DNA from: an uncultured Verrucomicrobiota bacterium
GTDB taxonomy: Bacteria > Verrucomicrobiota > Verrucomicrobiia > Limisphaerales > UBA9464
DNA length: 63,504 bases
Assembly (NCBI GenBank): GCA_903880005.1
Contig: CAIRNV010000002.1
Span: 1-63,504 of the forward strand
Reading direction: 5' to 3'
Shown: in pieces, positions 1 through 63,504 of the stretch
Numbering within the stretch: the first letter of the stretch is position 1
Layout: each line of letters opens with the position of its first letter
The notes under the pieces: model-generated
What the model was told of the DNA's origin: nothing
The model's input: only the letters and a program-made list of their open reading frames with translations
Databases searched by the model: none
Translations under genes and position numbers: made by a program

Positions 1-1337
1 CGATGTCCCCCTGCCCCGGCGTCCGCCGCATCCGTTCCCGCCTTGAAGTCGAGCTGCACCCACCAACGGCCCGTGCTCGCCAGCAAGGACTTCACCGCCG
101 GGGACACCGCCTGCTCCATCCACCACGCGTTGGTGCCCGCCACCACCGACGCGCCCACGCGCCCGGAGGGATGCACGTTGCGGAACGGGCTCTGCGCGTC
201 GGTCGTCACCGCGATCAACCCCTCGTACATCCACGGCGGCACGAGCACGCCCTTGCTGCCCCCCGCCGCCGGCGCCTGCATCTCCAGGTCGCCGTCCATC
301 CCCTCCACCGGGCGCAACACCGCCGACGGCCCCGGCTTGCCCAAGGCTTCCAGCCGACGCGACAGCTCGGACACCCGCCATGCGTGCGCGCGCCACTTGG
401 GCAACGCCTCGGCCGGCGGCGCCACCGACGCCATCGAACGGACCCGTTGCTTCTGCTCGGACCCCGGGAACGCAAACCGCGTGCTCTCCAGGATCCCGTA
501 AAGCGCGTAGTAATCGGACAAGGGCACCGGGTCGTACTTGTGCGCATGGCAGCGCGCGCAACCCAGCGTCAGCCCCAACACCCCCTGCCCGATCGTGTCG
601 ATCGCGTCCTGCAACGTCAGGTGATGGTAGTTCTCCGAGTCGAACCCAAACCGTCGCGAGACGGCGAGGAAGCCCGTGGCGGCGACCCGTTCCCCGTGCA
701 AGGCAGGGTCCCCTTGGAGCGCGAGGATGTCGCCGGCCACCTGCTCCCGCACGAACGCGTCGTAAGGCTTGTCCGCGTTGAACGCGCGGATCACATAGTC
801 GCGGTAGCGCCACGCCACCGGCACCGGGTAGTCCGCCGTCTCGCCCGCCGTGTCCGCGTACCGCGCCACGTCCAGCCAATGCCGTCCCCACCGCTCGCCG
901 TAGGCCTCCGACGCGAGCAACCGTTCCACGACCCGTTCATGGGCCTCCGGGGCCATGTCCTGCTCGAAGGCGTCCGCCTCGTCCGCCGTGGGGGGCAAGC
1001 CCGTCAGGTCCAGCGTCACGCGCCGCAGCCACGCCCGCCGACCCGCCTCCGCCGCCGGCTTGGCGCCCTCCGCCTCCATCCTCGCCAGGACGAAACGGTC
1101 CACGCTCGTCCGGCACCACGAGCCGTCGCGAACCACCGGGATGGCCGGCGCGCGCACCGGCTGGAACGACCAATGCGCCGTCGCGGCATCGGCCCCGTTC
1201 AACGCCATGGACGCCAACCCGGCAACCCACCCAGCCATGCACGCTCGCCAGTCCATCGGGAAATCGCGACGACGCTGCCACCCGGGGCGTCCCGGCGGAA
1301 GCCTTGGTTTCGGCTTCGTCATGCCAACGTCGCCCAT
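1..1337 (-). CDS. PSCyt2/PSD1 (DUF1549/DUF1553) family protein; C-terminus lies beyond the left edge
   Basis: Absent from the ORF track because there is no stop codon in the window. Hand translation of the minus strand from ATG 1337 (alternative ATG 1322) gives MGDVGMTKPKPR..NGADAATAHWSFQPVRAP..MEAEGAKPAAEAGRRAWLRR..CARCHAHKYDPVPLSDYYALYGILEST. This is the same motif order as the full-length paralog at 36742-39453 (..[24 protein letters not shown]..). Confidence 0.8.
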   Translation of the reverse strand, partial: MGDVGMTKPKPRLPPGRPGWQRRRDFPMDWRACMAGWVAGLASMALNGADAATAHWSFQPVRAPAIPVVRDGSWCRTSVDRFVLARMEAEGAKPAAEAGRRAWLRRVTLDLTGLPPTADEADAFEQDMAPEAHERVVERLLASEAYGERWGRHWLDVARYADTAGETADYPVPVAWRYRDYVIRAFNADKPYDAFVREQVAGDILALQGDPALHGERVAATGFLAVSRRFGFDSENYHHLTLQDAIDTIGQGVLGLTLGCARCHAHKYDPVPLSDYYALYGILESTRFAFPGSEQKQRVRSMASVAPPAEALPKWRAHAWRVSELSRRLEALGKPGPSAVLRPVEGMDGDLEMQAPAAGGSKGVLVPPWMYEGLIAVTTDAQSPFRNVHPSGRVGASVVAGTNAWWMEQAVSPAVKSLLASTGRWWVQLDFKAGTDAADAGAGGH

Positions 1338-1352
1338 CGCCCGGCGCCCCTG

Positions 1353-2993
1353 CTACTTCCCAAACAGCATCCGCTTCTCAAAGACCACGCCCTTCTCACG
1401 CCCCGCCAACTGCGCCTCCAAGGACTCATGCCGGCGCACGATGAATCGATGCATCGAATGCACCGGCCGAAACGGGTCGTCGATGCGCGGCTCCGGCCCA
1501 TCAGCGTCCCACGTCTCCTTCACCGCCTCCCCGAACCGGCCCCGCCGGTAGTCGCTCTCCTCCAAGACCGTCGGACGCACCAAGGCCGCCAGTTCACGCA
1601 CCTCCGCCCGCAGCCGCGCCGGCACGAACAACTCCCGGACGATCCGCTCCATCTCCGCCCGGTACACCCGTCGGAAGGACTCCACCCCAAACAACCGCTC
1701 CAGCAACCGGTGGTCCGCCACCCACGGCCTCTCGATGCTCGCACGCTCCCGGTCGCGCACCGTCCCCACCAGCGGGAACTCCCCCCACGCCTGGTCCAGG
1801 TCCCACGGCACCAAGCCAAACCGCCCGCGCGGGCCGTCCAGGTACATCATGAAGTTCTGCCCGTTGAACAGGAACCCGTCATAGCTCGCGATCGCCGACG
1901 TCACCGCCACGAATCGCGCCACCTCCTCCAGGTCGAAGAACTCCGCCGCCCGGGCCCCAAACTCCGCGTCCGTCGAGCCCGTCACGAACCGCGCCGCCTC
2001 CATGAGCCGCGCCTTGTGGGCATCCGAGACCCGCACCTTGGGGTCGTAGATCCCCTCATAGGCCGACCAGTTCGTCCCGAGGTCCTTGAACAGCTCGTAC
2101 GTCACCGGCTTGAACAACGCCGCATCCCGGCCCCGGAACCACTCCGCCATCCAGCCCTCGTCGAGGTTCTCCACCAACACGTACAGGCCCAAGGGCCGGC
2201 GCCGGTACCGTTCCCCGATCCCCAGTCGCACCCGTGCATAGGCCGTCCGTGGCGCCGGCACCCCGGCCTCCCGGTACATCCGGTATCCCATGGCGTCGCT
2301 CATCGACGAAAAGTCCGACACCAGGTTGTTCAGGTTGAGCACCGCGCTCCCCGCAAGGGCCCGCCCGGGATGACCCCGCCCCAGGTCCACCTTGAACGGC
2401 TTCTTCAGCGCCGTGAACGAGTTCAGGAACGTGCCGTTGCCCTTCAACCGCACCGACACGTCGTCGAACGACACCCCGCCCACCGTCACCCGCCCCTTCG
2501 ACCACGGCTGCCCCAACCCCATGACCCCGGCCAACCCGTTCCTCGGGGCCGCGTCGTTGCGCAACGGAAACTTCCCGTCCGGCGCGTTGAAATCCACCGA
2601 GGGCTTGTGACCGGTGGGCTGCAAGGCGCGCCACTCGTCCTCGCTGAACGCCAGGTCCACCCGCCACACGTTCGTGCGCACGAAGAACGCCGCCCGGTCG
2701 CCGACCCGCGACGCATCCAACGATGGACCCGGCCAACGATCCTCGGGCTCCTCACCGGCCGGCGTGCCCGGCGGCGGCCAGGGACGATCCGTGGGCGCGA
2801 CCCCCTCCGTCTTGGCCGACTGGTTCTCGGCAAACCACAGGGACACGCGGCCCGTGTGCCACAACACCACGCCCGCCAAGGCGGCCAGGAGCACCAACGC
2901 CACCAAGCCGCCCACCAAGCCCAGGCACCCCATCCACCAGCGCCGCCACCGCGGGCGACGCGCCTTGACCTCTTCGCCTTCCTGCAACCTCAC
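1353..2993 (-). CDS. CotH kinase family protein, N-terminal membrane anchor
   Basis: Track ORF 1353..3377 trimmed, because the upstream gene ends at 3061. GTG 2993 (alternatives GTG 2999, ATG 2933) gives a basic stretch KARRPRWRRWW followed by the TM segment MGCLGLVGGLVALVLLAALAGVVLW. The body shows a CotH-like pattern (KPFKVDL..LNLNNLVSDFSSMSDAMGYRMYREAGVPAPRTAYARV..LGLYVLVENLDEGW). Confidence 0.75.
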   Translation of the reverse strand: MRLQEGEEVKARRPRWRRWWMGCLGLVGGLVALVLLAALAGVVLWHTGRVSLWFAENQSAKTEGVAPTDRPWPPPGTPAGEEPEDRWPGPSLDASRVGDRAAFFVRTNVWRVDLAFSEDEWRALQPTGHKPSVDFNAPDGKFPLRNDAAPRNGLAGVMGLGQPWSKGRVTVGGVSFDDVSVRLKGNGTFLNSFTALKKPFKVDLGRGHPGRALAGSAVLNLNNLVSDFSSMSDAMGYRMYREAGVPAPRTAYARVRLGIGERYRRRPLGLYVLVENLDEGWMAEWFRGRDAALFKPVTYELFKDLGTNWSAYEGIYDPKVRVSDAHKARLMEAARFVTGSTDAEFGARAAEFFDLEEVARFVAVTSAIASYDGFLFNGQNFMMYLDGPRGRFGLVPWDLDQAWGEFPLVGTVRDRERASIERPWVADHRLLERLFGVESFRRVYRAEMERIVRELFVPARLRAEVRELAALVRPTVLEESDYRRGRFGEAVKETWDADGPEPRIDDPFRPVHSMHRFIVRRHESLEAQLAGREKGVVFEKRMLFGK

Positions 2994-3060
2994 GGACACA
3001 AATTGGCCACCTCGCCGCCCCGGGGTCGATACCGCAATCCAAGCCCCCACGCCCGACGGC

Positions 3061-5724
3061 TCACTCCTCCGCCACGCGAAACCATCCTCGATCCGTGGCC
3101 ATCGGCAGGCGCCACTCGCCCGACCAACCACCAAACATCGACGCCCCCACCCCCATCCACGGCCCGTCCACGTCGTCCGCCTTCTCCAACCGGTAGCGGC
3201 GGCCTGGCTCGGAGGGCCATTCGAGGCGCAAGGCCCCGGGCCCGTCCCGTTGCACGCGCGCCTCAAAGGGGCGATCGGACGTCGTCGGCGACGTGCCCAT
3301 CCATGCCTCCACCGCGTTGGCCAAGCCGTCCGCGTCCGGGTCGCCGGCCCCCGTCTCCGCCAAGCCACCGAAAGCACCCAACTCCCATCCGTCGTCCAGT
3401 CCGTCGGCGTCGGCGTCCTCGATGGGGATCCCGGTCACCTCCAACCCGGCCTCGATGAGCTGGCCGGTCGAGGCCGCCGCTTCATCCGTGATGGCGAGCG
3501 TCCACGTCCCTCGCGAAGACTCGAAGACATGCCGCCGCGACGAGTACCACCATTCGTCGATCTGGGCGGACGTCATCGTGCCGCATCGTTGCAGGACGCT
3601 CCAGGTGCCGCGAGGCGAGCGAAGGGTGACGCGAAGGTCCCCCATGCGGGGATGGGTGGCCCGGAGGCGCACGCGCACGACGTCCACGGACAACGTCTCG
3701 GGGACATCCAGGGCGACCTCGGCTGACTGGAGCCGGACGGCGACGCGGCCGGAGGGTTGGGCGGCAAGGGCGGCGCGCAGGGCGTTGCCATCGTTGCGCC
3801 CCACGGTGACGGCCGGGATCCGCGCGGCGTCCGTGCCCAGCATCACCGCCCGTCCATTGCCGACGTCCGAGTTGATGATCACCACGGCGGCCGCCTCGGA
3901 TTGGCCCGCGATCCGCACCAGGTCCGGGTAGTCCAACGCGCCCCGCTGGAGCAGGAGGCACGCCCCGGGCGCCTTGAAAGGCACCGAGCCGTTGCCGCCG
4001 TCGGCCCACGGCATCGGACCCAGGCCGCCGTCCGGATGCATGCCCGCGCCACCACACGCGGGCAGGGACAACGCCGGCGTCGTGCCCGTGGTCTCAACCC
4101 GCAGGCCGTCGTCGGGAATGGCCACGTTGGGCGAGCGCGCGACCCGGGCGACCGCCCGGGCGTCGGACGCACGGCCGAATCGCGGCAGCAGCGCCCATCG
4201 CAACAACAGCCCCGGGTCCGGCGTCCCGTGTCCCACGTTGTGGCTGATCACCAGTCCCGCCGCGTTGGTGGACCGGTCGGGATCCAACGGGTCCGTCGGA
4301 CGCGACGCCACGGCCAGCAGGCGCTGCAGGTCGTGCACCGAGAGCCCCGGCTGCACGTCCAGGCACAGGGCGACCAACCCCGTTATGTGCGGCGTCGCGA
4401 ACGACGTCCCCGTCCACATCGTCGAACCGTAGAGGTATTGGCTCAGCTCGGCCCCGGCCATCGCCACGGTGTTCGCACCCGCGTCCCCCACGGGGTCCAG
4501 GGTGAACAATTGCGAGCCTTCCGACACCTCCCCACCCGCCGCCGCCACCAGGACGCACGCCCCGGGGGCCGAGTAGCTCGCGACCGTCCCGTCCCGTCGC
4601 AGGCCCGCCACGACGATGGCCCCGGGTGCATTCGCAAAGGCATCGAGGTTCGCGTCGCCCACGCCCCGCGACCCAAACAAGCTCTTGGACCGCGTGTTGC
4701 CGGCCGAACGCACCATGGGGATCCCAAGGCCGCCGCGTGCGACATGGAGCGCGTTGGACAACGCCACGACCTCGACCGGCGTCGCATAGAGGAAGTCGAG
4801 GTCCGCGTTGGCCCACGAATGGTTTTGCACCCACGCCCGGTCCGTCGCGTGGCCGAACGCCCGCGCGAGCTGCTCCGTCTCGGGGAGGTTGCCCGACGCG
4901 TCGAAGATCACCTGCTCCGTCCAACGCACGCCCGGGGCCGATCCGGAGATGCCAACGCCATTGCCGCCCCGTGCCGCAACCAGTCCCGCCGTTGCCGTCC
5001 CGTGAAACTGGGACCGCGTCATGTGGGCGCCGTTCGTCGCCAGCGTGAACCAGTTCCGGGCCAACCCGCCCTCGTACCCCTCGCGCAGGTCCGGGTGGGT
5101 GGCGTCGGCCCCGTTGTCATACAGCGACACGACGATGCCCCCGCCCCGCGTCCGCCCCCACGCCGCACGAAGCGCCATCGCCGACGAGGCCGGCGTCGGC
5201 CCCATGGCCCCCTGCCCCGGGTCGATGGACCATTGCCGCCCGAAGTACGGATCATTGGGCGCCGCCGCCCAGTCGGACTGCACCGTCGCGTTGAATCGCC
5301 GGCGGGACACCGACGCCACCCACACGTCGGGATCGGCAGCCAGCACGTCCGCCACCTCCAGCGCCTCGCGGGCCGAGGCCGCCTCGAACACGGCGGCCGT
5401 TGCATCGAGTTCGCGCACCCGCGAGAGCCCGTGCCGGGCGGCCACGCGAGCCAGCGATTCCATCGAGCCAGCCCGCAGCATCAACGACCGCCCGAACTCC
5501 ACCCGATGGGCGGTGCCCGGCTCCAGGGCAACGTCCGGATCGCCGGGCAGAACCTCGTATCCCCTCAATCGATGTTCCTTCATCCGCCACGTGCCGCGCG
5601 CCTCGCCGGCCCGGGCCAAGAGGACCGACGCCATCCCGAAGGCCATGAGGATGCCCAACCACGGGGGCAACGGCCGCAGCCATGCCCACGGGAACCGCGA
5701 CGACGACCGGGAGGGACCTTTCAT
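3061..5724 (-). CDS. S8 family serine peptidase, kexin/proprotein-convertase-like (PA-like insert, P-domain, acidic Ca-binding-type repeats)
   Basis: Catalytic triad motifs are present: VSLYDNGADATHPDL (Asp), HGTATAG (His), GTSFATPH (Ser). P-domain-like segment: VRVRLRATHPRMGDLRVTLRSPRGTWSVL. DxDxDG-type repeats: DADADGLDDGWE and DPDADGLANAVE. Start set at MKGPSRSS.. (5724) because the upstream gene ends at 5735; a hydrophobic signal/anchor follows. Confidence 0.85.
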   Translation of the reverse strand: MKGPSRSSSRFPWAWLRPLPPWLGILMAFGMASVLLARAGEARGTWRMKEHRLRGYEVLPGDPDVALEPGTAHRVEFGRSLMLRAGSMESLARVAARHGLSRVRELDATAAVFEAASAREALEVADVLAADPDVWVASVSRRRFNATVQSDWAAAPNDPYFGRQWSIDPGQGAMGPTPASSAMALRAAWGRTRGGGIVVSLYDNGADATHPDLREGYEGGLARNWFTLATNGAHMTRSQFHGTATAGLVAARGGNGVGISGSAPGVRWTEQVIFDASGNLPETEQLARAFGHATDRAWVQNHSWANADLDFLYATPVEVVALSNALHVARGGLGIPMVRSAGNTRSKSLFGSRGVGDANLDAFANAPGAIVVAGLRRDGTVASYSAPGACVLVAAAGGEVSEGSQLFTLDPVGDAGANTVAMAGAELSQYLYGSTMWTGTSFATPHITGLVALCLDVQPGLSVHDLQRLLAVASRPTDPLDPDRSTNAAGLVISHNVGHGTPDPGLLLRWALLPRFGRASDARAVARVARSPNVAIPDDGLRVETTGTTPALSLPACGGAGMHPDGGLGPMPWADGGNGSVPFKAPGACLLLQRGALDYPDLVRIAGQSEAAAVVIINSDVGNGRAVMLGTDAARIPAVTVGRNDGNALRAALAAQPSGRVAVRLQSAEVALDVPETLSVDVVRVRLRATHPRMGDLRVTLRSPRGTWSVLQRCGTMTSAQIDEWWYSSRRHVFESSRGTWTLAITDEAAASTGQLIEAGLEVTGIPIEDADADGLDDGWELGAFGGLAETGAGDPDADGLANAVEAWMGTSPTTSDRPFEARVQRDGPGALRLEWPSEPGRRYRLEKADDVDGPWMGVGASMFGGWSGEWRLPMATDRGWFRVAEE

Positions 5725-5734
5725 GGGCCACGAT

Positions 5735-6643
5735 TCACGGGCGTTGCGGCGAGGCATCGCCCGGGGCGCGAGCATGGCCCATGTCGATCATCCAATCCTC
5801 GAACCGCGCCAGCCATCGACCCGCCGGCCGGCTCGGGTTCCCACGCACGCCAAAGCCGTGCCCGCCCGAGGCAAACACATGCAACTCGGCCGGCACCCCG
5901 GCCCGGCGATACCGCAGGTAAGCCTCCGCCAACCCCTCGCCGATGTCCTGCCGATCGTCCTGCGCGCACGCCAGGAACGCCGGCGCCGCATTCGTGGTCG
6001 GCTGGATGTCGCCCGATCGGCCCGGGTACACGAGCCCGATGAAGTCCGGGCGCGAGTCCATGCGTTCAATCGGGTCCGGCGAGTCGGCGAGGCCGGGATC
6101 CGCCGCCGCGCTCGCCTGCCACGCCAGCTCGCCCCCCGCCGAGAATCCCAGCGCGCCCACCCGCCTCGGGTCGATGCCCCACTCGCCGGCCCGCGCACGA
6201 ACGACGCGGATGGCGCGCCGCGCATCCGCCAAGGCATGATCCCGGATTCGGTAGGGCGAGTTCGTCTCCCGGGCGAGGCGGTACTTGAGGACGAACGCCG
6301 CCGTCCCACGGGCCGCCAGCCACCGCGCCGCGTTGTGCCCCTCGTGGTCCATCCACAACTCCCGATGCCCGCCGCCGGGAATCACCACCACGGCGGAACC
6401 ATCACCCTTCACAGGGAACCACGGCGTGATCGAAGGCCGGTGCACGCCCGAAACCACGTGCTCGCCGGCTGCGGTCACCCGCACGCGCTCGGGCTCCTGG
6501 CGCCCCTCGGAACCCGGAGCCGCCGGGGACCACAGCACGATCTCCGGGGCGGCCTTGGGCTCGGCCGCATCGAATCGCGGCAAACCGCCGATGAGCCACA
6601 CCACGGTCATGCCAAGGAACCGCCAAGGATTGCGCGCCGCCAT
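5735..6643 (-). CDS. alpha/beta hydrolase (esterase/lipase-like), secreted
   Basis: Contains VVVIPGGGH oxyanion-type motif, the nucleophile elbow GFSAGG, and C-terminal GGHGF. The N-terminus has a hydrophobic signal-like segment. Confidence 0.8.
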   Translation of the reverse strand: MAARNPWRFLGMTVVWLIGGLPRFDAAEPKAAPEIVLWSPAAPGSEGRQEPERVRVTAAGEHVVSGVHRPSITPWFPVKGDGSAVVVIPGGGHRELWMDHEGHNAARWLAARGTAAFVLKYRLARETNSPYRIRDHALADARRAIRVVRARAGEWGIDPRRVGALGFSAGGELAWQASAAADPGLADSPDPIERMDSRPDFIGLVYPGRSGDIQPTTNAAPAFLACAQDDRQDIGEGLAEAYLRYRRAGVPAELHVFASGGHGFGVRGNPSRPAGRWLARFEDWMIDMGHARAPGDASPQRP

Positions 6644-6724
6644 GCCGCAGATTTCCCCCCAAGGTCACCCCGTTGCAACCCGGGCTTTTGGAAACACCTG
6701 CCGGGCCACGATCCCTCCACGCGG

Positions 6725-7645
6725 TCACGTTCCAGGTAGCGAATCGTCCTTCGGCGCCGCCGCTTTGCCCCGGACGCTGACCAGCATGCGCAACACGTCG
6801 AACCAGAAGGGTGCGCCCAGGCTCATGGCGGCGGCCGTGATGACGATGCCCAAGAACTTCGACGCCAAAAACGGCCCGTCGCACTTCCATGTCTCGCCCT
6901 GCCATCCCAGCGGCAGAGGCACCCCCTCCAGGGCAGCCCTCAACCGTTCCGCCGAGGTTGGCCCTGACGTCCCGGCCGGGTTGGCCCCGGGGGCCCCTGG
7001 CCGGTCTTCCGCCACGACGCCCTCGGCGGCCTGGTTCAACGCGGCGCGCAGGCTGGCGTTCGTCCACACCGCACGGCTGATGTGGAACAAGTCCGCGTTG
7101 GTCGCGCACGCAACGACGAATGCAATGATCCCAAGGGAGCGGGCCACGCGACGCCGGTACCAGCCGCCCACGCGATCCATGACATGGTCGAAGTGCTCGA
7201 TGATTCGGCCGCGAAACGCCTGGATGTCGCCCTTGGAGCGCTCGGTGATCTCAAGGAGCGCCACGAGGATGGGCCGGGCGGGATCGTCTTTGGAGAGGGC
7301 CGCCAAGCGCTGCCGAATGTCCTGGAGCGTCGCCACCACCCCTCCGGAGGTCGAAGCAAGCTCATGGATCAGCGCGTCGGCGAAGACCGTGCCGTGGATG
7401 GCGGAAGGCGGGTTCTTGAAGACGTCGCCGTCCATGGCGAGCGACGCGACCAAGGGATGCCGCAGGACCCGGGTGCACAGGGCGTCCGCTTGGCCAGGCG
7501 TCCTCAGGAGGTTTTGGAGGCCATCGAGCAGGCAGCGCCCGCGCATGCGGGTCTCCTTGGCGATGGCCTCTTGGATGGCGGAGCACACGATGCTCAGGAA
7601 CGCGATGATCAGGCACACCGCGATGCAGCTTTCGATCAAGGGCAT
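6725..7645 (-). CDS. hypothetical membrane protein
   Basis: Track ORF 6725..7783 trimmed to MPLIESCIAVCLIIAFLSIV (ATG 7645). There are three predicted hydrophobic helices (N-terminal, GIIAFVVACA, FLGIVITAAAMSLGAPFWF). I recognise no catalytic motif. Confidence 0.6.
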   Translation of the reverse strand: MPLIESCIAVCLIIAFLSIVCSAIQEAIAKETRMRGRCLLDGLQNLLRTPGQADALCTRVLRHPLVASLAMDGDVFKNPPSAIHGTVFADALIHELASTSGGVVATLQDIRQRLAALSKDDPARPILVALLEITERSKGDIQAFRGRIIEHFDHVMDRVGGWYRRRVARSLGIIAFVVACATNADLFHISRAVWTNASLRAALNQAAEGVVAEDRPGAPGANPAGTSGPTSAERLRAALEGVPLPLGWQGETWKCDGPFLASKFLGIVITAAAMSLGAPFWFDVLRMLVSVRGKAAAPKDDSLPGT

Positions 7646-7828
7646 GTCAGGGAGGGGTTGGCGATGGATGGGACGGGACTTGGACACGGAACGTCGAGGG
7701 CGACTCAAGCCGAACGGCGACGCCGTCCGTGGTGGCATCGTTCCGAAGGGCTTGTCGCACCCCCGCGTTGAAGACCATGGCAACGCTTCCCCGCGATGGA
7801 TTCAATCGCGAAAAGGCCGTGGGCCGGA

Positions 7829-10114
7829 TCAACGCGGGCCCGGCGGCACGGCCTCGTGGAGGAAGCGCGTCATGGTGTCCCTCAGGTGCACGGCGGTGCC
7901 CTCGCCCTCGCTGATGGAATGCGAACGATTGGGATAGGCCATCATCTGGAAGGGCTTCTTGTGCCGGATGAGGGTGTCGATGAGTTCCTCGAAGCCTTGG
8001 TAATGGCAGTTGTCGTCGCCCGTGCCGTGGATGAGGAGGAGGCGTCCCTGGAGTTGATGGGCAAGGTGGACGGGCGAGCCCGCACGATAGGCGTCGGCAT
8101 GTTCTGAGGGCAGGCCCATGTAGCGCTCCTGGTAGATGGTGTCGTACTGGCGCATGTCCGGGACGGCGGCGACGGAGATGCCGGCGTGGTACAGTCCCGG
8201 GTGGCGAAACAAGGCGTTGAGGGTCATCGAGCCACCGCCGCTCCAGCCCCAGATGGCCACCCTCCCGGCGTCTAGTTCCGGGCTCGTGGACAGGAGGTGG
8301 CGGAGGGCGTCCGCTTGGTCTTGGGAGGCCAGCACGCCCACCTTGTGATGGATGGACTTGGCCCATTCCCGCCCTCGCGGCGCGGCGGTACCGCGGTTGT
8401 CGAAGCTGACCACCACGTAGCCCTGCTGCGCGAGCATGAGGTGCCACAGGAGGTTCTTGCCACCCCACGCGTCGCGGACGGTCGAGCCGGCCGGCTCGCC
8501 ATAGACGTGGACCAGTACGGGCAACTTGCGGCCGGGCTCGGCACGGGGCGGGTCGATGCGCCAGCCGTCGATCTCGACGTTGGTGGCGGCCCGGACGCGG
8601 ACGAACCGGGCCTTGGGCATGTCGAGCGCGGCAAGCTTTTCCTTGAGCGCCTGGTTGTCCTGGAGGACGCGCACCGTCTTGTGGTCCGGCAGGGACACCA
8701 GCTCGGTGACCGGCGGCTGGAGGAACGAGGAGAACGTGTGGAACGCCCAATGGCCGTCTGGGGAGACGACGTAGGCGTGGGATCCCCCGGCGTCCTTCGG
8801 CGTGACGCGCTGGAGGTGGTGCCCGTCGAGCCCCACCCGATACAGATGCCGCTGCGTGGGGTTGCCGGGGCTGGCCATGAAGTAAACCTGCTTCCCCGGC
8901 TCATCGACGTGGACCAGGTCGGTGACGTCGAAGTCGCCCTTCGTCACGACGCGCGACTTGCCATCCTCGGCATGGGCGAGGTGGAGGTGTCGCCATCCGT
9001 CGCGTTGGGACCAGAAGAGGAATCGCTTTCCATCCTTGAGCCACGTGGGCCGATGGTCCGAATCCACCCAGGCATCGTCGCGGTCCATGAGGAACTCGGT
9101 GGCCGCGCCCGTGGAGGGGTTGCCGAGGAACATCCGGTTCGTGTCTTGCCTCCGGTTGAGCTGCTGCAAGAAGAGTTGGGGGGAACCCTTGGGCCATTGG
9201 AGGTCGAAGATGTAGTGCTCGCGAGGGTCCCCGGGCACGGTCAGCCATCGGACGTCGCGCGAGGCCAGATCGAAGACCCCGACGCGGCACGCGGGGTTGA
9301 GGTCGCCCGTCTTGGGATACGGGATCCATTGCACCTTGGGATAGAGGCCGTCGGTGTTGTTGACGAGCGGCACCTCGCGCACGCCGGACGTGTCGAGTTG
9401 CCAGAACGCGATGCGCGTGCCGTCCGGCGACCATCGGAAGCCGTCGCGCAGTCCAAACTCCTCCTCGTACACCCAGTCGAACGTGCCGTGGATCATGCCC
9501 GGAGCCGGGTTCGTCGCGAGGGCCGTGATGGCATGGGTCCTCAGGTCCTCGACGAACACGTTGCGGTCGCGCACGTAGGCCACCCGCGTCCCGTCCGGGG
9601 AGAACTTGGCGAACATCAAGCTGGAGGGCGGCGCGTCACCGCCCAGGCGGGACAGCTCGCGGCTGGAACGGTCGAGGACCCAGTAGTCGCCCCGGGTGTT
9701 GGCGCGCCACACGCGCCGCGACTGGGTGAAGACCAGCAGGCGCGAGCGGTCTTGCGACCATGCGTGGTCCTCGATCACGAGCGGCGTGGATTGGCCCGGC
9801 GGGATGAGGTCCCGGGACGGCACGAGGACCTCCGTGGATCCGGACGCGGGGTCGTGCCGAACGAGGTCCTTGCCGGGGCCGTTTTCGCGGGCGGGTTCCA
9901 GCGTGGTATAAAACGGCTCGTCGGGCATCCAATGCCCGTCGAAGCCCTCGCCGTTGAACTCCCCGGGGTCGAAGATGCGGGCGACGGTGAGCTGGGGTGC
10001 GTGGGGCTTCGCGAGTTCGTCTCCCGGCTTGGCATGAAGGCAGGGCGTCCAGGCCATCGCGAGGGCCGTGGCCCAAACGCGGAGTTCATGAAGGGGGCGG
10101 TTCATCGGATCCAT
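7829..10114 (-). CDS. S9B family peptidase (dipeptidyl-peptidase IV-like)
   Basis: DPP-IV N-terminal propeller pattern (FDWVYEEEFG..FRWSPDG..IAFW) plus a catalytic domain with GWSGGG, and downstream Asp and His candidates (HGTGDDN, PNRSHSI). Start at MDPMNRPL (10114; alternative 10105), followed by a signal-like segment. Confidence 0.9.
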   Translation of the reverse strand: MDPMNRPLHELRVWATALAMAWTPCLHAKPGDELAKPHAPQLTVARIFDPGEFNGEGFDGHWMPDEPFYTTLEPARENGPGKDLVRHDPASGSTEVLVPSRDLIPPGQSTPLVIEDHAWSQDRSRLLVFTQSRRVWRANTRGDYWVLDRSSRELSRLGGDAPPSSLMFAKFSPDGTRVAYVRDRNVFVEDLRTHAITALATNPAPGMIHGTFDWVYEEEFGLRDGFRWSPDGTRIAFWQLDTSGVREVPLVNNTDGLYPKVQWIPYPKTGDLNPACRVGVFDLASRDVRWLTVPGDPREHYIFDLQWPKGSPQLFLQQLNRRQDTNRMFLGNPSTGAATEFLMDRDDAWVDSDHRPTWLKDGKRFLFWSQRDGWRHLHLAHAEDGKSRVVTKGDFDVTDLVHVDEPGKQVYFMASPGNPTQRHLYRVGLDGHHLQRVTPKDAGGSHAYVVSPDGHWAFHTFSSFLQPPVTELVSLPDHKTVRVLQDNQALKEKLAALDMPKARFVRVRAATNVEIDGWRIDPPRAEPGRKLPVLVHVYGEPAGSTVRDAWGGKNLLWHLMLAQQGYVVVSFDNRGTAAPRGREWAKSIHHKVGVLASQDQADALRHLLSTSPELDAGRVAIWGWSGGGSMTLNALFRHPGLYHAGISVAAVPDMRQYDTIYQERYMGLPSEHADAYRAGSPVHLAHQLQGRLLLIHGTGDDNCHYQGFEELIDTLIRHKKPFQMMAYPNRSHSISEGEGTAVHLRDTMTRFLHEAVPPGPR

Positions 10115-10283
10115 GGTGCGGATGCAGGTCAACGTGATGCGCGGCGCAGCGTCCCATGGACCGCGTCCCGGTGGCCATCCCCGAAAGCAAGGGCGCGCAA
10201 GCCGGCGCGCGAACGGGAAGCGCTGGGGGTTAGGGTTGGCCCGACGGATGACAACCGGCGCGGGCTTGTATATGGGTAGGGGA

Positions 10284-10958
10284 ATGCAAATGAACGAGGC
10301 ATCGCGGATGGGGACGTGGAGATCGTCCTGGGCGGGCGCAAGCCTGCGCGCGATGGCATGGATGGGTTTGGCGGTGCTGCTGGCCGGCGCCGGGGCGTGG
10401 TGGTGGAAGACACGGCAAGGCGGCGCGGTCGAGGGACCCGAGGTGGCACGCGACGCGCTGATCCTGAAGGACGAGCGCCTGTACATGACCAACGCCACCG
10501 CGCCGTTCAATGGGGTGGTGGTGGAGCGTTATCCCGATGGCGTGGTGCGGTCCCGGTCGGGCGTGCGGGAGGGCAAGTTGCAAGGGGAATCCCGCGGCTG
10601 GTATCCCAACGGCCAGTTGCAGGTGCTGGAGCACTTCGAGGCCGGCATCTCCCATGGCCTTCGGACGAAGTGGCACGAGAACGGGGAACGCCAGTCGGAG
10701 GCTTCCATCGTCCAGGGCGTCATCGAGGGCGTCTTCCGTCGTTGGCACCCGGAGGGCGGGTTGGCCGAGGAGATCCCAATGAAGGCGGGGCAGCCCGATG
10801 GACTGGCGAAGTCGTTCAATCCGGACGGCAGCCCCAAGGCCGAGGCGGTGCTGAAGTCTGGCCAGGTCGTGACCCAACGTTTCTTCAACGTCGAGAAACC
10901 GGCCCCAACCTTGACAACCCCGGGGCCAGGCGGTGCAATGCCCAAATCGGGTCCATGA
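10284..10958 (+). CDS. MORN-variant repeat (YwqK-like) protein, N-terminal anchor
   Basis: Start at ATG 10284, preceded by GGTAGGGGA. TM segment: AMAWMGLAVLLAGAGAWWW. Repeated G-x-x-x-G..W..NG units: GKLQGESRGWYPNGQ, ISHGLRTKWHENGE, IEGVFRRWHPEGG. Confidence 0.65.
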   Translation: MQMNEASRMGTWRSSWAGASLRAMAWMGLAVLLAGAGAWWWKTRQGGAVEGPEVARDALILKDERLYMTNATAPFNGVVVERYPDGVVRSRSGVREGKLQGESRGWYPNGQLQVLEHFEAGISHGLRTKWHENGERQSEASIVQGVIEGVFRRWHPEGGLAEEIPMKAGQPDGLAKSFNPDGSPKAEAVLKSGQVVTQRFFNVEKPAPTLTTPGPGGAMPKSGP

Positions 10959-11851
10959 AGACGAGCACGTTGTTTTTCACCTTGGGGGTCTTGGCCATTG
11001 CCCGGCATGCCGCAACGGCTGCACCCAGCTACTCCGTGGATTGGGACGTCGCCACGTCCGGAGGCGGGAGTTCCAGCGGCGGCACGTTTGCCGTTTGGGA
11101 CGTCGTGGGCCAGGCGGACGCCGGCGAACTCTCCGGCGGCACCTTTTCCCTCAATTCGGGCCAGATGAGCCGACCCGGGCTCGCCGGCTTTCAGACGCGG
11201 GTGGTTTCGGGCGGGCGCAGGATTTTCTACAACGGCTCCTCCCTCGACGGGGGCAGCACCGCCGCCAATGCATCGGACGACGCGGCGCTGGCCACCGACA
11301 AGTCCGCCCTGCTGCCGGGTGGCACGGCGACCTTCGCCAACGTCACGAGCCATCCCTCGGGCATCACGGGCATCATGATCGACGTGGAGGCCCTGCCCGA
11401 GGCGTTGACCGAGGCCGACATCCAGGTGAAGGCCGGCAACAGCCAATCCCCCGGCTCGTGGACGAACGTCGTGTCCCCCACCATCACCCTGCGCCGCGGC
11501 GCCGGCAGCGACGGCAGCGACCGCGTCACCTTGGCCTGGCCGGGCGGCGTGCTTCAAAACCAATGGCTGCAAGCCACCATCAAGGCCACGCCCCAGTCCG
11601 GGATCGATTCCGATGATGTGTTCTACTTCGGCAGCTCCATCGGCGACGTCGGCGACTCCAACTCGAACTTCGAGGTCAACGCCATCGACGTCACCGCGAC
11701 GCGCTTGAACGTCGCGTTCTCCCAGGTTCCGGTCACGTCGCCCTACGACATCAACCGCGACGGCTACGTCAACACCACCGATATCACGTCGGTCCGATTG
11801 AACCTCAGCGTGATCCCGTCGCGGGCGCTGGTACGTTTGGTGGCGCCCTGA
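10955..11851 (+). CDS. secreted hypothetical protein with C-terminal dockerin/EF-hand-like Ca-binding loop
   Basis: ATG 10955 overlaps the upstream stop (ATGA). Signal peptide: MKTSTLFFTLGVLAIARHAATA. The C-terminus contains DINRDGYVNTTDITSVRLN. Confidence 0.6.
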   Translation: MKTSTLFFTLGVLAIARHAATAAPSYSVDWDVATSGGGSSSGGTFAVWDVVGQADAGELSGGTFSLNSGQMSRPGLAGFQTRVVSGGRRIFYNGSSLDGGSTAANASDDAALATDKSALLPGGTATFANVTSHPSGITGIMIDVEALPEALTEADIQVKAGNSQSPGSWTNVVSPTITLRRGAGSDGSDRVTLAWPGGVLQNQWLQATIKATPQSGIDSDDVFYFGSSIGDVGDSNSNFEVNAIDVTATRLNVAFSQVPVTSPYDINRDGYVNTTDITSVRLNLSVIPSRALVRLVAP

Positions 11852-12105
11852 TGCGCCCGGTCTCGGCGCTGCAGCCCGCCGGCCTTCGGCGAATGCAAGG
11901 CGCGTCCCTGCGAATGGGATGAGCCCTCGACCCGAGCGCCGAGGGCCCGGACCCACTCGCATCGCGCGTCCCTCGCGCCGCGTTCCCTTCCCTGCCCGCT
12001 TGCACGACATCGAAGCAGGGATCTCGAATCGCGTTTTTGCTTCCACCGCCGCCGCATGCTGCCGCACGGTCACCCGGCGGTTCGTCCCGGAGTTTCCCAC
12101 ATCAC

Positions 12106-12351
12106 ATGAAAGCAAAGATCATCATCACCCCGAAGAAGGCGGTGCTGGATCCCCAAGGCAAGACGGTCCAAGGCGCGCTGGCGCACATGGGCTACGAGGG
12201 GATCGGGGCCGTGCACGTGGGCAAGTACATCGAGATTGAACTGCAACCCGGGGCCGCCCCGGCCGACGCGGAGGCGCGGTTGCACGAGGCATGCCGCCGG
12301 TTCCTGAGCAACCCGGTCATCGAGGACTACAAGCTCGAGGTCATCGCCTAG
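12106..12351 (+). CDS. purS: phosphoribosylformylglycinamidine synthase subunit PurS
   Basis: MKAKIIITPKKAVLDPQGKTVQGALAHMGYEGIGAVHVGKYIEIEL. The size is typical for PurS and the gene sits directly upstream of purQ. Confidence 0.9.
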   Translation: MKAKIIITPKKAVLDPQGKTVQGALAHMGYEGIGAVHVGKYIEIELQPGAAPADAEARLHEACRRFLSNPVIEDYKLEVIA

Positions 12352-12363
12352 CCCACCCCTTCC

Positions 12364-13071
12364 ATGCAGTTCGCCGTCCTTCAATTCCCGGCCAGCAATT
12401 GCGACCAAGACTGCGTCCACGCCGTCCGCGTCGCGGGTCACTCGGCGTCCTTGGTTTGGCACAAGGAAACCACCCTCGGCGGGGCTGACGCCGTGATCGT
12501 ACCCGGCGGCTTCAGCTATGGCGACTACCTGCGCTGCGGGGCCATCGCGCGCTTCAGCCCCGTGATGCAGGCCGTCAAGGCCTTCGCCGAGGCGGGCGGG
12601 TTGGTGCTGGGCATTTGCAACGGGTTTCAAATCCTGTGCGAGGCCGGGCTCCTGCCCGGCGCGCTCATTCGCAACCGGGACCTCCAATTCCACTGCGAGC
12701 AGGTCTTCCTCCGCACGGCCAACCCTGCCACGCCCTTCACGTCACGCATCCCCGCGGGGCGGATCCTTCGCATCCCGATCGCCCATGGCGAGGGCTGCTA
12801 CTTCGCGGACGACGCGACGCTCTCGCGGTTGCAGGCACGGGGGCAGGTCCTGTGGCAGTACGCCGACGCGCGGGGCGAGGTCACCGAAGCGGCGAATCCC
12901 AACGGCTCCTTGCTCAACATCGCGGGCATCGCCAACGAGGCGTTCAACGTGGCGGGCCTCATGCCCCACCCGGACCGCGCCAGCGAGGACGTCCTGGGCT
13001 CGACCGATGGCCGTTGGATCTTCGAGAGCATGGTGGCGGCCCTGGAGGATCGTCGCCGTGCCGTGGCCTGA
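12364..13071 (+). CDS. purQ: phosphoribosylformylglycinamidine synthase glutaminase subunit PurQ
   Basis: Class-I amidotransferase motifs are present: [11 protein letters not shown], the GICNGFQ nucleophile Cys, and the HGEG / MPHPDR region. Confidence 0.92.
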
Positions 13072-13090
13072 CCGGGGACACGCCGCCGCC

Positions 13091-14836
13091 ATGGCTCGCG
13101 CGCGACGCGGCTGGATCCTCTGGGTGCTTCCACTTTGCATCGCCGCGTGCGCTCGCCTTGGTCCCCGCGCGGGGTCCCTGGCCGACGTCTCGGCGACGTT
13201 CGTGCGGAGCCACTTCTCGGCGCGGCCGTTGGAGGCCGTTGCATTGGGATGGCACGAGCATGACGGACGATTTGTCGTCCCCACCCTGGCCGAGATCTCG
13301 GCTGAGCAAGCACGGCTGAAGGCCTGCCAGGAAACGTTCGCGAGGCTGGACTCCCCCGCGCTCCGCGACGAGGAGCGCCTCGACCTCCAGCTCATGCGCC
13401 TCGCCGCGGAGAGGGGCCTATGGGCCATCGAGACCGAGCGCGGTTGGCAACGCAACCCGATGCACTATGCCGGCGCTCTCGACGTCAGCTTCTACCTGCG
13501 CCGAGACTTCAAGCCGCTGCGGGAACGCGTCGCCGACATGACGGCCATCCTGCGCCATGCACCCGAGCTGTTTGCCGCCGCACGGGACAACCTGGAACCC
13601 GTGCTGCCCCGCCCCTTCGTGGAGACCGGCATCGAGGTCACGCGCGGCACGGCGTCGTTCCTGGGCAACGAGGTCCTGCGTGCCGCGCGGTCGTGCGGCG
13701 ACCCGGCCGTCCTGGGGGCGTTCGAGAAGGTCAACTCCGTGGCCGTGCGCGAATGCAAGGCCTTCGCGGCATGGCTCGAAGCCGAGCGCCTCCCCAAGGC
13801 CACCAACGCCTTCGCCCTCGGCAGGGATGGCTTTGTCCGCATGCTCCGCGCGGAGGGGGTCGAGGATTCCCCCGAGGAAATCCTTGCGGCGGGGATGCGC
13901 GAACTATCGGCCGAGCAGAGCCGCTTCGAGGCGGCCGCCCGAGAGATTGACCCATCCTTGCCCGCCGCCGCCGTCTTCAAGGCCATCCAACGCGACCATC
14001 CCACCGCGTCCAGCCTGCTGGCGGACACGCGCCGCAACCTGGAGGCCATCCGCGAGTTCGTCGTCTCACGGCGCCTCGTCACCATCCCCAGCGAGGTGCG
14101 GGCACGCGTCGAGGAAACGTTGCCCCCCTTCCGCTCCACGAGCTTCGCATCGATGGACACGCCCGGGCCCTTCGAGACCCGCGCCACGGAGGCCTACTAC
14201 TACGTGACCCCGGTGGAGCCGGAATGGACCGCGCAGCAGGCGGAGGAATGGCTCTCGGCGTTCAACTTCTACACCACCGACGTCGTCAGCATCCACGAGG
14301 CGTACCCCGGCCATTACACCCAGTTCCTGGCCCTCAATGCCTCCCGCGCCACCACGGTGCAGAAGGTCTTCCCCAGCTATATCTTCGCGGAAGGCTGGGC
14401 TCACTATACCGAGCAAATGGTCCTGGAGGCGGGATTCATGCAACCCAGCGACCCGGCCCGATCCACGGCCGATGAACGCGTCCGCGCGGCCAAGTATCGC
14501 CTCGCGCAATCGGACGAGGCCCTGCTCCGGCTTTGTCGGCTGTGCTGTTCCACCCGCATGCATTGCCAAGGGATGACCCTCGACGAAGCCACCCGGTTCT
14601 TTCGCGAGCATTGCCACTACGAGGAGAAGCCCGCACGCAGCGAGGCGGTGCGCGGAACCCACGATCCCGGCTACCTGTTCTATACGCTCGGCAAGATGAA
14701 GATCCTCGCCCTGCGCGACGAGGTGCGGACGCGGGAAGGCGCACGCTTCGACCTTCGTCGCTTCCACGACGAGCTGCTTTCCCACGGCGCGCCGCCGCCG
14801 TCGTTGCTTCGACCGTTCATCCTCCGCGGGCGCTAG
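13091..14836 (+). CDS. DUF885 family protein (putative metallopeptidase-like), secreted
   Basis: Track ORF 12785..14836 trimmed to MARARRGWILWVLPLCIAACA (lipoprotein-like signal). HEAYPGHYTQ and AEGWAHYTEQ motifs match my recollection of DUF885. Confidence 0.8.
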   Translation: MARARRGWILWVLPLCIAACARLGPRAGSLADVSATFVRSHFSARPLEAVALGWHEHDGRFVVPTLAEISAEQARLKACQETFARLDSPALRDEERLDLQLMRLAAERGLWAIETERGWQRNPMHYAGALDVSFYLRRDFKPLRERVADMTAILRHAPELFAAARDNLEPVLPRPFVETGIEVTRGTASFLGNEVLRAARSCGDPAVLGAFEKVNSVAVRECKAFAAWLEAERLPKATNAFALGRDGFVRMLRAEGVEDSPEEILAAGMRELSAEQSRFEAAAREIDPSLPAAAVFKAIQRDHPTASSLLADTRRNLEAIREFVVSRRLVTIPSEVRARVEETLPPFRSTSFASMDTPGPFETRATEAYYYVTPVEPEWTAQQAEEWLSAFNFYTTDVVSIHEAYPGHYTQFLALNASRATTVQKVFPSYIFAEGWAHYTEQMVLEAGFMQPSDPARSTADERVRAAKYRLAQSDEALLRLCRLCCSTRMHCQGMTLDEATRFFREHCHYEEKPARSEAVRGTHDPGYLFYTLGKMKILALRDEVRTREGARFDLRRFHDELLSHGAPPPSLLRPFILRGR

Positions 14837-14912
14837 TGTCGCGCTTCGTGCACCCATGGCCGTGGAAGCCCGCAGGGCGTTCCCCCGGGCTGCGTCCTTG
14901 AACGCATCGGCA

Positions 14913-15338
14913 ATGGCCGATATGAAAAGCGCCATGGACGAGCTGGTGGCCTTGGCGCGCGTGATGTCGGACCCGTTGCGGGTCAGGATCCTGGCGCTGC
15001 TCTGCGGCCGCGAGGTCTGTGTCTGTGACCTGTGCGAGGTCCTCGACGCGCGGCAATCCACCTTGTCCACGCACTTGGCGGCCATCCGGCGCCATGGGGT
15101 GGCGACGGCGCGACGGGACGGGCGCTGGATGCACTATTCGCTGGCCCCCGAATGGGAATCGCGGGTCCCTGGGTTCCTCGCGTTGTTGGAGGCACGCGCC
15201 CGTGCGGCAACGTGGCGAGCCCGGGACGAACGTCGGCTGCTCGCCTGCATCCGGGCCCGCCAACACGCGCCGTGCGCCAACAAGCCACCCGTTGGAATGG
15301 GGTCGTCCAAGGGAAGGAGAAGCCTCCATGCGGCGTGA
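14913..15338 (+). CDS. arsR: ArsR/SmtB family transcriptional regulator
   Basis: Contains LSDPLRVRILALL..EVCVCDLCEVL..QSTLSTHLAAIRRHGV (wHTH with a CVC metalloid-binding-type motif). An alternative upstream start is at 14856. Confidence 0.8.
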   Translation: MADMKSAMDELVALARVMSDPLRVRILALLCGREVCVCDLCEVLDARQSTLSTHLAAIRRHGVATARRDGRWMHYSLAPEWESRVPGFLALLEARARAATWRARDERRLLACIRARQHAPCANKPPVGMGSSKGRRSLHAA

Positions 15339-15984
15339 ATGGCTCGGCGAGGCGGCCGGCACGTTCCTCCTGGTCTTCCTCGGCACGGGTGCCGTCATGG
15401 CGTCGGCAGCCCATCCCGTCGAGGTGCCCCATGGGTGGGTTTCGCTGGCATTCGGGCTGGCGGTGTTTGCGTGCATCGAGGCATTTGGCCCGGTAAGTGG
15501 GGCGCACCTGAACCCGGCCGTGACGGTGGGCCTCGCGTTGGCGCATCGGGTGGCATGGCGGACGGTCCCGGGCTACGTGGCCAGCCAATTGCTCGGCGCC
15601 GTCATGGCGAGCGGACTCCTCCGTTGGCTGCTGGGCCCCGTCGGCCGCATGGGCGCGACCATGCCGTCCGGCCCGGCCTGGCAAAGCTTCGCGATCGAGC
15701 TGGCTTTCACCTTCGTGCTCTTCCTCGTCGTCTTGCGGGTCACCGGCGGTGAGCGCGGCTCCGGTAGCCCTCCTGCCTTGACCATCGGGGCGGTGATCGC
15801 CCTCGAGGCACTGGTGGGCGGCCCGGTGTCGGGCGCATCCATGAACCCCGCCCGTTCCTTCGGGCCCGCCGTGGTGTCCGGCCTGTGGTCGTTTCACTGG
15901 ATTTATTGGGTTGCCCCGTTGCTGGGCGCGGCGCTGGCCGTGCCCGTGGCGCGCTGGATGGCGCGCCCGGCGGGCAATGGGTGA
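15328..15984 (+). CDS. MIP family channel (aquaporin/aquaglyceroporin), probable arsenite channel
   Basis: Two NPA boxes (HLNPAVT, SMNPARS) and six hydrophobic segments. ATG 15328 is preceded by GGAAGGAGA and overlaps the arsR end. It sits between arsR and arsC. Confidence 0.88.
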   Translation: MRREWLGEAAGTFLLVFLGTGAVMASAAHPVEVPHGWVSLAFGLAVFACIEAFGPVSGAHLNPAVTVGLALAHRVAWRTVPGYVASQLLGAVMASGLLRWLLGPVGRMGATMPSGPAWQSFAIELAFTFVLFLVVLRVTGGERGSGSPPALTIGAVIALEALVGGPVSGASMNPARSFGPAVVSGLWSFHWIYWVAPLLGAALAVPVARWMARPAGNG

Positions 15985-16011
15985 GGTTGGAAGCAAGGGA
16001 AGGAATCGACG

Positions 16012-16923
16012 ATGAAGTTGGCTGAATTGAAGCAGGCCTTGTCAGGCATGAAGGAATCCAAGGTCCGCTTCCGCTTGCCCTCGGGCGAGCTGGTGGCGGC
16101 GCACGCGCACGTCACGGAGGTCGCCCGGGTGGACAAGCGGTTCGTGGACTGCGGCGGCACCTTCCGGAAGGAATCATGGTGCCGGTTGCAAACCTGGGTG
16201 GCGGACGACGTGGAACACCGGCTGACTTCGGCCCGCTTGCTGGCGGCGCTCGACAAGGCGGCCCCGACGCTGGAGGCCGACGGGGACCACCTCGACGTGG
16301 ACGTGGAGCACGAGGCCGGCCTCGTGAGCCAGTACCCGGTGGGCAGGGTCGTCCCGGGGACGGACGAGGTCGTGCTCGCCCTCGATGCACGACACACGGA
16401 TTGCCTGGCCAAGGACCGATGCGTGCCCGCCGCCGCCCCGGCGGCATCCATCACGTTTGGACGACGACCGGCCGCATCCGTGCCCGCGCCCCAGCTTCAA
16501 AACGGCGGCCTGGTGCTCGTCCTGTGCACGGGCAACTCGTGCCGGAGCCACCTTGCCGAGGGCGTCCTGCGCGCGGCATCCATGGGGCGGTTCCGCGTGG
16601 CGAGCGCGGGCAGCCGACCCGCCGGGTACGTTCACCCCATGGCCATCCAGGTCATGGCCGAGGTGGGCATCGACATCTCGGGGCATCGGTCCAAGCACCT
16701 CGACGAGTTCCTCCACGAACCCGTCGAGACCGTCATCACGGTGTGCGGCAACGCGGATCAGGCCTGCCCCGTGTTCCCGGGGCAACGGAGGCGTTGGCAT
16801 TGGCCGTTCGACGACCCAGCCCACGCCCAGGGCACGGAGGAGGAGAGGCTGGCGGTGTTCCGTCGGGTGCGTGACGAGATCCTGCGCGTGTTCGGGGCCT
16901 ACGCGGCGGGACGGCTCGCGTGA
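16012..16923 (+). CDS. arsC: DUF6428-like domain fused to LMW-PTP-type arsenate reductase ArsC
   Basis: The N-terminal half ([39 protein letters not shown]) matches the DUF6428 pattern I recall from ars operons. The C-terminal half has the CTGNSCRS P-loop, ..[10 protein letters not shown].., and ..VCGNAD... Confidence 0.8.
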
Positions 16924-18032
16924 GCCACCTGGGCATGGACTGGCAATGGACCCGCGAGGCGGTGTCGCGCGGCGTCGAAGCGGGCTGGCATCGAGCGTTT
17001 CACCTCGCGGTGATCCGGCACGGGATCTCCTGGCAAATCTCCCTGGGCGAGGCTGCGCCCGACGCCCACGGGACGGAGGCGACGTGCTTCCCGTGGTTGT
17101 CCGCAGGCAAGCCGTTGCTGGCCTTGTTGGCGGGGCGGGCCGTCCAAGCGGGCTTCGTGGACTGGGACGATCCCGTCGCCAAGTGGCTGCCGGAGTTCGG
17201 CGGGGGCGGCAAGCACGAGGTCACGATCCGGCATGTGCTGACGCACACGGGCGGGTTCCGGTTGGCGGACCAACTGGATCCAGCCTGGGACTGGGACACG
17301 GCCTTGGCATGGGCGTGCGCGGCGCCCATCGAGCCCGGATGGATGCCCGGCGAGACGGCGGGGTATCAGGCACGAGGTTCATGGCTGGTCCTGGGCGAGG
17401 TGCTGCGGCGCGCTTGGGGTGGCGAGCTTGAGGACTTGCTGCAACGCGAGGTCACCGGCCCCTTGGGATTGGGCAGCCTCAGCTTTTCATGGAATCCAGC
17501 GCGGGCCGCCCGCCACGGGATGGGGTGGGCCCGCTTGAGGCGCACCACCAGGACGGCCGGGGACCCGGGCGACGAGGTGGTGGAACCGACGCGAATCGAC
17601 CCGGGCTCCGGGCTTCGGGGGACCGCCCGGGACATGGCACGCCTGTACGCGGCGCTGCTGGATCCCCCTGATGGATGGCTCGCGCGAGGACGATGGAAGG
17701 AGATGGTCCGCCGGCAGCGGTCGGGCGTGATGGACCGGACGTTTGGCGCCGTGGTGGACTTCGGGCTTGGGTTCGTGCTCAACACGCCTTCGGTCCAAGG
17801 GCGCCCGATGCCCTATGGCTACGGGCCGCACGCCAGCCTTGAGGCATTCGGCCATAGCGGCAGCCAATGCTCCTGTGCGTTTGCAGACCCGGTCCATGGC
17901 CTGTCGGTGGCATGGTGGTTCGACGGGATGCCGGGCGAACCCGTGCACCAAGCGCGGCAACGCGACGTCAACGCCACCGTGTACCGCGATCTGGGCCGGA
18001 ACGATGCCATTGGGTCGGTCGCGCTGGCTTGA
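16920..18032 (+). CDS. serine hydrolase, beta-lactamase/PBP fold
   Basis: GTG 16920 overlaps the arsC stop (alternative ATG 16935). SxxK candidate: LSAGK. Also [10 protein letters not shown] and C-terminal FGHSGS, typical of class-C-like hydrolases. Confidence 0.72.
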
Positions 18033-18174
18033 TCTTCTCCCGCAAGAGCTTCGTCGTTCGCTCGTTACGGGCCTCGCACCGGCCCGCGCCTGTGGGACGC
18101 CTCGCGCACGCGGGTGCCGCCGTGTTCGAGACCTTGAATGTTGAAGGGCAAATCCCGAACCTGCGGGGCAGCGC

Positions 18175-19749
18175 ATGGGCAAACGCTTCTACATCACCAC
18201 CGCCATCGACTACACCAACGGCGCGCCACACCTGGGGCACGCCTACGAGAAGGTCATCACCGACGTCATCGCACGCGCCCACCGGGCCATGGGGGAGGAC
18301 GTGTTCTTCCTCACCGGCTTGGACGAGCACGGGCAGAAGGTACAGCAGGCGGCGGCGGCCGAGGGCAAGGACCCGAAGGCCTACTGCGACGAGCTCGCGC
18401 TTCAATGGACCGGCCTCGCTCGCGACCTCGGGCTTTCCAACGACGACTTCATCCGCACCACCGAGCCGCGCCACCGCGCGGTCGTCCACGCGATCCTGAC
18501 GAAGCTCCACGCGTCGGGCGACCTGTACTCCCAGCCCTACCACGGTTGGTACTCCGTGAAGGAGGAAACCTTCCTGACGGAGAAGGACCGGAACCCGGAC
18601 GGCACATGGGACCCCAAGTGGGGCCAGGTCATCCCGTTGACGGAGGAGAACTGGTATTTCCGCATGGCGCGCCACCAGGAGTGGCTGGTGGCCCACATCG
18701 AGGCGAACCCGTCGTTCATCGAGCCCTCGTACCGACGCAACGAGGTCCTGGGATTCCTGCGCTCCGAACGCCTCGCGGACCTGTGCATCTCGCGTCCGGC
18801 CAGCCGCCTTTCCTGGGGCATCCCGCTGCCGTTTGCGCCGGATTGGGTGACCTACGTGTGGTTCGACGCCCTGACCAACTACATCACCGTCCCGGCCGCG
18901 CACGGCGACCCGGCCGTCCTGGAGCCCCTGGGATTGCCCGCGACAGACCCCTCCGTGCAGGCGAAGCCCGTCTCGTTGTGGCCGGCCGACGTCCACGTCA
19001 TCGGCAAGGACATCATCAAGTTCCACGCCGTGTACTGGCCCATCATGCTCCATGCCGCCGGGCTTCCCCTGCCCCGCCAAATCCTGACGCATGGCTGGTG
19101 GCAAAAGGACGGCCACAAGCTTTCCAAGTCCACCGGCAACGTCGTGGATCCCATCGCCGTCATCCGTGAATGGGGCCTCGACGCGTTCCGCTACTACGTC
19201 CTGCGCGAGCTCGCCATCGGTCCGGACGGCAACTGGACCGACGAGGGCTTCCAATCCCGTTACAACGCCGAGCTGGCCAACGGGCTGGGCAACCTCCTCA
19301 ACCGCGCCGTCAACATGCTCGGCAAGTATCGCCAGGGCGTCGTCCCGGCCCCTTCCCATGAACTGGCCGCCGACGCCGCCCGCGCCGTCGAAGCCACCAC
19401 GCAGCGCATCCTTGCCAACGACCCACAGGGCGCGTTGGTGGCCATTTGGGACTTGGTCAATCGCGCCAACCTTTACGTCGAGCAAACCCAGCCCTTCAAG
19501 CTGGCCAAGGATCCCGCCCAGTCCCAACGCCTCGACGAGGTCCTCTACAACCTCGTCGAATCGTGCCGCATCCTGGCCGTCCTGCTGGTGCCGTTCCTGC
19601 CGGACACCTCTCGCCGCATGCTCGGGCAACTCCGCGTGGACGCCGCGCCCAACTGGTCCGCCGCGGCATGGGGTGGACTGGCCCTGGGCCACCAGGTGGG
19701 TGCGCCCGAGCCGCTCTTCCCCCGCAAGGATCTCAAGGCCAAGCCGTGA
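18175..19749 (+). CDS. metG: methionine--tRNA ligase
   Basis: The HIGH motif is present as PHLGHAY and the KMSKS motif as KLSKS. Also FFLTGLDEHGQK and WFDALTNY. Confidence 0.95.
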   Translation: MGKRFYITTAIDYTNGAPHLGHAYEKVITDVIARAHRAMGEDVFFLTGLDEHGQKVQQAAAAEGKDPKAYCDELALQWTGLARDLGLSNDDFIRTTEPRHRAVVHAILTKLHASGDLYSQPYHGWYSVKEETFLTEKDRNPDGTWDPKWGQVIPLTEENWYFRMARHQEWLVAHIEANPSFIEPSYRRNEVLGFLRSERLADLCISRPASRLSWGIPLPFAPDWVTYVWFDALTNYITVPAAHGDPAVLEPLGLPATDPSVQAKPVSLWPADVHVIGKDIIKFHAVYWPIMLHAAGLPLPRQILTHGWWQKDGHKLSKSTGNVVDPIAVIREWGLDAFRYYVLRELAIGPDGNWTDEGFQSRYNAELANGLGNLLNRAVNMLGKYRQGVVPAPSHELAADAARAVEATTQRILANDPQGALVAIWDLVNRANLYVEQTQPFKLAKDPAQSQRLDEVLYNLVESCRILAVLLVPFLPDTSRRMLGQLRVDAAPNWSAAAWGGLALGHQVGAPEPLFPRKDLKAKP

Positions 19750-19776
19750 CGAGGCAGTTGGGAGGGAAGTGCTTGC

Positions 19777-19882
19777 TGTAGGTCGCATGACCTCGCGCGG
19801 AGGGTGGGCTTGGGCTTGAAGCGGCGGGTTGGAAAACCCGCCCCCCTTTCTTCATCCATGGCACCGGGTGAGGGCACCCGCC
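19777..19882 (+). repeat. intergenic repeat element, copy A (contains GNRA-capped hairpin)
   Basis: 19821-19882 (GCGGCGGGTTGGAAAACCCGCCCCCCTTTCTTCATCCATGGCACCGGGTGAGGGCACCCGCC) is near-identical to 33038-33097. The 5' part, GTAGGTCGCATGACCTCGCGCGG, is a diverged version of GTAGGCCGCGTGCCCTCACGCGG at 32871 and 33004. Confidence 0.75.
19824..19841 (+). terminator. candidate intrinsic terminator hairpin downstream of metG
   Basis: GCGGGTT-GGAA-AACCCGC is a perfect 7-bp stem with a GNRA loop. It is followed by CCCCCTTTCTTCATCC, a weak T tract. It lies between the convergent genes metG and moaA. Confidence 0.35.
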
Positions 19883-19954
19883 CTCTGGCCGTGACCCGGG
19901 AAGAGCCGAGACGGCCCTGCCACATGTCCGTCCCGAACGCGCGAGGCGCCGCGC

Positions 19955-21022
19955 CTACCCCCCGATGCAACTCATCGTGCGCGCGGGTTGGACGAAGTCG
20001 GGCTTCCCAATCCGATGACCGGCCTCCTTGCCAGCCACGATTTCCACCAGCCGCCGCATGATGTCCGAATCCGTGCCGCCACCCCGGAGCAGCGGCCGCA
20101 GGTCGTGCTCGACGAGGCTGAAGAGGCATGTTCGCACCTTGCCGTCGGCGGTCAGGCGCAGGCGGTTGCAATGGCCGCAGAAAGGCTCGCTCACGGGCGC
20201 GATGACGCCCACCTCGCCCCGGCCGTCCGGGAAGCTCCAGCGGCGGGCCGTCTCGCTGGGGCGATCGGGCGCATGGACGCGCACCAATCCCCAGCGCGAC
20301 TGCAAGCGCGCCACGATCTCCGCCCCGGTCACGACCAGGTCGCGTTGCCACGCACGGCTGGAATCCAGCGGCATGAACTCGATGAACCGCAGGGACAGGT
20401 CCTCATCCCGCGCGAACGCGGCCAGGTCCTCGACCTCGTGGTCGTTCATGCCGCGTATCACGACGGCGTTCACCTTCACGGGCGCCAGGCCCAGGTCCTT
20501 GGCCATCCGAATGCCCTCCAACACGCCCGCAAGCCCGTCGCGCCCGGTCATCCGGCGGAAGTTGGCCGGGTCGAGCGAGTCCATGCTGAAGCTGACGCGC
20601 TGGAGCCCGGCGTCGCGCAACGACCGGGCCTTGGACGCGAACAAGAACCCGTTGGTGGTCATCGCCAGGTCGCGGACGCCCGGGATGCCCGCGAGGCTGG
20701 CCACCAGCGACTCCACGCCCTGCCGCAGCAACGGCTCGCCCCCCGTCACGCGGACCTTGTCGATGCCCAATGCCGCCGCCAACCGCACCACGCGCTCGAT
20801 CTCCTCGAAGGACAACAATTCCGAACGTGGCTTCCATTCGTACGCGATCGGACGGGCCGCCGGCAGTCCCCCGTTGGAACCCGCCCAACGCGTCCGGTAA
20901 AAGTTCGCGGCCTCCTCCGTCTCCGGCAGGCAATACAGGCACCGAAAGTTGCAGCGGTCCGTCACGCTGACCCTCAGGTCACGCATCACCCGGCCGTGCG
21001 AGTCCCGGAGTTCCATCGCCAT
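19955..21022 (-). CDS. moaA: GTP 3',8-cyclase MoaA (radical SAM)
   Basis: Contains CNFRCLYC (the CxxxCxxC cluster), VRVTGGEPLLR, and C-terminal CGHCNRLRLTADGKVRTCLF. Start at MAMELRD (21022) because the upstream gene ends at 21067. Confidence 0.9.
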   Translation of the reverse strand: MAMELRDSHGRVMRDLRVSVTDRCNFRCLYCLPETEEAANFYRTRWAGSNGGLPAARPIAYEWKPRSELLSFEEIERVVRLAAALGIDKVRVTGGEPLLRQGVESLVASLAGIPGVRDLAMTTNGFLFASKARSLRDAGLQRVSFSMDSLDPANFRRMTGRDGLAGVLEGIRMAKDLGLAPVKVNAVVIRGMNDHEVEDLAAFARDEDLSLRFIEFMPLDSSRAWQRDLVVTGAEIVARLQSRWGLVRVHAPDRPSETARRWSFPDGRGEVGVIAPVSEPFCGHCNRLRLTADGKVRTCLFSLVEHDLRPLLRGGGTDSDIMRRLVEIVAGKEAGHRIGKPDFVQPARTMSCIGG

Positions 21023-21066
21023 GCCCGCGACGCTACCGACGACCGGGGCGCGCGCAAAGGACGCGC

Positions 21067-22758
21067 TCACAGCGGGCGGGTGCGCGGCCATTCCAGCTCA
21101 AACCCCTCGGCACGAAGCCGCTGCTGGAACTCCGCGAGCAACGGGGGCCGGTTGCGCACGGCGCGGGGCGCAACCCCGCGGGCCTTGCAGAAGGCCACCG
21201 CCGCCCCGGCCGCCTCGCCGATGTTCCATTCCACCGGATGCAACCGGTAGCAACCGTTGGTGATGTGCGTGACGCCAAGGTTCTTGCCGCCCGCCAGCAC
21301 GTTCTCCACGCGGCGCGGCAACAACGCCCCCAGCGGGACCTGGAACGGCAGCGAGCCCAGGTCCACGTAGTTGCGCCCCGACGTCGAAGGATGGAGGTCG
21401 ATGCGGTAGGCGCCCACCCCGACGCTGTCCTGGAAGTCGGCCGCCACGACCTCCTCACGGCCCTTGCCCGTCTCCTGCATGCGGGATTCCTCGCCCACGT
21501 GACGCTCCGTCACCGTGAACTCGGCGAGAAGCCTGCGCGCCTCGCGCACGTAAACGGCCTTCGCCAAGCCATCGGGGCCGTCGCCCACGTCCTCCCGCAG
21601 CCGGAGCCCCTTCCAACCCGTGCCGCCGTCCGGACGCGGCGCCTCCGTTTGCATCCAGTAAAGAAGGCACAAGCTCAACTGCCTGGCGTCGCGCAGCCGC
21701 TCGCTCGCCTGGGCCGCCGTGACGCCGGGCCCGATGATTGGCAAGAGCCAGTAGTCGTTCTGCGGCCAGTTCACGAGCGAGATGCCGGACCGGTAGGTGC
21801 CCGCCGCAAACTGCCCCGCGTCCGCCAACCGCCGGTACGTGAAGAGGTTGTACCCCGCCGCGCGGCCCGTGGGATCGAAGGCAAACGAACGCGGCTTCAA
21901 CGTGATGGGATGCGAGCATTCCCAGCTCAGCAGCCGCCCCGGCCATGGCGGCGTCATGGCCGGCACATAGTCCCGCCAGAACGACCACCGGTCCGGCCTC
22001 GCGATCACGTTGTCCTCGCCCTCGGCATGGTCCACCGCAAAGCACCACGTCACCGCTTGCTGGTCCATGGGGTCGGACTTCTCCGGGGCATGCATCTCGC
22101 CCGTCTCCGACCGCGACTCCGCGCCCACGACGTGCTCGATGCCCACCATGGGCAGGAGGTCGCCCAGCTCCGTCGCGTCGATGAACCAAGGCGCCACCAA
22201 CGTCCGGCGCCCCTCCTCCACGCCCTCCACCGTCACGGCGCGAACCCGGTCTGCGACGGCGTCGGCGGCAATGGGCCGGGTGCGCAGGAGGACGCGGAGA
22301 CGGCCGGACGCGACATGCGGCGCGAGCATCTGCTGCAACACGGCCAGCGCCACGCGTGGCTCGTGGCAAAGGCGCGAGACCCATCCGTTGCCCGGGTTGA
22401 GCCGCGCCTCCGCCCGGGGCCCGGGCAGCAGGGGGAAGTGATCGCGATAAAACTGGCGCACCAGTCCGCGGAACCGGCGGTAGCTCGCGGTGCATCCATG
22501 GGACTCAATCCATGGATGCTCGTCCGGCGGCACCGCCTGGCTGGTCAATTGCCCGCCGATCCAGTCGGTCTCCTCCGTCATGACCACCCGCAGGCCGGCG
22601 CGGCATGCGGCGAGCGCGGCCGCGCAGCCGCCAACACCACCGCCCACGACCACGAGGTCCGCGCTGATCTCGCGCCCCTCGGCCGCCGAGGCCCGCAGGC
22701 CCGCCCACCACGCGGCGGCCGCGCCGGAGGAACCCCAGATAAAGTCGCGTCGTCTCAT
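21067..22758 (-). CDS. FAD-dependent oxidoreductase with twin-arginine signal
   Basis: Track ORF trimmed to MRRRDFIWGSSGAAAAWWAGLRASA (Tat-like RRxF). Dinucleotide fold: DLVVVGGGVGGCAAALAA. The C-terminus has GCYRLHPVEWNIGEAAG. Confidence 0.8.
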   Translation of the reverse strand: MRRRDFIWGSSGAAAAWWAGLRASAAEGREISADLVVVGGGVGGCAAALAACRAGLRVVMTEETDWIGGQLTSQAVPPDEHPWIESHGCTASYRRFRGLVRQFYRDHFPLLPGPRAEARLNPGNGWVSRLCHEPRVALAVLQQMLAPHVASGRLRVLLRTRPIAADAVADRVRAVTVEGVEEGRRTLVAPWFIDATELGDLLPMVGIEHVVGAESRSETGEMHAPEKSDPMDQQAVTWCFAVDHAEGEDNVIARPDRWSFWRDYVPAMTPPWPGRLLSWECSHPITLKPRSFAFDPTGRAAGYNLFTYRRLADAGQFAAGTYRSGISLVNWPQNDYWLLPIIGPGVTAAQASERLRDARQLSLCLLYWMQTEAPRPDGGTGWKGLRLREDVGDGPDGLAKAVYVREARRLLAEFTVTERHVGEESRMQETGKGREEVVAADFQDSVGVGAYRIDLHPSTSGRNYVDLGSLPFQVPLGALLPRRVENVLAGGKNLGVTHITNGCYRLHPVEWNIGEAAGAAVAFCKARGVAPRAVRNRPPLLAEFQQRLRAEGFELEWPRTRPL

Positions 22759-22903
22759 GGTACTGGAATTCCAAGGCTGCACCGTGCTTGCACTCGTTGG
22801 CACCAAAGCCCTGCGCCCGCGCCCGGCCATGCCAGGCCCGTCCAGCGCACTTGCCAGACGGGCCCAGTCGCCCGGGCGGGCGGGGGCCGTTGCCGGGATC
22901 GCC

Positions 22904-25900
22904 CTACTCCCCTCCGGACTTCGCCTGAGGCTGGGCCGGGGCTTGCGGATGCGCGGCCAGGTAGCCATCGACGTCACGCGTCACCACCAACTGCCCCACC
23001 ATGACCTGGCCGTGGCCGGGGAAGGTGCAGACGTACTCGTGGGTGCCTTCCTCGGCCGGCGCCCGCAACCGCAGGACCTCGCGCTGGCCCGCGTCCAGCA
23101 ACCGCGTGCCGCCCCAGACGTCGGCCGACGCCGGGAAGTAGGCCCTGCCCTTGCCATCCAACTGGTCGGGCTTCAGCAGCAACGCCGCCGCCACCACGTT
23201 CTCGCGCGTCCCGGGTTTCGTCACCAGGAGGTTGTGCGGCATGAAGTCGCCGTTCTCGAACGTCACCTCGAAGTCCTTGCCCGCCTCCACCACGAGGCGC
23301 GTCGTGTCGAACCGCATCTGCTCGCGCACCGTCCGGATCACGAACGCCGCCACCCGCAGGTCCTTCAGCTCCCGACGCAGCGCCGCTCGCTCGGACTCCG
23401 GGATCACGCCGCCGAGGTCGGACGCCAACTGGATGGTCTCCACGTAGTCGGCCGTGGTGCGCTCGGAGGCCGGGACCTTGCTGGCCCACGCCACCAAGCC
23501 CTTGGCCGCACGCGATGCCACGGCGGCCGGCCATGCCGTCGCGGGGATCGATCGAATGCCACGCGCGGCCGACACCGTGACCGGGCCACCACGACCGATG
23601 ACGTCGGCCAGCAGCTCAAACGTCTCGGCGGGGCGACCATTCATGGACACCAGGGCGCGAATGGCCGCCCGTTGCAGGGTCGCCACCGGGTCGCCGCCGA
23701 CGGGGATGCGCACCGATGTCGCCGGCGCGGGGACGCCATCCTTCCGGAAAACCTCCTGCCGATCCCGGTCCAGCACGACGAGCGTGAACCCGTCCAGCCT
23801 GCGGCCGAGGTCGCCCTCGGTGCGATTCCACACCGCCACGGCATCCACGGCCTGGTCGCCGCCGAGGTCCACCTCCCACCACGGGCGATCGCCGTTCTCC
23901 GCCGTGTGCGTCTGCGTGCCGGAGCCATAGACCCCGTCGGTGCGGCCATCGACCGCATGGCTGGCGTTGCCGCCGTTGCTCGTGCTGGACTGGGTGGCCT
24001 TGCCGCCCCGGGCGACGTTGCGGTCGCCGCTGAACACCTCCACCTCCGCGAGCGTGAGCGTCCCGCGGCGCGGCAACTCGATCCGGACGAACCGGCCCAC
24101 GCCACGCTTCTGCGCGGCGGAGGCGAGGTCGGCGGGAACCTGTCGTGCCAAGGGCTCGACCTTGGCCCGCAACCGGGAGCGCAGCTCGGGGTCCAGCACC
24201 AACGGCACCGCGTTCAACAGGTCGGACAACGCCCCCACGTCCGAGGCAGCGGTCGCCCAGACGCCGTCGAAGCCATCGTCGGCCGACGCCAGCGCCGCCC
24301 ACGCGCCCTGGCGGGCGCCGGCGTGCGTGGACTTCCTCGCGAGCGTCTCCACCCGGGCCCGCAAGGCCTTGACCTCCTTGGGCGACTCGGCGGGAAGCAA
24401 CCGACCCAGTGAACCCTGGGCCGCGCCATCCGTGTCGGACGCCTCCAACACGTCGAGCAACGTGGCCACGCGGCTCGTCTTGCGCGCATGCGCCAGCTCG
24501 GCCAGCGCCGCCGTACGGTCCGCGTCCGCCACATCCGGGCGACGGAGCAGCGTCGTCAACACGCCGGGCGTGCGCGGGAACTTCAGCAGCTCGGCCGTGC
24601 TCGCGCTGCGCATCAGGTACTCGACGCCGGCCGGGTTGTCCGCGGCGACGGGCTGGCCCTCGGCCACGGCCTTGCGCCACACGGGCTCCAACTGCCGCAT
24701 CGTCTCGCGCGTCGTGTAGTCGAGGTAGTAGTCCGTCGGCTTGCGCAACGTCTCCAAGGCGACATCCACGGCCGCCGTCTCCCGGAAGAAGCTCGCGGCG
24801 CGCACCGCCTCCAGGCGCACGCGCGGGTGCTCGTCGGAGGCCACCTTCCTCAGCATGCCCAGGGCGTCGGGGACGCGGTCGCGCCAGTAGCACAGGACGC
24901 GGGCGGCGGCGGCGCGGGCGCGGGGGTCCTTCGAGACCAGCACGTCGCCCAGCAACCCGGCGTCCACCACGTTGTGCCATTGGTGCAGCCACAGGGCCTC
25001 CATGCGGTGGTGGTCGAACTCGGGGTCGTTGCGGTCCAAGGCGGCCACCCACGACTTGGCGGCGACGATGACCTCCTTCGTGTCACGCCCGCCCAGCTCG
25101 ATCTTGGCGCGCTCGCGCACGTTGTCCTCGGGGGACTTGAGCAGCTCCAGCAACGCGGGCACGGGCTGGCCCGCGATGAGGGCGGGCTTGAGCAAGGGCC
25201 GGCCCTCGTAGGTCATGCGGTACACGCGCCCGTGCACCTTGTCGCGGTTCGGGTCGCGCAGGTGATGCTGCATGTGCCCGATGATGGGATTGTGCCAGTC
25301 GCTGAAGTACAACGCCCCGTCGGGGCCCACGGACACGCAGCTCGGACGGAAGTTCGGGTCCGTGGACGACACGATGTTCTCGAGCGTCTCGCCCTTCAGC
25401 CCGGATCCCTCCTCGGTCACGCGCACGCGGAAGATCCCCTGGAAGCCAATGACGTTGCAGTTGAGGTAGTTGCCCTGGAATTCATCCGGGAAGTGACGGC
25501 TCGAGAGGATTCCCGTGCCGGGGCACGGTCGGGACGGGCGGTTCCAGAACTCCCGCATCCCGGAGTGCTTGCGCGGGTAGTCGATGCGCCCGCTGAACGC
25601 CGGCGCGAAGTAGGTGTTGTTGCCCGTCGCATCCGTCACGAAGTCGTTGCCCCAGCGGTCGAACACCTTGCCGTGCGGGTTGGCGAACCCGTAGGCGATG
25701 TAGGTCTCGAACCGTCCAGTGCGCGGCTCAAACCGGAAGATCGCCGCGTCGTCGTTGCGCACCGGCCCGAAGGCCGTCTCCACCTGGGTCCGATGAAACA
25801 CGCCGTCGCTCAGGTAGATGGAGCCGCCGGGGTCCAGCACCACGGCGTTGGACGTGTGATGCGAGTCCGCCGAGTCGAGCCCCATCAACACCCGCTCCTT

Positions 25901-27337
25901 CCAGTCCGCCTTCCCGTCCCCGTCCGTGTCGCGCACGAACCACAGGTCGGGCGCCTGCACGATCAACACGCCGTCCTTGTAAAACTGGAAGCCCGTCGGC
26001 GCGTTCAAGTCGTCGATGAACGGCGTGCAACGATCCGCCTTGCCGTCGCCGTCCACGTCCTCGAACACCAGCAGGCTGTCGCCCACCTTCGAGTCCGGGG
26101 TCCGCTCCGGGTAGTTCGGCCACGCGGCCACCCACAGGCGGCCCTTCGTGTCCCACGCCATCTGCACCGGCTTCACCAACGCCGGGAACTGCTCCTCGCT
26201 CGCAAACAAGTTCACCTTCGTCCCGGAGTGGACTGTCATCTTGGCGATGGCGGCCTCGCCGGACAGGAACTCATGCGCGCCGCCGTCCTTGGGGCCGGGC
26301 TTGTTGGAGGCGACGGGTTGCACCTGCGGCAGGTTCGAGTCGTTGGGCTCCATCTCGCGCCCATGCGCCGCCGCCCACACGACCGGGTCGCGGTTCGCCG
26401 TGAGTTGGTCGCGCACGGCCATCTCCTCCTGCATCGTCTTGTAGTTCGAGACGTAGGGCGCCGGCGCGTTGCGGTCGGACACAAAGCCACCCTTGGCCGG
26501 TTGATACGCGAGCGCCGAGCGGCCGCCATAGACGTTGTACCCGTCGATCGTGCGGTAGCGCTGGTGCCATTGGGCGTTCTTCTCGTTCACCGCCATCCGC
26601 AGCTTCTCGACGTTCGTGGCGGGGGCAGGCTGGCCCAGCAGCCCGGCCAACAACGCGGGGGCCATTGCCTGGTCACCCTCCGGCGAGAGCAGGTGCCCGT
26701 TGATCGTCAGCGACTTCCCCGCCGCCGCCGCCGTCGCGTACGCGCGCTCGCTCTCCGACACCAGGTCCACGAAATGCACGCCCTCCGACTTCGCCACCTC
26801 CGCCATCGCCGCCGCGTAGAGCCGGATGTTGGCGTTCATCGGGGCCGGGTCCGCGAAGTTCGGGTCGCGATGCCGCTCCTGGAGCACCGGCGACACCAAC
26901 GCGACGCGGGGCGCGCCCTTGCCCGAGTAATTGCCCTCGCGCACGTGCCGGATCCACGCCGCCAACTCCTTCTTGAAACCCTCCACGCCCGCCGGGCCCT
27001 TCGCCGCCTCGTTCGCCCCAAAGAAGCCCAGGATCACGTCCGCCTTCGTCCGCCGCAGCCAGTCGTCCGGGCTTCCGAAGTTCTCGGACCGATGCCGCGT
27101 CGCGACCTCGTCGCCGGCCGCCGCGAGGTTGCGGAACACGAGCTTGTGATCCGGGAACCGCGCATGGACCAGCGCCTCGAAGTAGCCGGTGTGCTGCATG
27201 CGGTCCGCCAAGGCGCCGCCCACAAGGACCACGTGGTCCTCGGGACGCAGTTCCAGCGGGGCGCCAAGGCCTTGCGAGGCCGACCATGCAAGGATGGCGG
27301 CGGCCGTGACGGCAGGGAGACGTGATGCTGCTCTCAT
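22904..27337 (-). CDS. giant secreted multidomain protein: SGNH-like hydrolase + beta-propeller 'membrane-bound dehydrogenase' domain + HEAT repeats + discoidin (F5/8-C)-like + azurin-like cupredoxin
   Basis: Signal peptide: MRAASRLPAVTAAAILAWSA. Propeller-type segment: DVDGDGKADR..DTDGDGKADW. Discoidin-like segment: ATQSSTSNGGNASHAVDGRTDG..PWWEVDLG. The C-terminus has FMPHNLLV and CTFPGHGQVM, a type-1 Cu ligand set identical in pattern to azurin CTFPGHxxxM. I saw no CxxCH motif. Confidence 0.85.
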   Translation of the reverse strand: MRAASRLPAVTAAAILAWSASQGLGAPLELRPEDHVVLVGGALADRMQHTGYFEALVHARFPDHKLVFRNLAAAGDEVATRHRSENFGSPDDWLRRTKADVILGFFGANEAAKGPAGVEGFKKELAAWIRHVREGNYSGKGAPRVALVSPVLQERHRDPNFADPAPMNANIRLYAAAMAEVAKSEGVHFVDLVSESERAYATAAAAGKSLTINGHLLSPEGDQAMAPALLAGLLGQPAPATNVEKLRMAVNEKNAQWHQRYRTIDGYNVYGGRSALAYQPAKGGFVSDRNAPAPYVSNYKTMQEEMAVRDQLTANRDPVVWAAAHGREMEPNDSNLPQVQPVASNKPGPKDGGAHEFLSGEAAIAKMTVHSGTKVNLFASEEQFPALVKPVQMAWDTKGRLWVAAWPNYPERTPDSKVGDSLLVFEDVDGDGKADRCTPFIDDLNAPTGFQFYKDGVLIVQAPDLWFVRDTDGDGKADWKERVLMGLDSADSHHTSNAVVLDPGGSIYLSDGVFHRTQVETAFGPVRNDDAAIFRFEPRTGRFETYIAYGFANPHGKVFDRWGNDFVTDATGNNTYFAPAFSGRIDYPRKHSGMREFWNRPSRPCPGTGILSSRHFPDEFQGNYLNCNVIGFQGIFRVRVTEEGSGLKGETLENIVSSTDPNFRPSCVSVGPDGALYFSDWHNPIIGHMQHHLRDPNRDKVHGRVYRMTYEGRPLLKPALIAGQPVPALLELLKSPEDNVRERAKIELGGRDTKEVIVAAKSWVAALDRNDPEFDHHRMEALWLHQWHNVVDAGLLGDVLVSKDPRARAAAARVLCYWRDRVPDALGMLRKVASDEHPRVRLEAVRAASFFRETAAVDVALETLRKPTDYYLDYTTRETMRQLEPVWRKAVAEGQPVAADNPAGVEYLMRSASTAELLKFPRTPGVLTTLLRRPDVADADRTAALAELAHARKTSRVATLLDVLEASDTDGAAQGSLGRLLPAESPKEVKALRARVETLARKSTHAGARQGAWAALASADDGFDGVWATAASDVGALSDLLNAVPLVLDPELRSRLRAKVEPLARQVPADLASAAQKRGVGRFVRIELPRRGTLTLAEVEVFSGDRNVARGGKATQSSTSNGGNASHAVDGRTDGVYGSGTQTHTAENGDRPWWEVDLGGDQAVDAVAVWNRTEGDLGRRLDGFTLVVLDRDRQEVFRKDGVPAPATSVRIPVGGDPVATLQRAAIRALVSMNGRPAETFELLADVIGRGGPVTVSAARGIRSIPATAWPAAVASRAAKGLVAWASKVPASERTTADYVETIQLASDLGGVIPESERAALRRELKDLRVAAFVIRTVREQMRFDTTRLVVEAGKDFEVTFENGDFMPHNLLVTKPGTRENVVAAALLLKPDQLDGKGRAYFPASADVWGGTRLLDAGQREVLRLRAPAEEGTHEYVCTFPGHGQVMVGQLVVTRDVDGYLAAHPQAPAQPQAKSGGE

Positions 27338-27443
27338 GTGTTGGTGTGGGACGCATTTTGCCGCCCCGCGTCTTCACGCCAAGGCTGGAAATCAGGTTGA
27401 CGTTCACGCGCGCGTTTCCATACCGTGCGCGCCGCTTTGCTAC

Positions 27444-27518
27444 TCCAGAGTAGCTCAATGGTAGAGCACGCGGCTGTTAACCGTGTGGTTGTAGGTTCGA
27501 GTCCTACCTCTGGAGCCA
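27444..27518 (+). tRNA. tRNA-Asn (anticodon GTT)
   Basis: Hand-folded cloverleaf of 75 nt. Acceptor TCCAGAG/CTCTGGA; D arm GCTC-AATGGTA-GAGC; anticodon arm CGCGG-CTGTTAA-CCGTG; T arm GTAGG-TTCGAGT-CCTAC; discriminator G; encoded CCA. Confidence 0.95.
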
Positions 27519-27699
27519 AATCTCGTTCGCCCATCAGCTCACTCCCCCTTCAGCTCACTCCTTCAGCCGCGCCTCCGTGCGTGAACGTGGACCGCACGAG
27601 ACGGAACCAATCCGGAACCGAAGGTTCCACCCATGCGGTGAACCGACGCCGCCGCGAAACCCGCTTGGCCGCCGTCCATTCCACGATACCCTGCCGCCC

Positions 27700-30636
27700 A
27701 TGTTGCTGGGCTACCCCCCGCCCGCGCGGGTGTTCCTCGTCCTCCTCGCGTTCGTCCTCGCCGACGCCTCGTCGCTCCATGGCCCGGCCGTTGGCGCCGA
27801 CCCCATCGAGCCACCCGGGTTCACGCCCCGTCCCACGGGCCTGCACGCGTTGGTCAATGCCCGCGTGATGGCCAAGCCCGGCTCCGACTATTCCAACGCC
27901 ACCGTCGTCCTCCGTGACGGGACCATCGAGGCCGTGGGCCCGGGCCTCGCGCCGCCGCCCGGGGCCCGCATTTGGGACATGGCCGGCCTGACCATCTACC
28001 CCGGGTTCGTGGACGCCCACGTCGTCCGACCCGCCACGTCCGCACCCGCGGCGCCACCCGCGCCCGCCACGGCCGACGCCTCGCCCAACCCACAGGACGT
28101 CGGCTCGGGGGTCGCATCCGACCCGCGTTTCCTGGGTGTTCCCGGCCAGGAGCAGGATCCCGGCGGCCCAGGGCCGGGGTCGGCCATCCCCGACGTCACG
28201 CCCCAGGTTCGCCTTGCGGACGGGTACACGCCCGACGCCAAGCTCAACGAGTCCCTGCGCGAGGTGGGCTTCACCGTCGCCAACCTCGCCCCCGAACGCG
28301 GCATCTTCCGCGGCACCGGCGTCGCCGTCGCGCTCGGCCACGCGAGCCCGAACCGATCCATCCTCCGGCCCCAGACTGCCCAGCATGTCTCCTTCAGCCC
28401 GTTGCCCGGACGGGACGGCTACCCGAACTCGCTCATGGGAGCCATCGCGGTGGTGCGGCAGACAGGCCTCGATGCCCGATGGCATCGCGACCGGCGCAAG
28501 GCCTCCCCGGAATCAGCCGGGGCCGAGTTCAACACGGCGCTCGACGCCCTCCAACCGCTCCTCGACCCGACCGATCCGCTCCCGGTCACCTTCGAGCCCG
28601 GCTCAATCCTCATGGCCGACCGCGCCGTGCGACTCGCCGCCGAACTCGGCTGGTCACCCCGAATCCTCGCGTCGGGCCAGGAATGGCGCCGCCCGGACCT
28701 TCTCGCCGGGATGAAGGCGCCCTTCATCGTCCCGGTGGTGTTCCCGGCAGCCCCCAAGCTGCCCACGGACGCCGACTGGGAAGCCGTGCCGCTGGACCTG
28801 CTCCGCCAGTGGGACTGGGCGCCGGAAAACCCCGCCGTGCTGAGGCGCGCCGGGCTCGAAGTGGCCCTGACGACATCCGGCCTTTCCGACCGCAAGGACT
28901 TCCGCCGCCACGTGCGGGCCGCGATCGACCGCGGGCTCTCGGAGGCCGACGCCCTCGCGGCGTTGACGACCGTGCCGGCCCGGCTCTGCGGCCTTGCCGA
29001 CCGGCTCGGGACCATCGAGCCCGGCAAGCGCGCCTTCCTCACCGTCGTGGACGGGTCCTACTTCGCGCCGACGAGCCACGTGCGTTCCGTGTGGATTGAC
29101 GGGGTGGCCTTCCAGTTCCCTTCGCCGCGCGCCGAGGCCAACCCGGGGCCCAAACCCGCCGCCACGACGAACGCGGTCGCCGCCGCCAAGCCGACGGACC
29201 CCGACAAGCGCCTCGCTCGCAACCCCATGAACGGGCGCGGGCCCCTGCTCCATCCGCCCGCCGTCCTCGTGCGCAACGCCACCCTCTGGACCGGCACCAC
29301 CCAAGGCGTCGTCCGCGGCGCCCTGTTGGCCGTCGGCGGTCGCATCACGTCGGTCGGACCGGAGCCGGCGTCGCTGCCGGAGGGGGTCCTGGTGATCGAC
29401 GCGGCCGGCGGGCACGTCTCGCCCGGCATCATCGACTGCCACTCGCACTCCATGATCCTCGGGGCGGTCAACGAGGCCTCGCTTCCCAGCACCGCCATGG
29501 TGCGCATCGCCGACGTCGTCAACTCCGAGTCCGAGAACATCCACCAGCAGCTCGCCGGGGGCGTCACCGCCGTCAACCTCCTCCACGGGTCCGCCAACCC
29601 CATCGGAGGCCAGAATTGCGTCATCAAGCTCCGCGACGGCCAGCCCCCGTCCGGGCTCGTCCTCGCCGACGCGCCCGCCGGCATCAAGTTCGCCCTCGGC
29701 GAGAACGTGAAGCAGTCCAACGCCGGCGACCGCAACACGACCCGCTTCCCCCAGACGCGCATGGGCGTGGGCACGTTCTACATCAATCGCTTCACCGCCG
29801 CCCGCCACTACGCCTCCGAATGGCAACGCTGGCGCGATGCCGGGCAGCAGGCCCCCGCCCCACGTCGCGACCTCGAGCTCGAGGCCCTCGCCGAGATCCT
29901 CCAGGGCTCCCGCCTCATCCATTGCCACTCCTATCGCCAGGACGAAATCCTCGCCTTCCTCCGCACCATGGAGGCCTTCAACGTCCGCGTCGCCACCCTC
30001 CAGCACATCCTCGAAGGCTACAAGGTGGCCGACGAGATCGCCCGCCACGGCGCCGGCGCCTCCGCCTTCGCCGATTGGTGGGCGTACAAGTTCGAGGTCC
30101 TCGACGCCATCCCCTACGCCGGCTCGCTCATGCACCAACGCGGCGTGCTCGTGTCCTTCAACTCCGATTCCTCCGACCACGCCCGCCGCCTCAACTTCGA
30201 GGCCGCCAAGGCCGTCAAGTACGGCGGCACCCCCGAGCCCGACGCCCTGCGCTTCGTCACCACCAACCCCGCCCGGCAGCTCCGCATCGACCACCGCGTG
30301 GGAGCCCTCGCCCCGGGCTTGGACGCCGACTTCGTCCTGTGGTCCGGCAACCCCCTCGACTCCTCCTCCACCTGCCTCGAGACCTGGATCGAGGGCGCCC
30401 GCTACTTCTCACGCGCCCGCGAGGCCGCGCGCGTCGCCGATCTGCGCGAGGAACACGCCGCCCTCGTCGCCAAGGCCCGCAAGGCCTCCAAGGGCGCCGC
30501 CAAGCCCGACAACGCCTCGCCGGCAAAGGCCGACGCCGCACGCGCCCTCTTCTTCCAACGCGCCCTCGAGCACGCTCGATCCCTGGGCGTCGTCGAATGC
30601 CAGGACTGCGACCTCTCCTCCGCCGCACGACCCTGA
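27700..30636 (+). CDS. tandem-module amidohydrolase family protein, secreted
   Basis: Start at MLLGYPPPARVFLVLLAFVLA (27700). The N-terminal module has IYPGFVDAHVV, with no second His. The C-terminal module has the canonical SPGIIDCHSHS, later LIHCHSYRQDE, and SFNSDSSD. Confidence 0.85.
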   Translation: MLLGYPPPARVFLVLLAFVLADASSLHGPAVGADPIEPPGFTPRPTGLHALVNARVMAKPGSDYSNATVVLRDGTIEAVGPGLAPPPGARIWDMAGLTIYPGFVDAHVVRPATSAPAAPPAPATADASPNPQDVGSGVASDPRFLGVPGQEQDPGGPGPGSAIPDVTPQVRLADGYTPDAKLNESLREVGFTVANLAPERGIFRGTGVAVALGHASPNRSILRPQTAQHVSFSPLPGRDGYPNSLMGAIAVVRQTGLDARWHRDRRKASPESAGAEFNTALDALQPLLDPTDPLPVTFEPGSILMADRAVRLAAELGWSPRILASGQEWRRPDLLAGMKAPFIVPVVFPAAPKLPTDADWEAVPLDLLRQWDWAPENPAVLRRAGLEVALTTSGLSDRKDFRRHVRAAIDRGLSEADALAALTTVPARLCGLADRLGTIEPGKRAFLTVVDGSYFAPTSHVRSVWIDGVAFQFPSPRAEANPGPKPAATTNAVAAAKPTDPDKRLARNPMNGRGPLLHPPAVLVRNATLWTGTTQGVVRGALLAVGGRITSVGPEPASLPEGVLVIDAAGGHVSPGIIDCHSHSMILGAVNEASLPSTAMVRIADVVNSESENIHQQLAGGVTAVNLLHGSANPIGGQNCVIKLRDGQPPSGLVLADAPAGIKFALGENVKQSNAGDRNTTRFPQTRMGVGTFYINRFTAARHYASEWQRWRDAGQQAPAPRRDLELEALAEILQGSRLIHCHSYRQDEILAFLRTMEAFNVRVATLQHILEGYKVADEIARHGAGASAFADWWAYKFEVLDAIPYAGSLMHQRGVLVSFNSDSSDHARRLNFEAAKAVKYGGTPEPDALRFVTTNPARQLRIDHRVGALAPGLDADFVLWSGNPLDSSSTCLETWIEGARYFSRAREAARVADLREEHAALVAKARKASKGAAKPDNASPAKADAARALFFQRALEHARSLGVVECQDCDLSSAARP

Positions 30637-32066
30637 TGCATCCGGCCCCTTCGCCACCCCAAGCCCCATCCCCCGCCATGAAATCCCTCGCCTCCGCACG
30701 CCGCGCAGCCGCGGCCCTCGCCCTCCTGCTCGCGGCCAACAAAGGGCCCGTCGCCCACGCCGAATCCATCCGGCTCGAAGGTGCCATCGTCCACACCGTC
30801 TCGGGCCCCTCCCTCACCAACGCACCCGTGCTCCTCCGCGATGGCCGCATCGCCGCCGTCGGCCCCGACGCACTCCAACCCGCCGACCAAGTCGTCTCGC
30901 TGGCCGGGCTCCACCTCTTCCCCGGCCTCGTCGCGCCCATCACCGTCCTGGGCCTCGTCGAGATCGACGGCCTCCGCGCCGCCCGCGACACCACCGAGGT
31001 CGGCGACTACACCCCCGACGTCCACGCATGGATCGCGGTGAACCCGGACTCCGAGCTCATCCCGGTCGCGCGTGCCAACGGCTTCACCCACGCCCAAGCC
31101 GTCCCATCGGGCGGGACGATCGCCGGGCATTCCTCCGTGTTGCGCCTGGATGGCTGGACCATCGAGGACCTCGCCGTGCGCCGGGCCTGCGGGCTTCACC
31201 TCTACTGGCCCTCGTTCGGGCTCGATGTGTCGCCTCGCCCCCCCGGCGCCAAGGCCGACGCATGGAAGTCGCCGGAGGACCAGGTCAAGGAACGCGACAA
31301 GAAACTGCGGGAGATCGACGAGTTCGTGGACCAGGCCTTCGCCTACGACCGCGCCCGCACCGCAGCCGGCCTGGCCCAGACGCCCCCCCTCACGCTCGAC
31401 GCCGCCTCCGGGCGCGGCGCCGGCCTGGTCGAAACCAACGGCTTCCGCCTCGTCCCAGCGTGGGAAGGCATGCTCCAGGTGCTCCATCGCGAGGAACCCG
31501 TGTTCCTCCACGCCGACGACGCGCGCCAGATCGAGTCCGCCGTCGCCTGGGCCGTACGGCGCGGGTTCAAGGCGGTCCTCGCCGGCGGACGCGACGCCGC
31601 TCGGGTCGCACCCTTGCTCGCGACCAACAAGGTTCCCGTCATCTACGAGCACGTCTTCACCCAACCCCCCCGGGACATCGACCCTTACGACGTCCAGTTC
31701 GCGGCGCCCACCCTCCTGCACAAGGCCGGCGTGGAGGTCTCCTTCAGCGAGGGCACCGACCGCTTCGGCGCCTCCTCCATTCGCAACGTCCCCTACGCCG
31801 CCGCCCAGGCCATGGCCTTCGGGCTCCCTCGCATCGAGGCATGGCGCGGCCTCACCCTCTATCCCGCGCGCGCCCTCGGCCTCGCCGACCGCCTCGGCTC
31901 CATCGAGCCCGGCAAGGATGCCACCCTCGTCGCCGTCTCCGGCGACATCCTCGACCTCCGCGTCCAGGTCAGCCGCCTGTGGATCGGCGGGCGCGAGCAA
32001 TCCCTCGCAAGCCGCCACACCCGCCTCTACGACAAGTTCAAGTCCCGGCCCGCCCCAGGCCGATGA
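30636..32066 (+). CDS. amidohydrolase-fold protein lacking the HxH metal dyad, secreted
   Basis: ATG 30636 overlaps the upstream stop (TGATG). An alternative start is at 30678 (MKSLASARRAAAALALLLAA signal). It is homologous in layout to the upstream gene, but the HxH position reads LFPGLVAPIT. Confidence 0.8.
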   Translation: MHPAPSPPQAPSPAMKSLASARRAAAALALLLAANKGPVAHAESIRLEGAIVHTVSGPSLTNAPVLLRDGRIAAVGPDALQPADQVVSLAGLHLFPGLVAPITVLGLVEIDGLRAARDTTEVGDYTPDVHAWIAVNPDSELIPVARANGFTHAQAVPSGGTIAGHSSVLRLDGWTIEDLAVRRACGLHLYWPSFGLDVSPRPPGAKADAWKSPEDQVKERDKKLREIDEFVDQAFAYDRARTAAGLAQTPPLTLDAASGRGAGLVETNGFRLVPAWEGMLQVLHREEPVFLHADDARQIESAVAWAVRRGFKAVLAGGRDAARVAPLLATNKVPVIYEHVFTQPPRDIDPYDVQFAAPTLLHKAGVEVSFSEGTDRFGASSIRNVPYAAAQAMAFGLPRIEAWRGLTLYPARALGLADRLGSIEPGKDATLVAVSGDILDLRVQVSRLWIGGREQSLASRHTRLYDKFKSRPAPGR

Positions 32067-32085
32067 ACCCCAGCCTCCCCCCACG

Positions 32086-32874
32086 ATGAAGCGCCTCGGC
32101 CGCAACCAGGACGGATACCGCGGCCCCGCCATCGAACCAGACGCCCTCATAAGGTTCATGGCCGCGGAGGCCGTTCGCCACGGCTGGTCCCTCGAGGCCC
32201 TGGAGGCCGCCCCCGACGTCGCACTGCCCGTCCTGCAACGCCCCGCTCGCCCCCTCCATCAACGCCCCCTGCGGTGCTACATCTCGGCCGGCATCCACGG
32301 CGACGAACCCGCAGGCCCGCTCGCCGTCCTCGACCTCCTGCGCTCCGGGCTCCTGCCCTCCCACGTGGACTTCACCCTCTGCCCCGTCCTCAACCCCCGC
32401 GGCCTTCGCTCCAACGACCGACACAACACCGAGGGCATCGACCTGAACCGCGACTACAACCACCTCCGCGCCCCGGAAACCCGCGCGCACGTCGAGTGGC
32501 TCTCCTCGCAGGCCCCCTTCGACCTCACCCTCCTCCTCCACGAGGACTGGGAGGCCGCCGGCTTCTACCTCTACGAACTCCATCCGGAACACGCCCAGGG
32601 CCTCGCCCACCACGTCGTGGACGCCGTCGCCCGCGTCTGTCCCATCGAGACCTCCGCCACCATCGACGGACGCGACGCCCACGCCCCCGGCATCATCCGC
32701 CCCTCCATCGACCCAAGCTCGCGACCCGACTGGCCCGAGGCCTTCTGGCTGCTCCAGAACCGAACCGGCCGAAACCTGACGCTCGAAGCCCCCTCCGACT
32801 TCCCGCTCGCCACGCGCGTCGGGGCCCTCGCCGAGGCCGTGCAAGCCGCGCTCGCCTCCTGCCCCGTCCTGTAG
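32086..32874 (+). CDS. M14-like zinc carboxypeptidase / succinylglutamate desuccinylase-aspartoacylase family protein
   Basis: Contains ISAGIHGDEPAG (HxxE zinc motif), NPRG..NTEGIDLNRDY, and LLLHEDWE. Confidence 0.72.
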   Translation: MKRLGRNQDGYRGPAIEPDALIRFMAAEAVRHGWSLEALEAAPDVALPVLQRPARPLHQRPLRCYISAGIHGDEPAGPLAVLDLLRSGLLPSHVDFTLCPVLNPRGLRSNDRHNTEGIDLNRDYNHLRAPETRAHVEWLSSQAPFDLTLLLHEDWEAAGFYLYELHPEHAQGLAHHVVDAVARVCPIETSATIDGRDAHAPGIIRPSIDPSSRPDWPEAFWLLQNRTGRNLTLEAPSDFPLATRVGALAEAVQAALASCPVL

Positions 32875-32897
32875 GCCGCGTGCCCTCACGCGGCGGC
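32874..32897 (+). repeat. 24-bp hairpin repeat, copy 1 (directly after stop codon)
   Basis: GGCCGCGTGCCCTCACGCGGCGGC is repeated exactly at 33007-33030. It contains the 8-bp stem GCCGCGTG/CACGCGGC with loop CCCT. Confidence 0.8.
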
Positions 32898-33001
32898 AAG
32901 GATCCCGCACTTCCGTGCACCGGGGGCAACGTGGCAGCGGCATCCCGCCGCTGGACGCGACCCAGCCAGAGCCAAGACGGTTCTGTCACCTCCCCCTCAT
33001 G

Positions 33002-33097
33002 CTATGGGCCGCGTGCCCTCACGCGGCGGCGGGTTGGTGGCGGGTTGGAAAACCCGCCCTCCTTTCTTCAACCATGGCACCGGGTGAGGTCACCCAC
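33002..33097 (+). repeat. intergenic repeat element, copy B (hairpin repeat copy 2 + GNRA hairpin + conserved tail)
   Basis: 33007-33030 is the exact repeat of 32874-32897. 33040-33057 reads GCGGGTT-GGAA-AACCCGC. 33038-33097 is near-identical to 19821-19882. Confidence 0.75.
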
Positions 33098-33139
33098 TCC
33101 ACAAGCCCGTCGGGCCCCTTACAACCGCATGGTTCCGGC

Positions 33140-34387
33140 TCAATGCTTGGCCGACACCCGCACCAAACCATCGTCGCCGGAGGCCTTCGTCGCGCCCCCA
33201 TGCGTCAGGACGTACAGCGCGCCGTCGGGCCCCAACCCAATGGCCACGGGACCGCCACTGGTGGACTGGAGGAAGGGCTCGCTCTCGCCCGGCTTTCCAG
33301 ACCCGGCATTCACCGGTGCAAACCGGACGGACTTGCGGGCGAAGTCCGCGTAGAACAGGCCGCCCGCGAAGCGCGACGGGAAGCCCGCGCCGCCGGTGGC
33401 ATCGCGATAGATCAACGCGCCGGTGCACGAGGCGCCCGTGTTGCGCTTGTAGGCAAACCAAGGCGAATCAAAGCCTTCCACCCGATTGGTGCGCGACGAC
33501 GTCGCGAGCCCGTCGCCGAACACCCGCGGCCACCCAAAGTTTGCACCGGGCTTCACGCGGTTCACCTCGTCGAAGTCGTCCGCCAAGTCCCCGCCGTTCT
33601 CCCCCACCAGGATCCCCACCACCGGGTCGAAGGACAACGACCACGCCTGCCGGTGCCCCCGCGTGTACACCAGCGGCTGCGCCCCCGCCTGGCCCACGTG
33701 CGGGTTGTCACGGGGAACCGACCCATCCAGCGCCACCCGCAGCACCTTGCCCCGAAGATCACCCACCGACTGCGCCCGGTTCTCGGGGTCGTTGCAGTAC
33801 TTCTGCAAGTTGGCGTTTTGGTTGTTCTCGCCCGTCGTCACGTACAGCAACCGCTCGCGCGGATGCACCAGCAACGCCCCGCCCACGTGTTGCCCCGCCT
33901 TCTCGCCCTCCCACTCCACCACCACCTTCTCGCTGCCAGCCTCCAGCGCAGCCGCCGACCCCTTCCCCGCTACCGTCCACCGCGCCACCCGCGACCGGTA
34001 CTTGCCCTCGGGGGCGTCCTTTTGGTGGTACGACAGGAACACCTGCGGCACCTGCGGGAAATCCGGGTGGAACGCAATCCCGTGCAGCCCGCGATCCCCG
34101 CTCACGTCCGTCTCCACGCCGCCCACGCGATGCGTCGTGCGCGCGCGGACATCCACCCTCCACACATCCCCGGCCCGGCCCGTCACCCATGCCGCGCCAT
34201 CCGGCGCAAACGCCACGTCCATCGGCTCCTTCAGCACGGACGCATCCGCCAGGACCTCGGACTGGAACCCCTCCGGCACCCGGACCTCGGCCCGTATGGA
34301 TGGAAGGTTCATGGCGATGGCCAGCACGGCGCACGCGCTGCGAAGCTGGGTGGCAAGGATCCCGGACCTGCGACGTTCGACATTCAT
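33140..34387 (-). CDS. PQQ-dependent sugar (glucose/sorbosone) dehydrogenase-like beta-propeller, secreted
   Basis: Track ORF trimmed to MNVERRRSGILATQLRSACAVLAIA (ATG 34387). GSDH-like pattern: GLHGIAFHPDF..LYVTTGE..GKVLRV..DGSVPRDNP..YTRGHRQAWSLSFDP..NFGWP. Confidence 0.82.
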   Translation of the reverse strand: MNVERRRSGILATQLRSACAVLAIAMNLPSIRAEVRVPEGFQSEVLADASVLKEPMDVAFAPDGAAWVTGRAGDVWRVDVRARTTHRVGGVETDVSGDRGLHGIAFHPDFPQVPQVFLSYHQKDAPEGKYRSRVARWTVAGKGSAAALEAGSEKVVVEWEGEKAGQHVGGALLVHPRERLLYVTTGENNQNANLQKYCNDPENRAQSVGDLRGKVLRVALDGSVPRDNPHVGQAGAQPLVYTRGHRQAWSLSFDPVVGILVGENGGDLADDFDEVNRVKPGANFGWPRVFGDGLATSSRTNRVEGFDSPWFAYKRNTGASCTGALIYRDATGGAGFPSRFAGGLFYADFARKSVRFAPVNAGSGKPGESEPFLQSTSGGPVAIGLGPDGALYVLTHGGATKASGDDGLVRVSAKH

Positions 34388-35248
34388 GATGGAAGGACAA
34401 CAACTTGCCCGATGCCGCCCAACGTGCACACCGCAAAATCGGCCGGGGCCCGCCCCCATCCGAGATGGCCGACGGGCACGGGGTCCCCCCACCCCATCCA
34501 TCCAGCGTCGGCAGGTGACCCTCGCCGAAACACCACCGGCTCTGCCGGGCCTTGGGGAGAGCCGTCCAATCACCCTTGCGTCGGCATCGCGGACCCTTGG
34601 GGCCAACCCCGCAAGGCGGTCGCCGGGTGACCCCGCCTCTTCCCTTCTCGCGAAACCACGTCCTCGTCCTTCATGCAGCGCCACGGCCGCCCGAACATCC
34701 ATGGATCCATCCAACGCCCTCGCGGGGCTTGCGCCTCGACAGGGCCCGGGGTCTCGGGGCGATGGGGACCCGTTGCGTCGCCTCGTGGCGCCTTGCTCGA
34801 TCACAGGACGGCCCGTTGGGTCTCGCCACGCACATGGGATTCGCCCTTGAACGCCCTCGTTCACGGGAACAACGGTCGAGCATGCAAATTCGATTCGAGG
34901 TGGCGGACTGCGCGGAGACCGGCGGCTAAGCGGCGCGTTGGGATGATCCCGATGGCCGCGGCATCACGACGCAGGGCGACACCCTCGCCGAGCGGGATGC
35001 GATGGTCCGTGACGCGGTGCAGGGCGACTTCGCCAACGACCGAGAGCCCCCGGGAGGCCCAGCTGCACTTCAACGAGGATCCCCTGCTGGCACGGTCATG
35101 AGGGCGCCGCCGAACGTGCATGGCGATCAGGCCGGACTGACGGCGGAGGCATTCGTCGCGGAGTGGTAGGGGGCGTCCCCCCGAGTGGACGAGGCCTCCC
35201 GCAGACGACTCACCCGCATGCGCAATTGACCCGAAGGGATCGCACCGG

Positions 35249-36745
35249 CTACGCCAGCAGTCCTCGGATGACCGCGCCGTGGACGTCCGTCAGCCGACGG
35301 TTGGCCCCGTTGTGGCGCACCACGAGCCGCTCGTGGTCGATGCCCAGCAGGTGCAGCACTGTGGCGTGAAGGTCGTGCGGGGTGGTCACGTCGCGCTCGG
35401 CCTTCCATCCCCAGGGATCGCTCTCCCCAATGGCCGCGCCCGGACGCACCCCAGCCCCCGCCATCCAGCCCACGAAGGTCCCCCCGTTGTGATCACGCCC
35501 CTCCCCATCCTGCGAGAACGGCATGCGCCCGAACTCCGTGTTCCAAAGCACCAACGTGTCATCGAGCAGGCCGCGGGCTCGCAGGTCCCGGATCAACGCG
35601 GCCGCCGGGCGATCCGTGGCCCGGCACATGGGCGGCAGTTCCTTCACGATGCTCTTGTGGTTGTCCCAGTTGTTGCTCGGCCCCCCCGCCCCGCTCCACA
35701 CCTGCACGAAGCGCACGCCCCGCTCCACCAATCGCCGGGCCAGCAGGCAACGACGTCCGAAGTCCTCCGTCACCGGATCGTCCAGCCCGTACAGGCGACG
35801 CGTGGCGTCCGTCTCCGAGCGCAGGTCGAGCGCCTCGGGGGCAGCCAACTGCATGCGAGCCGCCAGCTCGTACGCCTCGATCCTCGCCTCCAGGCGATCG
35901 TCTTCGCCCGCCTGCCGCAGGTGCATGCGGTTGATCGTCCCCAGGACGCCGAGCGCGTCCTCGCCCGCCGCGCCCCCGAGATGCCCCGCGCCCTTGGGCA
36001 AGGCGAGATCCGCCACCGGCCGCTCCAGGTGGGCCTGGATCATCGTGCCTTGGTGGGTCACGGGCAGGAATCCCGCGCTGAAGTTGCCCCGGGCGTTGTA
36101 GGGCAACCCCTTGGAGTCCGGCAACACGACGAACCCGGGCAGGTTGTCGCACTCGCTCCCCAGCGCGTAACCCACCCATGCGCCCATGCAGGGAAAGCCC
36201 GGCAGCAGGAAACCCGTGTTCATCAGGTAGCTCCCGGGCCCGTGCACGTTGGTGCGGGATTGCATCGCCATCAGGAACGCCAGCTCGTCCACGCAACCGC
36301 CCAGGTGGGGAAGCAGGTCGCTCACCCAACGACCGCTCGCACCCCGACGCCGCAGCGGGAACGGCGGCTTCAACACCTTCCCCGGCTCGCTCGTCGGGGC
36401 CTCCACTCGGGCCCCGGACCCCGGGTCGAACCGCTGGCCCGCGCGCCTGTCCAGCTCCGGCTTGTAATCAAACAAGTCCATCTGGCTCGCGCCCCCGTTC
36501 ATGAACAACTGGATCACGCGCCGCACCCGCGGCCGTGTTGGCGCCGGCATCGGACGCCCCACGCCCGCCACGGCACGGGTCCCCGCCTCCGAGGCCATCA
36601 AGCCCTCCGCACCCAACACCGAAGCCAGCCCCACGCCCCCCAACCCACCGCCCAGCCGAGCCACGAATGCCCGCCGGCTCCATCGCGCCATCCGAAGGGG
36701 CCCGCCGCGCCCGTCGCGCCCCTGGTCATCCGTGGTCTTCATCAT
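35249..36745 (-). CDS. DUF1501 domain protein (sulfatase-fold), Tat signal
   Basis: ATG 36745 overlaps the upstream stop (ATGA). Contains SRRAFVARLGGGLGGVG..VIQLFMNGGASQMDLFDYKP..GGPSNNWDNH..TEFGR..GRDHN. Confidence 0.9.
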   Translation of the reverse strand: MMKTTDDQGRDGRGGPLRMARWSRRAFVARLGGGLGGVGLASVLGAEGLMASEAGTRAVAGVGRPMPAPTRPRVRRVIQLFMNGGASQMDLFDYKPELDRRAGQRFDPGSGARVEAPTSEPGKVLKPPFPLRRRGASGRWVSDLLPHLGGCVDELAFLMAMQSRTNVHGPGSYLMNTGFLLPGFPCMGAWVGYALGSECDNLPGFVVLPDSKGLPYNARGNFSAGFLPVTHQGTMIQAHLERPVADLALPKGAGHLGGAAGEDALGVLGTINRMHLRQAGEDDRLEARIEAYELAARMQLAAPEALDLRSETDATRRLYGLDDPVTEDFGRRCLLARRLVERGVRFVQVWSGAGGPSNNWDNHKSIVKELPPMCRATDRPAAALIRDLRARGLLDDTLVLWNTEFGRMPFSQDGEGRDHNGGTFVGWMAGAGVRPGAAIGESDPWGWKAERDVTTPHDLHATVLHLLGIDHERLVVRHNGANRRLTDVHGAVIRGLLA

Positions 36746-39453
36746 TCCACAAACACAAACGCGTTGCTGTTCGCCAAGACCCGGCACGCGCTCTCCAGGC
36801 CGTGCCGCCTCGCGTGCGCCACCAACGTCGTCCGCTCGCCCGCGTCGGGCTTGCGTCCCCACAAAAGCAGGCAGGCACGTTCCAACGCCGCATCCACGTC
36901 GGGATCCTCGCGTTCCAACCGGCGCGCCATCCACCCGCATTGCCGCGCCACGAAGGCGTTGTTCCACAGCGCCAACGCCTGCTGCACCGTGACGGTGTTG
37001 TCCCGGGCCCCCACCATCTGGTCCCCCGCCGGGCAATCCAACGCCTCGAAGAACGGATCCGGCAAGGTGCGGAACAGGAAGCGATACACGCTCCGACGCG
37101 CCCCGGCCGCCGAGTCCACGTCGAAGACCGCGTAGTCCACGCGCGGCGTGACGTGGATGCCGGGTTTCATGTCGAACTGCATGTCGCCCGGCCCGCCCAT
37201 CCGGAGGTCGATGCGGCCGGAGGCCTGAAGCAACGCGTCGCGCACGCACTCGGCGTCCAACCGCCGCCGCGCCATCCGCGAACACAACGCGTTGTCGGGG
37301 TCGGCGGCCACCGCCTCGGGCGTCGCACGGGACGACCTCCGATACGCCGCGCTCGTCACGAGGAGGCGGTGCAGGGCCTTCATCGACCCCCGGGCGTCGT
37401 CGCGAAACCACCGCGCCAGCCAATCGAGCAGCTCCGGATGCGTCGGCGTCGCGCCCATGCGCCCGAAGTCGTTTGGCGTCGCGACCAGTCCCCGTCCGAA
37501 GTGATGGTGCCAGGCCCGGTTGACCGCCGACCTCCACACAAGGCCGTTGTCCCGGGACGTCAGCCACGCCGCCAACGCCGCCCGGCGCGCGCCTTCCGGC
37601 GATCCTTCTGGAACGTCGAACCGCGACCCCATCCCCGCCACGCACGCCAAGGCCCCGGGCCGGGCCAGCTCCCCGGGCTTCCCGATGTCCCCGCGGCGCA
37701 GGACCCGCACCTCGCGCGGCCCCGGCGGCGGCCTCAGCCCGGCGTCCGGCTCGAAGACGTCCGCGATGGCATACACGCGCAAGGGCCGGGGCAACGACGC
37801 CAGCTCCCGGTTGAGCCGCTCCCCCAACACCCATGCCGCCAACTCCATGCGTTGCGCCTCCGTTCGCTCGGCTGGCGGCCGCGCGATCACCCCGGCAATG
37901 CGCGGAGGCAACGCCGTCGGCGGCCGGCTCACCCCCGTCCATTGCATCCGGAACCGCCCCAGCGTGTGGGATCCGCCATGTCGCTGCGCCAACCGCACCA
38001 CCAAGCGCTCCCCGTCGCCCACGGTCAGCGGCTCCGCCAACTCAAACACCGCAGCGTGCGCCTCGCCCTCGCGCGGGTGGATCCCCCACGCCGTCTTCTC
38101 GTCCCCGTCCCATGCGGCCCCCACGCGCCAACCCTCCTGCTCGTGGCTCGCCGTCGCCCGCCCCAGCCGCCCCACGAACAACCGCTTGCCCGCCGCGTCG
38201 AGCACCTCCGCCGCCATCTCGCTCAAGTGAAGGTTCCCGTTCACCGCCCGGCCCGGGCCATTCTTGGGAAGGCTCGGGTCGGGCAAGACCTCCAGCCGCA
38301 ACGCCGTCACCCGCGAACCTGCCCCGCGCCACTCCAGGATGGTGTCGTCGCGCTCCGGGTTCTCTCCCGAGGCGAGCAGGCTCCCGTCGGGCAACCGCTT
38401 CCAGACCACTCCCTTCCCGGCCGACACGCGGTCCCATTCGGCGGTCCTCCAGGACGACTCCAACGCGTGCCGATCACCCTCCCATGCCGCCACCTCCGCC
38501 GCCGCGTCGGCCCCCAGCAAGCGAGCGGCGTCCTTCCGGGCCACCCGTTCAAGGTCCAGGCGGAGATCGCGCCGTCGCTGGTTCAATCCCGGCTCCAGGT
38601 GGTACTCCCGGTGCGCCCGTTCCACCCCGGCGAACACGGCCTGCAACGCGTAGTAATCGGATTGCGGGACCGGGTCGAACTTGTGGTCATGGCATCGCGC
38701 GCACTGGACCGTGGTGCTCGCGAACACGCCCATCACCGTCGAGAGCATGTCGTCGCGATCCACGTAGCGGCCCACCTGGCGGTCGGTCGTGTCCTCGCGG
38801 ATGTCCCGCAGTGAACTCTCGTCCCACGGCCCGCCCGCCACGAATCCCAGCGCCGCCGTGGCCTCCGGCCGCTCCGGGAACAGCACGTCCCCCGCCACCT
38901 GCTCCTGGACGAACCGCGCGTAGGGAACGTCCCCGTTGAATGCCTGCACCAAGTAGTCGCGGTACGGCCACGCATGGGTCCGCACCCGGTCCTGGTCGTG
39001 CCCGTGGGTCTCCGCGAAATGCGCCGCATCCATCCAATGCCGGGCCCATCGCTCGCCATGGCGCGGCGACGCAAGAAGTCGATCCACCACTCGTTCATGG
39101 GCCCCGGGCCCCAAGTCCAAGTCGAAGGCCGCCATCTCCTCCGGCGTCGGGGCCAGGCCCGTCAGGTCGAACGTCACCCGGCGGAGCCACTCCATGCGGG
39201 GGGCCTCCGGCGCCGGCGTCACTCCCGCCGCGCGCAACCGCCCGTCGATAAAGGCATCCACGGGATGGCCCGCGCCCGCCGTCGCCGGCGGACGCATCGT
39301 CTCCAGTGGCCGATAGGCCCAGTGGACGTCGTCCCCCTTCAGCATCCAACCCAGGGCACCCATCGCCACCCACGCGAGCACCGGCGCGCACAAGGCGGCC
39401 ATGCACCGCCGCAACGGCGCGGCGTCTCGGACGTCGTGGCCACTCGTTTCCAT
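36742..39453 (-). CDS. PSCyt2/PSD1 (DUF1549/DUF1553) family protein
   Basis: Contains WAYRPL..HPVDAFI..RRVTFDLTGLAPTPEE..HGERWARHWMDAAHFAETHG..QCARCHDHKFDPVPQSDYYALQAVF.. and a C-terminal DUF1553-like region. It is coupled to the DUF1501 gene. Confidence 0.9.
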   Translation of the reverse strand: METSGHDVRDAAPLRRCMAALCAPVLAWVAMGALGWMLKGDDVHWAYRPLETMRPPATAGAGHPVDAFIDGRLRAAGVTPAPEAPRMEWLRRVTFDLTGLAPTPEEMAAFDLDLGPGAHERVVDRLLASPRHGERWARHWMDAAHFAETHGHDQDRVRTHAWPYRDYLVQAFNGDVPYARFVQEQVAGDVLFPERPEATAALGFVAGGPWDESSLRDIREDTTDRQVGRYVDRDDMLSTVMGVFASTTVQCARCHDHKFDPVPQSDYYALQAVFAGVERAHREYHLEPGLNQRRRDLRLDLERVARKDAARLLGADAAAEVAAWEGDRHALESSWRTAEWDRVSAGKGVVWKRLPDGSLLASGENPERDDTILEWRGAGSRVTALRLEVLPDPSLPKNGPGRAVNGNLHLSEMAAEVLDAAGKRLFVGRLGRATASHEQEGWRVGAAWDGDEKTAWGIHPREGEAHAAVFELAEPLTVGDGERLVVRLAQRHGGSHTLGRFRMQWTGVSRPPTALPPRIAGVIARPPAERTEAQRMELAAWVLGERLNRELASLPRPLRVYAIADVFEPDAGLRPPPGPREVRVLRRGDIGKPGELARPGALACVAGMGSRFDVPEGSPEGARRAALAAWLTSRDNGLVWRSAVNRAWHHHFGRGLVATPNDFGRMGATPTHPELLDWLARWFRDDARGSMKALHRLLVTSAAYRRSSRATPEAVAADPDNALCSRMARRRLDAECVRDALLQASGRIDLRMGGPGDMQFDMKPGIHVTPRVDYAVFDVDSAAGARRSVYRFLFRTLPDPFFEALDCPAGDQMVGARDNTVTVQQALALWNNAFVARQCGWMARRLEREDPDVDAALERACLLLWGRKPDAGERTTLVAHARRHGLESACRVLANSNAFVFVE

Positions 39454-39520
39454 CGGGATTCACGGTCGGCGTACCACACCCACAAGCCCTTGGAAAGCAT
39501 CCAGCCGCGGCACGTCGGAT

Positions 39521-39922
39521 TTACAGGCTGGCCAAGGGAGCGTCGTCCGGACGACCCACGAGGTGGAGGAGGTTGCCCTCCAAGTCCCCGAAGAACAGCA
39601 CGTGGCCGCCGCCCCCGGCGGGCTTCACCGGCTCCGCAAAGCAAACGCCCCGGGCTTCAAGCTGCCGACGCGCCTCCTCGATGTCCTCCACGCGCAAGGC
39701 CAGGTGGCGGTAGCCCGCGTTGCCGTTGTTGCCCGCACCCGGGGTCGGGGCCGTCGCCCGGTAAATCTCCAGCACGCAACCCCCGGGCAACCGGACGAAT
39801 ACAGCCGGCGGGTTCTTGCCGTTGCTCCAGCATTCCTCCGCGCCCAACACGCGGACGTACCAGTCCGCCAACGCCCTCGGGTCCTGCGCCGCCAAACCCA
39901 CGTGCTCGACTCGCATGTTCAT
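39521..39922 (-). CDS. VOC (glyoxalase/bleomycin-resistance/dioxygenase) family protein
   Basis: MNMRVEHVGLAAQDP..YRHLALRVEDIEEA..GGHVLFFGDLEGNLLHL. The track ORF is trimmed because its upstream portion overlaps the 3' end of the next gene. Confidence 0.85.
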   Translation of the reverse strand: MNMRVEHVGLAAQDPRALADWYVRVLGAEECWSNGKNPPAVFVRLPGGCVLEIYRATAPTPGAGNNGNAGYRHLALRVEDIEEARRQLEARGVCFAEPVKPAGGGGHVLFFGDLEGNLLHLVGRPDDAPLASL

Positions 39923-39981
39923 CCCCCTAGCCAACCCCCACCGCGCACCCCACTTCAACCCCTCGTTCGCCGCCCACCCAG

Positions 39982-42900
39982 TCACTTCAACGACGCGAGG
40001 AACTCGATGACGTCCCGCAACTCCGCGTCGCTCAGCAGGTCGCCCAGACCCTCCGGCATCGCGGACAACCCGCCCTCCGCAGGCCGATACCCCTCCGCAT
40101 ACGCCGCGTTGGGGTGCAGGATCGATTGCAGCAGGTAGGCGCGGTCGCGTTGCCTGCCGATGCCATCCAGCGCCGGCCCCACGATCCCGCCGTCGCCGCC
40201 GACCTTGTGACACCGAAGGCATTGGACCTGGGGATGGTTCTTGAAGATCGCCCCGCCCCGGCCGGCGTCGCCACCGTGGAGCACCAGCCGTTCCCTGGCC
40301 TTCGCGCCCGGAACCGAGGCGAGCCAACGACCCAGTTGCCGTTCGATTTCAGGGTGGGCTTCCCGGCGAACCCGCGCGGCCAGCAACACGTCCAACGACA
40401 GCTCCGGAGGCACGTCGCCCGATCCCAGTTGGACGACCCACGGCAGCAGCAACGCGTCGGCCTCCGGGCTTCCCAGCCGCGCCAACGCCCCCACCGCCGC
40501 CTGGCGCACCGCCACGGGGTTGGTCGGGGCCAGCAACCGGGGCAGCAAGGGCAACGCATCGCCCGGCTCCAGCATGCCGAGATGCGGCAACGCGGCCGCG
40601 CGCAGCAAACCATCGCCGCCCGACAGCGCCTGCCGAATCGCCGCAGGAGCCTGCACCGCGCGCAGGCCCGCCAGGAACCCCACGATCGCCGCGCGCACCT
40701 CCCGCGTCGCGTTCGTGGACTCGTAATGCTCCATCAAGGGCTGCGCCGCCTCCTTCGTCCGAAGCCCCGCCGCCGCATCCACCAACGCCAGTTGCACCGC
40801 CACCGGCGCCGCACCCCCGGGCACCACAACCCCGCGCTCGTCCGGCGTCATCGGGTTCAGGATCTCATCCGCCACCTTCAGGAAGGCCCGCCGCGCCGAC
40901 TCCGCCCCTCGCCTCGCCCCCATCGCGTCCGCGTGGGCCGCCGATCGTCCCAGGTCCTCCGGCAGGTCTGTCTTGGAAAGCGACTCGCCTCGGCCCGACG
41001 AGAACGCAGGCCGCCAAAGGCCATTCACGCGATCCAACACCGGCGGGCGCGGCCAGTCGCCCAAGGCACGCAACGCCATGGCACGGGACGCCGGCGGCGG
41101 GTCCCGGCGCTTCGCAAACGCCGCCAACATCTGGGCATGCAACGATGTCCCGAGGCGAGCCGCCGCATCGATCACCCGCCCATGCAACGAAGGGTCCAAG
41201 TCCACCCTCGTGAGAAGCATCGCCAACGCCGGATACCCCGGCACCACCGGCACGTCGTGGATGGCACGGCTCGCCTCCACCGCGACGCGCGTGTCCGCGT
41301 CCGAGATCAAGTTGGTCAGCCACGGATGACGAAGACCCCGCAACGTCCACGTCGCCGCCAACCGCACCGCCGGGCTCGGGTGCCGCGCACGCGCCATCAG
41401 TTCCGGGCTCGGGCCCGCCACAGCCGACGAGCCAGCCTGCGCCCGCACGTCGGAAGACCGCGCCTGCTCAAACCGGGTCCAATGCCGCACCACCGCATGC
41501 AGCAGGTACGGGTCGTTGGAGGAGGCGGCCAGCGCAGTGGTGGACTCCAGGCCATGGCGCAGCGGGGAACCCACGTTGACCAGCCGGGACGCGTCCCGCG
41601 TCGGCGCACGGTCGGACAGAAGGTGGACGGCTCGTTGGGCCGACGCCGGGTTGCTCGCCAACGTCGCCCCTTGCAACGACCCCAGCGCCATCGCCGCCTT
41701 CGCTTGCACCCTCGGGCTGCCGTGGATCACCAGCCACGCCAACAGGCCGTCCGCATGAACCCAGCCCACCTCGCCCGCAAGCTCCGCCGCAGCGCCTTGA
41801 ACCACCGGATCCGGATCGAGCAACAACGGCAGGATGTCGTCGCACGGCTCCGCCCGCACGGCCGCGTCCACCTCCCGTCGCAGCACCTGGCCCAAGCCCC
41901 ACAGCGCATGCCTTCGGGCCAGGGAGGAACCCGGCTCCCGCGCGACGCCGCACAAGGGCCGGACCGATTCCCTGCCCCGTCGCGCCAGCTCGAACTGGGC
42001 CTCCATCCGCACCCGGCGGTCCGGGTGGCCCAACAGCCCCGTCAATTCCTTCGGCAACCGTCCCGCCATGCCCTCCGCAAGCAACCTGCGGACCTCCGCG
42101 ACCAGGGCCAGGTCCGACGTCGCCCCCGGGGCGGAGGGCGTGATGCGGTAGATCCGCCCCTTGAGCGGCTGCCCCCAACCCGCCACCCAGTCGAGCACGT
42201 ACACCGCGCCGTCCGGACCAAAGTCCACGTCCGTCGGCCAGCAACCCCACAGGAACTTCTCGCGCCGCCCGACCTCGAAGGAGGCCCCACGGGGACGTAC
42301 GTCGAAGGACCAAACGCCGCCCGGGAAGTCGCAATGCAGGAACTTCCCCCGCCATGCCTCGCCAAGGCCCGTTCCGGGATAGAAGGCCAGGCCGCTCGGG
42401 CCTTGGGACACCGTGCCAGCCAATGGCAGGATGTTGTCCTTCCCGCCCTTCCACAGCTCCTCCTGGACCCACGGCCCGAAGCCCTCCTGGTGCTGGTAGC
42501 TGCACCGCCACCCATGGTCGCCGTCCCGCACCAGGTGCAGCACGCGGCAGGGGTCCGCCCCCGCCGTGTCGTTGTCCACCGTCCAAAGCTCCCCCTCGTC
42601 ATCGAAGGCCAGCTCCTGCGGGTTGCGCAGGCCCACGCAGAACACTTCAAGGCCGGACCCCTCCAGCTCGCACCGCAGCACCGCGCCCATGTCCGGCAGG
42701 TCCAGGACGCCCGCCTTGCCCCGGGCCACGTGCAGGCCCCGGTCACCCATGCTCACGTACAGCCGCCCATCGGGCCCCAGCGCCAACCCATGAAGGTCAT
42801 GGCCGCTCACCCCCACGTGGACGCCAAAGCCCGTCGCCAAGGCCTCCCTTGCAACACGGCCGTCCGCGCCCGGCGTCAGCTTCCAAAGGTTCGGGATGTT

Positions 42901-43404
42901 GGCGAAGTAGATCGCGTCGCGCGTCGCCAACACCCCAGCCGCCGTGCCGTCCCCCGCCGTGTTGAAGCCGTCCGCCACCACCTCCGCGCGATCCGCGCGG
43001 CCATCCCCGTCCCGATCCTCGATCCGCCGCACCAACTCCGAGTCCCGCGTCAGCCACTCCGGGTCCACCGCCGCAAACTCCGACTCCAGGTGTCGCACGC
43101 GGTCCTCCACCGTGCGAAAGGCGAGGTCCCGGAGAAGCCAGTTCGTCTTCTGGGTGACGTCAAAGATCGAACGTGCCCAGCGATGCGACTCGGCCACGTG
43201 AACGCGCCCGACATGGTCGATGTGAAACGCCACGCCGTTCGAGAGCTGGGGCTCGGCCGCCCACACGGACAGCCTCAACCCGGGGGCCAAGGACAAGCGC
43301 GCCGCCTGCTCGCCCGCCGCCGCGAACGTCCCGGTCGCATGCTGCGACCGCACCGCCACAGCCCATGCCAAGACCAGCCACCAGCCACGCCAACGCGAAC
43401 GCAT
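39982..43404 (-). CDS. PVC-type heme-binding CxxCH protein (beta-propeller dehydrogenase domain + HEAT repeats + cytochrome c)
   Basis: Signal peptide: MRSRWRGWWLVLAWAVAV. Contains EDRDGDGRADR..GPDGRLY.., a long HEAT-like helical middle, and C-terminal QCLRCHKVGGDGGIVGPALDGIG with a distal Met (LSAMP). Confidence 0.85.
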   Translation of the reverse strand: MRSRWRGWWLVLAWAVAVRSQHATGTFAAAGEQAARLSLAPGLRLSVWAAEPQLSNGVAFHIDHVGRVHVAESHRWARSIFDVTQKTNWLLRDLAFRTVEDRVRHLESEFAAVDPEWLTRDSELVRRIEDRDGDGRADRAEVVADGFNTAGDGTAAGVLATRDAIYFANIPNLWKLTPGADGRVAREALATGFGVHVGVSGHDLHGLALGPDGRLYVSMGDRGLHVARGKAGVLDLPDMGAVLRCELEGSGLEVFCVGLRNPQELAFDDEGELWTVDNDTAGADPCRVLHLVRDGDHGWRCSYQHQEGFGPWVQEELWKGGKDNILPLAGTVSQGPSGLAFYPGTGLGEAWRGKFLHCDFPGGVWSFDVRPRGASFEVGRREKFLWGCWPTDVDFGPDGAVYVLDWVAGWGQPLKGRIYRITPSAPGATSDLALVAEVRRLLAEGMAGRLPKELTGLLGHPDRRVRMEAQFELARRGRESVRPLCGVAREPGSSLARRHALWGLGQVLRREVDAAVRAEPCDDILPLLLDPDPVVQGAAAELAGEVGWVHADGLLAWLVIHGSPRVQAKAAMALGSLQGATLASNPASAQRAVHLLSDRAPTRDASRLVNVGSPLRHGLESTTALAASSNDPYLLHAVVRHWTRFEQARSSDVRAQAGSSAVAGPSPELMARARHPSPAVRLAATWTLRGLRHPWLTNLISDADTRVAVEASRAIHDVPVVPGYPALAMLLTRVDLDPSLHGRVIDAAARLGTSLHAQMLAAFAKRRDPPPASRAMALRALGDWPRPPVLDRVNGLWRPAFSSGRGESLSKTDLPEDLGRSAAHADAMGARRGAESARRAFLKVADEILNPMTPDERGVVVPGGAAPVAVQLALVDAAAGLRTKEAAQPLMEHYESTNATREVRAAIVGFLAGLRAVQAPAAIRQALSGGDGLLRAAALPHLGMLEPGDALPLLPRLLAPTNPVAVRQAAVGALARLGSPEADALLLPWVVQLGSGDVPPELSLDVLLAARVRREAHPEIERQLGRWLASVPGAKARERLVLHGGDAGRGGAIFKNHPQVQCLRCHKVGGDGGIVGPALDGIGRQRDRAYLLQSILHPNAAYAEGYRPAEGGLSAMPEGLGDLLSDAELRDVIEFLASLK

Positions 43405-43458
43405 GGCGTCAGCAAACCCGAATCGCGCCGATTCGGGGAGGGCGAAAACGACCCGGGC

Positions 43459-44730
43459 TCACGCCGTCGCCGCGCCCACCTTGCCCAACCGCCGCGCCTC
43501 ACGCCCATACACCCACTCGAACAGCGGCGTTGCCATGAGCGTCGTGGCGATCGCCATCACGACCATGATCGAGAACAACTGCGGGGTGATGAGCCGTCGC
43601 TCCAGCCCTATGTTCAGGATGATCAACTCCATCAGCCCGCGTGCGTTCATCAACGTTCCCACGGCCAACGCCGTGGGGTTGTCCTCGCCTTGCAGCCGCG
43701 CCGCGCCCCAGCACGCGAGGAACTTCCCGGCGCACGCCGCCACCAAGGCCACCCCCGCCACCACCCAAAGCTCCGGCGTCGTCACGAGGTCCAGGCGCGT
43801 GTTCAACCCGGAATAAACGAAGAACGTGGGCAACAGGAAGACCACGACGAACGGCTCCACGTGCCGCGTCAGGGCCGCCGCGAAGGCTCCCCTCGGCATC
43901 GCGCACCCAAGGATGAACGCACCGAACACCGCGTAGATGCCCATCGCGTCCGTGAACCACGACCCCAGCATCACCAGCCCCATGACCGTCGCCAACACCG
44001 GCTGCGACAACGTGCCATCCGCGCGCGTCATCGTCCCAAGGCGCGACAGCAAGGACCGTCCCAGCGTGAGGACCAAGGCGGCGTAGGCCACCCCGCCACC
44101 GATCGCCCTCGCGGCGATGCCCCAGTCGCCTTGGAAGCTGCCCAGGACCACCGCGAGCAGGCACCACGCAGCCGCGTCATCCAACGCCCCGGCTGCCAAG
44201 GCCAGCGTCCCCAGCGACGTCCCCGCCAACCCCCGCTCCACGATGATGCGCGCCAGCATCGGGAACGCCGTGATGCACATCGACGCACCCAGGAACAGCA
44301 CCGCCTCCCACGTCCTCACGCCCTCGGTGAAGAACAACCCGTTGCGCCCCGCCATCCACGCGCCTAGCAACCCGCCCAGCAGAAACGGAGCCGCCATCCC
44401 CGCCATCGACACGCTCGCCGCCGCCCGCGCCCGGCCCCGGAACAGGTCCGACCGAAACTCCACCCCCACCAGGAACATGTACAACGCCAGCCCCACCTGG
44501 CTCACGGACAGGAAGATCGCCTTCGACGCCGACGGGAAAACCCATTGCTGCAAGGGACGCGTCCACTCGAAGTGCCCCAGCAGCGAGGGCCCCAGCACCA
44601 CCCCGGTGATCATCTCACCCACCACCTGCGGCTGGCCCACCCGCTTCGCGAGCCAACCCACCAGCCGACACGCACCCAGCACCACGGCCAGTTGCAGGAA
44701 GAAGCGAATGGAGAGCTCGAAGGGAGTCAT
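43459..44730 (-). CDS. cation:proton antiporter (CPA2/Kef-type)
   Basis: About 12 hydrophobic segments. N-terminal pattern: FFLQLAVVLGACRLVGWLAKRVGQPQVVGEMITGVVLGPS. Confidence 0.9.
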   Translation of the reverse strand: MTPFELSIRFFLQLAVVLGACRLVGWLAKRVGQPQVVGEMITGVVLGPSLLGHFEWTRPLQQWVFPSASKAIFLSVSQVGLALYMFLVGVEFRSDLFRGRARAAASVSMAGMAAPFLLGGLLGAWMAGRNGLFFTEGVRTWEAVLFLGASMCITAFPMLARIIVERGLAGTSLGTLALAAGALDDAAAWCLLAVVLGSFQGDWGIAARAIGGGVAYAALVLTLGRSLLSRLGTMTRADGTLSQPVLATVMGLVMLGSWFTDAMGIYAVFGAFILGCAMPRGAFAAALTRHVEPFVVVFLLPTFFVYSGLNTRLDLVTTPELWVVAGVALVAACAGKFLACWGAARLQGEDNPTALAVGTLMNARGLMELIILNIGLERRLITPQLFSIMVVMAIATTLMATPLFEWVYGREARRLGKVGAATA

Positions 44731-44796
44731 GAACGGCGCGACGCTGGGCCCGCTCCTCGATTCGTCAACACAGCTTTGCCCTCCGCCTGGCCCCGA

Positions 44797-45411
44797 TCAC
44801 ATCTCCACGTCCTCCGGCCGCACCTCCAGGCACTCGTCCTGGTCCTCCCACAGGATGGCCGGCACCGTCTCCAGCAGGGAGGGCACGATGCCCTCGGCGA
44901 GCTCCACCAACAGCTCCTCCGCCCGCTGCGCCGCGTCCTCCAGCTTCCGCTCATAGCCCGGCTGCCGCGTCCGCTTCTCGTCCCAATGCGCCACCTCGTG
45001 GACCGGCGCGTACTTCCTCGACCACAGCGTCAATGCCGCCTTCACCGACTCTGGCAATTGCGCCACCGGCACCGCCGTCTCGTTGCAATGGATGCAACAA
45101 AGGCCGTGCTCCCCAACATCGCGGGTCATGTACGGCAGCAACGGGGCCCCGCAGCACTCGGCCAGCGGGTAGCCCATCGGCGCGTTCACCAACCGCTGCT
45201 GCCACAGAGAACGCTCATGCGCCACCTGCGCCGCCAGCCGCAACGACGCCACCAGCGGATGGGACATCCGCCACGCCTTGCCATGCAACTGCCCCAGCGT
45301 CTGCGAACACCACCGCGCCAGCGTGATGTCGTCAAAGGCCCGGAACGCCTGGCCGTACTCGCGCCAGATGCGGTCGGCCGGGGTCTCGGAATGCTCGTGA
45401 GTCTCCGCCAT
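44797..45411 (-). CDS. hypothetical Cys-rich protein
   Basis: 204-aa ORF with a good codon-3 GC pattern. It contains ECCGAPLLP..GLCCIHCNE (a possible Zn-binding cluster) and an acidic C-terminus. I recognise no family. Confidence 0.55.
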   Translation of the reverse strand: MAETHEHSETPADRIWREYGQAFRAFDDITLARWCSQTLGQLHGKAWRMSHPLVASLRLAAQVAHERSLWQQRLVNAPMGYPLAECCGAPLLPYMTRDVGEHGLCCIHCNETAVPVAQLPESVKAALTLWSRKYAPVHEVAHWDEKRTRQPGYERKLEDAAQRAEELLVELAEGIVPSLLETVPAILWEDQDECLEVRPEDVEM

Positions 45412-45542
45412 GCCCCGACCCTAGCCACGCTCCCGCTCCCCGGCCCAGCCCGGAGATTCAAGCCGCAAGCGCCCGTGGGCTCAGCCGGGAGGGAAGGGAT
45501 TGCGAAGCAGATCCAGCAAGCACGACCGACCCCTTTGCATCG

Positions 45543-47183
45543 TCACGGTGAAGGCAGCCGCTTCAGCAGGTAAGCCCGCCGCTGGTCCGCGAAGTTCTTC
45601 AGCCCCATCGAGCCGCCGCCGCCCGGCCCGAACCCCGTGCCCGCATGGTCCTCCGTCAGGCTCGTCTCGAAGGCCTCCGTGGACTCCAGCTTGCGCGTGT
45701 CCAACCGAACCTCCGCCGCGATCAAGTCGTGATACCGCTGCGCCACCGGCCCCAGCGTCTTCCAGTCCAGATGCTTGTCCGCCATCTGCCGCACCAACGC
45801 CAGATACCGTTCCCTCAACGACGGCACCGCCAGCAACTTCGACAGCAACGGCTTCGCCGCATCATTGGCCGCCACCAACGGATCCAGCTCCACCCCCATG
45901 CCCCCTCTCCCACCACCCGGTCCGCCCGGTCCACCCGGTCCACCCGGTCCACCCGGTCCACGCCGCCGTCCACCCGCCCGCGTGAACGTCTCGTTGGTGT
46001 CCCCCGGCAGGACATGAAACCTCCCCTGCCCATCCTGGCAAATCAGGTAGTCGCTCGCCCGAACCCAGTAGCCGTCGTTGTTCACCAAGGCGTTCTCCAA
46101 CGCCAGGAAACGCAGCGCCCCCTCGATGTCCAGGATCGGCTCCAATGCCTTCTCCAACTCTCCCGACGGCGTTTGGTTCAGGACCTTGCACAATTGGATC
46201 AGGTCCGCCCAAGCCTTGGGATCCTCCTTGCTCTTGAGGTCGTAGATCTTCTTGTACGGCGCCGGATCCTCGCCCAGGTACTCAAGGCCACCCTTTCCGT
46301 TTGGCGAGCCCGGCACCTTCCAACGCGCGGCCTTCGACGTCTTGAAGTGATGCTGCACGAAGTCCTTGTTGAATTGCTCGAGGCTCGCGTAGATGCCCCA
46401 GGACTCTCCATTGACCACCAACCGGACAAGGTTCGCACGCGGCGCGGGCACGTACTGACGGGCCACCTCGCAGTACAACACCGCCCGCAGGAAGCTCGGG
46501 TCCTCGTGGCTGTTCAACAGGTTCAGGGTCCGGAACCCATCCACCGACTGCCCCTCCTTGAACGCATCCAATGAGATGTTCAACGAACGCTTCCGACCCG
46601 TGCCCACCATCCCGTAGGACGACATCCCACGAAAATGCACCCCGACGTCCTCGTAGGTCTTGCCGTCCACCATCAACCGCGCCGGCACCTCCACATCGGT
46701 GTCATGGAAGGCCTCCAGTTCCTTTTCCCACCCCGGGCCGTCGAACGTCAGGAACAACGTCCGCAACACTCCCGTGTCGTAAAACGCCTTCCCGGCGTGC
46801 GACGTGGCGTCGGCCGGAGACACCCTCGGGCCAGGCTTGGACGGGGCAGCATCTTCCCGACGCGGGCCCCCAGGCCCGAAGCCACCGCGCCCGGGGCCAC
46901 GCCGCTGCGGCCCTCCACCGCTCGCGGCCTCCTTGGCCAGGAACTCGCGCGCCGCGTCTCGCTCCAGCGAATCCAGCTTCTTGTCACCGTTCTTGTCGAA
47001 CTGCTTGAGCAGCTTCCGATCCGGTTGCACCCCGCCCGGAGGCCCCCCAAACCGCCCCCCCGGTCCCCCCGGTCCCCCCGGTCCACCCGGCGGCGGTCCG
47101 TCAGGCAACTGTGAAAACGCCATGCCTGTGGCTAGAGCAGCCGCCAAGGCGGCACGAAGGATGCCAGAGATAGGATGCAACAT
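45543..47183 (-). CDS. CotH kinase family protein with EF-hand-like loop and Gly-Pro repeats, secreted
   Basis: Start at MLHPISGILRAALAAALATGMAFS (47183). EF-hand-like loop: FDKNGDKKLDSLE. CotH-like core: RKRSLNISL..LNLLNSHEDPSFLRAVLYCEVARQYVPAPRANLVRLVVNGESWGIYASLEQF. It is a paralog of 1353-2993. Confidence 0.8.
   Translation of the reverse strand: MLHPISGILRAALAAALATGMAFSQLPDGPPPGGPGGPGGPGGRFGGPPGGVQPDRKLLKQFDKNGDKKLDSLERDAAREFLAKEAASGGGPQRRGPGRGGFGPGGPRREDAAPSKPGPRVSPADATSHAGKAFYDTGVLRTLFLTFDGPGWEKELEAFHDTDVEVPARLMVDGKTYEDVGVHFRGMSSYGMVGTGRKRSLNISLDAFKEGQSVDGFRTLNLLNSHEDPSFLRAVLYCEVARQYVPAPRANLVRLVVNGESWGIYASLEQFNKDFVQHHFKTSKAARWKVPGSPNGKGGLEYLGEDPAPYKKIYDLKSKEDPKAWADLIQLCKVLNQTPSGELEKALEPILDIEGALRFLALENALVNNDGYWVRASDYLICQDGQGRFHVLPGDTNETFTRAGGRRRGPGGPGGPGGPGGPGGGRGGMGVELDPLVAANDAAKPLLSKLLAVPSLRERYLALVRQMADKHLDWKTLGPVAQRYHDLIAAEVRLDTRKLESTEAFETSLTEDHAGTGFGPGGGGSMGLKNFADQRRAYLLKRLPSP
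45913..45957. repeat. 5 tandem copies of a 9-bp unit (CCRCCCGGT) inside the CotH gene
   Basis: Read directly as ccacccggt ccgcccggt ccacccggt ccacccggt ccacccggt. It encodes the (GPG)n stretch GPGGPGGPGGPGGPGG. Confidence 0.85.
47056..47091. repeat. 3-4 tandem copies of 9-bp C-rich unit (CCCCCCGGT) inside the CotH gene
   Basis: Read directly. It encodes the N-terminal PPPGGPGGPGGPGG stretch. Confidence 0.7.
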
Positions 47184-47379
47184 ACGATGCGCTTGCCCCC
47201 TCATGACCGGCCAACGGATGCCCGGTAACATGGGAGTTGCCGACGCCCTAATGCTTCGACGCAGATGGAATCCGAGACCTCACCCGCCGCACGGAGCTAC
47301 GGAATCCTCGCCGCCATGTGCGGACACGCGACCTACGGCGACCTACGGCATGGTCCAAGCGTCCGCTTCCACCGAAGGG

Positions 47380-47679
47380 CTAGGCATCAACGCCTTCGCC
47401 GGCTCGCTCGTGTGTCTCCACCGCCACGGGTGCGTCCACTTCGGCAACCTCGACCACTCGAATCTCCACTCGGTCGCCCACGGCCAAGTCGGCGGTCGGC
47501 CACGTCCCCACCACCACCTGGGGCTCCGGAGTGATGCCGGTGGCTGAAAAGAAAATGCTGACGTCATCCGGCTTGGGCATCGGTATCCGAACGAGCGTCA
47601 GCACGGCTTGGAGCGTCTGGTAATCGCCGCCGACGGTGAAGCGCTTCCGTCCGTTGATGTGAATCTCGAAGGCAATCAT
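47380..47679 (-). CDS. hypothetical small protein (99 aa)
   Basis: This is the only ORF in the 660-bp gap between the MksB-like and CotH genes, and it is co-directional with them. MIAFEIHINGRKRFTVGGDYQ.. looks beta-rich. I recognise no homolog, so coding status is uncertain. Confidence 0.35.
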   Translation of the reverse strand: MIAFEIHINGRKRFTVGGDYQTLQAVLTLVRIPMPKPDDVSIFFSATGITPEPQVVVGTWPTADLAVGDRVEIRVVEVAEVDAPVAVETHERAGEGVDA

Positions 47680-47845
47680 GGCGCGGTGATGGCTACCGAC
47701 TGCATCTCAGCAACCCGGCGCACGGGCGCAGCGGTGGCAACCACGACGTGCCCGCCGGGATCGTTGGTCCGCATGGTTGAGGTGATCCAAGGGGGGCGGG
47801 AGAGGCGCGTTCCTGAACGAGGCCAGCGATTCGTGTATCGAGACG

Positions 47846-50563
47846 CTAGGCGCCCTTCCCCGGCGGCTTGACCGCGATGCGATGGGGTTGTCGCAAGACG
47901 ATCCGCCCTTGGTACGGTTGCAAGAAGTACAACGAGGACACCTCGCTCACCGACTCGGGGGCCGCCGTCAACGCGATGAACCCCAGGCGCCGCGCCGTCG
48001 CCAGGATCGCGTGGCGGTTCGTCGCGTCGAGCGAGTGGATCTCGTCCAGGAAGAAGGGCACCTCGCACAGCAGCGAGTGCGTGGCGTCCTCCCGCAGCAA
48101 GGAACGCAGCACGATCAGGTTGAACAGCACCTTGATCGTGATCGTGGTCCCGTGGGACTCGACCTGCCGAAAGTCGTTGTAGTGATGGGGCCGGCCGTCG
48201 TCGCCCGTCACCGTGAAGCGCAAGGTGAAGAGGTCGGCGTGCCGCAGGAGCGGCGTGGCCTCGAAACGTTGCTTGAACGAGGCCAAGGCCGCGTTGATCC
48301 CGGATTGGGCGTCGAACAGCCCCGGTTGATCAGACTCCGCCAGCTTGCGGAGCGAGCCCACGACGTCCGGTTGCTCCACGACGTCGAGGCGCAGGGAGGC
48401 CAGGTTGGACACCTGGACGCCCGCCAACGCGCGGTTCAATCGGACCGCCGCGCCCTGGATGTCCGCAAGGTCGCGAAGCACCTCGTCGAACTTGGACCGC
48501 ACCTCCGTCACCTGCGTCTCCCAGTCGCGACGCAGGGCGTCCTCACGCTCCGGCAACGCCTCCAGTTCCTCGCGGAGGTTCCTCACCGTCTCGGCGTCGT
48601 CGGCCCCCACGTGGTCGGAGCCCAGCCGCGACTCCACGGCCAGACGAAGCCGCGCCATGGCATCCCCCAGGCGATTGGACTCATCCTGCGCGTGGAGATA
48701 CTGGGCGACCGCGTCGTCGAACTCCTCCGGGATCGGGCGGGACGGCGCGGCGGGGTCGGGAACCGTGTCAGGCCGCAGGCAAAGCGCATGCCGGGACATC
48801 GACGCCTCGTGGGCGCGCCGCAGCTCCACGCGCTCCCGCTCGGCCTCCTCGTGGCGACGCCGCTCGGCGTCCGCTCGCACCACCAGGTCTCGGATACGTT
48901 CCGACACCGACACCAACGACCCGTCGATCCCGGCCAGTTCCGCCTCGTGCCTCGGGAGCAGCGCCAGATCCTGCTGAAGCGCCTCCCACTCGAACATCCG
49001 CTTGCGGGCCGCGTCCTGCTCGGCGCGCAGCGACTGCACGCGCGCGGCCAGCCTCTCGTGCTGCACCAACGCCGCGAGCATCGACTCCCAGTGCGCCACG
49101 CGCTCGTCCTCCTCCGCGATCCGGCGCCGCAACGCCTCGGGATCGGCCAGCTCAGCCAGGGCGCCGGAAGCGTCCGGCAGCGGAATCTCCACGGCGCCGT
49201 CCCGGTAGGCCCCGTCGCGAATGCGGGACGCCACCTCGTGAAGCCGCTGGAGGAGCACCTTGGGCTCCAGGATCCGCACGCCGTCGTCCCCCACGGGCAA
49301 CCCAAGGAGATCCGCGTTGAACAGCGACGCCAGCCCCGCAAGCTGCGCAGGCTCCAAGTCCCGCCGCAGCACCGACACGAGCGCGCGGTCCAGATGCTCC
49401 AGGCTCGCACGCAGCCGCAAGGCCCGCTGGCGATGGGACTCCAGGCTCTGCTCCGCCTGCGCCCGCGAGGCACGGCTGGCATCCGATAGCTGCCGCTCCA
49501 ACGCGTGGATCTCCTTCTCCCGGTTCTCCAGCGCCGCACGCTCCAGCTCCTCCACGAAGTCCGCGAGGCGGCCGCGCCGGTCCCGGATGCGACGAATCTC
49601 CCCCAGCAGCGAGCCCCGCGACTCCGACAACTCGCGCTCCTCGCGCCGCCGGTCGTCGGCCTCCGCGCCCAGCCCGGCCACAAGCCGGAGGGCCGCCTCG
49701 GACGCCTCCGACAACGCCGCCACCCGCGCCTCGTGCAACCGGACCCGCTCGTCCCTCTTGGACCGCAGGTCCGCCCAACGGTAGGACAGCTCGCGCAACA
49801 GCACGCCCCGGCGCTGGTGGGACTCCACGAGCTGGTGCACCGGCTCGCGGGCCTCCTTGAAGCGAACCAACGCATCCCGCCGCCGCAGGATGGACTCGTA
49901 CGTGTCGCCCAGCAGGTCGCGGATGTTGAGCGCCGGCTTGTCCACCGGCAGCCCGGCCAGCATCAGCAGACGATCCCGCATCTGGTCCTGCGTGATCGTC
50001 GCCAGGGACAGCAGGTTCTTCAGCGTCTCGCGGAAGTGCGGGTAGCGGTCGTTGTCTCGCAAGGCCACCAACCCCAGCCCGCGCGCCTCGCCCTTCGTCG
50101 GCATGAGCAGCAGCTCGCGATGCTCCTGCGCGGAGCGCACGAGCGAGAAGTTGCGAAGCGCCAGGCGGGCCGCCACGGCCCTCGGCTCGCGCACTTGATG
50201 GCCCTCGTCGAGAAAGTCCTCGGGATCGAACGGCCCGTCGTAGATGAAGCGCTCAGGCTCCCCGCCCGCCGCCCTCGCCTGGCCGCGCCAGCCCAGCACG
50301 CACTGTCCACGCGACCCCAGGCACTGGAACAACACGTAGGAATACGGCCCCGGGAAGTAGTAGTCGCGCGTCTGCTCCGGCGTGTACGAGCCAAAGTCCA
50401 TGTGCCGCCGGTCGTCCAGGTACAGGAACTGCAACGTGTTGATCAGCGTCGTCTTGCCCGTGTTGTTCGGCCCGACGATCTGCACGGAGCCCGTCAGGTC
50501 GATCTCCGCGAAGTCATATCGGCCGGCACGGATGAGGATGAGCTTTTGGGGGCCTTGGGGCAT
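47846..50563 (-). CDS. mksB: MukB/MksB-like SMC-family ATPase (JetC-like)
   Basis: Start at MPQGPQKLILIRAGRYDF (50563), 11 nt after the upstream stop. Walker A: GPNNTGKTT. There are about 600 aa of Arg/Glu/Leu-rich coiled-coil-type sequence, interrupted centrally by a non-helical segment (..FNADLLGLPVGDDGVRILEP..). The C-terminal head has ESHGTT (signature-like) and PFFLDEIHSLD (Walker B). Confidence 0.7.
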   Translation of the reverse strand: MPQGPQKLILIRAGRYDFAEIDLTGSVQIVGPNNTGKTTLINTLQFLYLDDRRHMDFGSYTPEQTRDYYFPGPYSYVLFQCLGSRGQCVLGWRGQARAAGGEPERFIYDGPFDPEDFLDEGHQVREPRAVAARLALRNFSLVRSAQEHRELLLMPTKGEARGLGLVALRDNDRYPHFRETLKNLLSLATITQDQMRDRLLMLAGLPVDKPALNIRDLLGDTYESILRRRDALVRFKEAREPVHQLVESHQRRGVLLRELSYRWADLRSKRDERVRLHEARVAALSEASEAALRLVAGLGAEADDRRREERELSESRGSLLGEIRRIRDRRGRLADFVEELERAALENREKEIHALERQLSDASRASRAQAEQSLESHRQRALRLRASLEHLDRALVSVLRRDLEPAQLAGLASLFNADLLGLPVGDDGVRILEPKVLLQRLHEVASRIRDGAYRDGAVEIPLPDASGALAELADPEALRRRIAEEDERVAHWESMLAALVQHERLAARVQSLRAEQDAARKRMFEWEALQQDLALLPRHEAELAGIDGSLVSVSERIRDLVVRADAERRRHEEAERERVELRRAHEASMSRHALCLRPDTVPDPAAPSRPIPEEFDDAVAQYLHAQDESNRLGDAMARLRLAVESRLGSDHVGADDAETVRNLREELEALPEREDALRRDWETQVTEVRSKFDEVLRDLADIQGAAVRLNRALAGVQVSNLASLRLDVVEQPDVVGSLRKLAESDQPGLFDAQSGINAALASFKQRFEATPLLRHADLFTLRFTVTGDDGRPHHYNDFRQVESHGTTITIKVLFNLIVLRSLLREDATHSLLCEVPFFLDEIHSLDATNRHAILATARRLGFIALTAAPESVSEVSSLYFLQPYQGRIVLRQPHRIAVKPPGKGA

Positions 50564-50574
50564 GAGGGCAGGGG

Positions 50575-51156
50575 TCAGGGTGCAGGGGTCGGGGTGCGGT
50601 CGGCCGCCGTCTCGCCGGCCTTCGCCGCGCCCGCAGCGGGCGACGACGCCTGGGCGGCCAGCTCGAGGCACTTGTCCAGCAGGCGGTGAAAGGGGCGGAG
50701 AAACTGGAACTCGTCCTCGCCCAGCACCTTGGCGAAGCCGAACCGCTCCAGGTTGCGAACCACCTGCCGCAACCCGGACACCTCCTCCACGTCCACCTGC
50801 CGCAGCAGCCCGACGTATCGGTCCAACGCCAAATGCGGCAGGCGCGAGATCAGGAAGTGCTGGCCAAAGATGTACTCCTCGATGGGCCGCCCCTCGTTGG
50901 CCGCATGGTCCACCAGGATGAACGAGAACACCGCGATGCGGGACAACGTCTCGCGCTCACCCTCGCCCGCGTCGGGCTCGAAGTAGAAGAAGTCGCGCGG
51001 GTGCCGCACCAACGTGATGCCCAGCTGCCGGAACCACGACGCATACTCGTCGTGCCGGGCCGCCACCGCCGAGAACATGGGCTCGTCCTCCGGCGACAGG
51101 TGATGGCCGCGACGCAGCCGGTCGAAGACTTCTCGTAGATGGGGAAGCTCGGTCAT
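50575..51156 (-). CDS. mksE: MukE/MksE-like condensin accessory subunit (JetB-like)
   Basis: ATG 51156 overlaps the upstream stop (ATGA). LRRGHHLSPEDEPMFSAVAARHDEYASWFRQLGITLVRHPRDFFYFEPD parallels the E. coli MukE segment [36 protein letters not shown], recalled from memory. A later LSRIAVFSFILV parallels LSELDMMVGKIL. Confidence 0.7.
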   Translation of the reverse strand: MTELPHLREVFDRLRRGHHLSPEDEPMFSAVAARHDEYASWFRQLGITLVRHPRDFFYFEPDAGEGERETLSRIAVFSFILVDHAANEGRPIEEYIFGQHFLISRLPHLALDRYVGLLRQVDVEEVSGLRQVVRNLERFGFAKVLGEDEFQFLRPFHRLLDKCLELAAQASSPAAGAAKAGETAADRTPTPAP

Positions 51157-52442
51157 GGGTTGCAAAGTTGGACGGGACAGGACTCCAGCTCGCCGTCGGA
51201 CGTGACGTGCACGCGGGCCTCGCCACCCTCGAATCGCGTCGCGAACGAGCGGTCGAACACCAGCCGCGTGAATCCCGCCAGAGCCTCGGACGAGGTGCGG
51301 GCGGGGTGCCGCTTCACCAGCCAGCCCAGAAGGTCGTCGATCGGCAGGCACGCCCGCGCCTCGTCCGGCAAGCCATCCAGCCAGACCCGACGCAGGTAGT
51401 CGGGCGGCAGGTCCTCCGGCGCGTCCAGAGCCAGGACGGGGGGCGGCTCCACCGTCGCCTCCGCCACGTTGCGCAACGCCCGGGTGATCGCCAGGTCCGA
51501 CGGCACATGGTGCCAGCGTTGGATGAAGGCCCGGACGCCATGGGCATCGGCCCATCCCGAGGTTCCATCCTTCTGCAAGGCCTCCAACGCCTTCGCCGCG
51601 CCCTCGGCAAGAAACGAGGAACGCCGCAGCGAGTCGTACAGGGGCTGCAATTCGCGCCGGCACTGCTGGAAGACCCTCAGGGCATGGCGCTGGACGATCC
51701 GCAACAGCCGCAGGCTCCGCTCCATCGTGGGAAGGTCCGTGAACAACCCCTGCTCCCGCGCCCGAACCAGCAGCCGCCCCGTCTCGTCGAACACCGACCT
51801 CAACGGCCCGTCCGGTCGCACCACGTCCGACATCGGCTCCACGTACCGCTCCATCCAGTGGACGATCCGCCGGAACTTGTCCCGGACCGAGATCGTGCGG
51901 CGCTCGGTCTTGTAACGGGACACCTCGTTCAAGATGCACCGATGCGTCTCGTCCAGGTCCGCCTGCACCCGCAGCAGCGTCCGCTGGATGTCGTCGATCG
52001 CCAGGCGCAGGAGGGTCAGCTCCTCCTGGTCAATCGCCCGCGCCAACTGGCGGCCGCTCGCCTCGAGGGACTGGATGTAGCCGCGGACCATCTCCGGCGT
52101 CGCGGCCTGCGCGGCGTCGAACAGGTAGTCCAGCAACCGCCGCACCGGCTCCGCCAGGAAGTGGAAGTCGGACCCGGGCTCGCTCGGGACTAGGATGTGC
52201 AGCTCCGTCAGGCGCCGCCACGTCGTGTCCGGCAGCTCGCCACCCTCGTCCTGAGTGTCGCGAATCATCCGGCGCACGTCCGCCTCGGACATCTCGCCGC
52301 CCGCCGCGGCCAAGCGCCGCAGCAGGGGCACGTGGCCCTCGCAGAACCGGAAGAACGACTGGGGTGGTATCCTCATCAACCCTCGCCCGGACGCGACCAG
52401 GCGGGCCGACATCCTGCCGAGTCCCACCACAACGTCCAGCAT
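51153..52442 (-). CDS. mksF: MukF/MksF-like kleisin candidate (JetA-like)
   Basis: First gene of the operon, 429 aa (alternative ATG 52376). LLRRLAAAGGEMSEADVRRMIRD resembles E. coli MukF [27 protein letters not shown], from memory. The long helical middle, the position, and the size all fit MukF/MksF. Confidence 0.6.
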   Translation of the reverse strand: MLDVVVGLGRMSARLVASGRGLMRIPPQSFFRFCEGHVPLLRRLAAAGGEMSEADVRRMIRDTQDEGGELPDTTWRRLTELHILVPSEPGSDFHFLAEPVRRLLDYLFDAAQAATPEMVRGYIQSLEASGRQLARAIDQEELTLLRLAIDDIQRTLLRVQADLDETHRCILNEVSRYKTERRTISVRDKFRRIVHWMERYVEPMSDVVRPDGPLRSVFDETGRLLVRAREQGLFTDLPTMERSLRLLRIVQRHALRVFQQCRRELQPLYDSLRRSSFLAEGAAKALEALQKDGTSGWADAHGVRAFIQRWHHVPSDLAITRALRNVAEATVEPPPVLALDAPEDLPPDYLRRVWLDGLPDEARACLPIDDLLGWLVKRHPARTSSEALAGFTRLVFDRSFATRFEGGEARVHVTSDGELESCPVQLCNP

Positions 52443-52531
52443 CCGAAATCCAGCCCCAGCCGCCCGGCAACCTCCTCGGGGCCGGGCTTGACCCGGGGCC
52501 GCAGGACATGGCTAAGTTCTCCCAGCGTCGC

Positions 52532-52624
52532 GGAGAGGTGGCCGAGTGGCTGAAGGCGCTGGTTTGCTAAACCGGTTTACGGCCAAAAGCCGTAACGAGG
52601 GTTCGAATCCCTCCCTCTCCGCCA
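52532..52624 (+). tRNA. tRNA-Ser (anticodon GCT)
   Basis: Acceptor GGAGAGG/CCTCTCC; anticodon arm CTGGT-TTGCTAA-ACCGG; long variable arm TTTACGGCCAAAAGCCGTAAC; T arm GAGGG-TTCGAAT-CCCTC; discriminator G plus encoded CCA. Total 93 nt. Confidence 0.95.
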
Positions 52625-52914
52625 ATCTCCCCAAACGCCCCAATACCAAGGCTTTCCAACAAAACCATGGCGGGCCGCGAGGCCGAAACTCTAAGCATCC
52701 GCCCCGCATCCCCCATGGCGTTTCAAGCGGCTTCAAGGGAGTTCAACTGTTTCGCCGTGTTGCGTGGGAACCGTCCCCGTCATCGATCCCGCGAGGGCCA
52801 CGTCCTGCGCCACCAGCGCACCGTGGATGCGCCCAGTACCCGCAGGGCGATGGTTGCCTCCATCTCCATCCTGCGCCGCCAGATCCTCCCCGGGCCGTCG
52901 AGGGCACCGCTGGC

Positions 52915-52944
52915 TCGAATCCCTCCCTCTCTGCCATTCTCCCC
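52915..52944 (+). repeat. duplicated 3' end of tRNA-Ser (att-like direct repeat / tRNA fragment)
   Basis: TCGAATCCCTCCCTCTCTGCCATTCTCCCC compared with 52603-52632 TCGAATCCCTCCCTCTCCGCCAATCTCCCC gives 28/30 identity. Weaker similarity (GCCGT..CGAGGG) extends about 25 nt upstream with an indel. The T-stem cannot pair, so this is not a functional tRNA. Confidence 0.8.
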
Positions 52945-53012
52945 GTTCAAATCCCCCCGCCCAAAATCCCTTCTCGCCATGCCTCGCCGGCAACGGGCAT
53001 CCTTTCGCTGAA

Positions 53013-53321
53013 ATGTCCGGATCGACGACTGGGGAAAAAGCCAGCAAGGGCAACGTGGCCTCGCGTGACGTGGTGGTGAAAAACCGCCAAGGCATCCATG
53101 CGCGGCCCTCCGCCGCCTTCGTGAAGCTCGCGGCTCAGTTCCGATGCGAGGTCATCCTCGAAAAGGACGGCGAGGCCATCAACGGCAAGAGCATCATGGG
53201 CCTCCTCATGCTCGCCGCCGGACCCGGGTCCCGCGTCCGCATCGTCTGCGACGGCGACGACGCCCTCGCCGCCGTCGAGCAGTTGGCGGCGCTCGTCAAC
53301 GGCGGCTTCGGCGAACTGTGA
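53013..53321 (+). CDS. ptsH: HPr family phosphocarrier protein
   Basis: Contains NRQGIHARPSAAFV (His15 site) and INGKSIMGLLML (Ser46 site). Track ORF trimmed to MSGSTTGEK. Confidence 0.85.
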   Translation: MSGSTTGEKASKGNVASRDVVVKNRQGIHARPSAAFVKLAAQFRCEVILEKDGEAINGKSIMGLLMLAAGPGSRVRIVCDGDDALAAVEQLAALVNGGFGEL

Positions 53322-53370
53322 CGCCCGCCGCCCCCGGGCAGGCTTTCATCACCGCAACAGCAAGGGTTTC

Positions 53371-53652
53371 ATGTCGGACTTCAACATTCATTACGTGGCG
53401 CGGCTGGCCCGTGTGGCCCTGACGCCGGAGGAGGAGCAACGACTCGGCGGGCAGCTCGGCAACATCCTCGGCTACATCGAGAAGCTCCGCACCGTGGACG
53501 TCTCCGGCGTCGAGCCCATGTCCCACGCCTTCCCCCTCGCCAACGTCTCGCGACCCGACGAGCCCAGGTCGTCCCTGTCGCACGACGACGCCCTCCGCAA
53601 TGCCCCGTCGCGTTCCGGCGGGTTGTTCGTGGTCCCCAAAATCGTCGAGTAA
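53371..53652 (+). CDS. gatC: Asp-tRNA(Asn)/Glu-tRNA(Gln) amidotransferase subunit GatC
   Basis: VARLARVALTPEEEQRLGGQLGNILGYIEKL..VDVSGVEPM. 93 aa, directly upstream of gatA. Confidence 0.92.
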   Translation: MSDFNIHYVARLARVALTPEEEQRLGGQLGNILGYIEKLRTVDVSGVEPMSHAFPLANVSRPDEPRSSLSHDDALRNAPSRSGGLFVVPKIVE

Positions 53653-53679
53653 CCCCGATCCCATCCCGGACGCCCCTCC

Positions 53680-55149
53680 ATGCTCCATCGATTGACGATC
53701 TCGGAACTGGCCGGACGCCTCGCCTCCGGCCACGTGTCGGCCACCGACGCCCTCGAGGCCTGCCTCGCCCAGGTGGACCGCGTGGACGGCGACGTCCGCG
53801 CCTTTCTCTCCATCGACCGCGACGATGCCCGCGCCCAGGCACGCGCCGCCGACGCCGAGCTCGCGGCCGGCGGTGGCGGCGGCATGCGCCCGCTGCTCGG
53901 CGTCCCCATCGCCCTGAAGGACGTCCTCTGCCACCGCGGGCAACCCGTCGGCTGCGCCTCCAAGATCCTCGAGGGCTACGTCTCCCCCTACGACGCCACC
54001 GCCGTCGCCCGCCTCAAGGCGGCCGGCGCCGTCTTGTTCGGCCGGCTCAACATGGACGAGTTCGCCATGGGCAGCTCGACCGAGAACTCCGCCTACTGGA
54101 CCACCCTCAACCCCTGGGATACCTCCCGCATCCCCGGCGGATCCTCCGGGGGATGCGCCGCCGCCGTCGCCGCCAACGAGGCCTTCGCCTCCATCGGCTC
54201 CGACACCGGCGGCTCCATCCGCCAGCCCGCCGCCCTCTGCGGGTGCGTCGGGCTCAAGCCCACCTACGGCCGCGTCTCGCGCTACGGACTGGTGGCCTTC
54301 GCCAGCTCCCTCGACCAAATCGGCCCCTTCACCAAGTCCGTCGGCGACGCCGCCCTGCTCATGGAGGCGCTCTCGGGCCACGACCCTCTCGACTCCACCA
54401 GCCTCAACGAGCCCGTCCCGCGCTACCGCGACGCCCTCGGCGCCACCTCCCTCAAGGGCGTGCGCCTCGGCGTCGTCAAGGAGTTCCAACTCGGCGGCAT
54501 GGACACCGAGGTGGACGCCGCATTCCGCGCCGCCATGCGCCAACTCGAGGCCCTCGGCGCCGAGGTCCGGGAGGTCAGCCTCCCCCACTCCGACCACGCC
54601 GCCGCCACCTATTACATCATCGCCCCCGCCGAGGCCTCGGCGAACCTCGCCCGCTTTGACGGCGTCCGTTATGGCCGCCGCGTCGAGGGCCCGGACGCCT
54701 TCGAGCTCAACAGCCGCACCCGCGGCTCCGGCTTCGGGCCGGAAGTGAAACGCCGCGTCATCCTGGGGACCTACGTCCTCAGCAGCGGCTACTACGACGC
54801 CTACTACCTCCGCGCCCAAAAGGTCCGGGCCCTCATCCGACGCGACTTCGAGCACGCGTTCGCCCACGTGGACGCCATCGTGACGCCCACGACGCCCACC
54901 CCCGCCTTCAAGGTCGGCGAGAAGGCGTCCGACCCCTTGCAGATGTACCTCAGCGACATCTTCACCATCTCCTGCAACCTCGCCGGCATCTGCGGCATGA
55001 GCCTGCCCTGCGGCTTCACACGCCAACCGCGCCTGCCCATCGGGCTCCAGCTCCTCGGCCGTCCCCTCGGCGAGGCCGACCTCCTCCGCATCGCCCATGC
55101 CTACGAGCAATCCACGCCGTGGCATCGGGAGGTCGCGCCCCTCGGCTGA
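53680..55149 (+). CDS. gatA: Asp-tRNA(Asn)/Glu-tRNA(Gln) amidotransferase subunit GatA
   Basis: Amidase signature: GVPIALKD..NMDEFAMGSSTENS..GGSSGG..GSDTGGSIRQPA. Confidence 0.95.
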   Translation: MLHRLTISELAGRLASGHVSATDALEACLAQVDRVDGDVRAFLSIDRDDARAQARAADAELAAGGGGGMRPLLGVPIALKDVLCHRGQPVGCASKILEGYVSPYDATAVARLKAAGAVLFGRLNMDEFAMGSSTENSAYWTTLNPWDTSRIPGGSSGGCAAAVAANEAFASIGSDTGGSIRQPAALCGCVGLKPTYGRVSRYGLVAFASSLDQIGPFTKSVGDAALLMEALSGHDPLDSTSLNEPVPRYRDALGATSLKGVRLGVVKEFQLGGMDTEVDAAFRAAMRQLEALGAEVREVSLPHSDHAAATYYIIAPAEASANLARFDGVRYGRRVEGPDAFELNSRTRGSGFGPEVKRRVILGTYVLSSGYYDAYYLRAQKVRALIRRDFEHAFAHVDAIVTPTTPTPAFKVGEKASDPLQMYLSDIFTISCNLAGICGMSLPCGFTRQPRLPIGLQLLGRPLGEADLLRIAHAYEQSTPWHREVAPLG

Positions 55150-55285
55150 CGCGGCCTCCTTCCGCCGTTCCCCCGCCCGCCTTCACCGGGCCACCCTGCA
55201 TCGCCCAGCGGCCGCCCGCCCCTTTGCGCGACGCATCGCCCCTTCGGACTCGAAATCCCAGCGCGACCCGCGAAAGGATCGCCCC

Positions 55286-58200
55286 ATGAACACCCCGTCG
55301 TTCGCCACCGCCCTGATCGCATGGGCCGGCTTCTGGCTTTCGGCCTTGCACCTGTTCGCCGCCGCCCCGCTCATCCCCGCCGGAGCCGCGCGGGTGGATG
55401 TCACGCCCACGCGGCCCGTGATGCTCATGGGCTACGCCGCCCGCGCATCGATGGGGCAGGCCTCCAACTCGTTGCAACGCCTGCACGCCCGCGCCATCGC
55501 CCTGGGCGAAGGCAACCAAGCCGCCGTCGTCGTCGCCATCGACCAATGCATCCTGCCCGGGTCGGTGACGGCCGAGCTGCGCCGCCGCCTCGCCGCACGC
55601 ACGGGACTTCGCGAGGCCCAGGTCGCCTTCACCGTCACCCACACACACGCCGCACCCTGCCTCTCCGGCGCGGCCCCCAACATCCTCGGACGCACCTTCA
55701 CCACCGCCGAGCAGGAGGGCATCGACGCGTACACCCGGTTCTTCGTCGAACGCGTGGAGCAGGTCGTCGTCGAGGCCTTGAAAAACCGCAGCCCCGCCCT
55801 CGTCTCGTGGGGCCAGGGCCGGGTCGGCTTCGCGCGCAACCGCCGCACACCCGGCGGGCCCGTGGACCACGACCTGCCCGTCCTGCGCGTGGCCGCGCCC
55901 GACGGAACCCTGCGCGCCGTGCTGGCCAATTACGCCTGCCATTGCACCACGCTTGGCGGCGAGAACAACGCGTCCCATGGCGACTGGGCCGGCGTGGCCG
56001 CCCTCGACCTCGAGGCCTCCACGCCCGGCGCCGTCGCGCTCGTCTCCATCGGGTGCGGAGCCGACGCCAACCCCGAGCCCCGAGGCTCCGTGCAACTCGC
56101 GGAGCAACACGGCCGCGCCCTCGCCTCGGAGGTGCGCCGGTTGATCAACCTGCCCTTGGAACCCCTCGCGTCCGCGCCCGAGACCACACTCGAATCCATT
56201 GCCCTCCCCTTCCGAAGGCACTTCACGCGCGAGGAATGGGAGAAGCGGGCCGCCACGCCCGGCATCGTGGGCCACCACGCCCGGCGTTGGTTGGAACGAC
56301 TCGACCGCGGCGAGAGCCCGGGGCCCACACTGCCGTACCCGGTGCAGACGTGGTCGTTCTCCACGAACCTCGCCATGGTGTTCCTCGGGGGCGAGGTCGT
56401 CGTGGACTACGCGCTCCGCTTGAAGGGCGAGCTCGACGGCCGCCGCCTGTGGGTCACCGCCTACGCCAACGACGTCCCAGGCTACATTCCGTCGCGGCGC
56501 ATCCTCGCCGAGGGCGGCTACGAGGCCGAGACCTCCCTATGGTACTACGACCGCCCGCAGCAATTCGCCCCGGCCATCGAGGACCTGGTCGTCGATGCCG
56601 TCCGCAGGCCGCTTCTCCCACGCTTCAAGCCCGCACCGCCCAAGGGCGAGATGACCCAGCCCCGCGAGGCCCGCCGCGCCCTCGAATCCTTCTCACACCC
56701 CGCTTCCCTCGTCGTCGAACTCGTCGCCGGCGACGACCTCGTCCAATCCCCCGTCGCCATCGACTTCGGGGCCGACGGACGCCTCTGGGTCGCCGAGATG
56801 TCTGACTACCCGGCAGGGGACCAAGGCGGACGCATCAAGGTGCTCGAAGACGCCGACCAAGACGGCGTGCTCGACCGCGCCCGGGTCGTCGCGCAAGGAC
56901 TCCCATTCCCCACCGGCCTCATGGCTTGGAAGGACGGCGTCCTCGTGTGCGCCGCGCCCGATGTCTGGTGGATCTCCTCAGACGGCTCCCAACGCCAACG
57001 CCTCCTCGCCGGCTTCGCCACCCACAACTTCCAGGCCCGCGTCAATGGACTCCGATGGGGCCTCGACGGATGGGTCCATGGCGCGGGCGGCCTCTTCGGC
57101 GGCAAGATCCGCTCCTTGCAAACCGGCCTGGAAACCGACGCCACGGGCCGGGACTTCCGCTTCCAGCCCGATGCCGGCGCCTTCGAGACCCTCGTCGGCG
57201 TGAGCCAGCAGGGACGGCCTCGCGACGACTTCGGCCAATGGTTCGGCAATGACAATGGAAGCCTGCTGTGGAGCTTCCCGATGCCGCCCGCCGCCACCGC
57301 CCTGGGCTTCGAGCCGCCCAGGGCCTCGTTGCCCGCCAACCGCGATGGCAACCGCGTCTTCCCCACCAGTCAAACCCTCGAGCGATTCAATGACCCGCAC
57401 ACCGCCAATCACCTCACCAGCGCTTGCGGGCCCGAGATCTTCCGCGGCTCCAGCCTTGGCCCCGGCTTCGAGGGCGACGCCTTCGTCTGCGAACCCGTCC
57501 ACAACCTCGTCCGGCGCGCCCACCTCGCCCGCGATGGCGTCGGCTTCGCCGCCACGCGTGACGCCTCCGAGAAGGCATCCGAGTTCCTCTCCAGCACCGA
57601 CCACTGGTTCCGTCCCGTCGAGGCACGCACCGGCACCGACGGCTGCCTCTGGGTCGTGGACATGCAACGCTTCGTCATCGAGCACCCTCGATGGATCGCC
57701 CCGGATCGCCTCGCACGGCTCGATGTGCGCGCCGGGGCCGACCGCGGCCGCATCTACCGCATCCGCGCAGCCAACCGCCCCGCCATCCCGCTGCCCAAAC
57801 TCCATCCCCCAGACGGACCCGCCGCCCTCGTCGGGTTCCTCGCATCACCCGAAGGTCCCTTGCGCGACCTCGCCCAACGCGAGGTCCAACTCCTCCCCCC
57901 GCCCCAACGCGCAGGCATCGTCCCCAACCTGTCACGACTGCTGGAACATCCCTCGCCCGCCGTCCGCGCCCAGGCTCTTTGGACCCTCCACAACATCGAC
58001 GCCCTGCCCGCCCACGCCCTCAACCTCGCCTGCAACGACCCCGACGAACGCACCCGCCTCGCCGCCCTCGACCTCGCCTTCGTCCGTTCCCATCCCATTC
58101 CGGACCCCACCCCCGCAAGCCTCCTGTCCACCCCCGCCCTGCGCTTCCGCACCGCTCTCGCCCTGGCCCGCGCCGGCGAAGCCGGGGCCGCACGCATCGC

Positions 58201-59902
58201 AGCCATGGTGCTCGACGATCCCGCCGACGCATGGCTCGCCTCCGTCGCCCTCGGCGCCGCGCGCTCCCACGGGGAAGCCTTCGCCCGAAGGCTCGCCACG
58301 ACCCCGTCCGCGCTCGTCCGCCTGGGCCCCGCCCTCGATCGCTGGCTCCAGGCATGGGCCGCCTCCAACCCCGGTGCGCTCGCAGCCATCGCACCCGCAT
58401 TGATGGAAGCCGCGCGCGCCGACGTCGGCGTCGCCTTCCCTTGGCTCGCCGCGCTCACCGGCGGCGAGCCGGATCGCTCGCGCTGGCCCGCCGCCGCCCG
58501 CCCACTCCTCGACGCATGGGAACCCGCCCTCGCCGCACACGCCACCCACGTCCTCCGCGACCCCTCACGGCCAGAACCACAACGCATCGCCGCCGCCTCC
58601 TTGGCCGCAGCAAGGGCCAGCAAGGACGCCTCCCTCGACGCGGACGCCATCGTGGCCCTCGACGACCTCCCACCAGGACCCGTCCTAGACTCATGGGTCC
58701 GCGCGTTGTCGGCCATCGAACGCCCCGCCCTTGCCGCGCGTTGCATCCAAGGGCTCGACACCGCCTCGCCACGCGCACGCCAGGCGCGCCTCGCCGTGTT
58801 GCTGGCCCGTCGCACCTCCGCCCGCGCCTTGGCCGAGGCCGTCCGCACAGGAAGCGTCGCCACCGATGCTTGGACCCTCGAGCAACGCCAATCCCTCAAG
58901 GAACGGGCCGGAGGACCGCCCGTCGCGTCCTCAACCCCCGCTCGCGCGGACGTCATCCAACGCTATGCGTCCGCGTCCGCAATGACCGGCGACCGCGGGG
59001 CAGGAGCCGCCCACTTCGAGCGCCTGTGCTCCAGTTGCCACGCCATGGCCGGGCGCGGGCACGCCGTCGGACCCGACCTCGGCCCCTACCGGGGCAAGCC
59101 CCTCGCCGACTTCTTGCTGGCCGTCCTTGACCCCAATGCGGCCGTGGATGGACGCCATCGCACCCGACGCGTCGAGCTGAAGGATGGCCGGGAACTGGTG
59201 GGTGTCGCCACCGAGGAAGGCCGGACCGGCTTTGTCCTGGCGCAACCCGGCGGGATCCGGGAACGCATCGAGCGGTCTCAGGTCGAACGCATGGAAGACG
59301 TCGCCGCGTCGTTGATGCCCGAGGGCTTCGAGGAGTCGCTTCCGCCGCAGGCCATGGCGGACCTCGCCGCATGGGTGCGCGAGGCTCCACGGGCCTTTGG
59401 CATGGGATCTCCCGAGCAAACGCGCGCCAACCGGGAGCGCTGGGCGAGGCTGGCATCGTCCGGCACCGGCGACTTCCGCTGCGTCGAGCCGATGCTGCCC
59501 TACGCCTCGTGGCTTGGCCGGCTACCCCTGCGCGTCTGCCGCCAAGACACCGGCACCAATCGGCTCGAGTGGGTGTCCCGCCCCGCCCCCGGCACCACCA
59601 CGCATCGCTGGCCCGTGGCCATGGGCTTCCATTCGCAGCCCAAGGGCCACTTTGTCCTCCGAATCGAGGACGTCGATGAGGTCGAGTTCGACGTCGCATT
59701 GGACGACGCCCAATGGACGACGGAATCCGGCGCCGGCCGCCTCCGCTACCGCGTCGAGGAACGCAACAACGAGGACAGCAATGGCGTCATGGAACTGGAT
59801 CTCGCCCCCGCCAACGCCACGCGCCCCCTCCGCATCTCCGTCACCGGCACCCCCACCGGCAGCCTCCGCTGGTTCGGGGTGTACGAGGACGGCAAACCGT
59901 GA
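55286..59902 (+). CDS. neutral/alkaline ceramidase-like domain fused to PVC-type heme-binding CxxCH protein (propeller + HEAT + cytochrome c + unknown C-terminal domain)
   Basis: Start at MNTPSFATALIAWAGFWLSALHLFAA (55286). The first ~500 aa are ceramidase-like (VTPTRPVMLMGYA..LHARAIAL..THTHAAP..NYACHCT). Then DFGADGRLWVAEM..DADQDGVLD, a HEAT-like region, CSSCHAMAGRGHAVGPDL, and a further ~190-aa C-terminal domain. Confidence 0.85.
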   Translation: MNTPSFATALIAWAGFWLSALHLFAAAPLIPAGAARVDVTPTRPVMLMGYAARASMGQASNSLQRLHARAIALGEGNQAAVVVAIDQCILPGSVTAELRRRLAARTGLREAQVAFTVTHTHAAPCLSGAAPNILGRTFTTAEQEGIDAYTRFFVERVEQVVVEALKNRSPALVSWGQGRVGFARNRRTPGGPVDHDLPVLRVAAPDGTLRAVLANYACHCTTLGGENNASHGDWAGVAALDLEASTPGAVALVSIGCGADANPEPRGSVQLAEQHGRALASEVRRLINLPLEPLASAPETTLESIALPFRRHFTREEWEKRAATPGIVGHHARRWLERLDRGESPGPTLPYPVQTWSFSTNLAMVFLGGEVVVDYALRLKGELDGRRLWVTAYANDVPGYIPSRRILAEGGYEAETSLWYYDRPQQFAPAIEDLVVDAVRRPLLPRFKPAPPKGEMTQPREARRALESFSHPASLVVELVAGDDLVQSPVAIDFGADGRLWVAEMSDYPAGDQGGRIKVLEDADQDGVLDRARVVAQGLPFPTGLMAWKDGVLVCAAPDVWWISSDGSQRQRLLAGFATHNFQARVNGLRWGLDGWVHGAGGLFGGKIRSLQTGLETDATGRDFRFQPDAGAFETLVGVSQQGRPRDDFGQWFGNDNGSLLWSFPMPPAATALGFEPPRASLPANRDGNRVFPTSQTLERFNDPHTANHLTSACGPEIFRGSSLGPGFEGDAFVCEPVHNLVRRAHLARDGVGFAATRDASEKASEFLSSTDHWFRPVEARTGTDGCLWVVDMQRFVIEHPRWIAPDRLARLDVRAGADRGRIYRIRAANRPAIPLPKLHPPDGPAALVGFLASPEGPLRDLAQREVQLLPPPQRAGIVPNLSRLLEHPSPAVRAQALWTLHNIDALPAHALNLACNDPDERTRLAALDLAFVRSHPIPDPTPASLLSTPALRFRTALALARAGEAGAARIAAMVLDDPADAWLASVALGAARSHGEAFARRLATTPSALVRLGPALDRWLQAWAASNPGALAAIAPALMEAARADVGVAFPWLAALTGGEPDRSRWPAAARPLLDAWEPALAAHATHVLRDPSRPEPQRIAAASLAAARASKDASLDADAIVALDDLPPGPVLDSWVRALSAIERPALAARCIQGLDTASPRARQARLAVLLARRTSARALAEAVRTGSVATDAWTLEQRQSLKERAGGPPVASSTPARADVIQRYASASAMTGDRGAGAAHFERLCSSCHAMAGRGHAVGPDLGPYRGKPLADFLLAVLDPNAAVDGRHRTRRVELKDGRELVGVATEEGRTGFVLAQPGGIRERIERSQVERMEDVAASLMPEGFEESLPPQAMADLAAWVREAPRAFGMGSPEQTRANRERWARLASSGTGDFRCVEPMLPYASWLGRLPLRVCRQDTGTNRLEWVSRPAPGTTTHRWPVAMGFHSQPKGHFVLRIEDVDEVEFDVALDDAQWTTESGAGRLRYRVEERNNEDSNGVMELDLAPANATRPLRISVTGTPTGSLRWFGVYEDGKP

Positions 59903-59997
59903 TCTCGACACGTTTCGGCACTCTCGGATAGCGTGCCGATATCAAAATGCTTGGCCAATCCCAAGACGACGTGCACGCGGGGTGCTAGTCCTAGGTC

Positions 59998-61203
59998 ATG
60001 AACGAACCAACACGACACCCCCGCAGATCAGTGGCTGAATTCTTCGCAGGCATCGGGCTCATGCGCATGGGACTGGAGGCTGCCGGCTGGAGCATCGCCT
60101 TTGCCAACGACATCGACCCTGACAAGTGGGCGATGTATCGAGGCCACTTCGGGTGCACAGGCGAGTTCGTGCTGGGCGACGTTCACAAGCTCAAGACTTC
60201 GCAAGTGCCAACGGTATCATTGGCTACCGCTTCGTTCCCATGCAACGACCTTTCCTTGGCCGGGGCGAGGAATGGGTTGGCGGGCTCCCAGTCATCCGCT
60301 TTCTGGGGCTTCGTGGACGTTCTCAAGGCCCTCAAGCGTGAGCGGCGGAATCCGCCCATGGTCCTTCTTGAAAACGTCACAGGCTTCCTCAGCTCCAACG
60401 ACGGCCAGGATTTCGAGAATGCCCTTCTGGCATTGAACTCCCTTGGGTATTCCGTGGACGCCTTCATTGTGGACGCCTCGAGGTTCGTGCCACAAAGCCG
60501 TCAACGCCTCTTTGTCGTGGGCATCCAATCTCCAAACGTGGACTCCCTGGACGACACGCCGGGCTTCTACGAGTCGGAAATCCGCCCGCCTGCCCTCGCC
60601 AGCTTCATCATGCTGCACCCGGACATTGCTTGGCGTATCAAGCAACTGCCGAGGCTGCCACACCGATCGATTGCCCTCGCCGACGTGATCGAGGATGTAC
60701 CCATGAACCATCATTTGTGGTGGAACCGGGAGCGCTGTGAATACCTCCTGAACCAAATGAGCCCGAAGCACCGGGCGGAGGCCGAGGGAATGATCAACGC
60801 CGAAACCACTTCCTATGGGACGGTCTTTCGGCGGGTTCGCAATGGCAGGTCCATGGCAGAACTCAGGACGGACGGCATCGCCGGCTGCCTTCGCACGCCG
60901 CGCGGGGGCAGTGGCCGCCAAATCCTCTTCGCGGGGGGAAAAGGCCGTTACGGCATCCGCCTCCTCACCCCAAGGGAATGCGCCCGGCTGATGGGGGCCG
61001 ACGACTTCATCCTGAATTGCCCGCTCAACCAGGCCCTATTCGGCTTCGGCGACGCCGTGTGCGTCCCCGTCATTCGTTGGATTGCCCACAACTACCTCGA
61101 CCCGGAGTTGGCCAAGCAAGACTCCACCCTCTGCGAAGCCTCAACGGCCTTGCAATCACCCAAGACCGTGCGACGAGCGCCCAAAAAGCCCATCCGTCCA
61201 TGA
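59998..61203 (+). CDS. DNA (cytosine-5)-methyltransferase
   Basis: m5C-MTase motifs appear in order: I FAGIGLM, IV FPCNDLS (catalytic Cys), VI LLENV, VIII QSRQRLF, IX TPRECARLMG, X GFGDAVCVP. Local GC is clearly lower than the flanks. Confidence 0.9.
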   Translation: MNEPTRHPRRSVAEFFAGIGLMRMGLEAAGWSIAFANDIDPDKWAMYRGHFGCTGEFVLGDVHKLKTSQVPTVSLATASFPCNDLSLAGARNGLAGSQSSAFWGFVDVLKALKRERRNPPMVLLENVTGFLSSNDGQDFENALLALNSLGYSVDAFIVDASRFVPQSRQRLFVVGIQSPNVDSLDDTPGFYESEIRPPALASFIMLHPDIAWRIKQLPRLPHRSIALADVIEDVPMNHHLWWNRERCEYLLNQMSPKHRAEAEGMINAETTSYGTVFRRVRNGRSMAELRTDGIAGCLRTPRGGSGRQILFAGGKGRYGIRLLTPRECARLMGADDFILNCPLNQALFGFGDAVCVPVIRWIAHNYLDPELAKQDSTLCEASTALQSPKTVRRAPKKPIRP

Positions 61204-62138
61204 ATCCCACCGCCCAGTGCATTCAAGAGTTGTGCCAGGCGCATCCAAAGCTCCTGAAAAAAGGAGGCTTGTGCGTGGGCCTCGTCGTGACCCAGGCGGC
61301 CATCGACAAGGGTCTGCCCCTGAATCCGGATTCTCTTGTCACCGCCGAGGGCGGGCAGGTCGCCGGTCTAGGCTCCGCTGCCGTTCAGAGAATCCTCTCC
61401 TCCAATGGCATTGAGCGCACCTTGGCAAAAGAGGGAGGCAGAACCAGCCGCGGCAGCCTAAATCTGATGAAGGTCTATGTCGCGGCACTCAACAGCCTCC
61501 ACAAATGCGGCCAAGCATCCATGGAAGACGCCATGGAGTGGTGGATTTTAAAGGTGCGCGCCCATTTTGCATCCGGCGGCCCACGATTTCGCTTCGATCC
61601 CAGCAAGTCACTCCGGGCAAACATCGATGACTTGCTAATTCAGGCGCGGGAGGTTCAGGCGAACGCCGGCGGCACCAACTATGTCGGGGCTATGTTGCAG
61701 CATCTCATCGGAGCCAAACTCGACCTCGTCCTCGGCACCGGAAAAATCCAACACCATGGATTTAGCGTGGCTGACGCCTCGACCCAACGCCTCGGGGATT
61801 TCCAGATGGATTCCGTAGTCTTCCACGTCACAACTCACCCTACCGAGGCGTTGGTGCAAAAGTGCGGAGAAAACCTCTCCGATGGACTCAAGCCGGTCAT
61901 CCTAACTCTGGGAGACGGCCTGGTTGGGGCTTCATTTCTCTTGAAGGGCAGGGCGCTTGATGACCGCGTGGATGTCCTTGATGCAGCCCCGTTCCTGACG
62001 GCCAACGTTTACGAAAGAAGCTTTTTTGACCTTCAAGCGTGCAAGGTCACCCTCGCCAAACTACTCACGCGATACAACGAGATCGTTGCGGCGTGTGAAA
62101 CAGATCCGGCGCTCAGCATCGGCTTCTCGAAACACTAG
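61200..62138 (+). CDS. DUF4928-like protein, candidate cognate restriction endonuclease
   Basis: ATG 61200 overlaps the methyltransferase stop (ATGA). 312 aa; the assignment to DUF4928 is from memory of that family being found next to dcm-type genes. It has the lowest GC in the window. Confidence 0.55.
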   Translation: MNPTAQCIQELCQAHPKLLKKGGLCVGLVVTQAAIDKGLPLNPDSLVTAEGGQVAGLGSAAVQRILSSNGIERTLAKEGGRTSRGSLNLMKVYVAALNSLHKCGQASMEDAMEWWILKVRAHFASGGPRFRFDPSKSLRANIDDLLIQAREVQANAGGTNYVGAMLQHLIGAKLDLVLGTGKIQHHGFSVADASTQRLGDFQMDSVVFHVTTHPTEALVQKCGENLSDGLKPVILTLGDGLVGASFLLKGRALDDRVDVLDAAPFLTANVYERSFFDLQACKVTLAKLLTRYNEIVAACETDPALSIGFSKH

Positions 62139-62158
62139 CACTTTCGCGCGGACTCAGA

Positions 62159-63504
62159 TTACCGGGCCACCCCCCCCACAAACCCCGCCGCCTCACGCGC
62201 CTTGTCCTCCGAGCCAGCCGCCGCCGAGGCCTGGATCAAACCCGTCGCAGCCCCCGCGTACATCCGCGCCGCCAGCGTCGGCACCATCTTCTCGCCCAAT
62301 AGCAACGTCGCCCCGGGAGCCCCCAGCGCGATCAACCCGTCCACGTCCCCGTACTTCGCGCCGCCCGGCGTGAAGTCCGGATGCCGCAGGTCCGTCAGCG
62401 CCCCAAACCGAAAGCCGCCCAGGTCCAGGACGGCGCGACCCACCGTCGCCCCTGCCACCGCTCGCGCCCCCGCCCCAACCGGACCCGCCCCATCCACCGC
62501 CACCAGGTCGATCCGGCTCGACCGCTTCTCGTGGTCCCTCACGAAGCGCAAGACGGCCAGGACGTCCTGCACACGATGCACGAAGACCGACGGGTTATAG
62601 CCAAACGTATAGGCCCAGGCTTCTCGCGGGTTCTTCACCTTGGGCGTCTGCGCCAAGGGCTTGCCATCCGCCAGGAACTCCCCTTGGTGCAACAGGTCCA
62701 CGCCGATCACCGTCGTCCCGCCCTCCACCAACCTCCGGACCGCCGCCTTCAACGCCCCGTCCGCTCCGTACATACCCACCTTGCCATCGCCCGTGAGCCA
62801 AATCGTCGTGCGCCCATTCCACTCCTTGGGATGAACGAACACCACCGGCAACGCCGCCCCCCGTCCCGCGTCCCGCAGCATCCCCGACATCTCTGTCCAC
62901 CCTCCCAGGTCCCGCTTGTCCTTGAGATCCCACGCCACGGGCCCGCCCTCCATGGACGCCCCGTCCAACACGATGTCCCAACCCTTTCCAAACACCTCCC
63001 GGAACCGCGCCGCGTCCAAGGCCGCCTCCCCGAGCAGGCGCTGGTCATCCTCGTGCCATTGGCGAAGCAGGGCCCGCTCGAACCCCGGATCACCCGCCCT
63101 CGGGGCCGGGTGCGCCTCGTCCCATACGCTCAGCTCCGCACGCGTCGCCCGACGATAATCCTTCTCAACAACGGGCTCGGCCTGGCCCAGCCTGAAATGA
63201 CGATTCAGCCACGTGTAGAACGCCGAGCGTGACACCGCGTTGTAGTTGTGGGGGAAATGCTCGCCCCGCTTCAGCATCACGTTGTCCGGGGCGCCCATCA
63301 TCCCGTAAAGCCGCTTCAGCTCGGGGAAGCCCTTCGTCGCCATCTCCCGCGTCCAGTCGTTCGCCGACGTCATCCCCTGCGGCTTCGGCGCGAACAAGCC
63401 CGCAAACTCGACGTTGCCCGTCCCGACGCGCAAAAGGCTCGCGTTCTCGCACGTGCAGCCCCCTTGCATCGCCGTGCTCACCATCACCGCCGGAAACGAC
63501 AACG
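62159..63504 (-). CDS. alpha/beta-hydrolase-fold protein (acetyl-xylan-esterase-like), N-terminus beyond right edge
   Basis: The open frame runs off the window (track 62159..63502). It has good codon-3 GC and segments typical of PVC esterase-like proteins (..VVFVHPKEWNGRTTIWLTGDGK..VIGVDLLHQGEF..). The catalytic motifs presumably lie upstream, off-window. Confidence 0.6.
   Translation of the reverse strand, partial: LSFPAVMVSTAMQGGCTCENASLLRVGTGNVEFAGLFAPKPQGMTSANDWTREMATKGFPELKRLYGMMGAPDNVMLKRGEHFPHNYNAVSRSAFYTWLNRHFRLGQAEPVVEKDYRRATRAELSVWDEAHPAPRAGDPGFERALLRQWHEDDQRLLGEAALDAARFREVFGKGWDIVLDGASMEGGPVAWDLKDKRDLGGWTEMSGMLRDAGRGAALPVVFVHPKEWNGRTTIWLTGDGKVGMYGADGALKAAVRRLVEGGTTVIGVDLLHQGEFLADGKPLAQTPKVKNPREAWAYTFGYNPSVFVHRVQDVLAVLRFVRDHEKRSSRIDLVAVDGAGPVGAGARAVAGATVGRAVLDLGGFRFGALTDLRHPDFTPGGAKYGDVDGLIALGAPGATLLLGEKMVPTLAARMYAGAATGLIQASAAAGSEDKAREAAGFVGGVAR

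What the first reader, a model, noticed from the sequence alone, without database searches (positions are those of the whole stretch)
47846..52442. MukF/MukE/MukB-like (MksFEB / JetABC-like) SMC operon with no JetD/MksG-type nuclease gene
Three tightly coupled minus-strand genes are present. The first two overlap by ATGA at 51153-51156, and an 11-nt gap separates the second and third at 50564-50574.

- The first gene (429 aa) carries a MukF-like GGEMSEADV.. segment.
- The second gene (193 aa) matches the MukE hallmark LR.G.H..(25-30 aa)..L.R.P..FFY..P.
- The third gene (905 aa) is an SMC-type ATPase with Walker A GPNNTGKTT, two long coiled-coil arms around a central hinge-like segment, and Walker B FFLDE.

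This gene order is the one used by MukFEB, MksFEB and Wadjet JetABC. In Wadjet, a fourth gene (JetD/MksG, Toprim nuclease) supplies the plasmid-cleaving activity, and no such gene follows here. The next 660 bp hold only a 99-aa orphan ORF, followed by a CotH kinase gene.

The operon sits divergently next to a tRNA-Ser that carries an att-like scar. Its GC looks native. It could be (a) an accessory chromosome-organising condensin, (b) a Wadjet derivative that has lost or replaced its effector, or (c) a variant using an unlinked or novel effector.

PVC bacteria normally use Smc-ScpAB, so a MukBEF-type complex in this lineage is worth characterising.
Basis: partly seen in the sequence, partly recalled or inferred. 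Interest (0 to 1): 0.75.

Follow-up and report, generated by a model that had tools for sequence, protein, structure and literature searches.

The report
Mks SMC operon that lost nuclease
This is a real three-gene MukBEF-like (Mks/Wadjet-type) DNA-motor operon in a verrucomicrobial genome. Its relatives almost always carry a fourth, DNA-cutting gene that this lineage has lost, yet the three remaining genes are still kept intact by selection.

Summary
Three coupled minus-strand genes encode a MukF/JetA-type kleisin (51153-52376, probably 407 aa rather than 429), an MksE KITE protein (50575-51156) and a 905-aa SMC ATPase (47846-50563). No Toprim nuclease gene occurs anywhere in the 63.5-kb window.

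The new result is comparative.
- The same cassette is common in Verrucomicrobiota and Acidobacteria.
- In 22 of the 23 complete-cassette relatives outside the window's clade, the SMC gene is followed directly by a conserved ~285-aa gene. It is intact in 21 and carries one in-frame stop in L025.
- That gene has a JetD_C/DUF7281 Toprim domain, and its predicted fold is closest to the C. glutamicum MksG nuclease.
- Only the window's clade lacks it (window, L001, L002, L006/L019; at least 81% SMC identity).
- That clade is nested inside nuclease-bearing lineages with 100% bootstrap support.
- Independent assemblies reproduce the gap, so this is a single evolutionary loss and not an assembly error.
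- After the loss, all three genes stayed under purifying selection (dN/dS 0.10-0.21), and conserved sites did not erode.

My best reading is a nuclease-free MksBEF-type DNA-organising complex, as proposed for P. aeruginosa MksBEF. An unlinked nuclease is not excluded. I file it as a new member of a known kind, of moderate interest.

The parts
51153..52376 (-). Kleisin subunit (MukF/JetA/MksF-type; databases call it 'MksB', PF28010).
   Evidence: - NCBIfam NF040857: 5.4e-12 over residues 76-402.
- Precomputed Pfam PF28010.
- Homologues are 407 aa.
- AF2 model: pLDDT 79, N-terminal winged helix, helical middle, C-terminal winged helix.
- Best PDB fold matches: MukF 9gm7_C 3.1e-5, 7nz2, 3euh; JetA 9qe0_E, 8q72_E, 8dk2_A.
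50575..51156 (-). KITE subunit MksE (MukE/JetB-type), 193 aa. Its ATG overlaps the kleisin stop (ATGA).
   Evidence: - Pfam MksE PF21980: 1.6e-30, above cut-off.
- Pfam MukE PF04288: 1.7e-4, below cut-off.
- NCBIfam NF040858: 2.8e-27.
- Weak PDB sequence hits to MukE 3euk, 7v8p.
- Homologues align from residue 1.
47846..50563 (-). SMC-type ABC ATPase (MukB/JetC/MksB-type; databases call it 'MksF', PF28007), 905 aa. Walker A is at residues 31-38, the S-x-G signature at 803-805 and Walker B FFLDE at 837-841.
   Evidence: - NCBIfam NF040859: 3.5e-37 over residues 7-868.
- Pfam DUF3584: 1.2e-8.
- PF28007 precomputed.
- All family-invariant head motifs are retained.
- dN/dS is 0.12-0.21 within the nuclease-less clade.
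47232..47845 (.). Position where relatives carry the ~285-aa MksG/JetD-like Toprim gene. Here it is a 614-bp spacer with no remnant of that gene.
   Evidence: - tblastn of 17 fourth-gene proteins finds nothing in the window (best E 0.09, scattered).
- The spacer is not conserved in L001, L002 or L019.
47380..47679 (-). 99-aa ORF of a small uncharacterised family. It is strain-specific filler and not part of the Mks system.
   Evidence: - No Pfam, PADLOC or NCBIfam hit.
- 39 representatives at E<=1e-3 among 1.84 billion.
- Present in 98-100% identical strains.
- Absent at this position in L001, L002 and L019.
52532..52624 (+). tRNA-Ser(GCT), divergent from the operon.
   Evidence: ARAGORN.
52912..52944 (+). 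33-nt direct repeat of the tRNA-Ser 3' end (91% identical). It is an att-like remnant on the HPr side and does not flank the mks genes.
   Evidence: only two copies in the window, against 0 expected by chance.

Best explanation
The three genes encode a complete kleisin-KITE-SMC complex of the MukBEF/MksBEF/Wadjet superfamily. It belongs to a large four-gene family (kleisin PF28010, MksE PF21980, SMC PF28007, and a short Toprim nuclease of the DUF7281/JetD_C type). That architecture is the Wadjet/MksBEFG one, in which the SMC motor senses DNA and the nuclease cuts it.

In the ancestor of the window's clade the nuclease gene was deleted, and the three motor genes were kept. The complex most likely still loads on DNA, hydrolyses ATP and extrudes or compacts DNA. 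Without a cutter, it would act as an accessory chromosome-organising or DNA-compacting complex, as reported for the three-gene MksBEF of P. aeruginosa.

Shown: the gene identities, the presence of the nuclease in relatives, the single derived loss, and continued purifying selection. Inferred: DNA loading, ATP-driven loop extrusion, and a condensin-like role.
For: **Identity of the three proteins**
- Profile matches.
- Precomputed PF28010, PF21980 and PF28007.
- The kleisin model matches MukF and JetA structures.

**Fourth gene in relatives**
- All 25 genome loci that span those genes keep the kleisin-E-SMC order.
- 20 of them have a ~285-aa gene about 10-25 bp after the SMC gene.
- The sister lineages L026 and L030 have it too.
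- So do distant plasmid copies in Salinibacter and Pseudomonas, where DUF7281 scores above Pfam's cut-off.

**The fourth gene is a Toprim nuclease**
- It hits JetD_C, DUF7281 and DUF2399, and PADLOC JetD down to 1.5e-7.
- E151, D199-x-D201, E275 and E277 are invariant.
- The AF2 model (pLDDT 84.6) is closest to the MksG nuclease 8b7f_A (5e-5) and then to topoisomerase VI-A.

**A single, real loss**
- There is no trace of the gene in the window.
- The identical SMC protein occurs on 13 contigs. The four places shown, from four assemblies, have the same gene order.
- L001, L002 and L019 also lack the gene, with different DNA after the SMC gene.
- In the rooted NJ tree the nuclease-less clade has 100% support and is sister to the nuclease-bearing L026/L030 with 100% support.

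**Still functional**
- dN/dS is 0.10 for the kleisin, 0.13-0.20 for MksE and 0.12-0.21 for the SMC, at dS ~0.6-0.8 between the window and its clade-mates. Nuclease-bearing clades give 0.04-0.18.
- Only 0-4 conservative substitutions occur at family-invariant sites, no more than in control clades.

**Precedent and context**
- The genomic context is housekeeping: HPr, gatCA, a Na/H exchanger and CotH.
Against: - No functional data exist for any member of this family.
- The rest of the genome could not be searched, so a relocated nuclease gene, or the presence or absence of smc-scpAB, is unknown.
- Family-invariant sites are fully preserved in the nuclease-less clade. That is what one would also expect if a nuclease partner still existed.
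- The family is far from the P. aeruginosa MksBEF models (127.8 bits against a cut-off of 1900), so the analogy rests on architecture and not on orthology.
- dN/dS was computed with a simple Nei-Gojobori pairwise method in a 70% GC genome, at dS 0.6-0.8.
Confidence: 0.55

Rival explanations
1. The complex is still a plasmid-restriction (Wadjet-like) system, and its Toprim nuclease gene has moved to another place in the genome.
For: - All conserved positions of the kleisin, MksE and SMC, which should include any nuclease-docking surface, are retained in the nuclease-less clade.
- Purifying selection is as strong as in four-gene loci.
- Only 63.5 kb of the genome could be inspected.
Against: - In 80 metagenome loci found with the nuclease profile, 73 of 76 informative ones have the SMC gene directly upstream.
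- Only 3 are orphans, and 2 of those are N-terminally truncated. Unlinked copies are therefore rare.
- There is no hit in the window.
- No candidate was seen next to the operon in any of the nuclease-less relatives.
Confidence: 0.17
2. The complex restrains foreign or extrachromosomal DNA without cutting it, by compaction, silencing or sequestration, or it hands DNA to an unrelated, non-homologous effector.
For: - The ancestry is a defence-type four-gene system.
- Eukaryotic Smc5/6 is cited as restricting extrachromosomal DNA by silencing in the review read.
- A probable restriction-modification pair lies 7.5 kb away, so the region is not devoid of defence genes.
Against: - No conserved replacement gene lies next to the operon. 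The downstream neighbours differ in every nuclease-less relative: the 99-aa ORF, an FGE-sulfatase-like gene, an MFS transporter, or CotH directly.
- In Wadjet all four subunits are reported to be needed for plasmid restriction (PMC10586767).
Confidence: 0.18
3. The operon is a non-functional remnant on its way to decay after losing its effector.
For: Decay does occur in this family. L024 has a truncated and deleted SMC gene, L025 has a stop codon in the nuclease gene, and L051/L052 have a split SMC gene.
Against: - All three ORFs are intact in the window and on L001.
- The stretches held on the partial contigs L002 and L006 are also uninterrupted.
- dN/dS is 0.10-0.21 over dS ~0.6-0.8.
- The ATPase motifs and every family-invariant site are retained.
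Confidence: 0.05

Closest known systems
Wadjet / JetABCD = MksBEFG = EptABCD plasmid-restriction systems (types I-III; C. glutamicum MksBEFG, E. coli GF4-3 and P. aeruginosa PA14 JetABCD)
   Same: - The gene order kleisin-KITE-SMC is the same.
- The kleisin fold matches JetA.
- Orthologous loci end with a CAP-like plus Toprim nuclease whose best structural match is MksG.
- The acidic Toprim residues are conserved.
   Different: - The window has no nuclease gene.
- Sequences are very far from typed Wadjet. PADLOC gives no JetA hit, JetB at 0.04 and JetC at about 1e-3 to 3e-4. No PDB sequence hit was found even with profiles.
- The family's nuclease is short (~285 aa against ~370-430 aa) and is of the DUF7281 type, not the DUF3322+DUF2220 type.
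Three-gene MksBEF condensins without MksG (P. aeruginosa MksBEF; M. smegmatis MksB with MksEF)
   Same: - Both are three-gene operons with no nuclease.
- The best database matches of all three window proteins are the 'Mks condensin complex' models NF040857-59 and Pfam MksE.
[quoted passage not shown]
   Different: - Scores are far below the equivalog cut-offs (45, 96 and 128 bits against 750, 400 and 1900).
- The window operon is therefore not an orthologue but an independent lineage.
- Here the loss is recent and phylogenetically resolved, with nuclease-bearing sisters at 68-73% identity.
E. coli-type MukBEF
   Same: - The kleisin model's top structural matches are MukF chains.
- MksE gives weak MukE hits.
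- Gene order is the same.
   Different: - MukE Pfam scores below its cut-off (21 against 25 bits).
- No MukB or MukF Pfam hits were found.
- The SMC is 905 aa, so its arms are much shorter (MukB is about 1,480 aa, from my own knowledge).

Membership tests
Wadjet / JetABCD (MksBEFG) | Kleisin subunit (JetA/MksF) encoded first in the operon | tested here: met
   - NF040857 at 5.4e-12.
- PF28010.
- Fold matches to MukF and JetA.
- However, no PADLOC JetA model hit.
Wadjet / JetABCD (MksBEFG) | KITE subunit (JetB/MksE) | tested here: met
   Pfam MksE at 1.6e-30, above cut-off. PADLOC JetB only 0.04.
Wadjet / JetABCD (MksBEFG) | SMC-type ATPase (JetC/MksB) with Walker A, Walker B and signature motifs | tested here: met
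   NF040859 at 3.5e-37 over the full length. The motifs are invariant in the family alignment and present in the window.
Wadjet / JetABCD (MksBEFG) | Toprim nuclease JetD/MksG encoded in the same operon | tested here: not met
   - No homologue anywhere in the window.
- No JetD or Toprim domain among the window proteins scanned.
- The feature is met in 20 of 25 orthologous genome loci and in L026 and L030.
Wadjet / JetABCD (MksBEFG) | Restriction or cleavage of small circular plasmids | not testable with these tools
   Needs a transformation assay or in-vitro cleavage.
Three-gene MksBEF condensin (P. aeruginosa type) | Kleisin-MksE-SMC operon with no MksG | tested here: met
Three-gene MksBEF condensin (P. 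aeruginosa type) | Orthology to the curated Mks condensin models (NCBIfam equivalog cut-offs) | tested here: not met
   45.1, 95.7 and 127.8 bits against cut-offs of 750, 400 and 1900.
Three-gene MksBEF condensin (P. aeruginosa type) | Role in chromosome organisation or segregation | not testable with these tools
   Needs genetics, Hi-C or microscopy.
MukBEF | MukE, MukF and MukB family membership by Pfam | tested here: not met
   MukE PF04288 scores 21 bits, below the 25-bit cut-off. No MukF or MukB domain hits.
Smc-ScpAB | Canonical SMC (TIGR02168/9) with ScpA and ScpB | tested here: not met
   No SMC_prok, ScpA or ScpB hit for the three proteins. None among the other window genes scanned.

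The most novel reading that the evidence does not exclude
The kleisin(PF28010)-MksE-SMC(PF28007)-DUF7281 cassette may be an undescribed fourth type of Wadjet-like plasmid-restriction system with a miniaturised MksG-like nuclease. Its PADLOC Wadjet-model hits are weak or absent. The window's clade would then be a recent, naturally occurring conversion of such a defence system into a nuclease-free, selectively maintained DNA-organising complex. That would capture in the act the defence-to-condensin transition proposed for MksBEF and MukBEF.
Probability: 0.4. Interest if true: 0.65.

Novelty: new member of a known kind. Interest (0 to 1): 0.45.

Why it matters
Reviews propose that chromosome-organising MksBEF, and perhaps MukBEF, descend from nuclease-armed Wadjet systems through loss of JetD. 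The known examples are too diverged to study that step.

Here nuclease-less operons (window, L001, L002) and nuclease-bearing sisters (L026, L030) share 68-73% protein identity. All remaining genes are under purifying selection. This offers a matched pair for asking three questions:
- What does an SMC defence motor do once disarmed?
- Does it need adaptive changes?
- Where on the motor does the nuclease dock?

The work also points to a large, literature-silent four-gene family with a short DUF7281 Toprim nuclease that the PADLOC Wadjet models match only weakly. It is common in Verrucomicrobiota and Acidobacteria, and more distant four-gene copies occur on plasmids.

Tried and rejected
**Searches that found nothing**
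- Sequence and profile searches of the PDB with the three window proteins, and with alignments of the kleisin, SMC and nuclease, gave no significant hit. Weak MukE matches were the only exception. Structure prediction plus Foldseek was needed instead.
- A promoter and terminator scan of 47100-53100 was uninformative.
- No paper in the held library mentions DUF7281, PF23947, PF28007, PF28010 or PF21980. Petrushenko 2011 and Rybenkov 2014 are not held. A search for PA4683-PA4686 gave nothing useful on a fourth gene next to P. aeruginosa mksBEF.

**Ideas tested and rejected**
- Remnant of the fourth gene in 47232-47845: none by tblastn or by DNA comparison with relatives.
- The 99-aa ORF as a replacement effector: rejected. 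It is not conserved in L001, L002 or L019, has no domain hit, and belongs to a small family of ~90-120-aa proteins.
- The tRNA-Ser repeat as the border of an island containing the operon: rejected. The only second copy lies on the other side of the tRNA.
- tRNA next to the operon in relatives: none found, because the contigs end too early.
- Excess change at conserved sites in the nuclease-less clade, as a sign of relaxed constraint or adaptation: none.

**Technical notes**
- The first bootstrap script timed out. It was redone with numpy.
- Three apparent 'SMC 1.2 kb upstream' loci were artefacts of split SMC ORFs.

Full report
**1. What is in the sequence**

On the minus strand there are three tightly packed ORFs.
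- 51153-52442 (429 aa from the first ATG).
- 50575-51156 (193 aa).
- 47846-50563 (905 aa from the ATG that homologues use; the longest ORF runs back to a GTG at 50671).

The first two overlap by ATGA. The second and third are 11 nt apart.

GC (0.68-0.71) and third-position GC (0.85-0.89) match the rest of the window. tRNA-Ser(GCT) lies divergently at 52532-52624. A 33-nt copy of its 3' end lies 312 nt further on at 52912-52944. That is between the tRNA and the HPr gene, so it does not enclose the operon.

**2. Identity of the three proteins**

*Gene 2.* It is an MksE-family KITE protein.
- Pfam PF21980 at 1.6e-30, above the gathering score.
- NCBIfam NF040858 at 2.8e-27.
- MukE only weakly.

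*Gene 3.* It matches NCBIfam NF040859 end to end (3.5e-37, residues 7-868). It also matches DUF3584, the domain PADLOC lists for its JetC/MukB-like models. In a 20-sequence family alignment the following are invariant and present in the window:
- Walker A, G31-x-N33-N34-x-G36-K37-T38.
- The S803-x-G805 signature.
- Walker B L839-D840-E841.

*Gene 1.* It matches NF040857 (5.4e-12) and the newer Pfam PF28010.
- Its AlphaFold2 model (29-sequence alignment, pLDDT 79) has an N-terminal winged helix, a long helical middle and a C-terminal winged helix.
- Its best PDB matches are MukF (9gm7_C 3.1e-5; 7nz2; 3euh) and JetA (9qe0_E, 8q72_E, 8dk2_A).
- Nearly all homologues are 407 aa and align from the window's M23. 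I therefore place the start at 52376.

Pfam and NCBIfam name the kleisin 'MksB' and the SMC 'MksF'. This is the opposite of literature usage, where the kleisin is MksF/JetA and the SMC is MksB/JetC (Liu et al. preprint).

**3. The surroundings**

The next 614 bp hold a 99-aa ORF and then a CotH gene. Gene calls on identical public contigs, and my Pfam scans, show ordinary neighbours:
- PTS-HPr, gatC and gatA.
- A ceramidase/DUF7133 protein.
- A Na/H exchanger.
- PSCyt2/PSD1 proteins typical of the PVC group.

No Smc, ScpA, ScpB or Toprim protein is in the window.

**4. Related loci change the picture**

A scan of one genome per species returned 25 loci, mostly Verrucomicrobiota (Limisphaerales and others) plus Acidobacteria. 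All loci that span those genes keep the kleisin-MksE-SMC order.

In 20 of them a conserved ~285-aa gene follows the SMC gene on the same strand after about 10-25 bp. The same is true of L026 and L030, the closest lineages outside the window's clade (SMC 68% and kleisin 73% identical).

It is also true of distant plasmid-borne copies:
- Salinibacter ruber pSR76.
- Pseudomonas sp. Leaf58 pBASL58.

In both, the fourth gene scores above Pfam's cut-off for DUF7281.

A converse scan of metagenomes with the fourth-gene profile gave 80 loci. In 73 of the 76 with enough upstream sequence, the SMC gene is directly upstream. Only three are orphans, and two of them are N-terminally truncated.

**5. The fourth gene is an MksG/JetD-like nuclease**

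- Its C-terminal half hits JetD_C, DUF7281 and DUF2399, and PADLOC JetD models down to 1.5e-7.
- E151, D199-Y-D201, E275 and E277 are invariant. This is the acidic pattern expected of a Toprim site.
- An AlphaFold2 model (pLDDT 84.6) has an N-terminal winged-helix domain, a disordered linker and an alpha/beta C-terminal domain.
- Its best PDB matches are the C. glutamicum MksG nuclease (8b7f_A, 5e-5) and topoisomerase VI-A (1d3y, 9o0g).

The ancestral system is therefore a Wadjet/MksBEFG-like four-gene system with a shortened nuclease.

PADLOC's JetA/B/C models barely see its motor proteins. No paper in the held library mentions its Pfam families.

**6. The window's lineage lost the nuclease**

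*No trace remains.* tblastn with 17 fourth-gene proteins finds nothing in the 63.5-kb window.

*The closest relatives also lack it.* These are L001 (88% SMC identity), L002 (81-82%) and L006/L019 (85-92%). What follows the SMC gene differs in each:
- The 99-aa ORF in the window.
- An FGE-sulfatase-like gene in L001.
- An MFS transporter in L002.
- About 200-390 bp and then CotH in L019.

*Assembly error is excluded.* The identical SMC protein was read on 13 contigs. The four places shown, from four ENA assemblies, have the same gene order. Contigs of a 98% identical strain from two further samples also share it.

*The loss is single and derived.* In an NJ tree of the SMC protein rooted with the two plasmid copies:
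- The nuclease-less sequences form one clade (200/200 bootstraps).
- That clade is sister to L026/L030 (200/200).
- Both sit deep inside nuclease-bearing diversity.

**7. The remaining genes are still under selection**

Pairwise Nei-Gojobori estimates within the nuclease-less clade reflect only evolution after the loss.

| Gene | dN/dS, nuclease-less clade |
|---|---|
| Kleisin | 0.10 |
| MksE | 0.13-0.20 |
| SMC | 0.12-0.21 |

dS is about 0.6-0.8 between the window and its clade-mates. Two nuclease-bearing clades of similar depth give 0.04-0.18 for the same three genes.

At columns invariant in all other family members, the nuclease-less clade has 1, 0 and 4 fixed changes in the kleisin, MksE and SMC. 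All are conservative (E-to-D, F-to-L, T-to-S, L-to-I, I-to-L), and the counts are no higher than in control clades.

The operon is therefore not decaying. Decay does occur elsewhere in the family: a truncated SMC in L024, a stop codon in the L025 nuclease gene, and a split SMC in L051/L052.

**8. Mechanism**

*Shown.* This is a complete, selectively maintained kleisin-KITE-SMC set derived from a nuclease-armed system.

*Inferred.*
- The complex still binds DNA and uses ATP as other SMC complexes do.
- Lacking a cutter, it acts as an accessory DNA-organising complex.
- It also matches the three-gene MksB system of mycobacteria (PMC11329512).

*Rivals.*
- An unlinked nuclease. It cannot be excluded without the genome, but unlinked copies are rare.
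- Nuclease-independent restraint of foreign DNA, or a non-homologous effector. No conserved neighbour supports this.
- Decay, which is contradicted by section 7.

**9. Comparison and novelty**

Three-gene and four-gene Mks systems have both been known since 2011. A three-gene operon is therefore not new in kind.

It is not an orthologue of the curated Mks condensin models (scores far below cut-off). It is not MukBEF. It fails the defining Wadjet feature of an operon-encoded Toprim nuclease.

Two things are new:
- The resolved, recent loss, with closely related armed sisters.
- Incidentally, a large DUF7281-type four-gene family that is absent from every paper in the held library.

I file the window's locus as a new member of a known kind and give it moderate interest.

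Noticed in passing
window 59998-62138 (+): A C-5 cytosine DNA methylase (PF00145, 3.7e-50; 59998-61203) overlaps the start of a DUF4928 protein (1.7e-49; 60978-62138). They sit in a lower-GC islet (0.60-0.65 against ~0.70). This looks like an acquired restriction-modification pair.
   Followed up: partly
window 52625-52944: A 33-nt, 91% identical copy of the tRNA-Ser 3' end lies 312 nt downstream of the tRNA, before the HPr gene. It looks like the attR remnant of an integrated element that has since been almost entirely deleted. It does not enclose the mks operon.
   Followed up: partly
L003-L005, L007-L018, L020-L023, L025, L026, L030 (e.g. L003:10712-11572); L031:7137-7832; L032:6799-7809: A large four-gene family combines the kleisin, MksE, the SMC and a short (~230-340 aa) DUF7281/JetD_C Toprim protein. 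Its members are annotated 'hypothetical' wherever the source gives a name, its PADLOC Wadjet-model hits are weak, and it is not mentioned in any held paper. It may be an untyped Wadjet-like system.
   Followed up: partly
L025:10739-11584; L024:1069-2453; L051:1279-3995: There are signs of decay elsewhere in the family. The L025 nuclease gene has an in-frame stop at codon 87. L024 has a truncated and internally deleted SMC gene and no nuclease gene. L051/L052 have the SMC gene split into two ORFs. Sequencing error has not been excluded.
   Followed up: no
L101, L102, L106 (e.g. L106:3559-4494): These are rare orphan copies of the Toprim gene with no SMC gene upstream. Two of them lack the first ~40 residues and sit next to an unrelated gene on the opposite strand.
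   Followed up: no
window 47380-47679 (-): The 99-aa ORF belongs to a small family of ~90-120-aa proteins (39 representatives at E<=1e-3 among 1.84 billion) with no known domain. It is present only in strains 98-100% identical to the window.
   Followed up: partly
database names for window 51153-52376 and 47846-50563: NCBIfam (NF040857, NF040859) and Pfam (PF28010, PF28007) label the 407-aa kleisin 'MksB' and the 905-aa SMC 'MksF'. This is the reverse of literature usage (kleisin = MksF, SMC = MksB) and could mislead automated annotation.
   Followed up: partly
L001, L014 record titles: Some MAG labels look implausible for 53-70% GC contigs carrying this verrucomicrobial-type cassette. L001 is labelled 'uncultured Akkermansia sp.' and L014 'uncultured Bifidobacteriaceae'. 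This may reflect mis-binning or mislabelling.
   Followed up: no
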